Source: Felis catus (taxonomy: Eukaryota). Taken from it: a DNA stretch of 64,000 nt. Positions 1 to 64,000 of this stretch are shown here, in pieces. The stretch covers positions 87,856,001-87,920,000 of the forward strand of contig NC_058368.1 of the NCBI RefSeq assembly GCF_018350175.1. The letters run 5' to 3'. Under the pieces are notes generated by a model, which had not been told where the DNA came from, ran no database searches, and was given only the letters and a program-made list of their open reading frames with translations. Position 1 is the stretch's first letter. Each line of letters opens with the position of its first letter. Position numbers and translations under genes: made by a program.

Positions 1-26
1 CCCGCCCCTGCGCTTGGAGAACTCAC

Positions 27-102
27 ATGATGAAGGCTGTCACGCCTATAGCCCAGATGTCGGTCTGTGGGACGGCACCCTGGCCCTCCAGGAGCTCGGG
101 AG
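27..102 (-). CDS. OBSCN: OBSCN exon, kinase 2 (APELLEGQGAVPQTDIWAIGVTAFIM)
   Basis: cag acceptor, gtgagt donor; APE and DIW motifs. Confidence 0.93.
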
Positions 103-224
103 CTGGGAGTGAGTACAGGTCAGGGCACAGGTGAGAGGCTGGGGAGGGACGCAGGCCTGGGGGCGGGGTTTCCTCCTGGCCCACCCTTCCCCCCAGGTCA
201 GGTTGGCGTCCGCTCCCAGCGCAC

Positions 225-448
225 CCATGGTCTCCACGTAGTCCTTGAACCTCTCGGAGGGCAGGACCTTCTCCTGGGCGAGGCTCTGGGCGTTGCCCAG
301 GTCGACGACCTTGAGTAAGTTGTATTCGGTGACGATCATGTTCTCGGACCTGAGGTCCAGATGCAGAATGCGCTGGGCGTGCAGGTACTGGGCGGCGCTA
401 AGCATCTGCCATAGGTAATCCTTCACCTCCGACTCTGAGTAGGAGACC
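225..448 (-). CDS. OBSCN: OBSCN exon, kinase 2 catalytic loop (HLDLRSEN...VVDLG)
   Basis: ORF 46..486; cag/gtgcgc; phase 2 to 1. Confidence 0.95.
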
Positions 449-675
449 CTGGGGGCGCGTGAGAAGAGGGACTCGGCTCTGTCCACGGCAGAAGGGGCGC
501 GGAGACACGAGCCCTGCCCGTGGGCTTGGGAGGGGCACCCCCGCTCTGCTAAAGCTCCGGGACGTGGGCTGGTCGGTGGAGGCGGAGCCGGGAGGTGGTA
601 CGCACCGCGCGCCCCTCCGCGCTCCGTCGCTCTTTACATTCCCGCCCCGGGACCAGCAGACAGGCCACCCCTCAC

Positions 676-915
676 CTCTCCGCCAGGCAGGGGAGCAGCT
701 CGGGTCCCGAGCAAAGCTCCAAGATGAGGACCAGGTGCCGGGGGCTGAGGTAGGCGGCCTGCAGCTGGGCCAGGTGCGGGTGGCGCAGGCTCTTGAGAGC
801 CTCGTATTCGCGCAGTACGGCAGTCCTGTCCTCGGGGCGATAGGGAACGATCTTCGCGGCCAGCGCGCGTCCGCTGGCCTTCTCCCGGCACTGCCGCACC
901 ACGCTGAAGCGGCCC
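676..915 (-). CDS. OBSCN: OBSCN exon, kinase 2 N-lobe (GRFSVVRQC...LAAKIV...LILELCSG)
   Basis: ORF 672..959; cag/gtgagg. Confidence 0.95.
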
Positions 916-1136
916 CTGGGCGAGGGGGCACCGGCCAGGCTTGTGAGGACACCCCCCACGCACCCTCCTTCCCAGTATCAGTAAAGCAAGCCCAGCGGGA
1001 GGTGACCAGAGCCTTCCGGGAAGGGGGAGGACGGCACAGAGGCTCTGAACCAAACTTGGGTGGAGGCGCCAAGTGGGCAGGGAGGCTGGGCCAGCGGGGT
1101 GGTGAGCTGTGGCGGGGAGGTCCGCCTTCCCTTTAC

Positions 1137-1221
1137 CTTCGGATCTGCGTCTGGAAGGCGAACGTCTGCGTGCTGGGGAGGGGCTGGGCTGGCCGCGAGG
1201 CGCTGCTCTCCTCCTCAGAGG
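1137..1221 (-). CDS. OBSCN: OBSCN exon, linker into kinase 2 (ASEEESS...TQTFAFQTQIRR)
   Basis: tag/gtaaag; phase 1 to 2. Confidence 0.9.
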
Positions 1222-1398
1222 CTACGGGAGAAGGAGTCAGTGACGGAGGCACCCCTCCAGCCCCAGCTCCCCCCACCTCGTCTCCTCTCCTCCTTCCCAG
1301 GCACCCTGACAGGGGCCCTTCTGTGAATCCCCACACTTTGACCTCATTCCTTGGGCCATGGAGATGCAGAGACCTACAGGTTAAACCAAACTTTCCCA

Positions 1399-1588
1399 GG
1401 GGCAGTCCTGGGGGCTCAGTCCCTTAAGCGTCTGACTCTTGATTTCTGTTCTTGTCGTGATCTCATGATTGGTGAGTTCAAACCCACAGCTCAGAGCCTG
1501 CTTAGGATTCTCTCTCCCTTTCTGTGCCCCTCCCCTGCTCATGCTCTTTCTCTCTCAAAAATAAATAAAACAAAAATAAATTTAAAAA
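1399..1588 (+). mobile_element. Carnivore tRNA-derived SINE (Can-SINE), internally deleted
   Basis: ctgggggctcagtc..ttaagcgtctgactcttgat head, CT-rich segment, A-rich tail. Confidence 0.85.
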
Positions 1589-1654
1589 GCATCCCAGAGA
1601 GTACGTGTGACTGGAGTGATAGCGCATGGCCACCGCCCCGCCCAGCAGGCTCAC

Positions 1655-1825
1655 CCAGGTGGCTGGGCCCTCCCAGGAGGACCGGCTCTGAGGGGCTGCT
1701 GTAAGGACCCATGCCCGCCTTGCTGACGCAGGCCGTGCGGAAGATGTATGTGCCGCCCCTCGAAAGCTTGCTGGCGCCGTAGCAGCAGTCAAAGATGTCA
1801 GAAGCCAGGGTGTTCCAGCTGCCAC
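1655..1825 (-). CDS. OBSCN: OBSCN exon, Fn3 second half (GSWNTLASDIFDCCY...PYSSPSEP)
   Basis: ORF 1539..1847; cag/gtgagc. Confidence 0.93.
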
Positions 1826-2001
1826 CTGGGCCACACAGGAGGGGCATGGGTGAACACTAGCCCAAGGCCCCCCTCCCCAGGGCCAGGGGGTGGACAGACC
1901 TCTCCTAGAGGGAGCACGGAGTTGGCTGGGCTCTGCCTGAGGCCCCCCAGCCAGGCAGGCTTCCCCGATGGGCACCCGGGGGACACCGGGACGGCTCGCA
2001 C

Positions 2002-2124
2002 CTTCCAAGCTGCACTGCACAATGTAGGTTACAGGGCCGTATGACTCCACAGGTTTCCAGACCAGCAGCACCCCGTCGGCATATACCTCCCCAATGTCCG
2101 GGCGGGGGGAAGACGAGGGGCGCT
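2002..2124 (-). CDS. OBSCN: OBSCN exon, Fn3 first half (ERPSSSPRPDIGEVYADGVLLVWKPV)
   Basis: ORF 1502..2284; cag/gtgcga. Confidence 0.93.
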
Positions 2125-3036
2125 CTGCGGGGCCACAGTCAGCAGTCAGGGTGGGGGGGTCTTTCCAGGGCTTCCGATGCAGCTCAGAGCCCCTGCCCGC
2201 CCCGCCTTGCCCTCCTACACCTGCAGCCAGGACCCTGAGCCCACCATCCCCTAGTCCCATTCGTTCGGGGTCCCCTTCCAGCACTGACCAGTAAGTAGAA
2301 GGGCCCAGGGCCTCCTGTGGTGGGGGCCTTGGTAGGTGTGTACCCTGCCAGGCTCCCTTCCCACCATGTACTCAGGAAGCCTGTGGAGTGGCCCTCAGGG
2401 ACAGCCCTCTGCCAGTGCCAGGCCCCCCACAGGGAGGCCTGTCATGGCTGCTCAGGTTCACCTGACAAACACCTGCTGGTTGGCCATTGCTGAGAATTAA
2501 GCCAGGGCCCGAGGGCTGCACCCACAGCCCCTGTTTGGGGTCCCCTGCACTGTTTTTGAGATCATAGTTTGACCTTAATAGAAATACAAACTGGGAAGCA
2601 GGCTGGTCCTCCATTGGCTAGAAGAACTGGGAGGAAATGGGTGTGAAATGCAAGGAGAGGAGCCCCCCCCCACACACCCAGAAGGGCAGGGGAGAGGGCT
2701 GGGCCAGGTGGGCCACCCTGCCTCCTGCCTTCTGCCTCCCATCCTGGGGGTTCCAGCCTTCAGAGCGGACTCCTACCCTCTGTGGCCCCTCCAGGCTTGC
2801 CAGTGTGCTGGGGTGTGCACAACTGGCTGGTGAGCGTCACATTCTGTAGGCCTCCAGCAGAGGGGCCCAGCATAAACCCACCCTCAAAGTGATAAGGGGT
2901 CTCCAGGCACCCCAGAAGAGTCTCATCCCCTCCCCCGCCTCCGTGGGCCTGGAGGAAACCTCCAGAAGGAGGCAGTGGCATGTGGGGTGGCCCCTCTCCC
3001 TGTCTCCACCCAGAGGGCCTGGCACGGTGCACCCAC

Positions 3037-3204
3037 CTGCCTTCCGGAGGACAGCCGTGGTGGCCGCAGTCCCCAGCGTGTTGCGAACGCTGCACGTGTA
3101 CACTCCCAGGTCATCAGCATTCACCACCAGGATGGTCAGGAGCTGGAAGTTCTTGAGTGTGGAGGAGATAAGGAGGCGGCTGCTACTCTCCAGGGGAGTC
3201 CCAT
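3037..3204 (-). CDS. OBSCN: OBSCN exon, Ig second half (DGTPLESS...DDLGVYTCSV)
   Basis: cag/gtgggt; DxGxYxC motif. Confidence 0.93.
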
Positions 3205-3351
3205 CTGCAGCAGGACAAAGCAGACCTGGGGAGCAGCTCGAATATGCACCCTGCCTGGAGACCCGTGCCCTCCTGGGGCCTTAGGTTCCCTCTGTACAGT
3301 GAGAGCAGTGCCCTCCTCTTCCTGCACCCCAGCCCCAGGACACCTCCTTAC

Positions 3352-3462
3352 CTTTGCTCCAGGTGGCCTGTGCAGCTGGCTGGGCTGACACTTGGCAGGC
3401 AAGAGTCACTGACTGGCCCAAGACCACCGTTTCATCTGAGAGCTCCCTTAGAAAGGATGGTG
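3352..3462 (-). CDS. OBSCN: OBSCN exon, Ig first half (APSFLRELSDETVVLGQSVTLACQV...WSK)
   Basis: hand translation; cag/gtaagg. Confidence 0.92.
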
Positions 3463-3779
3463 CTGGGGAGCAGGAAGGGAGGCAGGGGAGCCTTCAGAGA
3501 TGATCCCCAACCTGAGAACCTGGACCCCTGAGGCAGGGATGCTGGGGAAGCCCACCCTCACTCAGCTCATCTTCAACACTAGCACCTGCCCCAGAAAGTC
3601 CTCCAGAACTGCCCCAATAATGGGACCAGAGCACCCCCCCTCACCTATCTGGGCTCCAGCCCCCGTGGATGTAAGCTTGTCCCCCACACTGGTCTGGGCA
3701 CTGAGGAGGGGCTCCCGTCCCCCACAGCTGGGTCCCCTCAGCTGCAGTGCGACTCGGCCCCCCAGGGCAGCACACCCAC

Positions 3780-3857
3780 CTCGGTCCTTGCTTTTCAGGC
3801 CCAGCCGAAAGGAAGCCAGGCCTGCCTTCTTCCTGGGGGGGCTCTCTTTCTCCAGAC
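3780..3857 (-). CDS. OBSCN: OBSCN exon (GLEKESPPRKKAGLASFRLGLKSKDR)
   Basis: ORF 3562..3933; cag/gtgggt; phase 1-1. Confidence 0.88.
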
Positions 3858-4354
3858 CTGCAGGGAGGAGGCCTCCAGAAGTCACACCTAAGGGGCCCAG
3901 CTGCCACCCACAGTGGACTCCCACATGGGGCACAAGAGCCCAGATCCCAAAGACTTTTGTTGCAAATGAGCTAAACTTGCTGCAGAGACCACTCCCTTCT
4001 GACCCCTGTCAGGATCAGCCTGTCCTGGGCAAGGGCACCAGGGGCAGGTAAGACTTGGGGGCCACAGGTGCCTGGGGAGGCCAGGACTGGTTTGATTCTC
4101 TTTGTACCAGTGTCTCCAAGCCTTCTCAGGTCCCAACACAGGGACCTCAGATGCACATGGGGGTTGCGGGTTGAGGCCACACAGGAGACCTCAGAAACAG
4201 AGGCCCCCATGTGGGGCAGGGGAGAGGACCCTGGAGCAGAGTGGCTTCTGTGTCACCCAGCTCTTCCCAGCCGCGGAGGCGGCGAGGTGCCCCAAAGTGC
4301 AAACAAGACACCTACTACCTGCAGGGAGGGGGTGGAGTGGGGTGGGGAAGTCAC

Positions 4355-6380
4355 CTTCCGGCCTGCCCTTCAGGAGGCGGGAGATGTGGGCCACTGAGGC
4401 CCTCACCCTCCTGCGCAGTCCCAGCTCCAGGGGCTCCTCCAGCGTGTGTCTCCTGGGGAGGTGGAAGAGGCCACCGGAGGGGGGTGACCATTTCCGCTTC
4501 CTACTGCCAGTGGCCTCCCCGAGCAGGGTCTCCATGTCCTCTGGCTCCTCTGTGATCTGCAGGCTGGCTGGTGGACCCAGTGCGCCTGGCCAGGGCCACG
4601 CGGCCTCTGGGAACTCAGCCAGCTCCTCCTCTGCCTCGGATTCCGGGGAGGAAGGTGACTCTGGTTCCACAGGCTTGGGGACCTTCCTGAAGATCATGAA
4701 CTCGAAAGGGAGGTACTTAATGTCATACAGGTCGGACAGGTTGAGGTAGGCAGGCTCCACCTCTGAGATGTCCAGGGACACGGTGTCCGCTGCTTCTGAG
4801 TCCCCAGACAGGTCTCGGATCTGCACCAGGGACACCTGGGAGCCCCTGCCGAAGTCTTCCCACGAGCTCAGCTCTGGGGAAGCCCTTGGGGGTGCCCTGC
4901 TGCCCTTGGGAAGGGGCGCTGCGCTGGCCTGGGGGGGTGGGCTCTGAGCCCCAGTGTCATCATGCTCCTCTGAGGACTGAGAGGTGGCCCAGGCCATCCT
5001 GGCCCACAGGGGACCCTGCCCCAGCATGCCCCCTGCATCCCCACCAAAGGCAAAGGTGCCATAACCCGCCACTCCGGCGTAGCCCCCACGTTGCCCCAGG
5101 GAGAACTTCCGCATGGTGGCCTGTTCCTGAGGCCGCTGTGGGCTGGGCTCCGGTTCTGATGCATCCTCCAGCTCCCGGGTGGCATCCTGGGAAGGACCAG
5201 GCCCCGTGCCCACCTGGGAAGCCAGCCCTGAGGAGCTAGGGAGACTCAGCCTCCCAGTGAGACAAGTGTCCTTTGGACTCTCCATAGAGCCTGGCTGGCA
5301 GCTTTCTTGGGCTGGGGAGAGGGGAGCCTGGGTCTCCCCTGAGAGGAAGGGGCTGGAGGATGCCCAGAGGGGCCCCGTGCACTGCTCTGAAGGGAAGGAG
5401 CCAGAAAGTTGTGGTGTAACAGCCTTAGGGGGGCCACAGCCTTGCAGGGGAGCGGGACCCCACTGGGGCTGGAAGGAAGGGGCGGGCTGCCACCCACAGC
5501 TGTCCTGGGATGACCCCTCTTGCTGAGCAGCCCCTGGGAGGCCCCCGATGGATGGCAATAGTCTTGGCCCCTGCTGGGATCCCTCTGGACACTGCATCTC
5601 CTGGGCACATGTGACCCCTCCTGGCAGGCTCTCCCCTGAGGCTATCTGGAGGCCTGAGAGGCCTGGGGCAGGGCACTGCCCCCCACCACAGGCCTCAGTG
5701 GAGGAGCTGGTGGAGTGTGGCTGGTCGAGCTCCAGGGATCGGCTGCGGCCGGGTGCCACTCGGGCGCTGGAGCCAGGCAGCCGCAGGGCGGTCTCGAAGG
5801 AGGGCACTTTGGCCATCAGAGCGGCCTGCTCCTCCCGGGCGGCCTCCTCCTCCAGCGCGCGATGCTCCAGCAGCGGCTCCCGCAGGCCGGGCAGGGCCTT
5901 TGCGAAGTAGCCGCCCTTGAGCAGGTGCCTCCGCCGGGCGGGGTGCCGCCTGCCGCCCATGGCGGGGCCTCCGCGCTCCAGGGCCTCGCCTGCCTGCTGG
6001 TAGAAGAGGCTGCGGATGACGCTCTGCCGGGGAACGCAGCCCGGGGCAGCAGGCACCTCTGCACCTGGGGGCGACGCCGGCTGAGGCGCGGCGGCGGCAG
6101 ACGCGCAAGCCTCGGCCTCCTCCGGCAGGCTAGCGGACGGCCGCAAGAAGCCCCGCGGGTGCAGCAGCGGGGAGTGGGTCACCGGAGAGGGCGGCAGCGA
6201 TTTGGCCCGGGCGAAGGGTGCCAGCTCGTTGTCGGAGGACGAGGACGAGCTGCTGGAGGCGGCGCTGGCGCCTTCGTGCAGGTGCCGGGCCACCCCGAGG
6301 GACGGGCTGTCGGGCGGGCCCTGGAGCAGCTCGGGAATGGAGCGCATCACCAGGATGGACTTGTAGCTCATCAGGGAGCG
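4355..6380 (-). CDS. OBSCN: OBSCN 2026-nt inter-kinase exon (RSLMSYKSILVMRSIPELL...ISRLLKGRPE)
   Basis: ORF 4191..6371 (726 aa); cag/gtgact. Confidence 0.95.
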
Positions 6381-6766
6381 CTGGGGGTTGCAGGGGACAG
6401 GGGCGCGTCAGCCGTGTGTCCGCCCGCTTTGCGGCTCCTAGTGGTCCCTGAAGGGGCACCCAGGAACTGGAGCGCATTACAAGCTCCACTCCTCATCCCC
6501 TAGGGCTGTGTCGTTCTGTTCCTGCCCAGGCTGGGACGTTGCGCGTGGCACGCACCTCCTCCCAGACCCGCCCCCGGGGCTCAGAGAGCTCATGCCCCAG
6601 CCTGGCTTCTCTTTCTCCCAGGCCCTGCGGGGACGCACAGCCAGCCCTCGGGGCCTGGTTTCCTTGCGGGCCTCCAGCCCCCACCTCGCAGCTCTGCCCC
6701 CTCTTCAGCATCTTTTGGGGGATCTAACCCTAACCCTCACCCCCTCCACAAAGCTGCACTGCTCAC

Positions 6767-6844
6767 CTGCCAGCGGCTACGGGCTAGCAGGAACTTGAGT
6801 TGCTTGGTGTTGATGAAGTGGGCCTCCTCCGCGGGCACGGACTT
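6767..6844 (-). CDS. OBSCN: OBSCN exon, kinase 1 regulatory tail (KSVPAEEAHFINTKQLKFLLARSRWQ)
   Basis: cag/gtgagc; phase 0-0. Confidence 0.93.
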
Positions 6845-6978
6845 CTGAGAGGGCCCAGGTGACAGAGACGGTGAGGGCAGACCCTGGTGCACCCTGTGGT
6901 CCACGCAGACCTCTGCCTCCCCAGCCCCATGGCCTGTTTCCCTCCCTGTGCAGGCCTGCTTGGGCTCAGCCTGCTCAC

Positions 6979-7024
6979 CTGGAACCAAGGGTGGGCCAGG
7001 CACTTGGCTGCGCTGGGTCGGGCC
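6979..7024 (-). CDS. OBSCN: OBSCN exon, kinase 1 (ARPSAAKCLAHPWFQ)
   Basis: cag/gtgagc; RPSA..L.HPW motif. Confidence 0.93.
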
Positions 7025-7121
7025 CTGCAAGGAGAAGAAGGCCAGGGGTCAGGCCAGGTGGTCAGCTGCCCCAGGGGCAGGCCTGTGAGAACCCGGGGCG
7101 GGGAAAGGGTGGCACACTCAC

Positions 7122-7274
7122 TCTGGGGCCCTCTGCAGGGCAGCCTTGATAAATTCCTGGGCATCCTCGCTGAGGTGGGCAGCCATGGGGCTGCTCCAAG
7201 ACACCCGCCCCTCCAGCACATTCAGGAGGGTGGCTCGGTCACTCTCACCGGCAAACGGTGACGAGCAGGTCAGG
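7122..7274 (-). CDS. OBSCN: OBSCN exon, kinase 1 (LTCSSPFAGESDRATLLNV...)
   Basis: hand translation; cag/gtgagt. Confidence 0.92.
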
Positions 7275-7846
7275 CTGAAAGCAGAGACATGACTTTGCCT
7301 TCAGAAGTGACCTGGATTTCTGGATGCATAGGGAGCAGGTGGCCAGAGCAAACAGTGCTGAGTCTTTTACAAGGCCCCCAGTGGCCACAGAGCCACTCCC
7401 ATCCAGCCCTGAGAGTCCCAGAAATGGCCAATATTTGCCCAGAGATCCACGCTCAGCCTGGGACAGGGATCAAGGGTCAACCTGGAGTATGTACCCAGCC
7501 TTAGCGTGAGGTGGGATCCAGGCTCAATCTACACCAGCAGCCTCCTCGAGGGCAGCTGTAACTGTAATGAGGAGGCTCTGGGCAGACCCTTTAGGGAAAC
7601 AGCTCAGTGCTTTGCCTGGTGACCCGGCCAAGCTCCTCTGGGCCACAGTGTGTAAGAAAAGAGTGCAGCAGAAACCACTTATCAGAGTTGGCTGACCGCT
7701 GGTTCCCATAATAGCTGCCCTGTGGGTCTTGGGTCTTTGATCTGGGAAGCAGCCAGTAGTGCACATGGCTTGTCATGGGTCTGATGGGGAAGGGATCAGC
7801 GCTTGGTTTCAGAGGGGGTGGTTGACAGAGGCAGGTGTCTGCTTAC

Positions 7847-7873
7847 CTGAGATAGGAGATGACCCCCATGGCC
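7847..7873 (-). CDS. OBSCN: OBSCN 27-nt microexon, kinase 1 alphaF (WAMGVISYLS)
   Basis: ctgcag/gtaagc; completes DIW-AMGV motif. Confidence 0.92.
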
Positions 7874-8016
7874 CTGCAGGAGCAAAAGCACAGTCTTGAG
7901 TCATCCCATACCTGGGCTTCGGGCAAAGGGTATGCTCAGAGTTGGGGGGTGTGGGAGGAGGGGCAGCGACTGTGTGGAGCGGGGGCTGCTGGCATCCCCA
8001 GTGGCCACTCACTTAC

Positions 8017-8189
8017 CAGATGTCCGAGGCCTCGCTCACAGGAGTCTGCTCAATGATCTCAGGGGATACAAACTCTGGGGAGCCATACTTGCTGTATTGT
8101 GGCTCTACTGGGGTGATTTTTTGGGCAAAGCCGAAGTCGCAGATTTTAATGTCCTCCCGAGCGGGATGCACCATCAGGATATTTGGGGG
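8017..8189 (-). CDS. OBSCN: OBSCN exon, kinase 1 (PPNIL...KICDFG...YGSPEFVSPE...SDIW)
   Basis: ORF 8013..8222; cag/gtaagt. Confidence 0.96.
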
Positions 8190-8498
8190 CTGTGAGACAC
8201 AGTCAGGGAGAGGGGAGGCCATGCCCTAAGGAGGGGGCTCCCAGGGCCGCAGGGAACACACAAGGGTCTGTGAAGGGCTTTCCCAAGGCAACAGTGATGC
8301 TGGTGGGATAGTGGGCAGTCTTGGGGTAGGTTTTAGTGCTATTTGGGGACAGCTTCCAGTTCATCCGAGCTGTATCCCACCTGATATCACTCTGCATCCC
8401 CAGAGAGTCTGGAAGTGCTAGACTTGCCTCTACCCGCCCCCCCCCCCATGTTCAGGGTCCCTCCCTGGTCCCTGCGGGGCCCCAAGAAGGTCAAGCAC

Positions 8499-8576
8499 CT
8501 TTATGTCCAAATGGAGAATGCTCTGGCCGTGCAGATAATGCAGCCCTTCTGCCAGCTGCTGGATGTACACCTTGAC
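8499..8576 (-). CDS. OBSCN: OBSCN exon, kinase 1 (VKVYIQQLAEGLHYLHGQSILHLDIK)
   Basis: cag/gtgctt; HLDIK catalytic loop. Confidence 0.95.
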
Positions 8577-8963
8577 CTGGAACCGAGGCCAGGGCTCAGA
8601 GGAGGTCCATCCTCCACCTACTGCTCCACTTGCCCCCAGATCTGAGCTGGGCACGGATCCCGCAGGGCAGGTGATGTGCAAAGCCTCCCAGAGCCCAAAG
8701 CCAGAGGATTCCTCCAGCCCGGAAAGCAGATGGGCCTGACTAAAGCCGGAAGCACCTGGTGTCTCAGGAGGGAGGGCCCCACCAGCCAGGTGGTGACTGG
8801 GAGAGGAAAGCAGTGGCCCCCCGGGGAAGGGGGGTGCATGGAAGGGCTTAGAGAGCCCTACTGAGGAACTGCCACACCCCATGAGGCCCGGGGGAACCCC
8901 AGAAGGTTTCCAAGATGGGGTGTGCTGGGTGTGGCCAGGGAAAACAGGAGACCGTGCAGTTAC

Positions 8964-9024
8964 CTCAGCCTCGGTCACCACACTCTTCTTGAACAGCCGG
9001 TCCAGCAGCTCCTCTGAGGAGCAC
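8964..9024 (-). CDS. OBSCN: OBSCN exon, kinase 1 (CSSEELLDRLFKKSVVTEAE)
   Basis: cag/gtaact; acceptor preceded by U12-like branch site. Confidence 0.93.
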
Positions 9025-9527
9025 CTGGGGCTCAGGTCAAGGAAAGCTCTGGAGTCTGGAACCCACCTGGCCCCACACACACCTCCTATCTTGGGGTGGG
9101 GGTGGGGGCCAAGCTGGGGAGGTTGGTGCTCAGACTGTGGAGGGTGGGAGGGACAGAGACCCCAAGGAGGGGGGCCAAGGTCAGCGGACAGCAGCAGAGT
9201 GGGAGGGGTGAGTAGGGCATGTGCACCCCTCCCTGGAGCTCGGGTGGGCTGCCTGAGGACCCTCAGCATTAGCGCTGAGTGTGGCCCATAAGTCTGACCT
9301 CCCTGCTGGGCAAGGCCCCGTGGAGCGTGGGATGGCCCAGTGAGGGCTTGTCTTGGACCCTGTGACACAGCTCTGCCAAAATTCCTGAGCCAGGGGACCG
9401 CGAGCTACAAGGCCAGGGCTGTGTCCAGGAATAGCAGAACAGGCCCTGCTGGGGCCCTCCGACCTATGCCTGCCAAAGGTCTGCGTGGGCGCTCCTTTTC
9501 TTGGCCTCTGGCCTGGCTGTGGGATAC
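9025..9527 (-). other. Probable U12-type GT-AG intron
   Basis: 5'ss GTATCCCA; TTCCTTGAC branch motif (9044..9036) 11 nt before intron end; no polypyrimidine tract. Confidence 0.7.
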
Positions 9528-9728
9528 AGCTCCAGGACAAGGATCAGGGTCTTCCGGGTCTCAAACTGGTCAAGCAGCCCTGTGACCAGCGGGTGGCTGA
9601 GCGTGGCCAGGATGTCCCTCTCGCGGTACGCCTGGGTGCGCGTCCTGCTCCGCAGGGGGATGAACTTGGCCGCGCAGAACATCTGGTTTCCCTTGTGCTG
9701 CACCCTCTTCACGAAGCCGAACACGCCC
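9528..9728 (-). CDS. OBSCN: OBSCN exon, kinase 1 N-lobe (GVFGFVKRV...CAAKFI...LILVLEL)
   Basis: ORF 9464..9724; cag/gtatcc. Confidence 0.95.
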
Positions 9729-9789
9729 CTGGGAGGAGGGGAGCCACGCTGAGGGCGCGCCGGTTCCCCAGGACGGGGTTGGAGGAGCG

Positions 9790-10430
9790 GTGGAGTTCCC
9801 GGAGAGCTGTGCTCACGAGGGTCCTCCAGGGAAGGAGGTTTCTGGGGGACTGGGTTCTGGGTGGGGGTGCCCGTGCCCTTGGGTCAGCGGGAGGGGTGGA
9901 GCTCCTGAGAGGCGGAATTTCCGGAGAACAGGGGGGTGGGAAAGAGGGTGCTTTGTGGACGGCGGGGTCCCGAGGCGCAGGGGTTCCAGGGGATACTGGC
10001 GGCTCCCTGGAGAAAGCTGGTGCTCCGTGGGGGCGGGGTCCCGGGAAGCTGGGGCTCCCGGGGGGCTGGGGGCGGGGACTTGAAGGAAGGGGCTCTGGGA
10101 GGTGGAGGTTGAGGGGCGGAGTTCAGGGGACGCAAGGGTCCCCGGGGACCAAGGGTTCCAGGGGTGCTGGGGGCTCCCGGGGGAGAAGGCAGGTGCTCCG
10201 TGGTGGGCGGGGTTCCTGGGGCACAGGGGTTCCCGGGTCGCAGGGTTTCCAGGATCCTGGGGGTTCTGGGGGCGGAGATTGGGAGGAAAGAGCTCTGGGA
10301 GGCGGGGACTGAGGGATGGAGTTCCAGGGATTCAGGGGTCCGCGGGGCGCGGGGGTTCCAGGAGGTGCTGGGGGCTCCCAGGGCGGAGAGTCGGGGGAAG
10401 GGGCTCTGGGTCGCGGGGGTGTCGAGGAGC
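9790..10430. repeat. Degenerate G-rich tandem repeat filling a kinase 1 intron
   Basis: recurrent ggggttccaggg / gtgctgggggctccc / gggctctggga motifs. Confidence 0.7.
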
Positions 10431-10464
10431 GGCCCTCTCCTGTGGCTGCGTTTGTGGACAATAC

Positions 10465-10546
10465 CTTCCAATTTCCTCCTTGACCTCATAGAAGGAGTGC
10501 AGCTTCCTTCGATAGCTTTGCTTCTCAGTGTCAGGCTCGCTGTCTC
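10465..10546 (-). CDS. OBSCN: OBSCN exon, start of kinase 1 (GDSEPDTEKQSYRRKLHSFYEVKEEIGR)
   Basis: cag/gtattg; phase 1 to 2. Confidence 0.93.
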
Positions 10547-10695
10547 CTGTAGTCGAAGAAAGGGAGTCGTAGGTGTAACTATGTCCACTTACCCCCAACT
10601 GGAGCGTCTCTGTGCTAGACGGACTATGCTGGAGCCTGAGGGAGGCTGCAGACCACACCCGTCCCATGCCCTCGAGGAAGGTTCCCCGGACTCAC

Positions 10696-10864
10696 CCCCG
10701 TGGACCACCAGCTCCGCTTTACACAGCACCTGGCCACCAGCGTTTTGGGCCAGGCAGGTGTAGACGCCTGCGTCCTGCTGTGTCACGTCCCTTAGCACCA
10801 GGGAGTAGGTAGTCCCTTCCCGATGCTGGCTGAGCCGGGCGCCGTCCACCACCTGGGCATCATC
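10696..10864 (-). CDS. OBSCN: OBSCN exon, Ig second half (DDAQV...QDAGVYTCLAQN)
   Basis: ORF 10589..10852; cag/gtgagt. Confidence 0.94.
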
Positions 10865-11010
10865 CTGGGGGCACAGGCGGGTGGGGCAGCTGTCAGCCCA
10901 ACCTGGGGATAGACTCTATCCCGCCCCCGCCCTACTGCGAGTGCTTTGCTGGCGGGTGGGAATGCTACACACTCGCCAGTCCCGGCCCCCAGCCCGGTGC
11001 CTGTCCCTAC

Positions 11011-11123
11011 CCGGTACCAGGTCACTGTGGGCTGCGGGTTGCCCTCGATGACCGCTTGGAACTGCGCGGTGCTGCCCCTCTGTGCCTGCACGTCTTCGAT
11101 GGTGACCTGCATGGATGGGGGCC
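11011..11123 (-). CDS. OBSCN: OBSCN exon, Ig first half (PPSMQVTIEDVQAQ...VTWYR)
   Basis: ORF 10792..11112; cag/gtaggg. Confidence 0.94.
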
Positions 11124-11677
11124 CTGGGGTGCAGGAGGGAGCCCATGGAGAGAGGTCCAGGCTGTGTCCTCAGCCCACATTGAGTCTTGGAGCTGGGCCT
11201 TGCAGTCAGAGACTGCCCCCCTATAGTGGGCCAGCATTGACCACCCACCCACACCTGTCCTGATACCCCCAAGCCTTGTGATACGCCCTGGGGCAACAAG
11301 AGCCCACCTGCCTCCCTAATGGGGGCGCCCCCCTCCTGACTCTGCCCAGGCCCCTGATGGTCAGGAAGTGCCTCCTTCCCACAAGCCTCTGTCTCTCCTA
11401 GCTGTCCAAGGGCAGGGTGTGCAGAGCATGTCGACGCCTGCTGGAGAAGGTGGCCCCCAGCAAACAGTTCACTACCTTCAGCCCCTCAACCCTCCCAGGT
11501 GACAGCCCTCACCTCTCCCTGGGGAGACACAGGGGCAGAGAGCTCCCCACACCTACCCCACCCCAGCAAGGCTGGGACAGGCTAGGTGGCTCTGCAGGTT
11601 CCTCTGCACAAGCGTCCCTCCCCCGGTCCAGGGCACTGGGAGCACACACAGACATGACCCACTAAGCCCCCGCCTAC

Positions 11678-11799
11678 TTGTGGCACCCGTGTCGCTGGCC
11701 TGGTACACATATGTCCGATGCGTGGTCTCCATGAACACCTGGCTGTGGATGTCCCATAGGTCCACTGCTCCTGCTCCCGGCCAGGCTGTACCCTCCATC
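11678..11799 (-). CDS. OBSCN: OBSCN-B exon (MEGTAWPGAGAVDLWDIHSQV...DTGAT)
   Basis: ORF 11553..11879; cag/gtaggc; phase 2 to 1. Confidence 0.88.
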
Positions 11800-12033
11800 C
11801 TGTGGTCATGGAGCTGGATGAGTGTCTGCTCTTCTCCTACACCCCTGGAGTGTGGGCAGCTCTGCCCCCGCCCCCGCACTACAGCAGACTTTTAGGGGAT
11901 GCACAAAGAGGGGACCCAGCCCCGGGTGAGGCGAGGGCTCCACCCCTCACCCTGAGAGCAGTCTCTCCTCTGTGCCCTGACCCTGGGATGTCCCCTCATG
12001 AACTGCCCCCACCCAGCACGCCAAGGAGGTTAC

Positions 12034-12130
12034 CGGATGGGCACAGTGCGTCCCTGGGCCTCAGCATGGGTCCCCAAGTCCTGCTCCTGGCCCTCCTGGG
12101 GAAGAGGCTCTGGCACCTTCTGAGGCTCAG
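12034..12130 (-). CDS. OBSCN: OBSCN-B exon (AEPQKVPEPLPQEG...TVPIR)
   Basis: ORF 12030..12422; cag/gtaacc. Confidence 0.85.
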
Positions 12131-12520
12131 CTGGTAGGAGACAGGGGCTTAGTGAGAGGGAGCTTGGGATGGAGCTGGGACTGCCCCTCACTATGTGTCC
12201 CCATGTCATCCTGCAGGCCCAGAGGGTGGGAGCACAAGGTGGAGGAGGGACTGTGGGAGCACAGGGCCCCTGTGGGTAAGAACAGACAGGGACTACCCTC
12301 CTCCAAACCCAGGGGTCCTGACCTCCCCGCAGAGCCCAGGAGCCAATGCACCCTCCTGTCCTAGCTTCTGGCCTGGGCCAGCAGCCATGCAACAGGGTCC
12401 CAGCTACCCAGACAAGGGCCATTCTGACAGCCAGGTGCAGCAGCTTCTGGGGGGGAGGGGCCCCAAGGCAGCATCCCTGGGGGGGGGTCTCATCAGGCCA
12501 GGGTGGTGGTGAGGGGGTCT

Positions 12521-12905
12521 ACCTCTCCTCTCCTTCCTCCTCCCTCTCCCTCCTCCTCCTTTCTTCCTCCTTCTCCTCCCTCTCCTCCCTCACCTCCTTT
12601 CTTTTCTCCCTCCTCTTCCTCCTTACTCCTCTTCCTCCCTCTCATCCCTCTTCTTCCCTCTTCCCCCTTTCCTTCATTCTCCTCCTCCCTCCCCTCCTCT
12701 CTCTTCCTCCCTCCTCCTCCCCCTTCCTCCCTCCTCCATCTCCTCCTCTCTCTTCTCTCTTCTTCCTTTTTCCTCCTCTCTCTTCTTCTTCCCCCTCCCT
12801 CCTCCTCCTCCTCTCCATCTCCTCCCTCACCTCCTCCTCCCTCCTTTTTCTTCTCCTCCCTCCTCCCACTCCTCCTCTTCCCCCCCTCCTCCCCCACTCC
12901 TTCTC
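12521..12905. repeat. ~385-bp C/T-rich low-complexity tract
   Basis: cct/ctt repeats, no G and very few A on + strand. Confidence 0.95.
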
Positions 12906-13238
12906 ACCTACCCAGAAGCACAGGGCACTCAGGCTCTGTGCCCAGGGCTAACCACCAAAGCCTCTGGCTTCCAGGACAGATGTACTCAGGGTGGGAAGAA
13001 CCTCCCAGCACCCACCTCCTGCTTATAGCTTCACAGTTGGGGAGCCTGAGGCTGAGCTAAACTGGGCCTTGTCCAGGTCCCCCAGTGCATGGGGCCATTG
13101 GGATGTCAGGGTCCCCAGGGCTCTTCCCATTCACCTGAATAGGATGGATACCTGGGGTGGCCAAGGTTGAAGCCAGCACAGGGGGGACCCTGAGAGCAGG
13201 TGGCACTTTGTGGTCAGCCTGAGGCCACTGGGCCTCAC

Positions 13239-13436
13239 CAGATGCATCTGCAACCTCCGTGCCTAGGAGTTTGAGGCCAGCCTCCTGGAGTTTGGGTGGC
13301 CCCCCAGGGCCAGGGATGGGGCCAGCGTGGTCCCCTGTGGAGGGTCCTGGAGCCTCGGGGCACACCAGCGTCCTTGGAACAGACGTGATCTCCTTGTCTG
13401 CTGGCTCCAGGGCAACTGGGGGAGGGGCAGCAGCAT
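13239..13436 (-). CDS. OBSCN: First obscurin-B-specific exon (DAAAPPPVALEPADKEITSV...ADAS)
   Basis: cacag/gtgagg; phase 1-1; alternative in-frame acceptor would start exon at 13415. Confidence 0.8.
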
Positions 13437-14556
13437 CTGTGGGAGAGGCAGGTCAGCGTGTAGGGGTGAGGCGTGGCCTGGGCCCAAGAAGAGGGCTCCA
13501 GAAACCTTGTCCCAGTCCTCAGAGGCTGCCCCAGTGAGCTGACTCCAAGCTGCCCTTCCCACAAATCTGACCCACCACACACTCAAGGCAGTGAGCCCAG
13601 GACTTTTGAAAACATGGGGGCTCCTCTGGGCACAGGTGGGTCTGGATACCTGCCCTCTGTCTTGGTCCTGCCCCTCAGTCTCAGTTCATCCCATACCTTC
13701 ACCCTGGGACTGGCCTCCACACCATGGTCCACTCCAGACCCCAGGGTACTGGGCCACCCAGGCCCAAGGGAACCCAGCCCCACACTCTAGGGAAGCCTGG
13801 GAACAGCCTGATGCTGTCAGGGGCCAAGGGGTCCTTCCTGCCCTCCCAGGCCAGCCATGCATGGCAGCGGCCTCCCCTCCACCTGCAGCCTAGCCCCACT
13901 GAGGCCACTGTATCCTTGTTGGCTCCCTGCCTCTAGCTCCTGGTGCATTTTCCTCCCCCACCTGGGGGTCATTCTTCCTATGGTCACACCACAGCCTCAC
14001 ACATGCCCAGGGATGCCTACCACTCCATTCCCAGCAGGTCCCCCCGCCTGGAGCTCTCCCCTCACCCCAGACTTTTTCTCTTGTTCATCTTCTGTATCCT
14101 CAGACCCTCCAAGCTGGAGAAGCGACTAGTCAGTCTGCTGTCTGTGTGCCCTCAATGGCACTGGGACATGCGTCTCATCCTTCCCCAGTCCAAGGAGGTC
14201 AACAGACCCCGAACACATCACAGCCTCTGTGCCCATCTCACCAACAACCCCCCCGGCACAGATGGTAGGGAGGGCTGCTCAGTCTCCAGAGGGCTGGGAA
14301 TGACCACTAGTCTTGTCACAAGGTAGCACCTGTCACCAGCCACACAGCCTGTGTGAGCAAGCTACACCGGCGAGCTGTCACGCCTCCACCCAGGGACCCT
14401 AGGATGGGCCAGAACCCACAGGCTGGTGTCAGGTGCCCACCAAGGGCTGCTACTGGTGGTCCCCAGGACCAGGCATAGAAGGCCCTCCCCAATAAGTCGC
14501 CGGAGCCACCAGGCAGAGAAGCAAGAAAGCAGAGAAGACACAGTGCAGGGAACCAG

Positions 14557-14562
14557 TTTATT
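14557..14562 (-). terminator. Poly(A) signal for obscurin-A
   Basis: AATAAA ~550 nt after the A stop codon, followed by GT/T-rich ctgtgtcttctctgctttcttg. Confidence 0.8.
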
Positions 14563-15110
14563 ATCATCATCGGGGCCATCTGATGGGCCACTTCCCATGC
14601 ACAGACCCTGGTCCACCCTGCAGAAAGGCTCAGGAGGGCCTGCAGGGCTGTGCCCCGCACAGGCCTCCCAGAGGCCAAGACAAATGTTCATGGTGAAGAT
14701 GCGGCTGGGGAGCCCCCACCTGACAGGAAGACCAGGACCCTAGCCTGGAGCAGACAGGACAAACCTGACATCCCGGCCTTGTGAACATGGCCAGACAGAT
14801 ACAGTGTCCCTGACTTATGTCTAGAGCCCTGAGCCCAGAGCTGCAGTCCATGAGTCTCTCCAGCCTGTACTCTTCAGAGGCTTCTGTACTTTCTGAGACT
14901 CCAGACCTGTGTGCAGTGTCCTCAGCCAGACCAGGCCTTGTGAGGTAGCAAGTGCCTGGGGTAGAAGGGGCAGGCAGGCTCCAGCCCTGAGTTCTTGGAG
15001 AGTGGAGGGGAGGATCAGAGCACACATATCCATGGGGCACTGGCTTCCTCCACATAGCCACACTGGCTGCATCAGGGTGCCTGACAGCCAAGCCCCTGAC
15101 GCTTATGGCC

Positions 15111-16245
15111 TCAACCCTGGGAGGGGCTGGGGGCCTTGTCCCCATCTGGGTGGATGTGCAGAGTGACCGTCTCACCCACTGTCCCAAAGCTGACTGTCTG
15201 GGTGGAAACCTCTGTTTTGAAGCTGCTCTGGCCACTGTCTGCAGACCGCTGGACATGGGTGCAGAAGGACGGCTTCCAGGAGGTAGCATCCCCAGCCCGC
15301 ACCTCCTGCACACAGAAGGAGACTCCACTGGGGCCAAGGACTTGAGGCCCTGACGGAGACACTTCCTGGTGACTGAAAAAGCTGGATCGGCCTCGTGGGC
15401 CCAGGGGACGCCCCACATTGAGCAGGACAGGCCGCCCCACAGTGGGCTCACTGATCTCTCTCTGAAGCACAGAGACCTCGCAGGGTGGGTCATCAGAAGT
15501 GCTGGGCACTGGGCCATGACAGCCGAAGGTCTCCCCCTCCCGGGGCACATAATCCTCCAGGTCAGCCAGCGTCAGCACTCGGCCGTCATGTGTGAGGACC
15601 TTGGGGTCACGGCTCCAAAGGCTGTTGGTGCCCTGAGGCTCCTCTGTCAGGAGGGCACCTCCTTCCTCCATCTCCTCCAGGGGAGCCTCTTCTTCAGCTG
15701 CTTGGGGAGGGAAAGGCTCAGGGGTCTCCTCTGGCCCAGCATCCATGCAGAAGGTGAGAGGCTCTCCAGCACTGACTATGGTTCTGCCCTGGGCCTGGGG
15801 CTCCTGAGCCAGGAACTTGTTGTTGGAATTGTTTGCATTGGGGTCTCCTGTGGGTGTCCCACCTGACATCGTGAAGAGGAGCCCTGTGGAGCTGTTGGGT
15901 GCCTCTCTGGCAGGAGATGCACCCCTGGAGCCCGTCTTCTTCACCTGGACTTCAATAGTCTCCTCAACCTCTACCCACTTGGGTTGGGGCCTCGTGCCCT
16001 GGGGCAGGGCCGGTGTGTGGGACTCAGGCTCCGTCACGTACAGCGTGGGCACAGTGGGCCTCCAGCCTGGTTCCACCTCAGGCTTTCGAGGCTGGCTGGC
16101 CCCCAGTGAGTAGAGCACCTCGGGGGCCAACTGGCCTGGCCTGGGTGGGCTGGCAGTGCGGCGAGAAGGCGAGCGGGAAGGGGACTTGTTGGGGGACCGG
16201 CGCCGGCCACGGGGGCTCTTCACCACGGTGGTGATGGTCTCCTCT
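15111..16245 (-). CDS. OBSCN: Obscurin-A terminal exon, non-modular ankyrin-binding tail
   Basis: ORF 15111..16277: EETITTVVKSPRG..., KWVEVEETIEVQVKK, LTLADLEDYVP, FGTVGETVTLH; cgcag acceptor. Confidence 0.95.
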
Positions 16246-17374
16246 CTGCGGGGAGAGGGCCAAGAGGAAATGGGCACAGAGACCTGCAGCCTTGCTCAGT
16301 GCCCGCACCATCAGCACATGCAGGGGCCACATGAGTGATTGGGTTAGTGTCCTCACAAGCAAGTGGTGACACTGCACAAACTCCTACACATGTGCTTGAG
16401 CCCAACCTCTGGAACCTACAGAGAACCAAAGAAACAAAGCACAAAGCCCCATCTGGCTAACCTCAAACTCTAGTGTGCATATCTCAAAACAAGAGTTAAG
16501 GCATCAGGGGAGGGCCATTTCACATTACAAGGTGCCTCAAAACCCCAGACTGAGACTGGTTTACAATGTCTCTGTGTGCTAGTCTCTCCTCCATTTATGA
16601 CCAGCTCACTTCGGAGATCCCAGTGCTCTTTGTGCAGTTAATGGGAAGGTATGCAGGGACATAGCCATATGGCCTTCCTTGTCCATCCCACCAGTGCCTT
16701 ATGCTTTATATCATGTGGGTTACCCCAGTGAGCCCTCAGAGAGCAGGAGCCATCCATAAGATGTAAATAATAGAGATGCTCCTTTCATGGATGAAACATA
16801 GAGTTAATCTGTATAAAGCTCAGACACAGTCACATAGCTCCAGGGATGGGGTACTTACTACTACCCCATGTATTGTGGGGCAGCAACGTGCCTTGGGGGA
16901 GGAGGGAGGAAGTCGAGGAAGAGTTAACCCAGGATCTGACCAAGTGTCTGATGATAAGATTCTCCATAACTTGAACAACTTCAGGCCCCTTGAGGAGGTC
17001 ATAGGTCCATGGGGACTAACCAGAGTTTCCCAGCCATCTGGTCTTAGACCAGTTTTTCTTTCCTCCTGGCTTTTGCAAGCTTTTCCACAATCTCCACCTG
17101 CACACACCCTCTAGCGGAAGTCCTCCCGATAATCCAGGTCAAAACCAATTCTTCCTTCTGTGGTTTCACTCAGCTCCAAACCTCTTGTGTAATTTAAGTA
17201 GCAACAACCCCAGCCTTGAAGGCACCAAAGAAAGGGATGGCGGGCGTGGCACCGGGGAAATGGGTTATCCGTTGGCTTCCAATCATGAGACACCCTGAGC
17301 AAGCCTCTTCCCTGAACGTGAGTTTCCCCATCTCCCTAATGCTAGGGTTGGGCTTGGAGACATGTAAGGGACCT

Positions 17375-17575
17375 AGAGCTGTGCTTCCCACTAGGGTTAC
17401 ACTATTTTAATTAAATGCAAGTTAATGAGAATAACTAAAATCTAGCATTCAGTTCTTCAGTTACACTTGACACATTTGAAATACTTGGCAGCCACATATG
17501 GCTAGTGGATGCTCTTGTAGTGTGCAACATAGAGAATACTTCCAACATCACAGAAAGCTCTGTTGGACAGAAATG
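17375..17575 (-). mobile_element. MER3-like hAT-Charlie DNA transposon remnant
   Basis: reverse strand tgtccaacagagctttctgtgatgttggaa...ccactagccatatgtggct...gaagaactgaat resembles MER3 as recalled. Confidence 0.65.
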
Positions 17576-17972
17576 TCCTAGATTCTAGGGTTTTGAGTAG
17601 AATTCTGCCTCTGGCCCACTGTGGGAAACAGCTCTCAGTCCCGGCTCCAAACTAACTGGTGTGATTCTGGGTCCAAGCTGGGTGTACTGCTGTGAAGTAT
17701 ACAGAGTAAGTCTACCCTGCGGAAGCAATGGAGCCATGGAGGCCCTGTAAGAGAGAGCTGTGAAATGTGAAGGTAGTCAAGACCCCAGGGGAATGTGGGT
17801 CCCCTCTGGAGCTTCTGCAAAGTGCTGGCAGTCTGCGTGGTGAGCAAAAGCCATATGGGCAGGTAGTCAGACAAGCAGGTGGCCGGGCCACACAGGCAAG
17901 GTCTAGGTGGGTTAGTGGGCATGCAGGGGGCACTGCAGTCAGAAGGAAAGTTAGGAACACGCCTGCACTTAC

Positions 17973-18015
17973 ATGATGATGGTTTTCTTGGGGACTTTAG
18001 TCTCCTGCTCAGTGA
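17973..18015 (-). CDS. OBSCN: Obscurin-A 43-nt exon (VTEQETKVPKKTIII)
   Basis: tttgtag/gtaagt; phase 1 to 2 links 20925 to 16245; absent from ORF track. Confidence 0.92.
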
Positions 18016-20924
18016 CTACAAAGAAAACAGTCGGAATAGCCAGGGTTACAGATCAGCCAGCGCTCAGGAGCTGAGCTGTTTGAATGGCATGGCAGTGTAG
18101 TAACCTGCTCGGCTTAGGAGCACTGGATCCAAGCCCTGCCTGGCCTATCTGTCTCAGCTTGAAGCCCCAGTTGTCATCTTTGAAATGGAGATGACAAAGC
18201 CTTCTTTGAGTGTCTGGGGGATAAGGAAGTAGAACATCAAATGTGTCTAACATGAGGAAATGAGGGTCTTTCAGGGACCGTAGCAAGAGTAGGGGCCCCA
18301 TCTGGGCAGTCCACACAGAAATTCCAGCTCTTTCTTCAGCTCATGTGCCAGGGAGCCCTGTGAGTTTGTCAAACCTAAGGTCCCACTGCTCAGAAAAAAA
18401 CTGAAGGCTAGGCGTGGGGAAAGGAATGCCTCATGGGAATCAAACTGCGACTAGGATGGCTGGTGCCTGTTTTATAAAAATTCCTAAAGAACAAAGGCAT
18501 CTCTCCAGGGAGGTGGCACATATGAGCTTTGTAGCATGAGGCCATGAAAATCCCATCAGGAGCAACCAGAAATGCCTGGACAGGGTCCTGAGCTCTGAGT
18601 AGAGAAATTTAGGTCTCCCCATAGAAGCTACCTACAAATTCAACTGCCTTGATTACCCTACCTTTCTACCCCTCTGGAGCCAGCAGATGGAGGATCAGAG
18701 TCCCAGAGACAGGATAGGACTCATCTGGGACCAAGCAGCACCTATTCCAACCTGTCTCAAGGTCTCTTCCTCTGCAACTTCTGGGAAGGGCCAGGTTTGC
18801 CACAGAGATGCCCCCTCCCAACCACACCCTGCTGGACAGCAGGCAGTCAGCGGCTACCAGTACCCTTAGGTCTCAACAGTCCGTTTTGCCATTATAGGGA
18901 CAAAGCTGAGTGGGATGCTCAAAAAAGTCAAGTGGCATGGCCTGGGGCACACAGCACCCTGGCTTCGTGTGTGGGATTTCAGGCTTTGCTACAGTGCCAT
19001 ATAGAAAAAGGATTTTCCTTTTAGATGACCAAGAGTATTTTAAACTTGTCTCCAATTGGATGCACATGAATTAAATGTACCAGTTGTATCCGTATGGCCC
19101 TTGGGAACCTCATTTATTTGTGTATATGTGTGTACACAAGCATGTGCATGCACACATGCATGTATGTATGTACATGTGCGTGTTTGTGCTAGCTGCCTCC
19201 TGGAGAGGGAAGCCCCCTGGGAGAGAGAATGGAATGCACCAACATGCCCTGTGTGTGAGGATTAAGTTGGGGCCAGAGAGAGCCAGCCTGTTTGCCACCT
19301 GCAGACTGGACCCTGTGTGCAGAACTCCTCTCCTCGCCGCCCCCCCCCCATGACTGGGGTCCCCTCCTGCTGCTCTATGGGGTGGTAGTCAGGACATGTC
19401 TTGGCTGCCTGGTGCTTTTGTTCCTGAACTGGCCAGCCACCTGATGGGCCCTAAGCTCCAGTGAGTACTGGCAGCTATTGGAGAGGTTCAGCCATGCGAA
19501 GCAAGGCTCCTGGCCCAGTGCGGTTCCACAAGCGAGGGGGCAGCACCCACCCCACAAGGCTGGCCAGGGCCGTGCTGGCCATAGAGCCACCAGGTTAAAG
19601 ATGAAGCAGCAGGATAGGGTTAGGAAGCGGTAGGCGCTGGGCTCCAATCCTGGGTTTGTGAGAACCCGCCTTCTTGGATGTGAGGCACCAGGAGGCTGCC
19701 CTTCTTCCAGACTCCACAGCCGTCGGACGTTGACAGAAAGTGACCCATCATGACAATGAAGTGAATGCCTCTGTAGGACATGCTTGTTGCCAGCCTGAGA
19801 GGGAGCACTGAAGTCCCTATGCAGCACCTCCCCTACATAAGATGCTACACTGCAGGAAGTGCAGGTGCCTGCAGACATCACAGGATCCTCTGGGGGGCAG
19901 GAACAAGGCCCCTGCCCTCTCTGTGATGGCTGTGGAGGGTCTCAAAGGCTGTGAGGCCAAACTTCAGGTGCCAAGTAGGCTGACTGTAGGAGGGTCTAGA
20001 TAGACAGAGGCGCCCAGGCATGGGGTCCCAGGAAGGACTGGATCCAGTAGCCCAAGGCATCACAGAAGCCAACATTCAGAAGTTGGGAGGACATGTATTC
20101 CAGCCCTTCCTACTGTGGGAGCTGAAGCTCCACCAAATATTAGTCAAGCCTCTGCTTGTATGCCTCCAGGAACAGAAGACTTACCACCTTATAGGTGGGG
20201 ATACTTGCACTGGGAGAAGCTGTCCCTGGGGCTGCACCCTGCCCCATCAGGCTGCTCTCTGGGACTGAGCAGGCCCAGAACAGATTCCAGTTGCCACCCT
20301 CCCCATCCCAGCCATTCTTGGGCTGGGCCCAGCTGGGATCTTGGACCCAGGCATGAGTGGAGGCGTGAGGTGCCCTGCCGCCCACCCTTCACCTCCCACC
20401 CCAAAGCACATCTCCCCCTAGTGAGACACATCCCAGGACCCCAGGGGCCACCCCCGGCCAGGTTAGGGAGGCAGAGCCACGGCATTCTGTTTTTCCCATG
20501 AACAACCCAACCCCAACACCACTCCCTCTCCTGGGAGCCAAGCTGAGACCTGGCAGCCCTGTGCTCTGCACACGGCAAAGCTGTCCTACCTAATGTTGCT
20601 GCCACCTATCATGAGGCCTGGCTGGCTACTGTCCAGCAGCCTGCCTGGCCCAGATAGGACCTTTCTATGCACTCATTACTGCCCCAGAGATGGTGAGGAA
20701 GATGCACCCCCAGGGCAGCCCTTCAGCCTTGCTGAAGCTCTGGGCTCATGGCTCACCTCATGCTGCCCCAGTAGGGTGCTGGGACCCAGACCTTGCTCCA
20801 CGGCCTCTGCATCCCCTCCTCTCCCAGCCAGACCCCTCCTTGGCCCTCACTGCCCCTCCTCCAAGAAGCACACCTTGATTGGAAAAGCTGGTAGTTTCCC
20901 CCAACCCAGCCCCACAGCACTCAC

Positions 20925-21033
20925 CTTCCACAGCTGCAAGCTGCTCTCTGCGATGTTGTTCCCGGGCTCGCACAGCTGGGCTCTGCATGCACAGCTCTGC
21001 CCCTCCCCTCGCAGAGCCCAGCCGGTTCACCAA
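20925..21033 (-). CDS. OBSCN: Last exon shared by isoforms A and B (LVNRLGSARGGAEL...QLAAVE)
   Basis: ORF 20758..21282; cag/gtgagt. Confidence 0.93.
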
Positions 21034-21594
21034 CTGCAGGGCAGATGGCAAGAGCCTGCTTAGAGCCTGCGGCTCCCTGGGGACCATGCAGGTCATTTGT
21101 AGTGGAGGCCCTCCCTGGCTGTGTCCCAGAGGCATAGAGCCTATCACCAAAGAAAGGGTTCCCACACAGACCCAGCATTGCCCAGGGTTTCCTAGGCACT
21201 GGGGACACTGTCTACACACTTCAGTGTGGTGGCCACATGGGCCCAAGCACGTGCATGGAACCGAATCTTTACCTACAGGCAACTTATTGATTTCAACTCA
21301 AATTGCATGTGGCCAGTAGTGACTGAATCAGACAGTATGGGTCCAGAGCTGGCTCAGGTCTGTGTGTTCCCACAGGAACCTCCATAGGGGCCAGGCCCCA
21401 CCTAGGCTACCAACAGCAGCCACACAGAGGGGGCTTGTAGCCAGGAAGAGCCACAGCCTGCACACACCATCCACAGACCACCCCTGGCCCTGCAGGTGGG
21501 CAAGTGGCTTTGGGAGAAAAGACGATGCCACCCAGGGTTCCCATCTGGGTCCCTGTCCCCTGTCATGGACACTGGATGGTGGGCCAGAGATCCC

Positions 21595-21975
21595 CTCCTT
21601 CACTGGGGATACTGGGTGATCGTGGGCCAGGGATCACTCCATCATCAGGGGCACTGGGTAATGGGGGGCTAGGGTTGTGTCCTCATCATGGCTCAGGGAC
21701 ACTGGGTGATGGTGGGTTGGGGTCCCTCCCTCATCAGGGACACTGGGTGATGGGGGGCCAGGGTCCCTCCCTCATCAGGGGCACTGGGTGATGGGGGACT
21801 AGGATTCTGCCCTTATCATGGTTCAGGGACACTGGGTGATGGTGGGTCGGGGTCCCTCCCTCATCAGGGACACTGGGTGATAGGGGGCTGTGGTCCCTCC
21901 CTCATCATGGTTCAGGGACACTGGGTGATGGGGAGCCGGGGTCCCTCCCTCATCAGGGACACTGGGTGATGGGAG
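21595..21975. repeat. Minisatellite with mixed 41/48-bp units
   Basis: cactgggtgat-like core recurs at ~21652, 21700, 21741, 21782, 21830, 21871, 21919, 21960. Confidence 0.9.
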
Positions 21976-22021
21976 GCCCCAAGCTAGTCCCCTCAGCTAC
22001 CCTTATGTCTGCCCATGTCAC

Positions 22022-22151
22022 CTCGCACTCATAGTGGCCCAGGTCCTCCTTGTTGGCCGCCAAGATCTCCAACACCAGCAGGCCACTGCGGGGCTCGTTC
22101 AGGGTTCGGTATTTGCCGCTGGGTGTCAGCAGGGCCCCGTCCTTGTACCAC
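22022..22151 (-). CDS. OBSCN: OBSCN exon, Ig (WYKDGALLT...EDLGHYECE)
   Basis: tag/gtgaca. Confidence 0.94.
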
Positions 22152-22310
22152 CTATGGCCAACCCTACAGTGTGAGGCAGAGCCACCCCAGCCTCCCCGAC
22201 TTGAGACCCTCCTCTCGCCCCCCCTGCAGTCTGGGCTTGCACATGGAGCCCACCCACACTTTGCCAGCATCCAGCAGACCCTGTCCCAGCCCCCACACTG
22301 CCTGGCCTAC

Positions 22311-22413
22311 CTGATCTGGGGGTGTGGGGCACCTTCGATGGTACAGGTGACCTGAACGTCCTCTCCCTCCACAAAGGGCACTGCCCGGACCTTTTTCACA
22401 AACCGTGGGGGTA
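22311..22413 (-). CDS. OBSCN: OBSCN exon, Ig (VPPRFVKKVRAVPFVEGEDVQVTC...QIR)
   Basis: cag/gtaggc. Confidence 0.94.
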
Positions 22414-22624
22414 CTGTGGGGCCACCGAGTGGTGGAAGGGGAAGAGATATAGAGAGAGACACCATGATGGAGAGGGACCCTACTCCACCAGTGAGTTCCC
22501 CAGATGTGGTCGGAATCCACATGGCCACCATCAGCCCCACCCACAGGCCTGTGCCCCCCATTGAGTCCCCAAGGTAGAGCAGGGTCCAGATGCCCCACAC
22601 CCCAGCCTCCCTCCCAGGGCTCAC

Positions 22625-22792
22625 CTTGCACCAGTATCTTGCCTAGGGTGCTGGCATTGCCAGCAGCACTGGCCGCAAAGCACATGTACTGGCCGGAGTC
22701 CACGCCAGTCAGATTGTCCAGAATGAGGGCACATGAGCCATCGGGGTCCTCGATGAGGATGTGGTGAGGGTCCACTTCCACTGGCTTCCCGT
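22625..22792 (-). CDS. OBSCN: OBSCN exon, Ig (DGKPVEVDPHH...DSGQYMC...KILVQ)
   Basis: cag/gtgagc. Confidence 0.94.
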
Positions 22793-25700
22793 CTGGAAAG
22801 GAAGGCAGGGCTGTCACAGAGGGGACCCTGCTGGGGACAGGAGGCTGGCCTGCCTGGGGAGTTGCAGTCATGGGGCAGCGATGGAGGAGCACTTCTGGAG
22901 CATGGACCCCTGGTGGGGAGCCTGGCTGGCCAAGCTGACCCAGAGTGCCATTTCCTTCCTCAGACCTCCATGTCCCCTGTGCAGCCTTGCAAAGTAGGCT
23001 CCTAGCTGGAGGTAGGGGCCGGGCAGAGGGACCTGGCCCCAACAGACGATGTCTTATTCTGGCACGCAGACCTTCACTCATCTGCCCATTGATTCTGTTA
23101 CTCCCCGGGACCCCACCCAATAGACATGCTCAGACACTGCCCATGTCCCTCATCACTACCCAACTGAATGTCTCCAGCCATCATGCGATTTTCCCCTGCG
23201 TGGAGATCAGGAGAGGTGCATCTTTCCCCGCAAGGAACTGTGTCCTCCACAAATACCTAAAACTTCACAGGGGACCTTGTGTGTGCTGAATGAGGCTGTT
23301 TAAATAACAGTTCATAAGCAGCATCATGACCCCTAACTCAGAGGAACCCGTGCCAACTGTTTTTAAGCCACGTCAAGTGACCCAGTCACTTTGGGGAAGA
23401 GGACACAGGCAGGCCCGCTAGCAGCCCCATAGAAGTCCAGCGTCTCCTAGAACCTGAGGTTTCTCCACTGGGGGGGCAACCCACTGCCTGCAGCTAACAT
23501 CTGGCCCCCAAACGTGGGGACTGGCATATGCGGCTCCAGCCAGAAGGCCTTGTTTTCTATCTGTATCTGGCTGGCCTCGTGGTTTCCAAGTGGGGAAACA
23601 CCCCAGACCCTTCATGCTTCGGTGACAAGAAGGGACACAGTCAGGGACGAGGTGTTCCAGAAGCGAGAGGAGGAGGAAGATAAACAGAAGGCCCCACTGG
23701 GCCAGGTAACAGGACCCATGACAGGTCTGTGGAGTCGGTGGCAGACAGCACGAGGTCCACTGGGCAGGAAACCACCCCCCGCCCCTTCCCCCCCCCCTCC
23801 CCCGCCGCTGCCATGGCCTGTGGAGGAAGAGCCGTGGGGCCGGAGGCTGTAGTCTGGGCACCGAGAAGCAGGGTCAAAAGCAGATCTCTGGGTGGTGCTT
23901 TGGCTGATACACTCCCTCCTGACACCTGATGTTGACTGGCTTCCTAACAAACACGAGAGCCCATGCTGGGTGCAGTCACCAAGTCCGGATGGGCAGAAGG
24001 CAGGAGGGCCAGCACCTGGGCTGGGAGGCCGGGCACCGGAAGTTTGTGAAGGACTCCTTTGGATGACAGCAGAGGAGCCATGTCCCCACAGGGAACCTTT
24101 GATGCCCATCCTGTGGGCTGGTGGAACCTGAGTGGCATCCATAATGTTGTGACAGGCTGGAGGAGGTGGAGGTGAGTGGAGGGCTACAGGAGCATTCTGA
24201 CAGGTGGCCCTGAGAAAGGCTGGGGGATGTGACTGCTGCTCTGGGCCAGAAGGAGCCCCATCAGCAAGGTCACCACCTTGCGGGGGGTCCCCAGCCAACC
24301 AAGGGGCACAGAGCCTCGGACGGTGATGTGACGTGGCTGCTAAGTCAACATCCCCGAAGCCAAAACAGTATTTGCAGAGACGCTGCTCCAGACGGAGTTT
24401 TGGGTGAGCCCCAAGCGCGGGACATTACTGAGCTGCGGAAGTGTGTTGTGTCTTCCTGCTCCTCCACCCTGATCTGACAGGTGAGCCTTGGTCCCCTGTG
24501 CCCAGAGACCCCAGGCAGGGAGAGGTAGGATGTTCACAGCACCTGCATCCACTCACAGGACTTGAATGTCACCTTGAGGCCAAGTCAGAGTTCTGTGGCT
24601 GCAACTTCTACCTCTGGACCCAATGTTTGCAGTATGCAGTTCGCGGGCCAGAGGGAATGTGGGGAGGGGACATTCCAGTGTGGTCTCTCCAGGCGCAGAG
24701 GTGGCAGCAGCCACCAGAGGGAGCAGGTGGCTGGGCAAAGGCAACTGCTCCTATGGCTCCAGTAGGTGTAGACAGGCTGCTGTAAGGGGATCCCCCGTGC
24801 AGAGCAATGGATCCTGCTCTTCCACCCTCAGGCACGCAGGCACCAGGACCTCTCCGCATTCTCGAGGCGAGGTCTCTGATTCGTGTCCGGGGCCCTCCAT
24901 TCTGGACATGTGGCCCCTGTGGGTGGGTCAGCACTTGCCCCTCTCTGCTCCTAACATGGGAAGCGTCCACCCATGACATTCTGCCATTCTGCTGGCTGGC
25001 AAGTCAAAAGTCTCCCCACGCTGAGTTCCTCCATTGCAATAACCAACCTTTACCTCTTCGACGCCTACAAAGGGGACCCCCACCTACAGACTCATGTACT
25101 GGGACAGAACCTCCTAGGGGACCTTCCCTCCAATTCCCCCTCCCCCGCCCCGTCATCCAGCTCAGGGGAGACCCAGGCTATGCAGTGGGCGCAGCAGCGG
25201 TCCAGGCCACATGGCGGGGAGCCGGGTCCCAGTTCCATGGGCAGAGCTCAGGGCCAACTGTGTGGCTCCACTGGCGATGCTCTTCCCAGTGAAGACTGCT
25301 ATGTGCCCACCAGCCTTGAGCTGTTGCAAAAGACACAGCCTGAGAGGCTACAGACCGGTCAGTTGAAGACCCCTCCTTGAGGCGGTGAACGAGGTGAGGT
25401 TCTTGCATGGGACACCGCTCAGAGGCCAGGCTGGGGGCGGACTCCCCATCCTGGCAAATCAGTGTCTCCGTCAGCTACCGGTGGGGTTTCCTGCCATGAC
25501 GCTGCTTTGGGTCACAGCAGCTCTTTCCCTACCACATGACTGTGTGTGCTGCGTGTATTGTGACAGCATGTGTCAACACGGGCTGACCATGTGGCTGCCC
25601 CCACCTCCTCCATCCACCCCTTGGGGAGGCAGTCTGGTCACTGGACACAGCTATCCCCAGCCAAGTTATCCCCTCCAGAGCACTCACTGTCCACTCCTGG

Positions 25701-26039
25701 GCAGCACGTCCCCCTTTCCCCTTGGACGTTGGCCCCGGCCAGCACACCCTCCTGGAGGCAGCCTGGCCAAAACAGGTGGCCCCAGGGGTTCGTTCTTGCT
25801 TCCAGGAAACTGTATGAACCACTCTGTCCCTCCCAGGATGGAGGGTATGAACCTGTCCTCACAGGTGAAAGGTCTGGCCATGAGGGGACAGCGGGATGGA
25901 CAGGTACCCTCCCGAAGGCCTGCCCCTAGGACAGCTCCCCAAAACTAGGACTGGACTTGGTTATTCAGACTGAACTGAGGACTTGGAGACCTGTCTGCCA
26001 GCCCAAGTGACCCACAGTGAGAGTGTCTCAGTTTACCTG

Positions 26040-26910
26040 GGGGCCTTGGACCATGTCAGATGGCTGTACTACACTGTGGTTTAGGGCTGGGGCTTAAGGT
26101 CACATGTCATTAGCTTGACCTCTGCAGGAGCCGTGACAGGTCACCTGTGCCTGCATGAGTGACCCCGAACAGAGGCCCTGGACACAAGGCCACAAGCCAC
26201 AAGGCTCAGAGGGATGTCCCCAAAGGGCCTGACTGAGTGCTGCCACGCATGCATGCGGGAGGAACATGCAGTCTGCGTGACCACTGGGTGGGGGGACCCT
26301 GGGACCCTTCCCCATGTTGCTTTTCCCTTTCCTGCAATAAAGCACACCCTGAGCGGAATGTTCTGCTGAGTTCTGTGAGTCCTTCAGGTGATTCATTGAA
26401 TCCAAAGCTGGTCGTGACCCCCCCAAAGTGAAGTTGATGCCAGAAGTGGGGCTGGTCCCGGGGACCCCCAGAATACAGCCGGTGTCAGAAGTGGGGATGG
26501 TCATGGGGACCCCCAATGTGCAGCTGATGCGAGAAGTGGGGGTGGTCCCTGGGGAACCCCAGAATACAGCCAGTGTCAGAAGTGGGGGTGGTCATGGGGA
26601 CCCCCAAAGTGAAGCTGATGCCAGAAGTGGGGGTGTTCCCCGGGGACCCCCAAGCTGCAGCTGATGCCAGAGTGGTGGTGGTTCCAGAGACCCCAGACTA
26701 CAGCTTGTGCCAGAAGTAGGGGTGGTCATGGGACCCCCAAGCTGCATCTGGTGTCAGAAGTGGGGGTGGTCCCGGGGACCCCCAAGCTGCATCTGGTGTC
26801 AGAAGTGGGGGTGGTCCCATGGACCCCCAGAATGTCAGAAGTGGAGGTGCTCCCAGAGACCCCCAAAGTGCAGCTGATGCCAGAAGTGGGGGTATTCCTG
26901 GGGACCCTGA
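26040..26910 (+). mobile_element. MER21-like LTR remnant with an internally amplified ~45-bp minisatellite (26415-26910)
   Basis: aataaa...ctgagttctgtgagtc...attgaa, then ~11 gggacccc..tgtcagaagtggggg units; boundaries approximate. Confidence 0.65.
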
Positions 26911-27376
26911 CCACAGAGCCAGCCTCAGTGCCCTCTCCCTGCTCCTGGCCTCCTGGTTGCCCACCCAAAGCTCCTGAATGTTCACCAGGGAGGCCTGCCA
27001 GCTGCCCCCTCTGCCTCATTTCTCTAGCTGGCCGTGTCGCCTTCATGCCACATGTTTGTCTCCTGGTTTGCCATCTGTCTCCTCCCCTAGACGACCAGCA
27101 CCCCTTGGCAGGGCCTGGTACCTGGGACAGGGTGTGAGCCCTCGGAGAGCTAAGGAGTGAGTTTGGGGTGGGTATGATCACTGTGTCGGGATCATGGGTG
27201 CACGCCCTCTGACTCTGTCCCACCTCGTCCACCCACGCACCCACCCAGGCTGGCAGTGATTGTGCCCAGCCCCCCAGCAGGCCGCCCCTCATTCCACAGC
27301 CCCTGCCCGGGATGGATTCCCTCCCAGCGCCTCTTCCTGATGCAGGATCAACATCCCTTGAGCCCCAGGGACCTAC

Positions 27377-27490
27377 CTTTGTACCAGCTGACGATGGGCT
27401 TGGGTGTGCCTATCACACGGCAGGCCAGCTTGACAGTCTCACCCAGCTCGGCTGTGCAGTCTGCCAGCTCCTCTTCGAAATCTGGGGGTT
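27377..27490 (-). CDS. OBSCN: OBSCN exon, Ig (PPDFEEELADCTAELGETVKLAC...WYK)
   Basis: tag/gtaggt. Confidence 0.94.
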
Positions 27491-27912
27491 CTAGGTGCAC
27501 GCGTGCACACACACACACACACACAACACACACACAGGCTTTGAGCTCTTGGTGGGTGGGATAGCCCCCCCTCCCAAGTCCTTGGTGAGTCCCTGGCCAG
27601 AAGCCTCAAGGTCAAAGAGTGAGATTGTTATGGACACCACCCCTTGCGACCTTCCATCCAGGACCTGGGTCCGATGGGAGTCAGGGTGAGTGAGGCAAGC
27701 TGGATGGGTAACAAAGAACCGCGGAGAAAGGGGATCCTCTCTCCTGTCCTAGGTGGGGAAGCCGATCTGGGGTTACCAGGTCCTTCACGTCCCTAACAGT
27801 CTGGGTGCCTGTCTTGTTCTGGGGTGGGGGGCTTGTGAACCCCGAGGCTTCCTGTACTCAGGTCAGGCTCAGGCTCCCAATCTGGCAGCACTGCCATGTC
27901 CAGGACACTCAC

Positions 27913-28090
27913 GCCACACGGGCAGGGCCAGGCGCTGCTGGATGCCGCAGATCTCCTTCACCCAGGAATTCTTGGTGATGACCGTCCGCGCCTGCAGCAG
28001 ATACTTGCGCACAGAGTCCTCTCGCTCATGCCAAACCTCGAAGGCGCGGTCGTCACCCTCCACCTGGTCATTCAGGTCGATGCTGCTCAG
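27913..28090 (-). CDS. OBSCN: OBSCN exon, PH domain (LSSIDLNDQ...WVKEICGIQQRLALPVW)
   Basis: cag/gtgagt. Confidence 0.95.
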
Positions 28091-28199
28091 CTGTGGGGGG
28101 AGGCGGGATGCAAACTGACTGTCTGGAAGCAGGACTCCACACTCCCTGCCCAGCCGGCACCCCCTCTGCCCCACTTGGGCTCCATGGGCACCCGCAAAC

Positions 28200-28358
28200 C
28201 TTCATCATGTTCCGGAAGACATAGCTGAAGGTGTCGGTGCGGGAATCCCGTCTGGGCTTGCAGACCACCAGGTGGTGGCGGAACAGGAAGACATGCCGAT
28301 GGTGGCCCTTCCAGGGCATCCGTGCGCCTGGCGCCCCCTCCCACACGATGAAGTGGCC
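28200..28358 (-). CDS. OBSCN: OBSCN exon, PH domain (GHFIVWEG...RHVFLF...NMMK)
   Basis: cag/gtttgc. Confidence 0.95.
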
Positions 28359-28394
28359 CTGGGGAGCATTTGGCTCTCAGTCAGCTCGGTACCT

Positions 28395-28710
28395 GGCGCC
28401 CACATGGCCCCTCCCAGGCCCTCCACCGTGCCCAGCACCCAGCACCCACATAGCTCCGCCAGGCCCTCCACCATGTCCTCTACCCCGCATCCATGTGGCC
28501 CCATCAGGCCCTCCACCCTGCCCTGCACCCGGCGCCCACATGGCCCTGTCAGGCCCTCCACCATGCCCCACACCCCGCACCTGATGGCCCTGCCCAGGCC
28601 CTCCACAGCACCCCACACCCCGCACCCACATGGCTCTGCACCAGGCCCTCCACCGTGCCCCATTCCCCCCACCCACGTGGCCCTGCCAGGCCCTCCACCG
28701 CGCCCAGCAC
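28395..28710. repeat. 45-bp minisatellite, ~7 copies, filling a 352-nt intron
   Basis: caggccctcca core at ~28414, 28459, 28504, 28549, 28594, 28641, 28686. Confidence 0.92.
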
Positions 28711-28875
28711 CTGGCGGATGGGCTCGCCCAGGGCCTGCAGGGTGCCTGGGTAGTTCTCCATGAGCGACACGTGCAGTTGGTTCTCAGCGCGCTGCGGCAG
28801 GGCCGACACCACGGCATACGCCTGCTCCAACAGCGCGCAGTTCTGCCTGTTCCTCGCCTTGTTGCGGATCAGCTC
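28711..28875 (-). CDS. OBSCN: OBSCN exon, DH end (ELIRNKARNRQNC...LGEPIRQ)
   Basis: cag/gtgctg. Confidence 0.94.
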
Positions 28876-28971
28876 CTGGGGGAGAAGGCGTCAGGCCCGA
28901 GCCCTACCGCCCGCCCATCTGCCTGACCGCCCACCAAGGCCAGGGAGGGCGGCCACGCGGCGGCCCTGTAC

Positions 28972-29088
28972 CTTGAGCAGGGCCTGGTACTGCTGGACCC
29001 GCTCCACAGGCTGTTCCAGGAAGTGCTGCAGGGGCGGCGGTGGTGGCTGCGAGGGGTCTAAGGCTGACAGCACGTCTTCCGTGTATTT
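28972..29088 (-). CDS. OBSCN: OBSCN exon, DH (KYTED...LEQPVERVQQYQALLK)
   Basis: cag/gtacag; DH CR3-like motif. Confidence 0.94.
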
Positions 29089-29336
29089 CTGTGGGAACCG
29101 CAGCACGGGGTTGGGGACACACATGTGCACCCCCGATGGCCAGTGTTACCAGGGCGGAAAGCTGGAGGGCTGGGGCGTGGGGTACATGCACGTGTGCATA
29201 CACGTGCACTGCTCCTCCCTCCGGTGGGCCTCACACCCTCCTCCTGCCCCCCGTGGTGTCACCCTCTGAAGCTGAGCCCAGAGCTTCAGGGGCCCTGCTT
29301 TTCTCAGAAAACTATGAGGCATGGGCTGGGGGGCAC

Positions 29337-29493
29337 CTTGTAGAACTCCTGCACTGCTGTGCTGACCACCGCAGACTCGGCTTGTACACGGCCTACCAGG
29401 AACTCCAGGTACTTCTCAAAGGCCGCCTGGTTCTTGATGAAGCACATGGCCACATCGTCATCCGTGTCACACTGTTGCAGCTCCCTCTGGAAG
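29337..29493 (-). CDS. OBSCN: OBSCN exon, DH (FQRELQQCDTDDDVAMCFIK...EFYK)
   Basis: cag/gtgccc. Confidence 0.94.
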
Positions 29494-30092
29494 CTGCAGA
29501 ACAGGGGACAGTGGTCAGGGGGATGGCGAGCCCTCAGGCTGGGGGAGAAACAGGCTGCTGCCCAGGTCTGGGCTGGAGAGGCTGCAGGTGTGGTGTGTGA
29601 GGGCATCCACATCTGCACACATGACGTGTGTGTGTCGTGTACACATGCATGCCCACACGTGTCAGAGTGTGTGTCTGAATGCAGGTATGCACGCCTGTGT
29701 CTGTGTACACAGAAGTGCATGTCGTGGGACGTGCCTGTCATGTGTTTGGAGAAGTTTCTGGAGCGTTCTCACATATGGGTGCTGGCAGCAGGCAAGGATA
29801 CTACAGGTGCTTCTGTGGGCGAGCCAGGTACACATGCCTGTGTTCCTAGGGACATCTGTGCCCTTAAACAGGGGTGTGGTGAGCCAGTGGGTAAACCCAG
29901 TCAGTGAAGTTCTCTCAGGCATGCGTGAGCATGTGTGCGCATGCATCACTGATATGCATGCATTCGTCTTTGTGCACTTGTGACTGTCACGTGTGCTTGT
30001 ACCTTTGTGCATGCCTGGCTGGCCCATGTGCATGTGTCTGTGTGCACACCTGGGGGCTCCGGAGCAGCCGTGGGGCCTGCCTACCCACCTAC

Positions 30093-30266
30093 CTGCTGTG
30101 GAAATGGCTAATGTCCTGCACGTTTCGAAAGATGACAGCCTTCTGGGAGGCCACAGCCGCAGGTACATGGGGGCAGCGGTCCAGGTGCTGCATGTGGTGG
30201 CTTTGCAGGAACTGCAGCTTGCCCACAAAGGCCTGCTCAGAGCTCAGCAGCTCCTGGATGATGGAG
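30093..30266 (-). CDS. OBSCN: OBSCN exon, DH start (SIIQELLSSEQAFV...IFRNVQDISHFHS)
   Basis: cag/gtaggt; ELLxSE motif. Confidence 0.94.
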
Positions 30267-30442
30267 CTGGAGGGGATGGGGTGAGGAGAGACCCAGGAGC
30301 TCCTGAGGGGGGCGGGCGGCCTCCTCCTCCCATGCAGCCCACCGCCGCCCACCTTCAGAACAAGCCGGGCAATGTGGGCAGCACCCCCAAGGCTACCTGG
30401 AGGCCACAAAGCCGCTCCTGCCCCTGCCTGCCGGACCCTCAC

Positions 30443-30976
<534 letters not shown>

Positions 30977-31186
30977 TCACGTTGGGGGAGAAGCCATCCT
31001 GAGGTTCCAGAAGTTCCAGGACAAGCTCAACCCAACTCTGCTGATGGAAATCCCATCAGGGTGGCAGTGAGGCCACCCCAGAGGGCCCAGGGGTCCAGGC
31101 CATCCCAGGTGGCAGTATTGTGCTCCCACTCCTCCCCCCACCGGTGCCCTGCCCACTGCCTGCCCCCCACTGCCCCATCAGAGCAC

Positions 31187-31326
31187 CTCGCCACGGGAGT
31201 CCCCATCCTCCGACTCCGAGGATGACTCCTGGACGCTGGAGGAGGGGCGGGAACGGCCATGCCAGGGGGATGCAGACGGTGTCTTAGATTCCTCATCGCT
31301 GTCACCTCCAGGCACCTGCAGCTTGG
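31187..31326 (-). CDS. OBSCN: OBSCN exon (AKLQVPGGDSDEES...EDGDSRGE)
   Basis: cag/gtgctc. Confidence 0.92.
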
Positions 31327-31458
31327 CTGGGGGCATAGGGCATGTGATGCCCAGGAAGGGCCTGGCCCATATCCCCTCCCCGTGGGTCCCCAGGGTGCGT
31401 GGACAAGGGAATTCAGTCACTGCCCCTACCCTCGCCCCACAGCCAGCGGCGCCCTCAC

Positions 31459-31578
31459 CCTGCGTGATCTTGGCCGACACTATCTCTGTGATCTGGGAGG
31501 TGAGCTTCTGCAGGAACTCCTCTGTGCCCACCTCGGCCAGGGACAAGTGGCTACGGGCCTCCACCGCCATGGGCTCTC
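31459..31578 (-). CDS. OBSCN: OBSCN exon (GEPMAVEARSHLSLAEVGTEEFLQKL...KITQ)
   Basis: cag/gtgagg; phase 1-1. Confidence 0.9.
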
Positions 31579-32275
31579 CTGGGGACCAGAAGCTGGCTCA
31601 GCTAGCTGCAGGCCCTGCAGACCTGTGCTCTCCAGGCCTGGACCTGGGCTCAAGTGTCAGCAGTGCAGAGGAATGCACAGACTTGGGGCCATCACTGCTG
31701 GAAGCTTTGCAGGGTTGGGTCAAGAGTGAATGAGGGCTGCCTGGATGAGTGGGGGTCAGCCGAGAAGTGACCCCAAAGGTGGGCAACCAGCACACAGAGC
31801 ACATGGCCTTCCCTTCTCTACTTCTGTGCAGACTCCCTGCTTTCCATTAAAAAGTTACAAATACCCCAAGGTGGCAGAAGGGCCTGTGCAGGTGGCCAGG
31901 AAATGAACCGAAGGACCCTGCTGGGGACGGGGGAGAATCCAGGACAGATCAGGTCTGGATGCTGGCATGCCCAGCACGTACCTCCTGCACTGCCTTCACC
32001 TAGCCATCACTGCCACCTGTGTCCAGGCCAGGCATCCACACAGCCCGCTGGGCGTGAGCTGTGAGCCAAGGGTCAGATCTGCAAGGCTCAGAAATGGCCC
32101 TGACACCAACTAGCATTCAGAATCAGGCCCAGGAGAGGGCAGGAAGCCCTGGCCCAGAGAGGACGAGCAGGTATTTCTGGAGCAGCTGTGGGCCTGGAGC
32201 AGCCTCCTCCATGCCTCACCCCTGCACTGGGTGCATCGACCCCCACCCTGCTCCCTGCTCCCAATCAGCCCATAC

Positions 32276-32343
32276 CTTTCCTCTGCCCAGCAAGATCAGT
32301 GAAACCTGCAGGTTCTGACATCTGCGTGGAGACGGCTTGGGTC
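32276..32343 (-). CDS. OBSCN: OBSCN exon (TQAVSTQMSEPAGFTDLAGQRK)
   Basis: tttag/gtatgg; phase 2 to 1. Confidence 0.85.
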
Positions 32344-32553
32344 CTAAAGGGGAGGGGCATCCTGAGGGAATGCTTCAGCCGAAGCCCTGGTGTTACAGTG
32401 GGGACACTGAGGCACAGAGAGGGACAGGGCCTGGCCCAAGCCACAGAGTCCTTGAGGGACAAGGCTGGGCTGCAGTCTGGATGGGGTTCCCTCCCAAGGG
32501 CGGCAACGCCCCACTCCCAGGCCTGCTGCTGCTGACCTGCTTCCCCTACTCAC

Positions 32554-32626
32554 CCCTGCAGGAAGGTGGAGATGAGGGCCTCCTTCACCCCAGCATGCTC
32601 CTCTGCTGCCCCTGCCTCCTTGGGCA
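32554..32626 (-). CDS. OBSCN: OBSCN exon (LPKEAGAAEEHAGVKEALISTFLQG)
   Basis: hand translation; acag/gtgagt; phase 1 to 2. Confidence 0.85.
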
Positions 32627-32948
32627 CTGTCAGGAGAACAGGGTGAGCCTCAGGATGACGCCCCACAACCCTGAGACAATTCTGGCGGGGGCCTGACCCA
32701 GGGTGTCTACCCCCCAGCAGGGACCTTGACCCTGGCCCTTGGGAGCCCCAAGGTGGAGTGGGGCCCAGGAGGAAAACACTCAGGGGGGCAGGAGGCTTCT
32801 AGGAGGGTCTCATCCAGCTATGCAGAGCCTACAAGACAGGGGTGGGAGCTGGCCCATGGGGCTCTGTGTTCAGGGGGCCAACAGGAGAGGGCTCTGGGTC
32901 GGGGGCTCAGTGAAGGTCAGCTGCCCGCAGTCACCCACGCCCACTCAC

Positions 32949-33167
32949 GGCCAGAGATGTGCAGGCTAGCGGAGCAGAGGGCCTGGCCAGCGCTGTTGCT
33001 GGCGATGCAGGTATATGTGCCCTGGTGCTGTCTGCCCACATCCAGCAGGACCAGACTGTGCTGCTGTGCAGAGCTGGCCACCGTGTAGCCTGGCGTGTCA
33101 CGGCCAATCCACAGCACGCCTCGCTCAGTCTCCTCCCGCAGCCAGTGCACGGCTGGGGCCGGGCACC
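32949..33167 (-). CDS. OBSCN: OBSCN exon, Ig (GCPAPAVHWLREE...GTYTCIASN...ISG)
   Basis: cag/gtgagt. Confidence 0.94.
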
Positions 33168-33365
33168 CTGTGGGCAGGAGGGAACAGTGAGGGAGACTTG
33201 GGGAGGTGGGAAGACTGAAGGGCCTTGGGGGGAGTCCTAGGTAGGAAGAGGGCAGGGCCCTCTCTGATCCTGGGGGAGGGGTCCCAGGTGGGAAGAGGGC
33301 GGGGCCCGCTCTGATCCTGTGTTTGGCTGTCCTTGTCAAGGGTCAGGACAGTAGGAGGGCCCCAC

Positions 33366-33464
33366 CTTCCACCTTCACTGAAAAGGTGATGCTGGAGCCT
33401 TTCTTCACTTTCTTGGAGGTGAATCTTTCCAGGAATCGGGGCGGCACCAGCTGCTGGTACACAT
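33366..33464 (-). CDS. OBSCN: OBSCN exon, Ig (DVYQQLVPPRFLERF...VKVE)
   Basis: cag/gtgggg. Confidence 0.93.
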
Positions 33465-33677
33465 CTGGAGAAACAGCAAGCATTGGTGATGAATGCATGT
33501 CGAACCCCTGCTCCCCATCCTTGGGGCACCAAGGCCCCCCTCCCAGGTCCCAGCCCCATCCCATCTGGAGGTTGGGTCTCCACAGCCTACAGTGCACCCT
33601 CCTCCACCTGCGACACTGTGTCCCTCACTCACTTTGCTGAGCCACCCACCCACCTCTGCCCACCTGAGTTGGCTCAC

Positions 33678-33710
33678 CTGATTCTGGCTTCTCTTCGGGA
33701 TCTTTGGGGC
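33678..33710 (-). CDS. OBSCN: OBSCN 33-nt linker exon (GPKDPEEKPES)
   Basis: tttcag/gtgagc; phase 1-1. Confidence 0.85.
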
Positions 33711-34134
33711 CTGAAAGAGGCAAGAAATGGAAGTCAGGCCTGTAGCACCAGGGGGCCTCCCTCCTCTGGGCCTGTGCACCTGCTGGGGGTAGGAGTCTGT
33801 AGGGGTGTCCCACCCACTCTCATACACACAACCCTCCACGGCCCCAAGAGTGTGGGCGTCAATCTGGAGCCAGCACGTGGGGTGGCACCGAAGGGCGAGT
33901 GAAGCCTGGGCAGAGCTGGGTCCCTTGGCCACTCCCTCTGGCGTGACCTGGGAGCACCTTGCGATGCTCAGAACTTGGGACAAAGGAGCTCATACCCATC
34001 CTCCAAAAGTGACTCCTGACCTCCTCCGCAGTCTCCTGGTGCTCCCACACTTGTGGGTCTGTTTCACTGCCTGCCTGCCCCCACCCAGGCCACTTGCACT
34101 GCCCAGGTGGGGACACCCAGTCCCCCACACCCAC

Positions 34135-34332
34135 CTCGGACCAGCAGCCGGGCTGATGAGTAGGTGGCGCCCACGGCATTGCTAATGTAGGCTGAGTACT
34201 GGCCGGCATCCTCCTTGGTGACAGATACAACCTCCAGGGTGTGAAGCGTCTTCCTGTCAGCCATGCGGATGTGTGCAGAAGCCGTCAGGGGCTGCCCGTC
34301 TTTGAACCAGTACAGCCGTGGCGCTGGGTAGC
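34135..34332 (-). CDS. OBSCN: OBSCN exon, Ig (GYPAPRLYWFKDG...EDAGQY...LLVR)
   Basis: cag/gtgggt. Confidence 0.94.
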
Positions 34333-34464
34333 CTGGGACCACAGGGGACTGGTCAGCACACAGCCCCCGGCCAGTGCGCCCTGCCCTCAGAACCCCCGGC
34401 CCCCATGCCCACCCAGCCTCCACTGTCCAGATGGTGCTCCGGGCCATCTGTCTCTCTTCCTCAC

Positions 34465-34589
34465 CTTTCACTTTGAGCTGGAACTTGGCCAGGCGTGTGC
34501 CAGGGGCCACCTGGAGGTCCTTCATCTCCTCCACCACCTGGGGCAGCTGCCCCTCCTCTGAGGTAGACTCCGTGCCCTCTTGCTCCCGG
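34465..34589 (-). CDS. OBSCN: OBSCN exon (REQEGTESTSEEGQLPQVV...FQLKVK)
   Basis: cag/gtgagg. Confidence 0.93.
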
Positions 34590-34801
34590 CTGGTGGGAGA
34601 ACAGAGAAGGGGCATGAGGTGGACCAGCAAGGGGTCAGGCCTGGATGGCTCCTGCAGACCCCTGCTTGCTGGCAGGACATTGCCAGGGCCTGGCTGAGAG
34701 CTCCAGGACTCAGGTTCCGTCTGCCCAGGCCAGCACTGCCGCCCCCCTGGGCCTGCACCACCAGCCTGCTGGGTGCTGCCTGCATCTACATGGACCTCTA
34801 C

Positions 34802-34880
34802 CTGGACAGGTAGCCTTGGGCGCTGAAGTAGGAGGAGGTCTCCGTGGCATCGGCTGCAGTTTCATAGTCCGTGCTGGTCA
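34802..34880 (-). CDS. OBSCN: OBSCN exon (LTSTDYETAADATETSSYFSAQGYLS)
   Basis: hand translation; cag/gtagag; phase 1 to 2. Confidence 0.9.
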
Positions 34881-35527
34881 CTGGGAGAGGAACAGTGGCT
34901 GGAGTGAGCTCTGTGCCCCACCTGCCCAGGCATGGCCCCCACCAGAGGCTAGCCACCTGGCTCTCAGTGCGAGGCCATCCCTAGGAGCCACTGACACTCC
35001 TGGGGGAGAGGCCATGGGGCACATGGTAGACGGTGTCCCCTCCACACCCCAGGCTGTCTCCATGTTTCCAGGCCTGTATCTAACTGCAAGTCCCAACAAA
35101 TTGTCAATACTGGGTGATGCTGGGCCTTGTGACTGGCAGAGAGCAGCCACAGCTGTATCCTCCAGTCTTCCCCACTAGGGAACAAGGGGTGACATATACA
35201 GCCAGCCGTGAAGGAGTAAAAGGGTCTGGACTCACCCTCTGCTGTAGGCAGGATATTCGTGTCCCCTTGACCTCAAATGTGGAAACCTGCAGTGTGCTGG
35301 TATCAAAAGCGGGTGCTCTGGGAGGTAGTCAGGGAGTCAGGAGCTCCTGACAGCGGAGCCCCCACCATGGCAATGGCATTAGTGCTCTGACAGGAAGCAA
35401 CCCCATGCGAGGAAGAGCTTGACTGCAGCCACGAGCAGTACACTTCTGTTGTTTCTACCACCTGGTCCCTGCTGCAGTAGCCCCAACAGCCTCCCCCTCC
35501 CCCACACAGAATATGTGGGACAATGGC

Positions 35528-36300
35528 TGTGATAGTGTGATTTATAAGAAATACGGACTCGGCCCTTGTCACTGTTCCTGGCTCAGAGGTCCTAAGGCCC
35601 TTGGGTTTCCCAACTGAAGACAGCAATGAAGGTGTCACGGTGTTCATAACAAGCCCAAATTCATGTTGTTGTGGTGACTTTAGAAAGCCCCTAGGGATGG
35701 CGGCTGGTGGCCTGTGGACCCCACCGTGGGACCAGAGAGTTGGAGGCTTCAGTCCTGCCCCTGACCTCTGGGAAGGGGAGATGGAATCAATCACCAATGG
35801 ACAATGGGTTAATCGATCATGTCTATGCAATGAAGCCCCCATGAAAACTCAGAGGGACAGTCTCAGCATTGGGGGGGATTGAAGGCTGGGGAGCACGTAG
35901 AGACGTGGGGAGAATGACGTGCCTAGAGAGGCATGGAAGCTTCCCATCCCTTCCCCAGCATCTTGATCTGGGCGTCTCTTCTAACGGGCTATCCCTGAGT
36001 TATATCCTTTTGTAATAAACCACTAATCTAGCAAGTCAAACATTTCCCTGAGCTCTCTGAGTCCCTCCAGCACACTCATCAGACCCGAGGAGGGGCTGTG
36101 GGAACCTGTGATCTGTTGCCTGTGGGTCAGAGCACAGGTGATGTCTGGACTTGGGGTTGGCGTCTGAAGTGGGGGTGGTCTTGTGGGGCTGAGCCTGTGG
36201 GGTCTGATGCCATCTCCACATAGATGGGGCCAGAGCTGAGTGAATTGTAGGACCCCCAGCTGGTGTCAGAGAATTTCCTGTTGATCCCTTACAGATAGGA
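35528..36300 (+). mobile_element. MER21-like solo LTR
   Basis: tgtgat...aagaaata start, atcaccaatgg..aatg..ttaatc, aataaa..ccctgag, tctgaagtggggg motifs recalled from MER21. Confidence 0.7.
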
Positions 36301-37502
36301 AATAATGGTGAGCCCTGTGATCACCCCAGCTTCCTGCCTTCAGTGTCCAGGTCTAGGAGGGGAAACTGAGGTTGGCAGAGCCAGGTAGACCCTGAGTTGA
36401 GGAGACAGAGTTGGCATCCTGGGAGATGAAGGCTGCTGGAGTCCACAGGACAGAATCCAGAGAAGAGAGAGCTGCACACAGAGAGTGGGGACCCTCTCAC
36501 TGGAGGGTCAGCAAAGCACTGACTGGCATGTGAACATGGGGAAAGAGACCTCTGAAGGGGCCATGGACACAGTGCGGAGGATACTGTGTTTCTAGTCAGA
36601 CTGGAAACTTTCACAGTCTGTGGATCAGGTGCTCAGGAAGTCTTTCCTTTCAGTAGAGGGAGGGAATCAGCCCAGCTTCCTGGGCCTCACATCTGAGGAG
36701 GATCTCAAGAAGGTCTGCAGACACACTGATCCTAAAACTCATGTAGAAATGCAAAGGACCCAGAGGCTCAAAACAGTCTTCAACGAGAGCAAAGTTGGAG
36801 GACCCACATGTCTAGATTTCAAAACTTACAATGAAGCTACAGCCATCAAGACAGCATGGTGGTGGCATGATGGTCAGATCATGGATAAATGAGACAGAAT
36901 GAAGAGCCCAGAAATAAACCCACTTGTTTCATGGAAATGAGATTTTGACAAGAGTTCCAGGACCATCTTATGGAGGAAAATAGTCTTTTCCACAAACAGT
37001 GCTGGAACATTGGATTTCCACAAGACAAGGATGAATTTGGGCCCTTAGCCTCTCACCATATACAAAAAGCAAACCTAAATGTCAGAGCTAAGCCTGTAAA
37101 ACTCTTAGAGGAAAACATGGTTGTAAATGTTTATAGCAAAAACTAGGTGATGGTCTTGTAGACATCACAACAAAAGTACAAGCAAGCAAAGGAAAAGTAG
37201 TGGACTTCATCAAATTGAAAATTTTGTGTATCAAAAAAGTGGAAAGAAAACCCTCAGAATGGGGAAAAATGTTCAAAAATCATATATTTGATAATGGCCC
37301 AGTACGCAGAATATATAAAGAACTCCTACAACTCAAAATCAAAACCCAATCTGAAAATGGGGAAAAGACCTGAGTAGACATTTCCCCCAAAAAACATACA
37401 CAAATATCCAATAAAAGATACATGAAAAGATACTCAACATCATTAGTCACCAGGGAAATGCAGGTCAAAACCACACTGCTTAGGGCAGCAATTACTAAAA
37501 AC

Positions 37503-37695
37503 CCCTGGGTGGCTCAGTCTGGTTGGTGTCCAACTTTGCCGCAGGTCATGATCTTAAGGTTCATGGGTTTGAGCCCCACATCAGGCTCTGTGCTGACAGT
37601 ACAGGATCCTCTGTCTCCCTCCCTCTGCCCATCCCCTGCTCACTCTCTCTCTCTCATAAATAAATAAACATTAAATTTTTTTAATAAATAAAAAG
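37503..37695 (+). mobile_element. Can-SINE
   Basis: cctgggtggctcagtc head, CT tract, aataaa tail. Confidence 0.88.
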
Positions 37696-38323
37696 GTGAA
37701 TAATAACAAGTACTGATGAGGATGTAGGGAATTTGAACCTGCATCCATTGCTGGTGGGAATTAACAATGGCACAGCCCCTGTAGAGCATGGCCATTCCTC
37801 CCAGAGTTAGCCACAGAACTGCCATATGACCACGTGATTCCACTCCTAGGTATGTGTCCAAGAGAACTGAACACGTATGTCACAAAACACAATTACTTGT
37901 ACACAGATGTGTGCAACAGCATTACTTATAAGACCCAAGACAACTGATGGATAAACACCACCTGATGAATGGATAAGCAGTCCACATACAAGGGAGTATT
38001 GTTCAACCTGAAAAACAGATGAGGTACTGATGTATTTTACAACACACATGGATCTCTGGGACATGTTCAGTGACAGGAACAAAAGGCCACGTATCATATG
38101 ATTCCATTTATATGAAACAGGAACAAAAGGCCACGTATCATATGATTCCATTTATATGAAATGTCCAGAACAGGCAAACCCACAGAGACAGAAAGTAGCT
38201 TAGTGGTCTCCAGGGGCCAGGGAAGGCAGAGTGGGGATTGACAGTGAATGGACACAGGGTTTCTTTCTGGGATGACAGAAATGCTCTGGTGTGGGAAATA
38301 AGCATAAGAATTCCCTGAGCTTG

Positions 38324-38444
38324 GGGGCGCCTGGGTGACTCAGTTAGGTGTCAACTTCAGCTCAGGTCATGATCTCGCAGTTCTAGAGTTTGAGCCCCAC
38401 CTTGGGCTCTGTACTGACAACTCAGAGCCTAGAGCCTGCTTTGG

Positions 38445-38481
<37 letters not shown>

Positions 38482-38552
38482 CTCTCTCTGCCCCTCCCCC
38501 ACTTGCACTGTGTCTCTCAAAAATAAGTAAATGTTAAAAAAATAAAAATAAT
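38324..38552 (+). mobile_element. Felid Can-SINE with 15-bp TSD
   Basis: ggggcgcctgggtgactcag head, (CT)n, A tail; aattccctgagcttg at 38309-38323 and 38553-38567. Confidence 0.93.
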
Positions 38553-38814
38553 AATTCCCTGAGCTTGCACCAATGAGTTAACAAGGCTTAGGATGGAAAG
38601 CCGCCTCAACAGGATGAAAGTGTCCGAGACCAGTTAGAGGCGAAAGCCACTACAGGGTAGAAGCACCTGACGTTAGTTAGAGAAAAGGTGCTTTGTTAGC
38701 CTTGAGGCACCCTGCTCCAGCAACCTTACACTTTGGAGATAGGAGCTGCTTGGCTGTATCACCCACAGAGAAACACTGTCCATCTGGTGTATCATTGTGC
38801 TTTAATCTCAACTT

Positions 38815-39702
38815 TTTTTTTCAATATATGAAATTTATTGTCAAATTGGTTTCCATACAACACCCAGTGCCCATCCCAAAAGGTGCCCTCCTCAATACCC
38901 ATCACCCATCCTCCCCTCCCTCCCACCCCCCATCAACCCTCAGTTTGTTCTCAGTTTTTAAGAGTCTCTTATGCTTTGGCTCTCTCCCACTCTAACCTCT
39001 TTTTTTTTTCCTTCCCCTCCTCCATGGGTTTCTGTTAAGTTTCTCAGGATCCACATAAGAGTGAAAACATATGGTATCTGTCTTTCTCTGTATGGCTTAT
39101 TTCACTTAGCATCACACTCTCCAGTTCCATCCACGTTGCTACAAAGGGCCATATTTCGTTCTTTCTCATTGCCATGTAGTACTCCATTGTGTATATAAAC
39201 TACAATTTCTTTATCCATTCATCAGTTGGTGGACATTTAGGCTCTTTCCATAATTTGGCTATTGTTGAGAGTGCTGCTATAAACATTGGGGTACAGGGAC
39301 GCCTGGGTGGCGCAGTCGGTTAAGCGTCCGACTTCAGCCAGGTCACGATCTCATGGTCCGTGAGTTCGAGCCCCGCGTCAGGCTCTGGGCTGATGGCTCA
39401 GAGCCTGGAGCCTGTTTCCGATTCTGTGTCTCCCTCTCTCTCTGCCCCTCCCCCGTTCATGCTCTGTCTCTCTCTGTCCCAAAAATAAACGTTGAAAAAA
39501 AATTTTTAAAAAAATAATAATAAACATTGGGGTACAAGTGCCCCTATGCATCAGTACTCCTGTATCCCTTGGGTAAATTCCTAGCAGTGCTATTGCTGGG
39601 CCATAGGGTAGGTCTATTTTTAATTTTCTGAGGAACCTCCACATGAAAAGATGCTCAATGTCACTCCTTATCAGGGAAATACAAATCAAAAACACACTCA
39701 GA
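38815..39702 (-). mobile_element. Young 5'-truncated, 5'-inverted carnivore L1 (L1_Fc-like)
   Basis: poly-T then L1 3'UTR; TSD tttaatctcaactt at 38801-38814 and 39703-39716; ~39643-39702 is in the opposite orientation. Confidence 0.88.
39296..39519 (+). mobile_element. Young SINEC_Fc-type SINE with 17-bp TSD
   Basis: CpG-intact head gcctgggtggcgcagtcggttaagcgtccgact; ataaacattggggtaca at 39279-39295 and 39520-39536. Confidence 0.95.
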
Positions 39703-40729
39703 TTTAATCTCAACTTCTAATGCCACTCGCCCCCCGAACCCTTTGCTTGTTACACACACAAGTTATTGGTCCCTAGCTTATTGGTTTCTTCAGCAAGTTC
39801 ACCACATATGTAAAACCTTGAGAGCTCAATCAATACAGAGACGAAACCCCTGTTTGGGGCTCTTGTCTCCTCCCGGACATTAGCCTCTCTCATATGCAAT
39901 TCTGCATCTGCTCTCTTGCTGGACACGAGAGAACTTCAGATTCAAAGTCTGCAACACTCTGGCACTGGATGGTCATGCTGGTCGCACAACATTATGAATA
40001 TACTACAATCCACTGAATTGCACATTTTTAAACAACTTCGATGGTGTGTAAATATCTAAACATTTTAAATCCCAAGAGAAAAGGCAAATTTTGCACAGAG
40101 AAACAAAGGTAAGAATGGCATCCTATTTCTCAGGTGGAAACAATGCAAGTTAGTAAACAGTGGAACAGCACCTTTAAAGAATGAAAAAGAGGAAAAAAAA
40201 AAAAAGTCCTAACAAAAATATCTTCCAGAACCAAAATAGAAATAGACGTTTCTTTCAGGCATACAAAAGCTGAGAGAACTCTAGCATACCCAGACTACAA
40301 AAAAGATGCGGAAAGATGTCCCTCAGGCAGAAAGAAAGTGAGAGCAGATGGAAATCCAGATCTACACAGCAGAATGAAATATCTCCTACTGGGTAAACAC
40401 ACAATCTGGTCTCATTCGAGGTAACTGACTTACTGTTGTGTGCAGTTGTGCTGATGATACTGACTCCACATTTGGCCCTACATCTTGTTAGTGTTGCTTG
40501 ATGACCTCTCCTGGGCCCCTGTGTTCCCGGCCCCTTGGAAACTCATATACAGGTCTTAGAAGTGCCCACCAAAACTGGGATGGGGGAGGTTTGCTTTGGC
40601 TTCCCATGAATCTGTTAGAGATAACCTAGTTTTTCTCAGACCTTATATACCCTTCAGTCTCCAGCAACCGAGGTCGCTTGTGTCATAACTACAGAAGGTG
40701 ACACCGACACATCCCTTTTCCTTGCCAAG

Positions 40730-42620
40730 CAGTGTTCCCTACAATGGCTGTACCACTATGTAACCATCGCCCACTGAAGGACAGCTGGGTTGTGACCAGT
40801 TACTGGCTGTTGAGAATAAGGTTGCTAAGAGCCTTTGGGTACAAGTTTTATTATGAATTTGGGATTTCATTTCTCTGGGATAAACACCAAAAACAGCAAC
40901 TGTTGCATTACATGTTAGCTATGCGGTTGGTTTTGTAACTGACTGCCACCCTCTTTTCCAGATGGAGTGTACCATGTTACATTCCTGCCAGCAATGCATA
41001 ATCAATCCTGTTTCTCTGCCTCCTCACCAGCACTGGGTGTTGTCTCTATTTTTTATTTTAGCCATCCTGCTAAGTGTAGAGTGACGTCTCGCTGGGGTTT
41101 TGATCAGCATTTCCCTGGTGGCTAATGATGGTGAATATCTTCCATGTTATTTGCCTTCAGGGTGTCCTCTGGTGTGAAACAACTGGACATGTCTTTTGCT
41201 TCTGTTCTAACTGGATTTTTAATTTCTTTTTTTTTATTGTTTACTGTTGACCATTCTTTATATACACAGTAAAACTGTGGATTGTGAACAACTTGTTCTG
41301 CGAGCATTCCACAAGATGAGCAAACATTTCTAATAAATTTTAACTTAATAAACTGAGCCATGTGTTGCAATATGAGTAGTACGTGACACTGAATGTCACA
41401 TGATTACAACTGAGCCAATGGTTCTTCTCTCTCTTTCTCTCTTTCTCTCTCACTGCAGGATTGTGGGTGATTGTCTTCTATGCTCAGATGCTCATGCTCA
41501 GTCTCAGGCCATGGCATTTCACAGAAATCAGTGGTTTTTCAAAACATTGGAAGGTGCCCACAACTGGCACTTGTGCTTTTTTTTTTTTTTTTTTTTTTTT
41601 TGTCACTTCCAATCACCTATGGACAGCCCTTTGCTTTTCCATACAAGAGTGAGCTTAGGTAGGAATGCTTAGCTTCATTCTAGGTCAGGCTGCCTGCAGA
41701 TATAGATCATTTCCTCTGCCGCCTTACTGACAGTTACATTCAATACGTGACAAGAGTTTATTAATACTGTAGTGAGGTCAACATCCGTGTGAGTGTATAA
41801 AATGGCCCCCATGCAGAAGGTTCCATGGAACCAATAGATAGCAGTGATTCCATTAGTGATAGTGAAGGTTGCCCTACACAATAATCCTCCTCTCCCTTGT
41901 CTCCCTTACACCAGCCACAAACATTTTCAGGGTAAGTACATGTTAATTTTTCTTTATATTTTGTATTTTCTTGATTATTTTGCATTATATTACAGTATTG
42001 TAATCATTTTTATATGAGTATTTGGGGGCTGTAGAGCAAGTCATCTGAGTTTCTATTGTTTCTTATGGGGAAATTTGCTTTGATATAGGAGCACTTTGGA
42101 TTACAAACATGCTTCCGGAATGAATTATGCTCACAAACCCAAGTTTTCCTGCACACATATTTCATGCTTTCCTTATTTTTATTGGTTTCAGAGGTAGAAT
42201 TTATTGTATATATTTTTAGATAAAGTCCTTTACTAGATATGTGGTTTGCAGATATCTTCTCCCATCCTGTACTCTGACAACCCTCTGCACGGGGTCTTTC
42301 TCAGAGCAAACATTCATAACCTTTACCAATTTTCCCTTTTATGGGTGTGCTTAGTATCAAATCTAAGGAGTGTTCTCCTGGATCCTAAATATTTTTCCCT
42401 ATTTTTTTTCCTGAAACCTTCATAGTTTTGTATTTAACATTTACATATATAGTCCATTTTGAGCTAATTTTTGTATAAAGCCAAGGTCTAATTCTTTGCC
42501 TATAAATGTCCCAATGACTCCAGCACTACTTGAGATTCTATCCTTGAATCTGAAATTCTATCCTGCTTCCACTTAATTGCCCTTGCACTTCTGTCAACAA
42601 TCAAATGGATGTACTTGTCC
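40730..42620 (-). mobile_element. Old L1 fragment(s), antisense, split by a DNA transposon
   Basis: atttctctgggataaa, ttacattcctgccagcaatg, tttgcagatatcttctccc, ccattttgagctaatttttgtata motifs. Confidence 0.7.
41267..42151. mobile_element. TcMar-Tigger-like non-autonomous DNA transposon
   Basis: terminal inverted repeats cagtaaaactgtggattgtga / tcacaaacccaagttttcctg (17/21 match). Confidence 0.7.
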
Positions 42621-42925
42621 TGAGGCCCACCAGGAGTCTTGGCATTAGAATACAACATGCCTCCTGGTCCCTTATCACTCGGGAAACTTCCAGGGATTTA
42701 AGAACTGTGTGTTAGGAACCCGGAACAAGACCAAGTACATATTTCTTGTTGTGCCATAGCTAACCGCCCAAGTGTGCCGGACACCTCCAAACTGTCCCAG
42801 GACCCTCCCCAGCCTAGGCACCTCCCAAGGAAATAAGGTCTCTGCCCCCACCCCAGCCACAAGATATGAGGCTCCACATCCTGTCCGACCCGAAACCAGT
42901 GCTCTCTGGGGGCTGCCACACTCAC

Positions 42926-43204
42926 GGTCCACACGGAGCTCTGCCTTGGTGGACGACACACCCATGCTGTTCTCAGCCATGCAGCGGTAGACACCCATGT
43001 CTGCAGGCACCACTGCAGTGATGATGAGCTGGTGGCCGCCCTGTTGGTCCTCACTGATCATGTAGTGGTCATCCTCCTCCAGCATCCTGCCGTCCTTGAA
43101 CCAGCACACGGTGGGCACCGGCTGGCCTGTCACCACACAGTCGAAGCTCACGGGGTACCCGTCCTGCACCTCCTGATTCTGCAGCTCAGTCAGGAACACT
43201 GGGG
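42926..43204 (-). CDS. OBSCN: OBSCN exon, Ig (APVFLTELQNQEVQDGYPVSFDC...DMGVYRC...LRVD)
   Basis: ORF 42675..43253; cag/gtgagt. Confidence 0.96.
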
Positions 43205-43899
43205 CTGGGAGGGTCAGGCAGGGTATGCAATGAGCTGGCCCCAGGGTCTCCACCAGTCAGCCCAGCTGCCAGCGGCTCAACGTGCATCCAGTTCACGGCA
43301 CCCATTCACGTGGGAGTGCTTGCAGACCCCGGGGCTAAACACAATTCTGCGTCTGCCAGCTTCACCCCTGTTCTCTTAGGAGGATCCTCTCCTTGCCAGC
43401 CTGCATCTCAAGCCACTGAGAAGCCAGAGGGATAGTGGGCAGGAAACAGGTAGGAGGGGCAGGTAAAGAGAGACAGAAGTCGTGTGGGCTGCAAGCATGA
43501 GAATGGCCCATAATTGCACAGGGGAGGTTTCCAGACATGAGGCCATGGGGGTTATATACCTTCTTTACTCCTAGGGAAACACAGGGAATGGTGGAGTAGC
43601 TTTAAAAGTAATTTTCGTTGCTGGAGCAGAAGATGGGGGCCGTGGAATGCCACCTTTTATACTGGTTTTATCCCAAACCCTCACGGAGCAAACACAAACT
43701 CTGCAAAGTCCATATTCCTATACCCACTTCATAGACAACACTGAGGCTCAGAGTAGCTAGCATGTAACAGACAGAGCTGGACTTAAACCGAGCTCTAACC
43801 CCAAATTCAGGGCTCCTCCAGCTCGGGGCCGCTGCATCCGCAGTGGCCCCAAGCTGGAGCCCAGCCAGCTCCCTGAGTCGTCAGCTGACCCAGGTCACA

Positions 43900-44252
43900 C
43901 CGGCCCTGCCCCTCCCCCTCCCGGCCCTGCTCCACCCTCCCTTCCAGGCCCCGCCCCATCCCCATTCTAGGCTCCACCCTTTACCGCCCCACCCCTCCTC
44001 ACCCCAGGCCCCTCCCCCTTCCAGGCCCCGCCCCCTGTTTTCCCTGCCCCGCCCTTCCTTTCCAGCCCCGCTCCTCCTCTTCCAGGACCCGCCCTCTCCC
44101 TTCCTGTCCTTCCCCTCCAGTCCCTGACCCCGCCTCTCCCCCTTATAGCCCCTCCCCCTTCCTGGTCCCGCCCCTCCCCTTCCCGCCCTTCCCCTCCAGA
44201 CCCTGCCCCCACCCCTCCTCCCTTGTCGCCCCTCCCCCTTCCGGCCCCTCCA
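43900..44252. repeat. C-rich (sense G-rich) low-complexity tract just after a donor site
   Basis: dense ccc/cccc runs. Confidence 0.85.
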
Positions 44253-44272
44253 TAGACAGCGCGCAGACTCAC

Positions 44273-45137
44273 CGGCGTCTGTGGTCAGCGGCCGGGGCAC
44301 CACCTCCTGAGCTGCTGTGGGGGCAGGAGCCACCTTGCTGATGCGCATCTCCACCCCCCGGGGCCCCTGCTCTGACAGGCTGATGTCCACGCCGATGCCC
44401 ATGGTGCCAAACATCTCCCGGAAGCAGGTGGCCGCACGGTGGGCCTCTGCAAGCGCCTCGAAGCGAATGTAGACAAAGTGCTCTTCTTCGCGGTACGTCC
44501 GCCAGTCCCCCGGCTCCTCCGGCTCCGCCGGGCCCTCGTCTGCGCTCAGGAAGAGCTCTTCGTCCGATACTTCGGCCGGGCCCTTGGTGTGGAACAGGCG
44601 GTGCAGCCGTCGGGCTGCTCGGCGGAAGGCGTCATCCAGCTCGCCCCCCGAGGAGCTCTCCGCCTCGCTCTCCGTCCCGCTGACTACCACACAGGCGCTG
44701 TGGGCCACGTGGCCGAACTTGCTGCTCACCTGGCAGGTGTAGCAGCCAGCGTCTGCACGGCCCAGGCCCGTCACCAGCAGACAGCAAGTGCCGTCCCCAA
44801 GCTGGTCGATGTGGTGGTGCCGGCCGTCAGTCAGCTCCACGCCGTCCTTCAGCCAGCGAGCACGCACATCCGCCTTGCTGGACACCACACACTCCAGACG
44901 CAGGACATCCCCCACCTGTGCCTCAGTGTCCCCAAATGTGCGGGAGAACACGGGTCCTTCCTGCTGCTTCATCTCTTTGCGGACCTTGTAGCCTTTGAAG
45001 GCAGCCTGGATCTTCACCGCTGCCTTGTCCATGGACGGGTCACCCAGGTCTTCAGCCCTCAGGCTTCCCGGGGGTGGGTGAACTGCAGGTGGCTGTTCCT
45101 GATGCTTCGGTGGCTTCCCAACTGCAGGGATCCCAAG
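44273..45137 (-). CDS. OBSCN: OBSCN exon, IQ motif + Ig + unique sequence
   Basis: ORF 43881..45347; AAVKIQAAFKGYKVRK; cacag/gtgagt; phase 0 to 1. Confidence 0.94.
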
Positions 45138-45424
45138 CTGTGTGCACAGGTAAGGCAGGGAAACTGAGGCCCGTGACAGAGAAAGGACAGTGCAGGGACA
45201 TACAGGAAGCTGGAAGCAAAGCTCATGTTTCACTTCACCATGCTGCTCTGCCTTCTGCCTGCCTGAAATTGCATAATTTTCACAGAGGCTGGATGCCTTA
45301 TGACTCCTATTGCCACCGAGAGGCAAGCCCACCCTCCCTGAAATCATTTCTAATGGTTACCTGGACGGGGACTGACAGGTTGTGAGGAACACGACAGAGA
45401 GACCAGTTTAGCTCTTAACAGTCA

Positions 45425-46110
45425 GGTGGATGGTGGGTGGGAGGATGCATGGGTGGTGGGAGATGGGTGGGTGGATGGTGGATGGATGGGTGGGTGGGTG
45501 GGGGATGGTGGATGGATGGGTGGGTAAGTGGTGGATGGATGGATGGATGGATGGATGGTGAATGGTGGATGGGTGGGTGGGGGATGGGTGGGTGAGGCAT
45601 AGTGGATGGAGGGATGGGTGGGTGGGGGATGTTGGATGGAGGGATGGGTGGGTGGGTGAATGGTGGATGGATGGATGGATGGATGGATGGGTGGTGGATG
45701 GGTGGGTAAATGGTGGATGGATGGATGGATGGATGGATGGATGGATGGGTGAATGGTGGATGGATGGATGGGTGGGTGGGGATGGTGGATGGAGGGATGG
45801 GTAGTGGATGGGTGAATGGTGGATGGATGGATGGATGGATGGGTGGTGGATGGGTGGATAGATGGTGAATGATGGATGGGTGGGTGGATGGATGGATGGG
45901 TGGGTGGGGGGATGGTGGATGGGTGGGTGAATGGTGGAAGGATGGATGGATGGATGGTGAATGGTGGATCGATGGATGCATAGATGGGTGGGTTGGTAGT
46001 GGATGGATGGATGCATGGACAGAGAATGGATGGCAGATGGGTGGTGAGTGGATAGGTGGTTGTATAAATGGATGTTAGATGGACAGATGTATGGATAATG
46101 GAGAAATGGG
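45425..46110. repeat. (TGGA)n/(TGGG)n simple repeat
   Basis: direct inspection. Confidence 0.95.
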
Positions 46111-46177
46111 TGGGCATATGGCTGATGAAGATCTGAGACATCCATGCCTCTCTTCGAAGGCCACACTGGACACTCAC

Positions 46178-46551
46178 CTTGCCGGCCAGTGGTGAGGTGC
46201 TGGGCTTCCCAGCCTTCTTGAGGTAGGTAACCAGGGAGGGAGTGCCTGCCCGGGACTCGTCGTCAGAGCTTGTGTGCGAGAGGTCGGCCTCGCCAGTGCG
46301 TGCCAGCTCGTCTGCTGTGGAGTAGTCCTCAGAGAGGTCTGGGGCCGCTTCTTCTACCTCCTGCCGCGGGCGTGGTGAACGACCATCCTCCTCGGGCAGC
46401 TCACTGATGGAGTCCAGCGTGGGTTCACGGCTCATGCGACGCTTCCGGGCCAGGGCCTCCCACAGCAGGTGCAGGTCACCCTCCTGGGCTGCCTCGGGGG
46501 GCAGGCTGGGCTGTGCAGGGGCCTCGTCCTCAGATCCCGTGGTCAGCACCA
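46178..46551 (-). CDS. OBSCN: OBSCN exon ([10 protein letters not shown]...[23 protein letters not shown]...LAGK)
   Basis: ORF 45422..46552; ttag/gtgagt; phase 1 to 0. Confidence 0.93.
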
Positions 46552-46832
46552 CTAAGGACAGGAGACTGATCAGCAGAGTCGGGACAGACCCTCGACCCTA
46601 GGCTGGCCATGGCGGCTGTGTGGTTCCCCTCAGTAGGCCTCTGGCACCTCCCTGGGCCACCAGGGTTTTCTGGAGGTCCAGTCTTTATGAAGTTTCAGAG
46701 GCTCTGAACTGCCCTCTCAGCCTCAGCTTCCCCTGCTGAAGCCAGACTTCACCCTACCTTGGGCACCTGCACAGGAGGAGTGAGTCCAGGGGAGCACGGG
46801 GCCAGGATCAGTGCAGATGCAGTGGGACAAAT

Positions 46833-47410
46833 AGTGTGAGGGGGTTCAGAGCACAGGGGAAGGTGGTCAGAGTGGGGAGGCTCATAGCGGGGGGTTCAGA
46901 GCACAGGGGAGAGGTGGTCAGAGTGGGGAGGCTCATAGTGGGGGGTTCAGAGCACAGGGGAAGGTGGTCAGAGTGGGAAGGTTCATAGTGGGGGCCTCAG
47001 AGCACAGGGGAAGGTGGTCAGAGTGGGGAGGCTCATAGTGGGGGCTTCAGAGCACAGGGGAGATGTGGTCAGAGTGGGGAGGCTCATAGTGGGGGTTTCA
47101 GAGCACAGGGGAGAGGTGGTCAGAGTGGGGAGGCTCATAGTGGGGGCTTCAGAGCACAGGGGAGATGTGGTCAGAGTGGGGAGGCTCATAGTGGGGGTTT
47201 CAGAGCACAGGGGAGAGGTGGTCAGAGTGGGGAGGCTCATAGTGGGGGGCTCAGAGCATAGGGGAGAGGCCATCAGAGTAGGGAGGCTCATAGTGGGGGT
47301 TCAGAGCACCAGGTGAAGGTGGTCAGAGTGGGAGGCTCATAGTGGGGGGTTCAGAGCACAGGGGAATGTGGTCAGAGTGGGGACGCTCATAGTGGGAGGA
47401 CTCAGAGCAC
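46833..47410. repeat. ~51-bp minisatellite, ~11 copies
   Basis: tcagagcacaggggagaggtggtcagagtggggaggctcatagtgggggtt; 17-aa periodic spurious ORFs. Confidence 0.95.
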
Positions 47411-47729
47411 AAGAAGTCCCTGTGCATGAGGAGGAGGCTCAGAAGGCAGGGTCCGAGAGCTTAGGGGACCAGCAGTGGGTACCAAGGGATGTGTTGGCCA
47501 GGACGTGCTCAGGGAGCAGTGTGGCTTGAGGTACCAGCTCTATGATTTGTGACAAGAGACTCAGCCACACGGGTCTGTGCATCTCCCCACCAGACCTCAG
47601 TCTTCTTTGGTGTGAGAGGGGCTCTCCAAGAGGATCAAGGAGCTGATGAAGAGGAGGGGCTGGCTTACCCCCACCCGCCCCGCCCCACCCCACCCCCACC
47701 CCTGCCTTAGCTGGGTCCCAAGGACACAC

Positions 47730-48089
47730 CCTGGAAGGAGGCAGCTGCAGAGGAGGCCGGGTCTCGGGTGAGGCCACAGCGGTACTCCCCCTGGTCCTCC
47801 GCTGAGAAGCCCCGTATCACCAGCGTCCGCCGCTGACCCTGGCAGAGAACCTGGAAGCGCCCGCTGGGTTGGATGACCTCCGCCCCCTTCAGCCACACCA
47901 CCTCGCCCGCCTCGGCCACCTCACACTCCAGACACACGTCCTCGCCGGCAGCCACCTGCCGGCTCTCGGGAGTGGGAGGTGTGGGAGCTGGGTGCGCAGG
48001 AACCGGGGCCACAGGCACGGGGACTGAAGACACTGGGGCGGGGACCGCAGGCACGGGGGCGCTGGCCGCAGGCACTGGTTCCAGGGGCT
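47730..48089 (-). CDS. OBSCN: OBSCN exon, Pro/Ala linker + Ig (EPLEPVPAAS...EDQGEYRC...SFQ)
   Basis: ORF 47707..48108; gcag/gtgtgt. Confidence 0.92.
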
Positions 48090-48204
48090 CTGCCAGAAAC
48101 AAAGCCACTTCAGAAAGGACGCGCTGGGGCTCTCCAGCTTGGGGAGGTCTGGAGCGCTCCAGGCGGGACTACCACCACCCACCTTAGGAAGGCCAACCAC
48201 TCAC

Positions 48205-48492
48205 CGAGCTTCACTGTCTGCGGCAGGTGCACGGGCTCCCCAGCCCCCGCTGGGCCCACTGCTGCCACGCGGAAGCGGTAGGTCTCCCCAGGGGCCAGGC
48301 CATCCACCACGCACTCAGGCCCAGGCACCAGCTCATGGCACAGCCGCCACTCGCCTGTGGCCGCCGCCTTCATCTCCACCCTATAGCCGCAGAGACCGCC
48401 ACCACCGTCGCTTGCAGGCGCCACCCAGGACAGCGTTACCGAACGGCCGCTGCGCGCCACCACCTCTGCGTCCTCTGGAGGGTCTGGGAGGC
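48205..48492 (-). CDS. OBSCN: OBSCN exon, Fn3 (GLPDPPEDAEVV...YRFRVAAV...TVKL)
   Basis: tag/gtgagt. Confidence 0.95.
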
Positions 48493-48764
48493 CTACGGGG
48501 ACGGAGCTGGTCAGTGGAGGCTCCCGGTCGCGCCCGCGGGTGCCCAGCCCTGCCTGCCTGGTTTCTGATCCTGGGGTGAGAAGTGGGCGCTGGCCCGTGA
48601 GCCCCTGTACTTGGTGGCCCCGACCGTCTGAGAGCGCAAAGGTCGTGCACTTCAGAGCCAGGGAGAGAGTGTACCCTGAGCCTACCTGGATGGCAGCCTC
48701 TGGGGCTGGAACAGCAGAACCCTGGTCGCAACCTGCCTGCCGGCAGGCGGCCCAAACCACCTAC

Positions 48765-49040
48765 CTAGCACGGTGAGCCGCGCGGAGGCCACAGCGTCAC
48801 GGGCGGCGAAGGTGACCTCGCCAGCGTGCTGTGGCTGGGCACTGCGCAGCTGCAGGGTGTGGTGGCTGCCGTCGGCGGTGACCGTCCAGTTGCGGTCGTC
48901 CGGCTGCACGGCGGCCCCGTTGATGTACCACGTCGCCTCGCCCACCGGCACCGCCTCACTGAGCGTGCAGCTGAAGCGGACCTGCCCACCGGCTCGCACG
49001 GCCGCGTCCTGCGGGGACTCCAGTACCTCCAGGCGCCAGC
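48765..49040 (-). CDS. OBSCN: OBSCN exon, Ig59-equivalent (GWRLEVLESPQDAAVRAG...)
   Basis: cag/gtaggt. Confidence 0.95.
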   Translation of the reverse strand, partial: AGAWRYWSPRRTRPCEPVGRSASAARSVRRCRWARRRGTSTGPPCSRTTATGRSPPTAATTPCSCAVPSHSTLARSPSPPVTLWPPRGSPC

Positions 49041-49362
49041 CTGCGGGGGCCGGGGTATGTGGTGAGCGCGCCGGCCTGGAGGCAGGTCTGGGAAACCTCC
49101 CGGCCACCGGGTCCCGCCAGCCCCGCCCCCCTGCTCCTGGCAGAGGAGGAGGCCCAGATCTGGCAGGAGGGGTCTCAAAAGACCGACGCCCCCCCTCCAC
49201 CGCCAACGTCCTCAGCCCCCAGCCCTGTACCTCCACAGCGGAGGATGCGGTGGGAGGGGTCTCAGAGACCCCACACACCTGCTGAGCGGCAGCCGGTGGG
49301 AGGGGTCTCCAGATACACGCCCCCCCCCCCGCGAGGCCTCAGCCCCGCCCCGCACCCCTAAC

Positions 49363-49635
49363 CTCTGACTGTGAGGAACGCGGACGTCACCACGTCCCCT
49401 GCCAGGAAGGTCACCCGGCAGCTGTCCTGCGGCCGCAGGTTCTTGAGCAGCAGCAGGTGCCGCAGGCCGTTCTCGAAGTAGACCACCTCCGCGTTCTCGG
49501 AGGTTCGCACAGGCTCATCGTCCAGCAACCAGGTGTGGGCGGCCACCTCGGGGCGGGACAGCTGGCACTCGAACAGCGCCTCGCCGCCTTCGAGTGCGTC
49601 CACGTTCTCCAGGCCGCGCACCACTGTGTTCTTGG
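49363..49635 (-). CDS. OBSCN: OBSCN exon, Ig58-equivalent (AKNTVVRGLENVDALEGG...)
   Basis: cag/gttagg. Confidence 0.95.
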
Positions 49636-51459
49636 CTGTGGGGAAGGCAGCGGCTCAGGGTGCGCTGGGGCCTCCTCTGCCCCAGGGCCCCCTGCAGAGT
49701 TATGTGGAAGAGCCCACCCCCATTAGAAGGGCTTAAGGGCTGACCAGCATGTGGCCCAGTGGAGGGCAGTGCACGGTGTCCACATGGGGCCACCACGGGG
49801 GCCTCTTGAGGCCCTGCCCACTCCCATACCATCACCATGCTGGTAGCTTGCCTTGGCTGGTGGCCAGGGAGGGGGTGCTTCTCCACACCAGACAGGTGAG
49901 AAGCCTCACAGGTATTCCCAAAGCTGCCCAGCCCACAGCCAGGCTCAAACCCTGCCCCCAGCAAGAGTTATATGCCCCTGCCCAGGTTGCAGCGTGGGAC
50001 TCTGAAAATGGCCCCCTTTCTTCCCAATCCTCAGTCAGCGCTATCAGACATGCTGGGCTGCTCCCCTCACTCACAGGGACCAGAGAGACCCCTGCCCTAC
50101 TTCCCCACCCCTCTCCAGCTCTCTCGTTCGCACAGTACACCAGACTTAATAAGTGGATGTGTGTTTGATGTGTTAAGCCATGAGCTCAGGACTGGGCTTG
50201 CCTGGCCCCAACAGCAGCCCAGGCTTACCACCTGCCACGGCCCATTCCCATGATACACCACCTGTACAGCAAGTGATGCCAGTGGGAAGTCTGAGCAACT
50301 TCCTGGAGGAGGAAGAATCTCAGGCTGGGCATGACTGAGCTGGGCAGGGCACATGTGAGGCAGGAAAGGAGAACCAGGTGACCCAGGACTGGTCTGGATG
50401 CTGGGAAGGGTGTGACCTTGACCCACATGACTTTAGGAAGCCGCTACAGAGCCTGACCTGGGCAATGGGGGATGGGGCAACCACAGCCCCAACTGCTCTC
50501 TGGGATACATACCCAACTAGAACCTATTCACAGCCCTAGTGCTCAATCCCAGCTTATCCACAGAGTACACATGCCCTGCAGGTAGGGGCATCTGCTCTGG
50601 ACACGAAGCCCCAGGGAGTGAATGGGGCAGGGCATCTCAGAGCAGACACCCCCACAGGACCCACCCATGTCTCTCTTCTGGCCACCGTCCCACTCCCGGG
50701 CTCCTCATACCACAGACCAGACTTCCCCACATCCCAGCTCCTTTCCTGCCCACATCAGAATCAACAGCACCAATGGGGGTTAGACATCCCAGATGTCAAA
50801 GCAGCAGTGAGCCCCTGCCCTTTCTGCCTCTCTGGGCTCCACTGTACCCTACCCATCCCAGATGGTCTCATGCCTCAGCTGCACCCCGCCTTCCTCAGGT
50901 CTGGGCTCAAAGGGCAGCCCCTCCCCATAGCTGCTGTCACGTCTAACTTCAGCTCCCAGAGGGACAGCCCCCTGCAGGGAGGGATTGCTGCCTTTCCGAG
51001 CTGTGCCTCCTGGGACCGGAAAAAGGTGCTTTAAAAAACGTCACTGTTTACAGAACCAGGACCTGCTTGTCCTGGCTTGGATGGCCCTCTCACTAATGCC
51101 TCCAGATCACTCCTCACTGGGCAGTGTTCCGATCTTCCCAACCAGGAACTGGCAGCGGCCAAATGATGTCCCTCCCCTGGGGGCTGCAGTCAACTGCCCC
51201 CCCCACCCCTGGTCCCCCACACGGTATCCTTGTTGTGTGCAGACAGGGACACAGGGCTCCAGTGCCCCACCTAAGATCAGGGACTCAGGGCATGCAGCCC
51301 AGTACCCCCGTCCTGTCCCATCAGGCAGCTCCAGGAAGAGCAGGGGCCTGCCTGTTGGGGCCCTGTCTTTCCAGCATGGCCACATAATACTGACTGTCAC
51401 ACCCGCCTCTGCACCAGGAAGGATGGCCCCAACCACGCTGGAGCCGTGCAAGGCCTCAC

Positions 51460-51726
51460 CTTGCACCTGCAGCAGGGCCACCACACGGGTGCCCGCAGCC
51501 TCACAAGAATAGATGCCACTGTCGCAGGGCAAGGCCGGCCTGAATGACAGCCTGGCCACGGTCCAGTCCTGCTCTATGATGACACGGCGCCCGTCAGCGC
51601 ACACCTCCTGCTCGTCCATCTTCCACGTGGCCTGCACAGGCCTCGAGTACTGGCAGAGGAGCTCGGCTGGGCCACCCTCCTCCACGGCCAGGTCCTGCAT
51701 GGCACTGACCACCTCCACCGTGGGAT
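51460..51726 (-). CDS. OBSCN: OBSCN Ig exon (DPTVEVVSAMQDL...DSGIYSC...LQVQ), probable cassette
   Basis: ORF 51107..51718; cag/gtgagg; phase 1-1. Confidence 0.88.
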
Positions 51727-52685
51727 CTGTCGGCCGACACCCCGGTCATGTGTCAGCTGGTGCAGCGTGGCTGCACCCCACCCACCCTCTGCTCTCAGCA
51801 GCTCAGCAGCAAGCAAGCGGTGTTGGGCGGGGGGGGGGGGGGGGGGGGGGAGGGGGCTGCGGCAGGAGGAGAACCCATCGCGGCAGCCCAGGGCCCTCCT
51901 CATGGGGGAAGCTGTGCCCTCCCTGGGGTAGATGGCACTGGAGGCTTGGCCTCTGTCGGGGCTGGGCCCTTCCTGAACCTTCTGCCTCCCTCCCCAGCCC
52001 TGGCCCAGGGCATGCTTTGCCTCAGCAGGGGCACAACACCCCTGCTCAGGGTCTATGAACTCTGCTGGGCCCATGGCACCCCCAGGGGCCTCGCCAACCT
52101 CAGGGTCCCTGTCCCATCTCAGCCTGCTGAAATCCTACTCAACAACTGATCTGCCCCTTGGACATGGGTGAATGTCTGCACTTATTCCACAGAAGCACCG
52201 AGTGAAGCCTTGTTGGCCAGCCATCCTGGAGGACCGGACACCCCACTGTCATCCTCCCCAAAGATGGATCTTTCCCAGATGGTCACAGGACCCCAACTGA
52301 GCCCACAGCAAGGGAAGCAGTGGTGAGCAGGGACAGAGCAGGCCAGGCCCAGGACCAGGAAGGGGGCTCTCACTCCCCAGCTGCCCTCTGGGCAAGCACC
52401 TGAGGGATAGACAGCCACAGAATGGTGACCAGGCAGGAAGCCAGGCCTGGCGCCCCACAGGGAGGTGGGCATGGGATTGGCTTCACCTCTCCCCAGCCTG
52501 GCCTCCTCCTCCACAAATTGGGACAGCAGACCTCCCACCATGCCTGCCCACGGCACACACAGAGCGATGCCCAGCTCGAGTCCTGGGGCCAGCCCTGGAC
52601 CCGGCACCCTGGGAGCCCGCAGCAAGCGTTCAGGGTCAGCAGGTACAGAAGCATCAGCTCAGGGCAGGGTCCCATTGGCCAATAC

Positions 52686-52958
52686 CTTTGACCAACAACT
52701 TGGCCGTGGAAACCAGGGGCCCTGCACGGTAGGTGACGGTGCCTGAGTCAGCAACCCCCAGGCCCGAGAGTGTGAGGGAGTGGAAGGTCCCGTCACGCAC
52801 GGAGATAGCACTCTGGGGACCATCCTGCAGCAGGGTGCCATCCAGCCACCAGCGGGCCTCCGGCCCCCCCGCACGGGACACCTCACAGGAGAATGTGGCC
52901 ACCTCCCCCGCAAAGACGTCCACGTTCTGCAAGCCACGTACCAGGCGTGGTGCTGCCT
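52686..52958 (-). CDS. OBSCN: OBSCN Ig exon (EAAPRLVRGLQNVDV...LLVK), probable cassette
   Basis: ORF 52654..53121; cag/gtattg; phase 1-1. Confidence 0.88.
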
Positions 52959-54194
52959 CTGTGCAAGAGGGCAAAAGGAGGGGGTCTAGGCACCCTGGGT
53001 CTGTGGAGCCAACCTGGGGTCTGCAGAGGCTGCCTTGGGGCTGAGACAAGAGGTCCACCCAGGCCAGCTGACCCACCTTGCTTGCAGAATGAGACACAGA
53101 AACCACCCACAGCAAGCCCATGGGAGGGCAGCTTAGCCCCCTGTACCCAACACCCCCACTGGGACATGTCCTGTTTCACCACAGGAGACTGGTCACCTGC
53201 ATCCACACCCTTTTCAGGAGGCAGAGCAGACAAGCCCTAAGGCTCCAATCCTTGGGGGGTGGGGGTGGGGTGGGAAGAAGTCATGGGGCCCCCTGCTCCC
53301 ATAAAGTGCGGGATCTCCCTTGGGAAGTAAGACTGCCATCCCTGGGCGTTTGGAAGTAGATGTTTCTCCTGTCCCCAGAGGTCCATTTACCCAGACGTGC
53401 CCCGAGGTCCTTCCAGCCCTCAGATTCTGGGGCCCTAATGTTGCATGGCAACTGACCCTTGCCCTGTCACACAGTGGGGCTTGAACCCAGGGGATTCCCA
53501 GATGCAGACGATGCCTGCTGTGTACCCCTGTACCCACCATGGCTGGGCCCTCCTGCAGAAGACCCCCCATACCCTTCCCAGGGTACACCATTGATATTCC
53601 AGCCCCCACCTTCCCTCCTATCCTCTCCCAAAAGTGCACACCTGACCATGTCCCCACCCTACTACATCATCTCCCCATTCTCGTCTCCCAACAGAGCTCC
53701 CAAGCTTGTCCATATACCACCTACCAGGACACCCATTTGTACCCCACCCCCATGCTCATGGCCCTCCCATAAGACCATGGCCAGGTATCTTTACATCATT
53801 CAGCACACTTCAACTGGGGACACCAGGCCAAGAGGGGCCAAGGCACAGCCCTCAGTGGGACCTGTAAGGCTCAATCCACTCCCACGCTGCCCCCTCACAG
53901 ACACCCACTCTTAAGAACATACAGGCCCTTCCTGGACCCACCTGGATCACAACACCCAGGATACTTCCCCTCTCCCATCACTCAGCTGGAGGGCACTGCA
54001 CTCTGGTGCCTTTCTCAGCCCCACAGTTCACAGAGCTGACTGCGTCTGTCCACCCTCTCAAGATCTGGGCTGGTGGGGCACCTGAGACTCAGGACACACT
54101 CCATCTCTATGTCTAACTCTACCAGCAGACTGGGGACTCCCTGATGGCACAGCTTCAGGCCCTCTCCAGGTAGAGGCATGTAGGGTAGATTGAT

Positions 54195-54795
54195 GCCGGG
54201 TGGATGGATGGATGTCCATGGATGGATGGTGGGTGAACAGATGGATGGTAAGTGAGCAGATGGATGATAGGTGGTAGATGGATGAGTGGATGGATAATGG
54301 ATGAACAGATGGACAGTAAATGAACAGACGGATGGTGGACAGATAGATGAGCAGTAGATAGATGGGTGAATGAAGGATGGTTGGATGAATGGTAGATGCA
54401 TAAATGTTGGGTGGGTAGATGAGCAGATAAACGGATGATAAATGGACAAAAAGACAGGTGGTGAATGTGTAATGGATGAATGTGTAGATGAATGATAGAT
54501 GGTGGATGGATGAATCATGGATGAATAGATGGTAGATAGATGAGCAAATATGTAAGTGGATGGTGATTGGACAGATGGATTGGTGGTGGATGGAAGAGTA
54601 GATGGACAACAGATGGATAGATGGATGGTAAATGAAAGCATGGATGGATGGATGGATGGATGGATGGATAGTAGGTGGGTGAATGGTAGATGAATGGATA
54701 AGCATATAGGTAAACAGATGATACATGGACAAAAACATGGGTGGTGAACGTGTAGTGGATGGACATGTAGATGAATGATGGATGGTGGATGCATG
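54195..54795. repeat. Degenerate (TGGA/TAGA)n simple repeat
   Basis: direct inspection. Confidence 0.9.
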
Positions 54796-55307
54796 GGGCC
54801 AGCTTGACAACCAGGAGTAAGACAGCACAGGAGAAGCTCTCAGGGTCAGGCACTCAGAGAGATGACCAGCTCTGGGGACAAAGTATAACCCAAGTTGAAG
54901 GCCTTTAGGTCCTCCCTACATGCCTGGGACCTTGTATGCTGTTGTATAAAACCATATGTGTCACTTGGAAACCTGTGGATGTGCAGGCATGTATCAATGT
55001 AGACATGATTATCTACATGGCACACACAGGCGTGTGCCACAAGAGTAGACATTCACAGGGGAGAAATCCCAAAGGCCCAGGCCCACATCTCCCTCCTGTG
55101 GACAGCACTAATCCAATACTGGGATCCCCCACACACTATCCTTCTGGTGTGTGACTTTAGCCATCAAGGGGTGGACGGTCACCATCCCAAGGTAAGATCA
55201 CCTCTGGAAGGCATTGGCTTCTGGCCACACCACTGCCAATAGCTCCCCAACTAAGGAAATACAGACATCCGCAAGCAAGGGGCTGGTTAGGAGAGGGGGC
55301 TGCCCAC

Positions 55308-55383
55308 CTGTGACCTTCAGCTGGGCTTCTGAGCTACATGAGCCCACTTGGAAGCTGATGGTTCCCGCATCTTCCAGGGTCAC
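55308..55383 (-). CDS. OBSCN: OBSCN exon, Ig second half (VTLEDAGTISFQVGSCSSEAQLKVT)
   Basis: cag/gtgggc. Confidence 0.93.
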
Positions 55384-55419
55384 CTGCAGGAGAGAGGGGG
55401 TCTATTCCATCTCTGCAGG

Positions 55420-55940
55420 CCTCCAGCCAGGTCCGAATGGAGTGGGAACCTCCCCTCCACTCCCCAGGGAGCACCATGGCTGGCCCCCAACCAGGTCTGA
55501 ATGGAGTGGGAGCTTCCCCCCCCCCACTCCCCAGGGAGTACCATGGCTGGCCCCCAAACAGGTCCGAATGGAGTGGGAGCCTTCCCCCCCACTCCCCAGA
55601 AAGCACCATGGCTGGCCCCCAACCAGTTCTGAATGGAGTGGGAACCTCCCCCCGGCCATTACCCAGAGAGCACCTCAGCTGGCTCCCAGCCAGGTCTTAA
55701 TGGAGTGGGAGCGTTCCTCCCCACTCCCCAGGGAGCACCATGGCTAGCTCCCAGCCAGGTCTGAATGGAGTAGGAGCCTTCTCCCCCAGTCCCCAGGGAG
55801 CAACCCGGCTGGCCCCCAGCCAGGTCTGAATGGAGTGGTAATCTATCCCCCCCCCACTCCCCAGGGAGCACCGTGGCTGGCCCCCAGCCAGGTCTGAATG
55901 GAGTGGGAGACTTCCCCCCACTCCCCAGGGAGCACCATGA
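55420..55940. repeat. 64-68-bp minisatellite, 8 copies
   Basis: ccaggtctgaatggagtggg-like core at ~55427, 55491, 55558, 55623, 55690, 55755, 55820, 55888. Confidence 0.93.
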
Positions 55941-55965
55941 ATGGGGCAGGACCCAGAGAAGCCAC

Positions 55966-56162
55966 CTTGTGCAGGGTGAGCAGATGCAGTGTGCCATGCT
56001 CCACGGTGATGTCATTCATCTCATTGGCCTGCAGAGGCACCCCTCCCAGGGCCCAGCGGGCCTCCTGGCCGCAGGCCCTGGATAGCTGGCACCGGAAGTG
56101 GGCGTCCTGGCCCTCACTGAGCTGTACATCCTGCAGGGGCTCCAGGATGCTCACATCAGGGA
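55966..56162 (-). CDS. OBSCN: OBSCN exon, Ig first part (VPDVSILEPLQDVQLSEG...LTLHK)
   Basis: cag/gtggct; phase 1 to 0. Confidence 0.93.
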
Positions 56163-56410
56163 CTGCACAGCGGACACACAGTGTGGGCCTCAGCATCTGG
56201 GATGCCACTGCCCACTGTCAGGGGTGCCTCCCAGCACCCCATCCCACTTCCTGAACACAAGCATGTGGGGCACCCCTCCATCACACCTCCACTGTCCCCA
56301 AGTCACCCCTCACAGGGCCGTCTCCCCACCCGTCCCTCAGACCCGGGGGCAAGGACCCCAGCATTTGTCTCTGGCATACAGAGGGCTTGAGCTTGTGTGG
56401 CACCCATTAC

Positions 56411-56683
56411 CTCGGACAGTGAGCTGGGCAGAGGATGTGTGGGCGCCCACGTGGAAGGAGACGGTGCCCGCATCCTCAGGGGTCACGCCCTTCAGCCGCA
56501 GCGTGTGGGTGCGGCCACCCCGCACGGCCAGCTCTGTCACCTCGTTGTTCTGTAGTGGCAGGCCCTGGAGGTGCCACTCCACAGCCATGGCCCCAGCCCG
56601 TGACACCTCACAACTGAACTCCACCTCCCCGTCGACCTGCACCTCGGCATCCTCCAGCCCCCGCACAATGGTCACCTCGGGCT
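56411..56683 (-). CDS. OBSCN: OBSCN Ig exon (EPEVTIVRGLEDAEV...LTVR)
   Basis: cag/gtaatg. Confidence 0.94.
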
Positions 56684-57109
56684 CTGGGGGGTGTAGGCAA
56701 TGGGGTCCCTTTACCAGCCACACCAGTGCACCAGGCCCACCTCCCACTCCCCTCCTCCAGCAAGTCTTCTTGAACATCCTCCCACTCTGCCTCTATTTGC
56801 CACGCACAACCTTTGTCTCCATGACACTTAAGTCTGGGCACTCAGAAGAAGCAGAGGGGTTGTGGGGTGGGGGGCTGCCTCTGTCCACCCCCACCCTGTG
56901 GCCAACCCCAGCAGGGAGGCAAGCCCTTCAGGAAGTCCTAGGACATGCTGTCCCCCTGCATGCTGGGGCCACCCACACCAGAGTGAGCAGAAAGGAGAAG
57001 AGCCTGTAACTGCAAAGGCCTCAGAGCCACGTCCAGAGGGGCGCTTGGCCCTAGTGGGTGCCAGGCCAAGTGTTCCCCCAGAGCAGTGGGTGTGGCATGG
57101 ATGGCTCAC

Positions 57110-57382
57110 CTTTGACCATGACAGAAGCCATGGTTTTCTGACCACCGGCCATGCAGACGTACTCGCCCGTGTCCTTGGCCTCCAGCCCATGGATCAGCAG
57201 CTCGCACATGGTCCCCACACGCCGTATCTCATACTTGGGACTCACATGCAGCTCCACACCCTCCTTGAGCCACTGCACTGGGACTCTAGGCTCTGCCTCA
57301 CTCAGCTGGCAGCGTAACTGGGCCACACCGCCGGCCTCCTGCTCCATGCTCTGCAGCTCCATCTGGAATGTGGGCCTAGGGG
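57110..57382 (-). CDS. OBSCN: OBSCN Ig exon (APRPTFQMELQS...DTGEYVC...MVK)
   Basis: cag/gtgagc. Confidence 0.93.
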
Positions 57383-57486
57383 CTGGGGGGCCAGGGAGGG
57401 GTGCTTAGGCCTGGTGAGCACAGTGCCCACTGCTCCCAGGGTGGGGGTGAGACCCCAAGGAGGGCAGGAGCCGCTGAGCAGCTCAC

Positions 57487-57753
57487 CTCGGATAGAGAGG
57501 CTGGCTGTGCTCTGTGCATGGCCCGTGTCACAGGTATAGTGGCCAGCATCCTCCTGCTCAGTGTGGTGCACCCACAGCTCGGCAGCCCTTCCCTCCTGCA
57601 CCATCTGGTACTTGGCACAAGGGAAGAGCTGCAGGGAGTCCTTGCGCCACTCCACACTAGCACCCTCTTGGCTCAGCTCACAGCGCAGGTGGGCAGTGGC
57701 ACCTTCATCCACCTCCTGGGCCTGCAGCTCCCGGAGAAAGCGCACCGGTGCAG
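57487..57753 (-). CDS. OBSCN: OBSCN Ig exon (AAPVRFLRELQAQEV...EDAGHYTC...SIR)
   Basis: tag/gtgagc. Confidence 0.94.
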
Positions 57754-57789
57754 CTACAGGGAAGCAGGGCAGCGTGAGGGCAGGTGCAG

Positions 57790-58300
57790 GGGAAGCTATG
57801 GGAGTGCAGGGAGACCACAGGGGTGCAGCTATGGGAGTGCAGGGAGACCACAGGGGTGCAGCTATGGGAGTGCAGGGAGACCACAGGGGTGCAGCTATGG
57901 AAGCACAGGGAGACATCACAGGGGTGCAGTTATGGGAGTGCAGGGGGAGACCATGGGGGTGCAGTTATGGGAGTGCAGGGAGAGACACGGGGTGCAGTTA
58001 TGGGAGTGCAGAGAGACCACGGGTACACCTATGGGGTGCAGGGGGACCAAGGGTGCAGCTATAGGAGTGCAGGGGGACCAAGGGTGCAGCTATGGGGTGC
58101 AGGGGGACCATGAGGGTGCAGCTATGGGAGTGCAGGGAGACCACAGGTACAACTATGGGGTGCAAGGGGACCATGAGGGTGCAGCAATGGGAGTGCAGGT
58201 AGAGACCATGGGGGTGCAGCTAAGGGAGTGCAAGGAGAGACCACAGGAGTGCAGCTGTGGAGTGCAGGGAGACCACAGGGGCACAGCTATGGGGATTAGA
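57790..58300. repeat. ~33-bp minisatellite (~15 copies, degenerating toward higher coordinates)
   Basis: gctatgggagtgcagggagaccacaggggtgca. Confidence 0.94.
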
Positions 58301-58557
58301 GAGAAAGTGAGGGCAAGACCCAGGGTTCCCACAAGGGTGCATGGGGGAACCACAGGGGTGTGGCTGCAGGGGGTAGGGGTAGCCTCAGGGGCTCAGCTAC
58401 CAGGGTAGGAATCATGGGGGCTGAGGCTCCTGCTAGGCCTGATATGTCTACAGGAGCCCCTATCCCCCAAGGGACTCCCAGGGAGGCGCTGCCCCCAGAG
58501 GCCCAGCCCAAAGCACAAGGGACTTGCCCCTGGGACAGGTGTTACCTTGGGGCCCAC

Positions 58558-58824
58558 CTGTAACGGTGAGGGTAGCACTGGTGGCCTGGGGTCCACAGGC
58601 ACAAGTGTACTCGCCCGCATCCTCTCTGCGCAGGTCCCACAGCACGAGCTCTGCAGTGTAGCCCCGCTGCCGAGGCTCCCAGCGCCCATCAGCCTGCAGC
58701 TCCAGGCCCCCCTTGCTCCAGACCACAGCAGCATTGGGCTGGGAAAGCTCACACCGCAGTGTGGCCGAGGCACCCTCTTCAGCCTGCACACTCCTGAGTG
58801 GCTCTCTGAATACCACTTGTGGGG
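58558..58824 (-). CDS. OBSCN: OBSCN Ig exon (APQVVFREPLRSV...EDAGEYTC...TVT)
   Basis: cag/gtgggc. Confidence 0.94.
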
Positions 58825-59140
58825 CTGCAGGGAAGCGGTGCAGAGGGGAGATACAGTCAGCCCAAGAGGGGAGCACCCACACCCAACTGGACCCAATGAG
58901 GGCAGGAAACCTGGACAGGTTGGTATAAGGTAGGAGGGGGACACCAGGTGGGGATTCTACCCCACCAGCAGGATGACCACGTGAGGCCACAAGGATGGGG
59001 GTCAGTGAGCGGACAAAATCAACTGGCAAAGTGAGTGAACATGGCACAGAGCAGATAAGAGCCTAAGACACAGTGGTGATGCAGAGACATATACAAGGAC
59101 AGGCATGCGTGCAGTCCACCTGGCCACACACAGTCTTTAC

Positions 59141-59404
59141 CCCTGACGGTCACCGTGGCTGACGTTCTCTCCTGCCCGCATACACACGAGTACTCCCCGG
59201 AATCTGCCACGGCCAGGTCACGGATCTCCAGCTCACACACCGTCCCATCCTGTCTCAGGCTCACTCTGTCCCCGGTTCTGAGGGTCTCAGACCCCTTCTT
59301 CCACTCCACGGGGACCGCCTTGCTCAGCTCACAGCGCAGCGTGGCCGAGGCCCCTTCCGTGGCCTCTTCCTTCCTCAGGCTCTTTGTGAACTTGGCGGGC
59401 AGGG
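59141..59404 (-). CDS. OBSCN: OBSCN tandem-array Ig exon (ALPAKFTKSL...DSGEYSCVCGQERTSATVTVR)
   Basis: 264 nt; cag/gtaaag; phase 1-1. Confidence 0.92.
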
Positions 59405-59740
59405 CTGGGGAGAGCCAAGGATCAGGAGGACTCCAGGCTGTCTCGAGGACTCTATGTCCAGGACGAGACACCCACAAGCACCACACAAACTGCCCAGGGC
59501 CACAACACGAATGAGTGAATGGCGCACAGAGTGGGTGAGGAAACAGTCCAGGAAAGGCAAACACTAGCCTGGACACAGACACCAGAACAAATACTTGACA
59601 AGGAGATGGAGGCTTGGAGTTCCCAGGGGGACACAGCTGGAGACACACAGATGCCCACAGTCTGACAAGGAGAAGGTGGTGATAATGGACAACATGCAGA
59701 CACCAAGACATTGGCCCACGTGGCCACACATGACCTTTAC

Positions 59741-60004
59741 CCCTGACAGTCAGCATGGCCGATGTCCTCTCCTGCCCGCACACACACGAGTACTCCCCAG
59801 CATCCTCCATGGCCACACCACGGATCTCCAGCTCACACATGTTTCCGTCCTGCTTCAGGCTGACTCTGTCTCCAACTCTGAGGGTCGCGGACCCCTTCTT
59901 CCACTCCACAGGGGATGCCTTGCTTAACTCACAGTGTAGCTTTGCCGTGGCCCCTTCCATGGCCTCTTCCTTTCTCAGGCTCTTTGTGAACTTGGCAGGC
60001 ATGG
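59741..60004 (-). CDS. OBSCN: OBSCN tandem-array Ig exon
   Basis: 264 nt; cag/gtaaag; open frame. Confidence 0.9.
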
Positions 60005-60546
60005 CTGGGGATGGTCAGAAAGACACAGACACAATCACAGTCTCTGAACACATGGATAAGACAAGACACTAACAGCACAGAAAAGACACAAACCAAGCTA
60101 GACATGCGCCGTGTGCTTGCTGGGTGTGCCAAGCACACACTGTGGGTTGTGGCTTCCCTCAGACTGGCTTATATGCAGCGTGGCCGTGGCCTCTTTGATG
60201 GTTCATCAAGCCTCATACTTTGTATGACTCTGGCTAGCATGGCTGGAGAGTCGGACACAGAATGGAGAATTGTTGAGGGCAGGACACAGTAGCACAGAGG
60301 ACAAGACAGACTCCCACAGGACAACAGAACTAGCAGGGACTGAGAGGTCAAAAGTGGCTTGGATGCTGGCTTCTCTTGGTTCATACAACCACCCAGGGAA
60401 GGGGAGACATTTCACGAAGTAACAGTGGAGGGTGACATCGGAGAATGGGGGAGAGAAAGAACGTGAACATGGAATGAGTGCACATGGACATCACGAGTCA
60501 CTTGGACACTAGATCACAGCTCTGCTTGGCCACACACAGTCTTTAC

Positions 60547-60810
60547 CCCTGACGGTCACCGTGGCTGACGTTCTCTCCTGCCCGCATACACACGAGTACT
60601 CCCCGGAATCTGCCACGGCCAGGTCACGGATCTCCAGCTCACACACCGTCCCATCCTGTCTCAGGCTCACTCTGTCCCCGGCTCTGAGGGTCTCAGACCC
60701 CTTCCTCCACTCCACGGGGACCGCCTTGCTCAGCTCACAGCGCAGCGTGGCCGTGGCCCCTTCCGTGGCCTCTTCCTTCCTCAGGCTCTTTGTGAACTTG
60801 GCGGGCAGGG
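60547..60810 (-). CDS. OBSCN: OBSCN tandem-array Ig exon
   Basis: 264 nt; cag/gtaaag; open frame. Confidence 0.9.
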
Positions 60811-61146
60811 CTGGGGAGAGCCAAGGATCAGGAGGACTGCAGACTGTCTCGGGGACTCTATGTCCAGGACGAGACACCCACAAGCACAACACAAAGTACC
60901 TAGGGCCACGGCATGAATGAGTGAATGGAGCACAGAGTGGGTGAGGAAACAGTCCAGGAGAGGCAAACACTAGCCTGGACACAGACACCAGAACAAATAC
61001 TTGACAACAAGATGGAAGCTGGGAGTTCCCAGGAGGACACAGCTGGAGACACACAGATGCCCACAGTCTGACAGGGAGATGGTGGTGACATAGCAACAAT
61101 ATGCAACACCAAGACATTGGCTCACGTGCCCACACATGATCTTTAC

Positions 61147-61410
61147 CCTTGACAGTCAGCATGGCCAATGTTCTCTCCTGCCCGCACACACACGAGTACT
61201 CCCCGGCATCCTCCATGGCCACACCACAGATCTCCAGCTCACACATGTTTCCATCCTGCCTCAGGCTGACTCTGTCCCCAGCTCTGAGGGTCTTGGACCC
61301 CTTTCTCCACTCCACAGGGGCCACCTTGCTCAGCTTGCAGCACAGCTTGGCTGTGGCCCCTTCTGTGGCCTCTTCCTTCCTCAGGCTCTTTGTGAACTTG
61401 GCGGGCACAG
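61147..61410 (-). CDS. OBSCN: OBSCN tandem-array Ig exon (divergent copy, KLCCKLSK)
   Basis: 264 nt; cag/gtaaag; open frame. Confidence 0.88.
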
Positions 61411-61944
61411 CTGGGGATGGTCAGAAAGACACAGACACAATCATAGTCTCTGACCACTTAGACGAGACAGGACATTAGCAGCACAGAGACCATACAAAAA
61501 AACTCGATGTGGGCCACATGCTGGTTGTGCTTGTGGGTTGTAGTTTGTGGGTTGTGGCTTCCCTCAGACTGGGTTATGTAAAGTGTTGCCATGGCCTCTT
61601 TGGTGGCTCCTGTAGCCTCATACTTTGTATGACTGTCTAGCCCAGCTGGGGCGTCAGACACAAAATGGAGTATTGTTGAGGGCAGGACACGATACCACAG
61701 AGGACAACACAGACTCCCACAGGACAACAGGATGAGATGTGACCAAGGAGTATATGTGGCTGGAATTCTGGCTTCTCATGGTTCACACAACAACCCAGGA
61801 AGGGGAGATATTCCACGGAGTAATGGGTATAGGGTGACCCCGGAAAATGTGAAAAAGATGGGAACAAGGAATGAGAGCACATGGACATCACAAAGTAAAC
61901 TGAACACCAGATCACAGTTCCGCTTGGCCACACACGGTCTTTAC

Positions 61945-62208
61945 CCTGGATGGTCAAAGTGGCTGATGTCCTTTCCTGCCCGCACACACATGAGTACTCC
62001 CCAGCATCTTCCACAGCCAGGCCACGGATCTCCAGCTCACATGCTGTCCCATCCTGCCTCAGGCTGACTCTGGCCCCAGCTCTGAGGGTCTCAGAGCCCT
62101 TCGTCCACTCCACAGGGACCGCCTTGCTCAGCTCACAGCGCAGCATGACTGTGGCCCCTTCTGTGGCCTCTTCATTCCTCAGGCTCTTTGTGAACTTGGC
62201 GGGCACAG
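61945..62208 (-). CDS. OBSCN: OBSCN tandem-array Ig exon
   Basis: 264 nt; cag/gtaaag; open frame. Confidence 0.9.
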
Positions 62209-62750
62209 CTGGGGATGGTCAGAAAGACACAGACACAATCACAGTCTCTGAACACATGAATAAGACAAGACACTAACAGCACAGAAAAGACACAAACCAA
62301 ACTAGACATGCGCCATGTGCTTGCTGGGTGTGCCAAGCACACACTGTGGGTTGTGGCTTCCCTCAGACTGGCTTATATGCAGCGTGGCCGTGGCCTCTTT
62401 GATGGTTCATCAAGCCTCATACTTTGTATGACTCTGGCTAGCATGGCTGGAGAGTCGGACACAGAATGGAGAATTGTTGAGGGCAGGACACAGTAGCACA
62501 GAGGACAAGACAGACTCCCACAGGACAACAGAACTAGCAGGGACTGAGAGGTCAAAAGTGGCTTGGATGCTGGCTTCTCTTGGTTCATACAACCACCCAG
62601 GGAAGGGGAGACATTTCACGAAGTAACAGTGGAGGGTGACATCGGAGAATGGGGGAGAGAAAGAACGTGAACATGGAATGAGTGCACATGGACATCACGA
62701 GTCACTTGGACACTAGATCACAGCTCTGCTTGGCCACACACAGTCTTTAC

Positions 62751-63014
62751 CCCTGATGGTCACCGTGGCTGACGTTCTCTCCTGCCCGCATACACACGAG
62801 TACTCCCCGGCATCTGCCACGGCCAGGTCACGGATCTCCAGCTCACACACCGTCCCATCCTGTCTCAGGCTCACTCTGTCCCCGGCTCTGAGGGTCTCAG
62901 ACCCCTTCCTCCACTCCACGGGGACCGCCTTGCTCAGCTCACAGCGCAGCGTGGCCGTGGCCCCTTCCATGGCCTCTTCCTTCCTCAAGCTCTTTGTGAA
63001 TGTGGCGGGCAGGG
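62751..63014 (-). CDS. OBSCN: OBSCN tandem-array Ig exon
   Basis: 264 nt; cag/gtaaag; open frame. Confidence 0.9.
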
Positions 63015-63350
63015 CTGGGGAGAGCCAAGGATCAGGAGGACTCCAGGCTGTCTCGAGGACTCTATGTCCAGGACGAGACACCCACAAGCACCACACAAAC
63101 TGCCCAGGGCCATAACACGAATGAGTGAATGGAGCACAGAGTGGGTGAGGAAACAGTCCAGGAGAGGCAAACACAAGCCTGGACACAGACACCAGAACAA
63201 ATACTTGACAAGGAGATGGAGGCTTGGAGTTCCCAGGGGGACACAGCTGGAGACACACAGATGCCCACAGTCTGACAAGGAGAAGGTGGTGATAATGGAC
63301 AACATGCAGACACCAAGACATTGGCCCACGTGGCCACACATGACCTTTAC

Positions 63351-63614
63351 CCCTGACAGTCAGCATGGCCGATGTCCTCTCCTGCCCGCACACACACGAG
63401 TACTCCCCAGCATCCTCCATGGCCACACCACGGATCTCCAGCTCACACATGTTTCCGTCCTGCTTCAGGCTGACTCTGTCTCCAACTCTGAGGGTCGCGG
63501 ACCCCTTCTTCCACTCCACAGGGGATGCCTTGCTTAACTCACAGTGTAGCTTTGCCGTGGCCCCTTCCATGGCTTCTTCCTTCCTCAGGCTCTTTGTGAA
63601 CTTGGCGGGCAGGG
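63351..63614 (-). CDS. OBSCN: OBSCN tandem-array Ig exon
   Basis: 264 nt; cag/gtaaag; open frame. Confidence 0.9.
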
Positions 63615-63952
63615 CTGGGGAGAGCCAAGGATCAGGAGGACTCCAGGCTGTCTCGAGGACTCTGTGTCCAGGACGAGACACCCACAAGCACCACACAAAC
63701 TGCCCAGGGCCACAACATGAATGAGTGAATGGAGCACAGAGTGGGTGAGGAAACAGTCCAGGAAAGGCAAACACAAGCCTGGACACAGACACCAGAACAA
63801 ATACTTGACAAGGAGATGGAAGCTGGGAGTTCCCAGGGGGACACAGCAGGAGACACACATATGTCCACGGAGTCTGACAGGGAGATGGTGGTGACATAGC
63901 AACAATATGCAACACCAAGACATTGGCCCACGTGGACACACATGATCTTTAC

Positions 63953-64000
63953 CCCTGACAGTCAGCATAGCTGATGTCCTCTCCTGCCCGCACACACACG
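63953..64000 (-). CDS. OBSCN: OBSCN tandem-array Ig exon (3' end only, cut by window edge)
   Basis: CVCGQERTSAMLTVR then gtaaag. Confidence 0.85.

Follow-up and report, generated by a model that had tools for sequence, protein, structure and literature searches.

A spliced U12-type intron in kinase 1 of cat obscurin-B, very likely the orthologue of a catalogued minor intron

Minor introns catalogued in OBSCN and SPEG

OBSCN and SPEG are both minor-intron genes in human and mouse according to the supplements of Olthof et al. 2019 (PMC6717393; Minor Intron Database lists), in which one minor intron per gene and species is entered for OBSCN. The human OBSCN intron (chr1:228367176-228367885, 710 nt) is listed with the donor GCT/GTATCCTGC and the branch site TTTTCCTTGATG, and the mouse Obscn intron (706 nt) with ACT/GTATCCTGT and TTTTCCTTAACG (files 1 and 8); the corresponding human/mouse scores are 98.7/100 for the 5'SS and 80.2/91.3 for the BPS. 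Both genes are also entered with disease terms in file 2 of PMC7507305. Full-text searches, with 14 of the hits judged by title, found no literature text that discusses the minor intron of either gene. Rows for OBSCN and SPEG are absent from the text supplements of PMC11347168 and PMC10639083, online databases lying outside that search. The main text of PMC6717393 does not mention Obscn, the main text of PMC8767276, which concerns minor-splicing inhibition in cardiomyocytes, names neither Obscn nor Speg, and the TOGA2 preprint added nothing on the minor intron of either gene.

The kinase-1 intron of cat obscurin and its removal

The DNA analysed here, referred to as the window, is a 64-kb stretch of the Felis catus genome (GCF_018350175.1, NC_058368.1 87,856,001-87,920,000); all coordinates are those of the window, and the gene lies on its minus strand. 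A 20-exon model running from 11,123 to 27 is stop-free and encodes 1456 aa. Its layout is an Ig domain, kinase 1, an extended linker, Ig- and Fn3-like segments and kinase 2; Pfam supports a single Ig exon and two exons of kinase 1. We take the gene to be that of obscurin-B from this domain layout and also from the match to published splice sites. The exon for the kinase-1 N-lobe (9528-9728, minus strand; GVFGFV...LILVLE) is recognized by Pfam as Pkinase (E 3.6e-08) and returned only distant kinases in a PDB search; the 61-nt exon on the other side of the intron (8964-9024, minus; CSSEELLDRL...) is defined by the exon model and by contigs. Farther upstream, an open reading frame at 15111-16295 (minus), with AATAAA at 14562 and no Pfam match, presumably contains the last exon of obscurin-A, in keeping with the earlier claim that obscurin-A ends upstream of the intron. 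Within the kinase-2 region, one intron carries a short SINE-like insertion at ~1440-1590 (minus) that appears to resemble a carnivore SINE.

The intron itself extends from 9527 to 9025 on the minus strand (503 nt, phase 2, GT-AG) and splits LVLEL/CSS in kinase 1, an assignment made in the preliminary description on which the sequence, the exon model and a contig junction all agree. Its donor reads GAGCT/GTATCCCAC and its acceptor TTTCCTTGACCTGAGCCCCAG/GTGCTCC, and the reading frame is open across the junction (...LILVLEL/CSSEELL). At the 5' splice site (9519-9530, minus; GCT/GTATCCCAC, -3 to +9) the GTATCC core is intact and the two mismatches to RTATCCTT are +7C and +8A, +7 being T in human and mouse OBSCN. 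The branch motif TTCCTTGAC (9036-9044, minus) matches TTCCTTRAC without a mismatch and puts the predicted branch A, assigned from the consensus, at 9037 (-13). U12 branch motifs usually lie 10-20 nt from the 3' end. Both the perfect branch motif and the donor deviating at +7/+8 had been described before and are confirmed. The 3' splice site is the CAG at 9025-9027 (minus), on the evidence of sequence and contigs, and no use of the AG at 9032-9031, 6 nt nearer than the one used, was seen in contigs.

Other properties of the intron accord with its class. Minor introns show a bias against phase 0 and against -1G (PMC7367187, Moyer et al. 2020), and the kinase-1 intron is in phase 2, has no -1G (the exon ends in CT, with T at -1) and has no U2-type polypyrimidine tract. 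Its donor has three mismatches to GTRAGT, and the exon that follows begins with G. From -15 to -4 the acceptor is 58% pyrimidine, the joint lowest value among 19 introns, and 17% T; the initial statement that there is no polypyrimidine tract is therefore roughly right, the sole run being CCCC.

Among the introns traced, the combination of signals is confined to this one. TTCCTTRAC has one match in the window, with both strands scanned, and it is located at this acceptor. The minus strand has 13 RTATCC sites, the other 12 of which, judged by eye, do not resemble the end of an exon paired with a suitable acceptor. Across the 19 introns traced from 11,123 to 27, only 9527-9025 has at most two mismatches to RTATCCTT together with none to TTCCTTRAC, the next best having three (donor) and two (branch), and the claim that it is the sole GTATCC donor among the traced introns holds for all 19. 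Under a first-order Markov model the chance of TTCCTTRAC in the 11-nt slot of one acceptor is ~6e-5, and that of the donor and branch motif jointly over 19 introns is ~2e-6 (first-order Markov/dinucleotide model). A chance motif is ruled out as the explanation by these probabilities and the observed junction. A separate intron at HLDIK/P (8190-8498, minus), spliced in three of the four runs described below, has a weak GTGCTT donor and a CTCCCTGAC motif that differs at two positions from the consensus of U12 branch sites, with its A at -14.

Contigs from four sequencing runs, presumed to be of RNA and with the tissue not given, were compared over 7950-10250; rare forms drop out of such contigs. 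The exact 503-nt skip is found in contigs of three of the four runs, which come from three studies, and the fourth run gave 0 reads (~2% sampled). The intron is accurately spliced at 9527/9025, and the exact contig junction rules out misplaced splice sites. No alternative joint at this intron appears among the contig joints, from which rare forms are lost. The junction contigs have depths of 276, 836.9 and 14.6 in the three runs, and depth within the intron is 19.2, 14.3 and 10.9, contig depth being a poor measure from which no retention rate can be derived. Neighbouring U2 introns have contig depths of 17.3 and 29.3 in run X3 and of 2.4 and 48.6 in run X4.

Two further features of these contigs concern the surrounding sequence. 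In run X4, one contig connects exon 8576-8499 directly to exon 7873-7847 and omits the 173-nt catalytic-loop exon at 8017-8189 (minus), an omission that leads to a frameshift and an early stop. Single-letter differences are present in X3 contigs at 8064, 9157, 9186, 9662 and 9753, that at 9157 also in X4; they are probably alleles, and none lies within the splice signals.

The same position in related kinase domains

In the SPEG-like kinase 1 of the cat genome (L003/L021), a 1290-nt intron interrupts the same codon in the same phase, with the donor GCT/GTATCCTGG and the branch 12-mer TTCTCCTTGATC, whose A is at -13. The cat donor and branch 12-mers are identical to the human SPEG entries in the PMC6717393 supplement. 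Because the SPEG-like kinase 1 carries the same intron, the U12 state appears to be older than the split between OBSCN and SPEG.

We compared 15 related kinase domains of the cat's own genome, drawn from genome searches and from stretches of that genome. A phase-2 intron at the codon after the hinge glutamate is present in 11 of the 15, two of them U12-type (OBSCN and the SPEG-like kinase 1) and nine U2-type: TRIO-, KALRN-, DAPK1-, DAPK2-, STK17A-, STK17B- and MYLK-like domains and two more MLCK-like domains (L048 and L049). Comparison with the PDB served to check the names DAPK1 and STK17A; the remaining names are putative. None of the seven U2-type paralogues with scored 3' ends has a U12 branch motif near -13. 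The position is intron-free in the DAPK3-like (L006) and titin-like (L016) domains and in both kinase-2 domains (L011, L013). In obscurin kinase 2 the exon across it (676-915, minus) reads LILELCSG without interruption, as the preliminary description had noted; a genome search with this exon returned itself alone, and it has no Pfam match at 0.01. Seven remoter matches fall outside the 15: L007, L015/L050, L017 and L020 are continuous through the position with no intron, and the alignments of L018, L019 and L051 stop short of it.

A tree built on 90 columns from 16 kinase fragments, excluding the two partial MLCK-like domains L048 and L049, places the two U12 carriers together (92/93), with the deep nodes open. 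The -1 letter is T or A in all 11 carriers, which fits the usual model of repeated conversion of an ancestral U12 intron; codon constraint also explains it, and a U2-to-U12 switch may have taken place at this position instead. Whichever the direction, the paralogues are a clean natural case of an intron changing class at a single position.

The machinery for minor splicing is encoded in this genome, in which the U11, U12 and U6atac genes have full-length matches above the Rfam cut-offs. In a toy duplex with cat U6atac the OBSCN donor pairs at -2.9 kcal/mol, more weakly than that of SPEG (-4.6 kcal/mol), and seven paralogues are at -1.9 kcal/mol or weaker. Duplex energies for U11 and U12 fail to discriminate between the two intron classes; for the U12 branch arm the values are -8.2 kcal/mol for the OBSCN intron, -9.2 and -8.2 for two U2 introns within the window, and -11.7 for the KALRN-like intron.

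Donor variant, isoforms and known systems

We consider it highly probable that the spliced kinase-1 intron is of U12 type, that it has a likely orthologue in the OBSCN minor intron of human and mouse and is a likely substrate of the minor spliceosome, that its +7C is tolerated and that the U12 state predates the split between OBSCN and SPEG. Orthology, which is very likely, is deduced from gene identity, the xCT/GTATCC exon context and the single intron listed per gene. Since the same intron is thus very likely catalogued in human and mouse, the cat intron is an ordinary conserved copy, and the preliminary assignment to the U12 class agrees with the OBSCN and SPEG minor introns looked up for both species in the PMC6717393 supplement. 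The cat adds one more mammal to a catalogued minor intron, little new as a finding. What it does show is a GTATCCCA donor that is accurately spliced.

The preliminary description had also suggested that the intron might be partway through conversion from U12 to U2, and in that event the major spliceosome would now splice it, in part or entirely, in this lineage. We regard this as highly improbable, and the evidence leaves the suggestion unsupported. In its favour, +7C and +8A are off consensus, +7 is also off the human/mouse orthologue, the downstream exon opens with G, and the existence of nine paralogues with U2-type donors at the same position implies that the class has changed here before. 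Against this, the branch motif is not only perfect but nearer the consensus than the human OBSCN TTCCTTGAT, the donor is a poor match to GTRAGT, a U-rich tract is absent, and the contig joints (which lose rare forms) include no alternative site. Intermediates amenable to the major spliceosome are described as combining A-2G-1 with a weakened CC in the branch site and a pyrimidine tract, and introns without -1G as responding to minor-spliceosome inhibition (PMC11347168, Olthof et al. 2024); the cat intron has C-2T-1 in place of A-2G-1, its branch motif has no mismatch and its tract is weak. Donors with +7C are, moreover, catalogued. A 794-row table in PMC6717393 with cells for both species contains GTATCCT 853 times, GTATCCC 30 times and GTATCCCA 12 times; SSU72 has ACT/GTATCCCA in human and mouse alike (file 1), and the INTS7 intron is listed as minor in both species though its +7 is T in mouse and C in human. 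A donor with +7C is thus a variant that is tolerated and lies within the catalogued range, and together with C-2T-1, the perfect branch motif and the weak tract the catalogued +7C donors make conversion in progress unlikely.

U11/U12 bind the donor and branch site of a minor intron jointly, and U6atac then replaces U11. At the kinase-1 intron, U11/U12 would bind the GTATCC donor and TTCCTTGAC together, U6atac would take the place of U11 at the donor, the lariat would form at the A at 9037, and splicing would go to the AG 13 nt past it rather than to the AG 6 nt nearer. Removal of the intron would fuse the N-lobe and C-lobe of kinase 1 in frame. If the intron were retained, translation would meet an in-frame stop 61 nt in, upstream of many junctions, so decay of such a transcript is predicted to be likely. 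We infer from this stop that full-length obscurin-B would need the minor spliceosome, and that obscurin-A and an isoform with kinase 2 only would not. The single-kinase isoform contains the C-terminal kinase only (PMC3916441, Ackermann et al. 2014), so removal of the kinase-1 intron would not be required for it; the earlier proposal that kinase-bearing isoforms depend on the minor spliceosome accordingly narrows to those with the whole of kinase 1. The same paper also describes a tandem-kinase isoform in which the first kinase is present at least in part; as of 2014 its transcript was yet to be identified. PMC12812942 (a review) and PMC11995854 name short obscurin isoforms without giving their 5' ends.

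That partial first kinase lends some appeal to a reading in which the U12 intron marks a switch in the heart: the intron would be left mostly unspliced there, or a transcript would start inside kinase 1, giving a tandem isoform with a partial first kinase. The supplement of PMC6717393 gives a mis-splicing index (a fraction) of 0.995 for the Obscn minor intron in mouse heart, with no skeletal-muscle value (files 4 and 6), and an alternative 3' event in human-heart OBSCN, CAT8, at 0.376. In the cat, an ATG at 9269 (minus, inside the intron) is in frame with the kinase-1 C-lobe, and the 736-nt intron upstream is richer in CpG than its neighbours. Several points nevertheless make such a switch quite unlikely. 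One flanking major intron of Obscn, which flank being unlabelled in the rows, has an index of 0.997 in mouse heart, nearly equal to that of the minor intron; as a U2 neighbour behaves equally, the signal is not specific to the U12 intron, and an internal start or some other heart isoform is a better explanation than slow splicing of the U12 intron. The cat runs, tissue not given, are mostly spliced (depth 19.2 and 14.3 in the intron against 276 and 837 at the junction in two of them), much as at the U2 neighbours, and the context of the 9269 ATG is weak. It is likewise unlikely that whole kinase 1 is scarce in the heart through a start inside kinase 1 or an unspliced intron, with the tandem-kinase isoform arising there and the 0.995 being its overlooked trace. 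Were the heart switch real, it would locate the transcript of the tandem-kinase isoform.

As observations on the locus, the frame of the 9269 ATG enters the kinase-1 C-lobe and stays open to the window end (1350 aa). The U2 intron at 9729-10464 (minus) is 70% GC and shows the top intronic contig depth in both X3 and X4. Its CpG observed/expected is 0.57, where four neighbouring introns have 0.14-0.21; it is a candidate internal promoter.

The U12-type introns are a reminder that kinase 1 of obscurin-B and of SPEG likely needs the minor spliceosome, SPEG being a myopathy gene (PMC7507305 file 2). With the human and mouse OBSCN introns, as entered in the supplement, the cat intron shares the gene, a single GT-AG minor intron, the xCT/GTATCC donor and a TTTTCCTTRA-type branch site; it differs in length (503 nt against 710 in human and 706 in mouse), in its donor (+7C/+8A against +7T/+8G in both) and in the end of its branch site (GAC against human GAT and mouse AAC). 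The SPEG kinase-1 minor intron is alike in codon position, phase and the branch A at -13, and differs in its length (1290 nt, to the 503 nt of OBSCN), its donor GTATCCTGG and its branch motif CTCCTTGAT. The nine paralogues have a phase-2 intron at the same position, and their donors are of U2 type (GTAAGT, GTGAGT, GTGCGT). The SSU72 intron, listed as minor in human and mouse, has the same CT/GTATCCCA donor and a CCTTRAC branch site; it belongs to an unrelated gene, and its sole relevance is to the stability of this donor variant as a U12 form.
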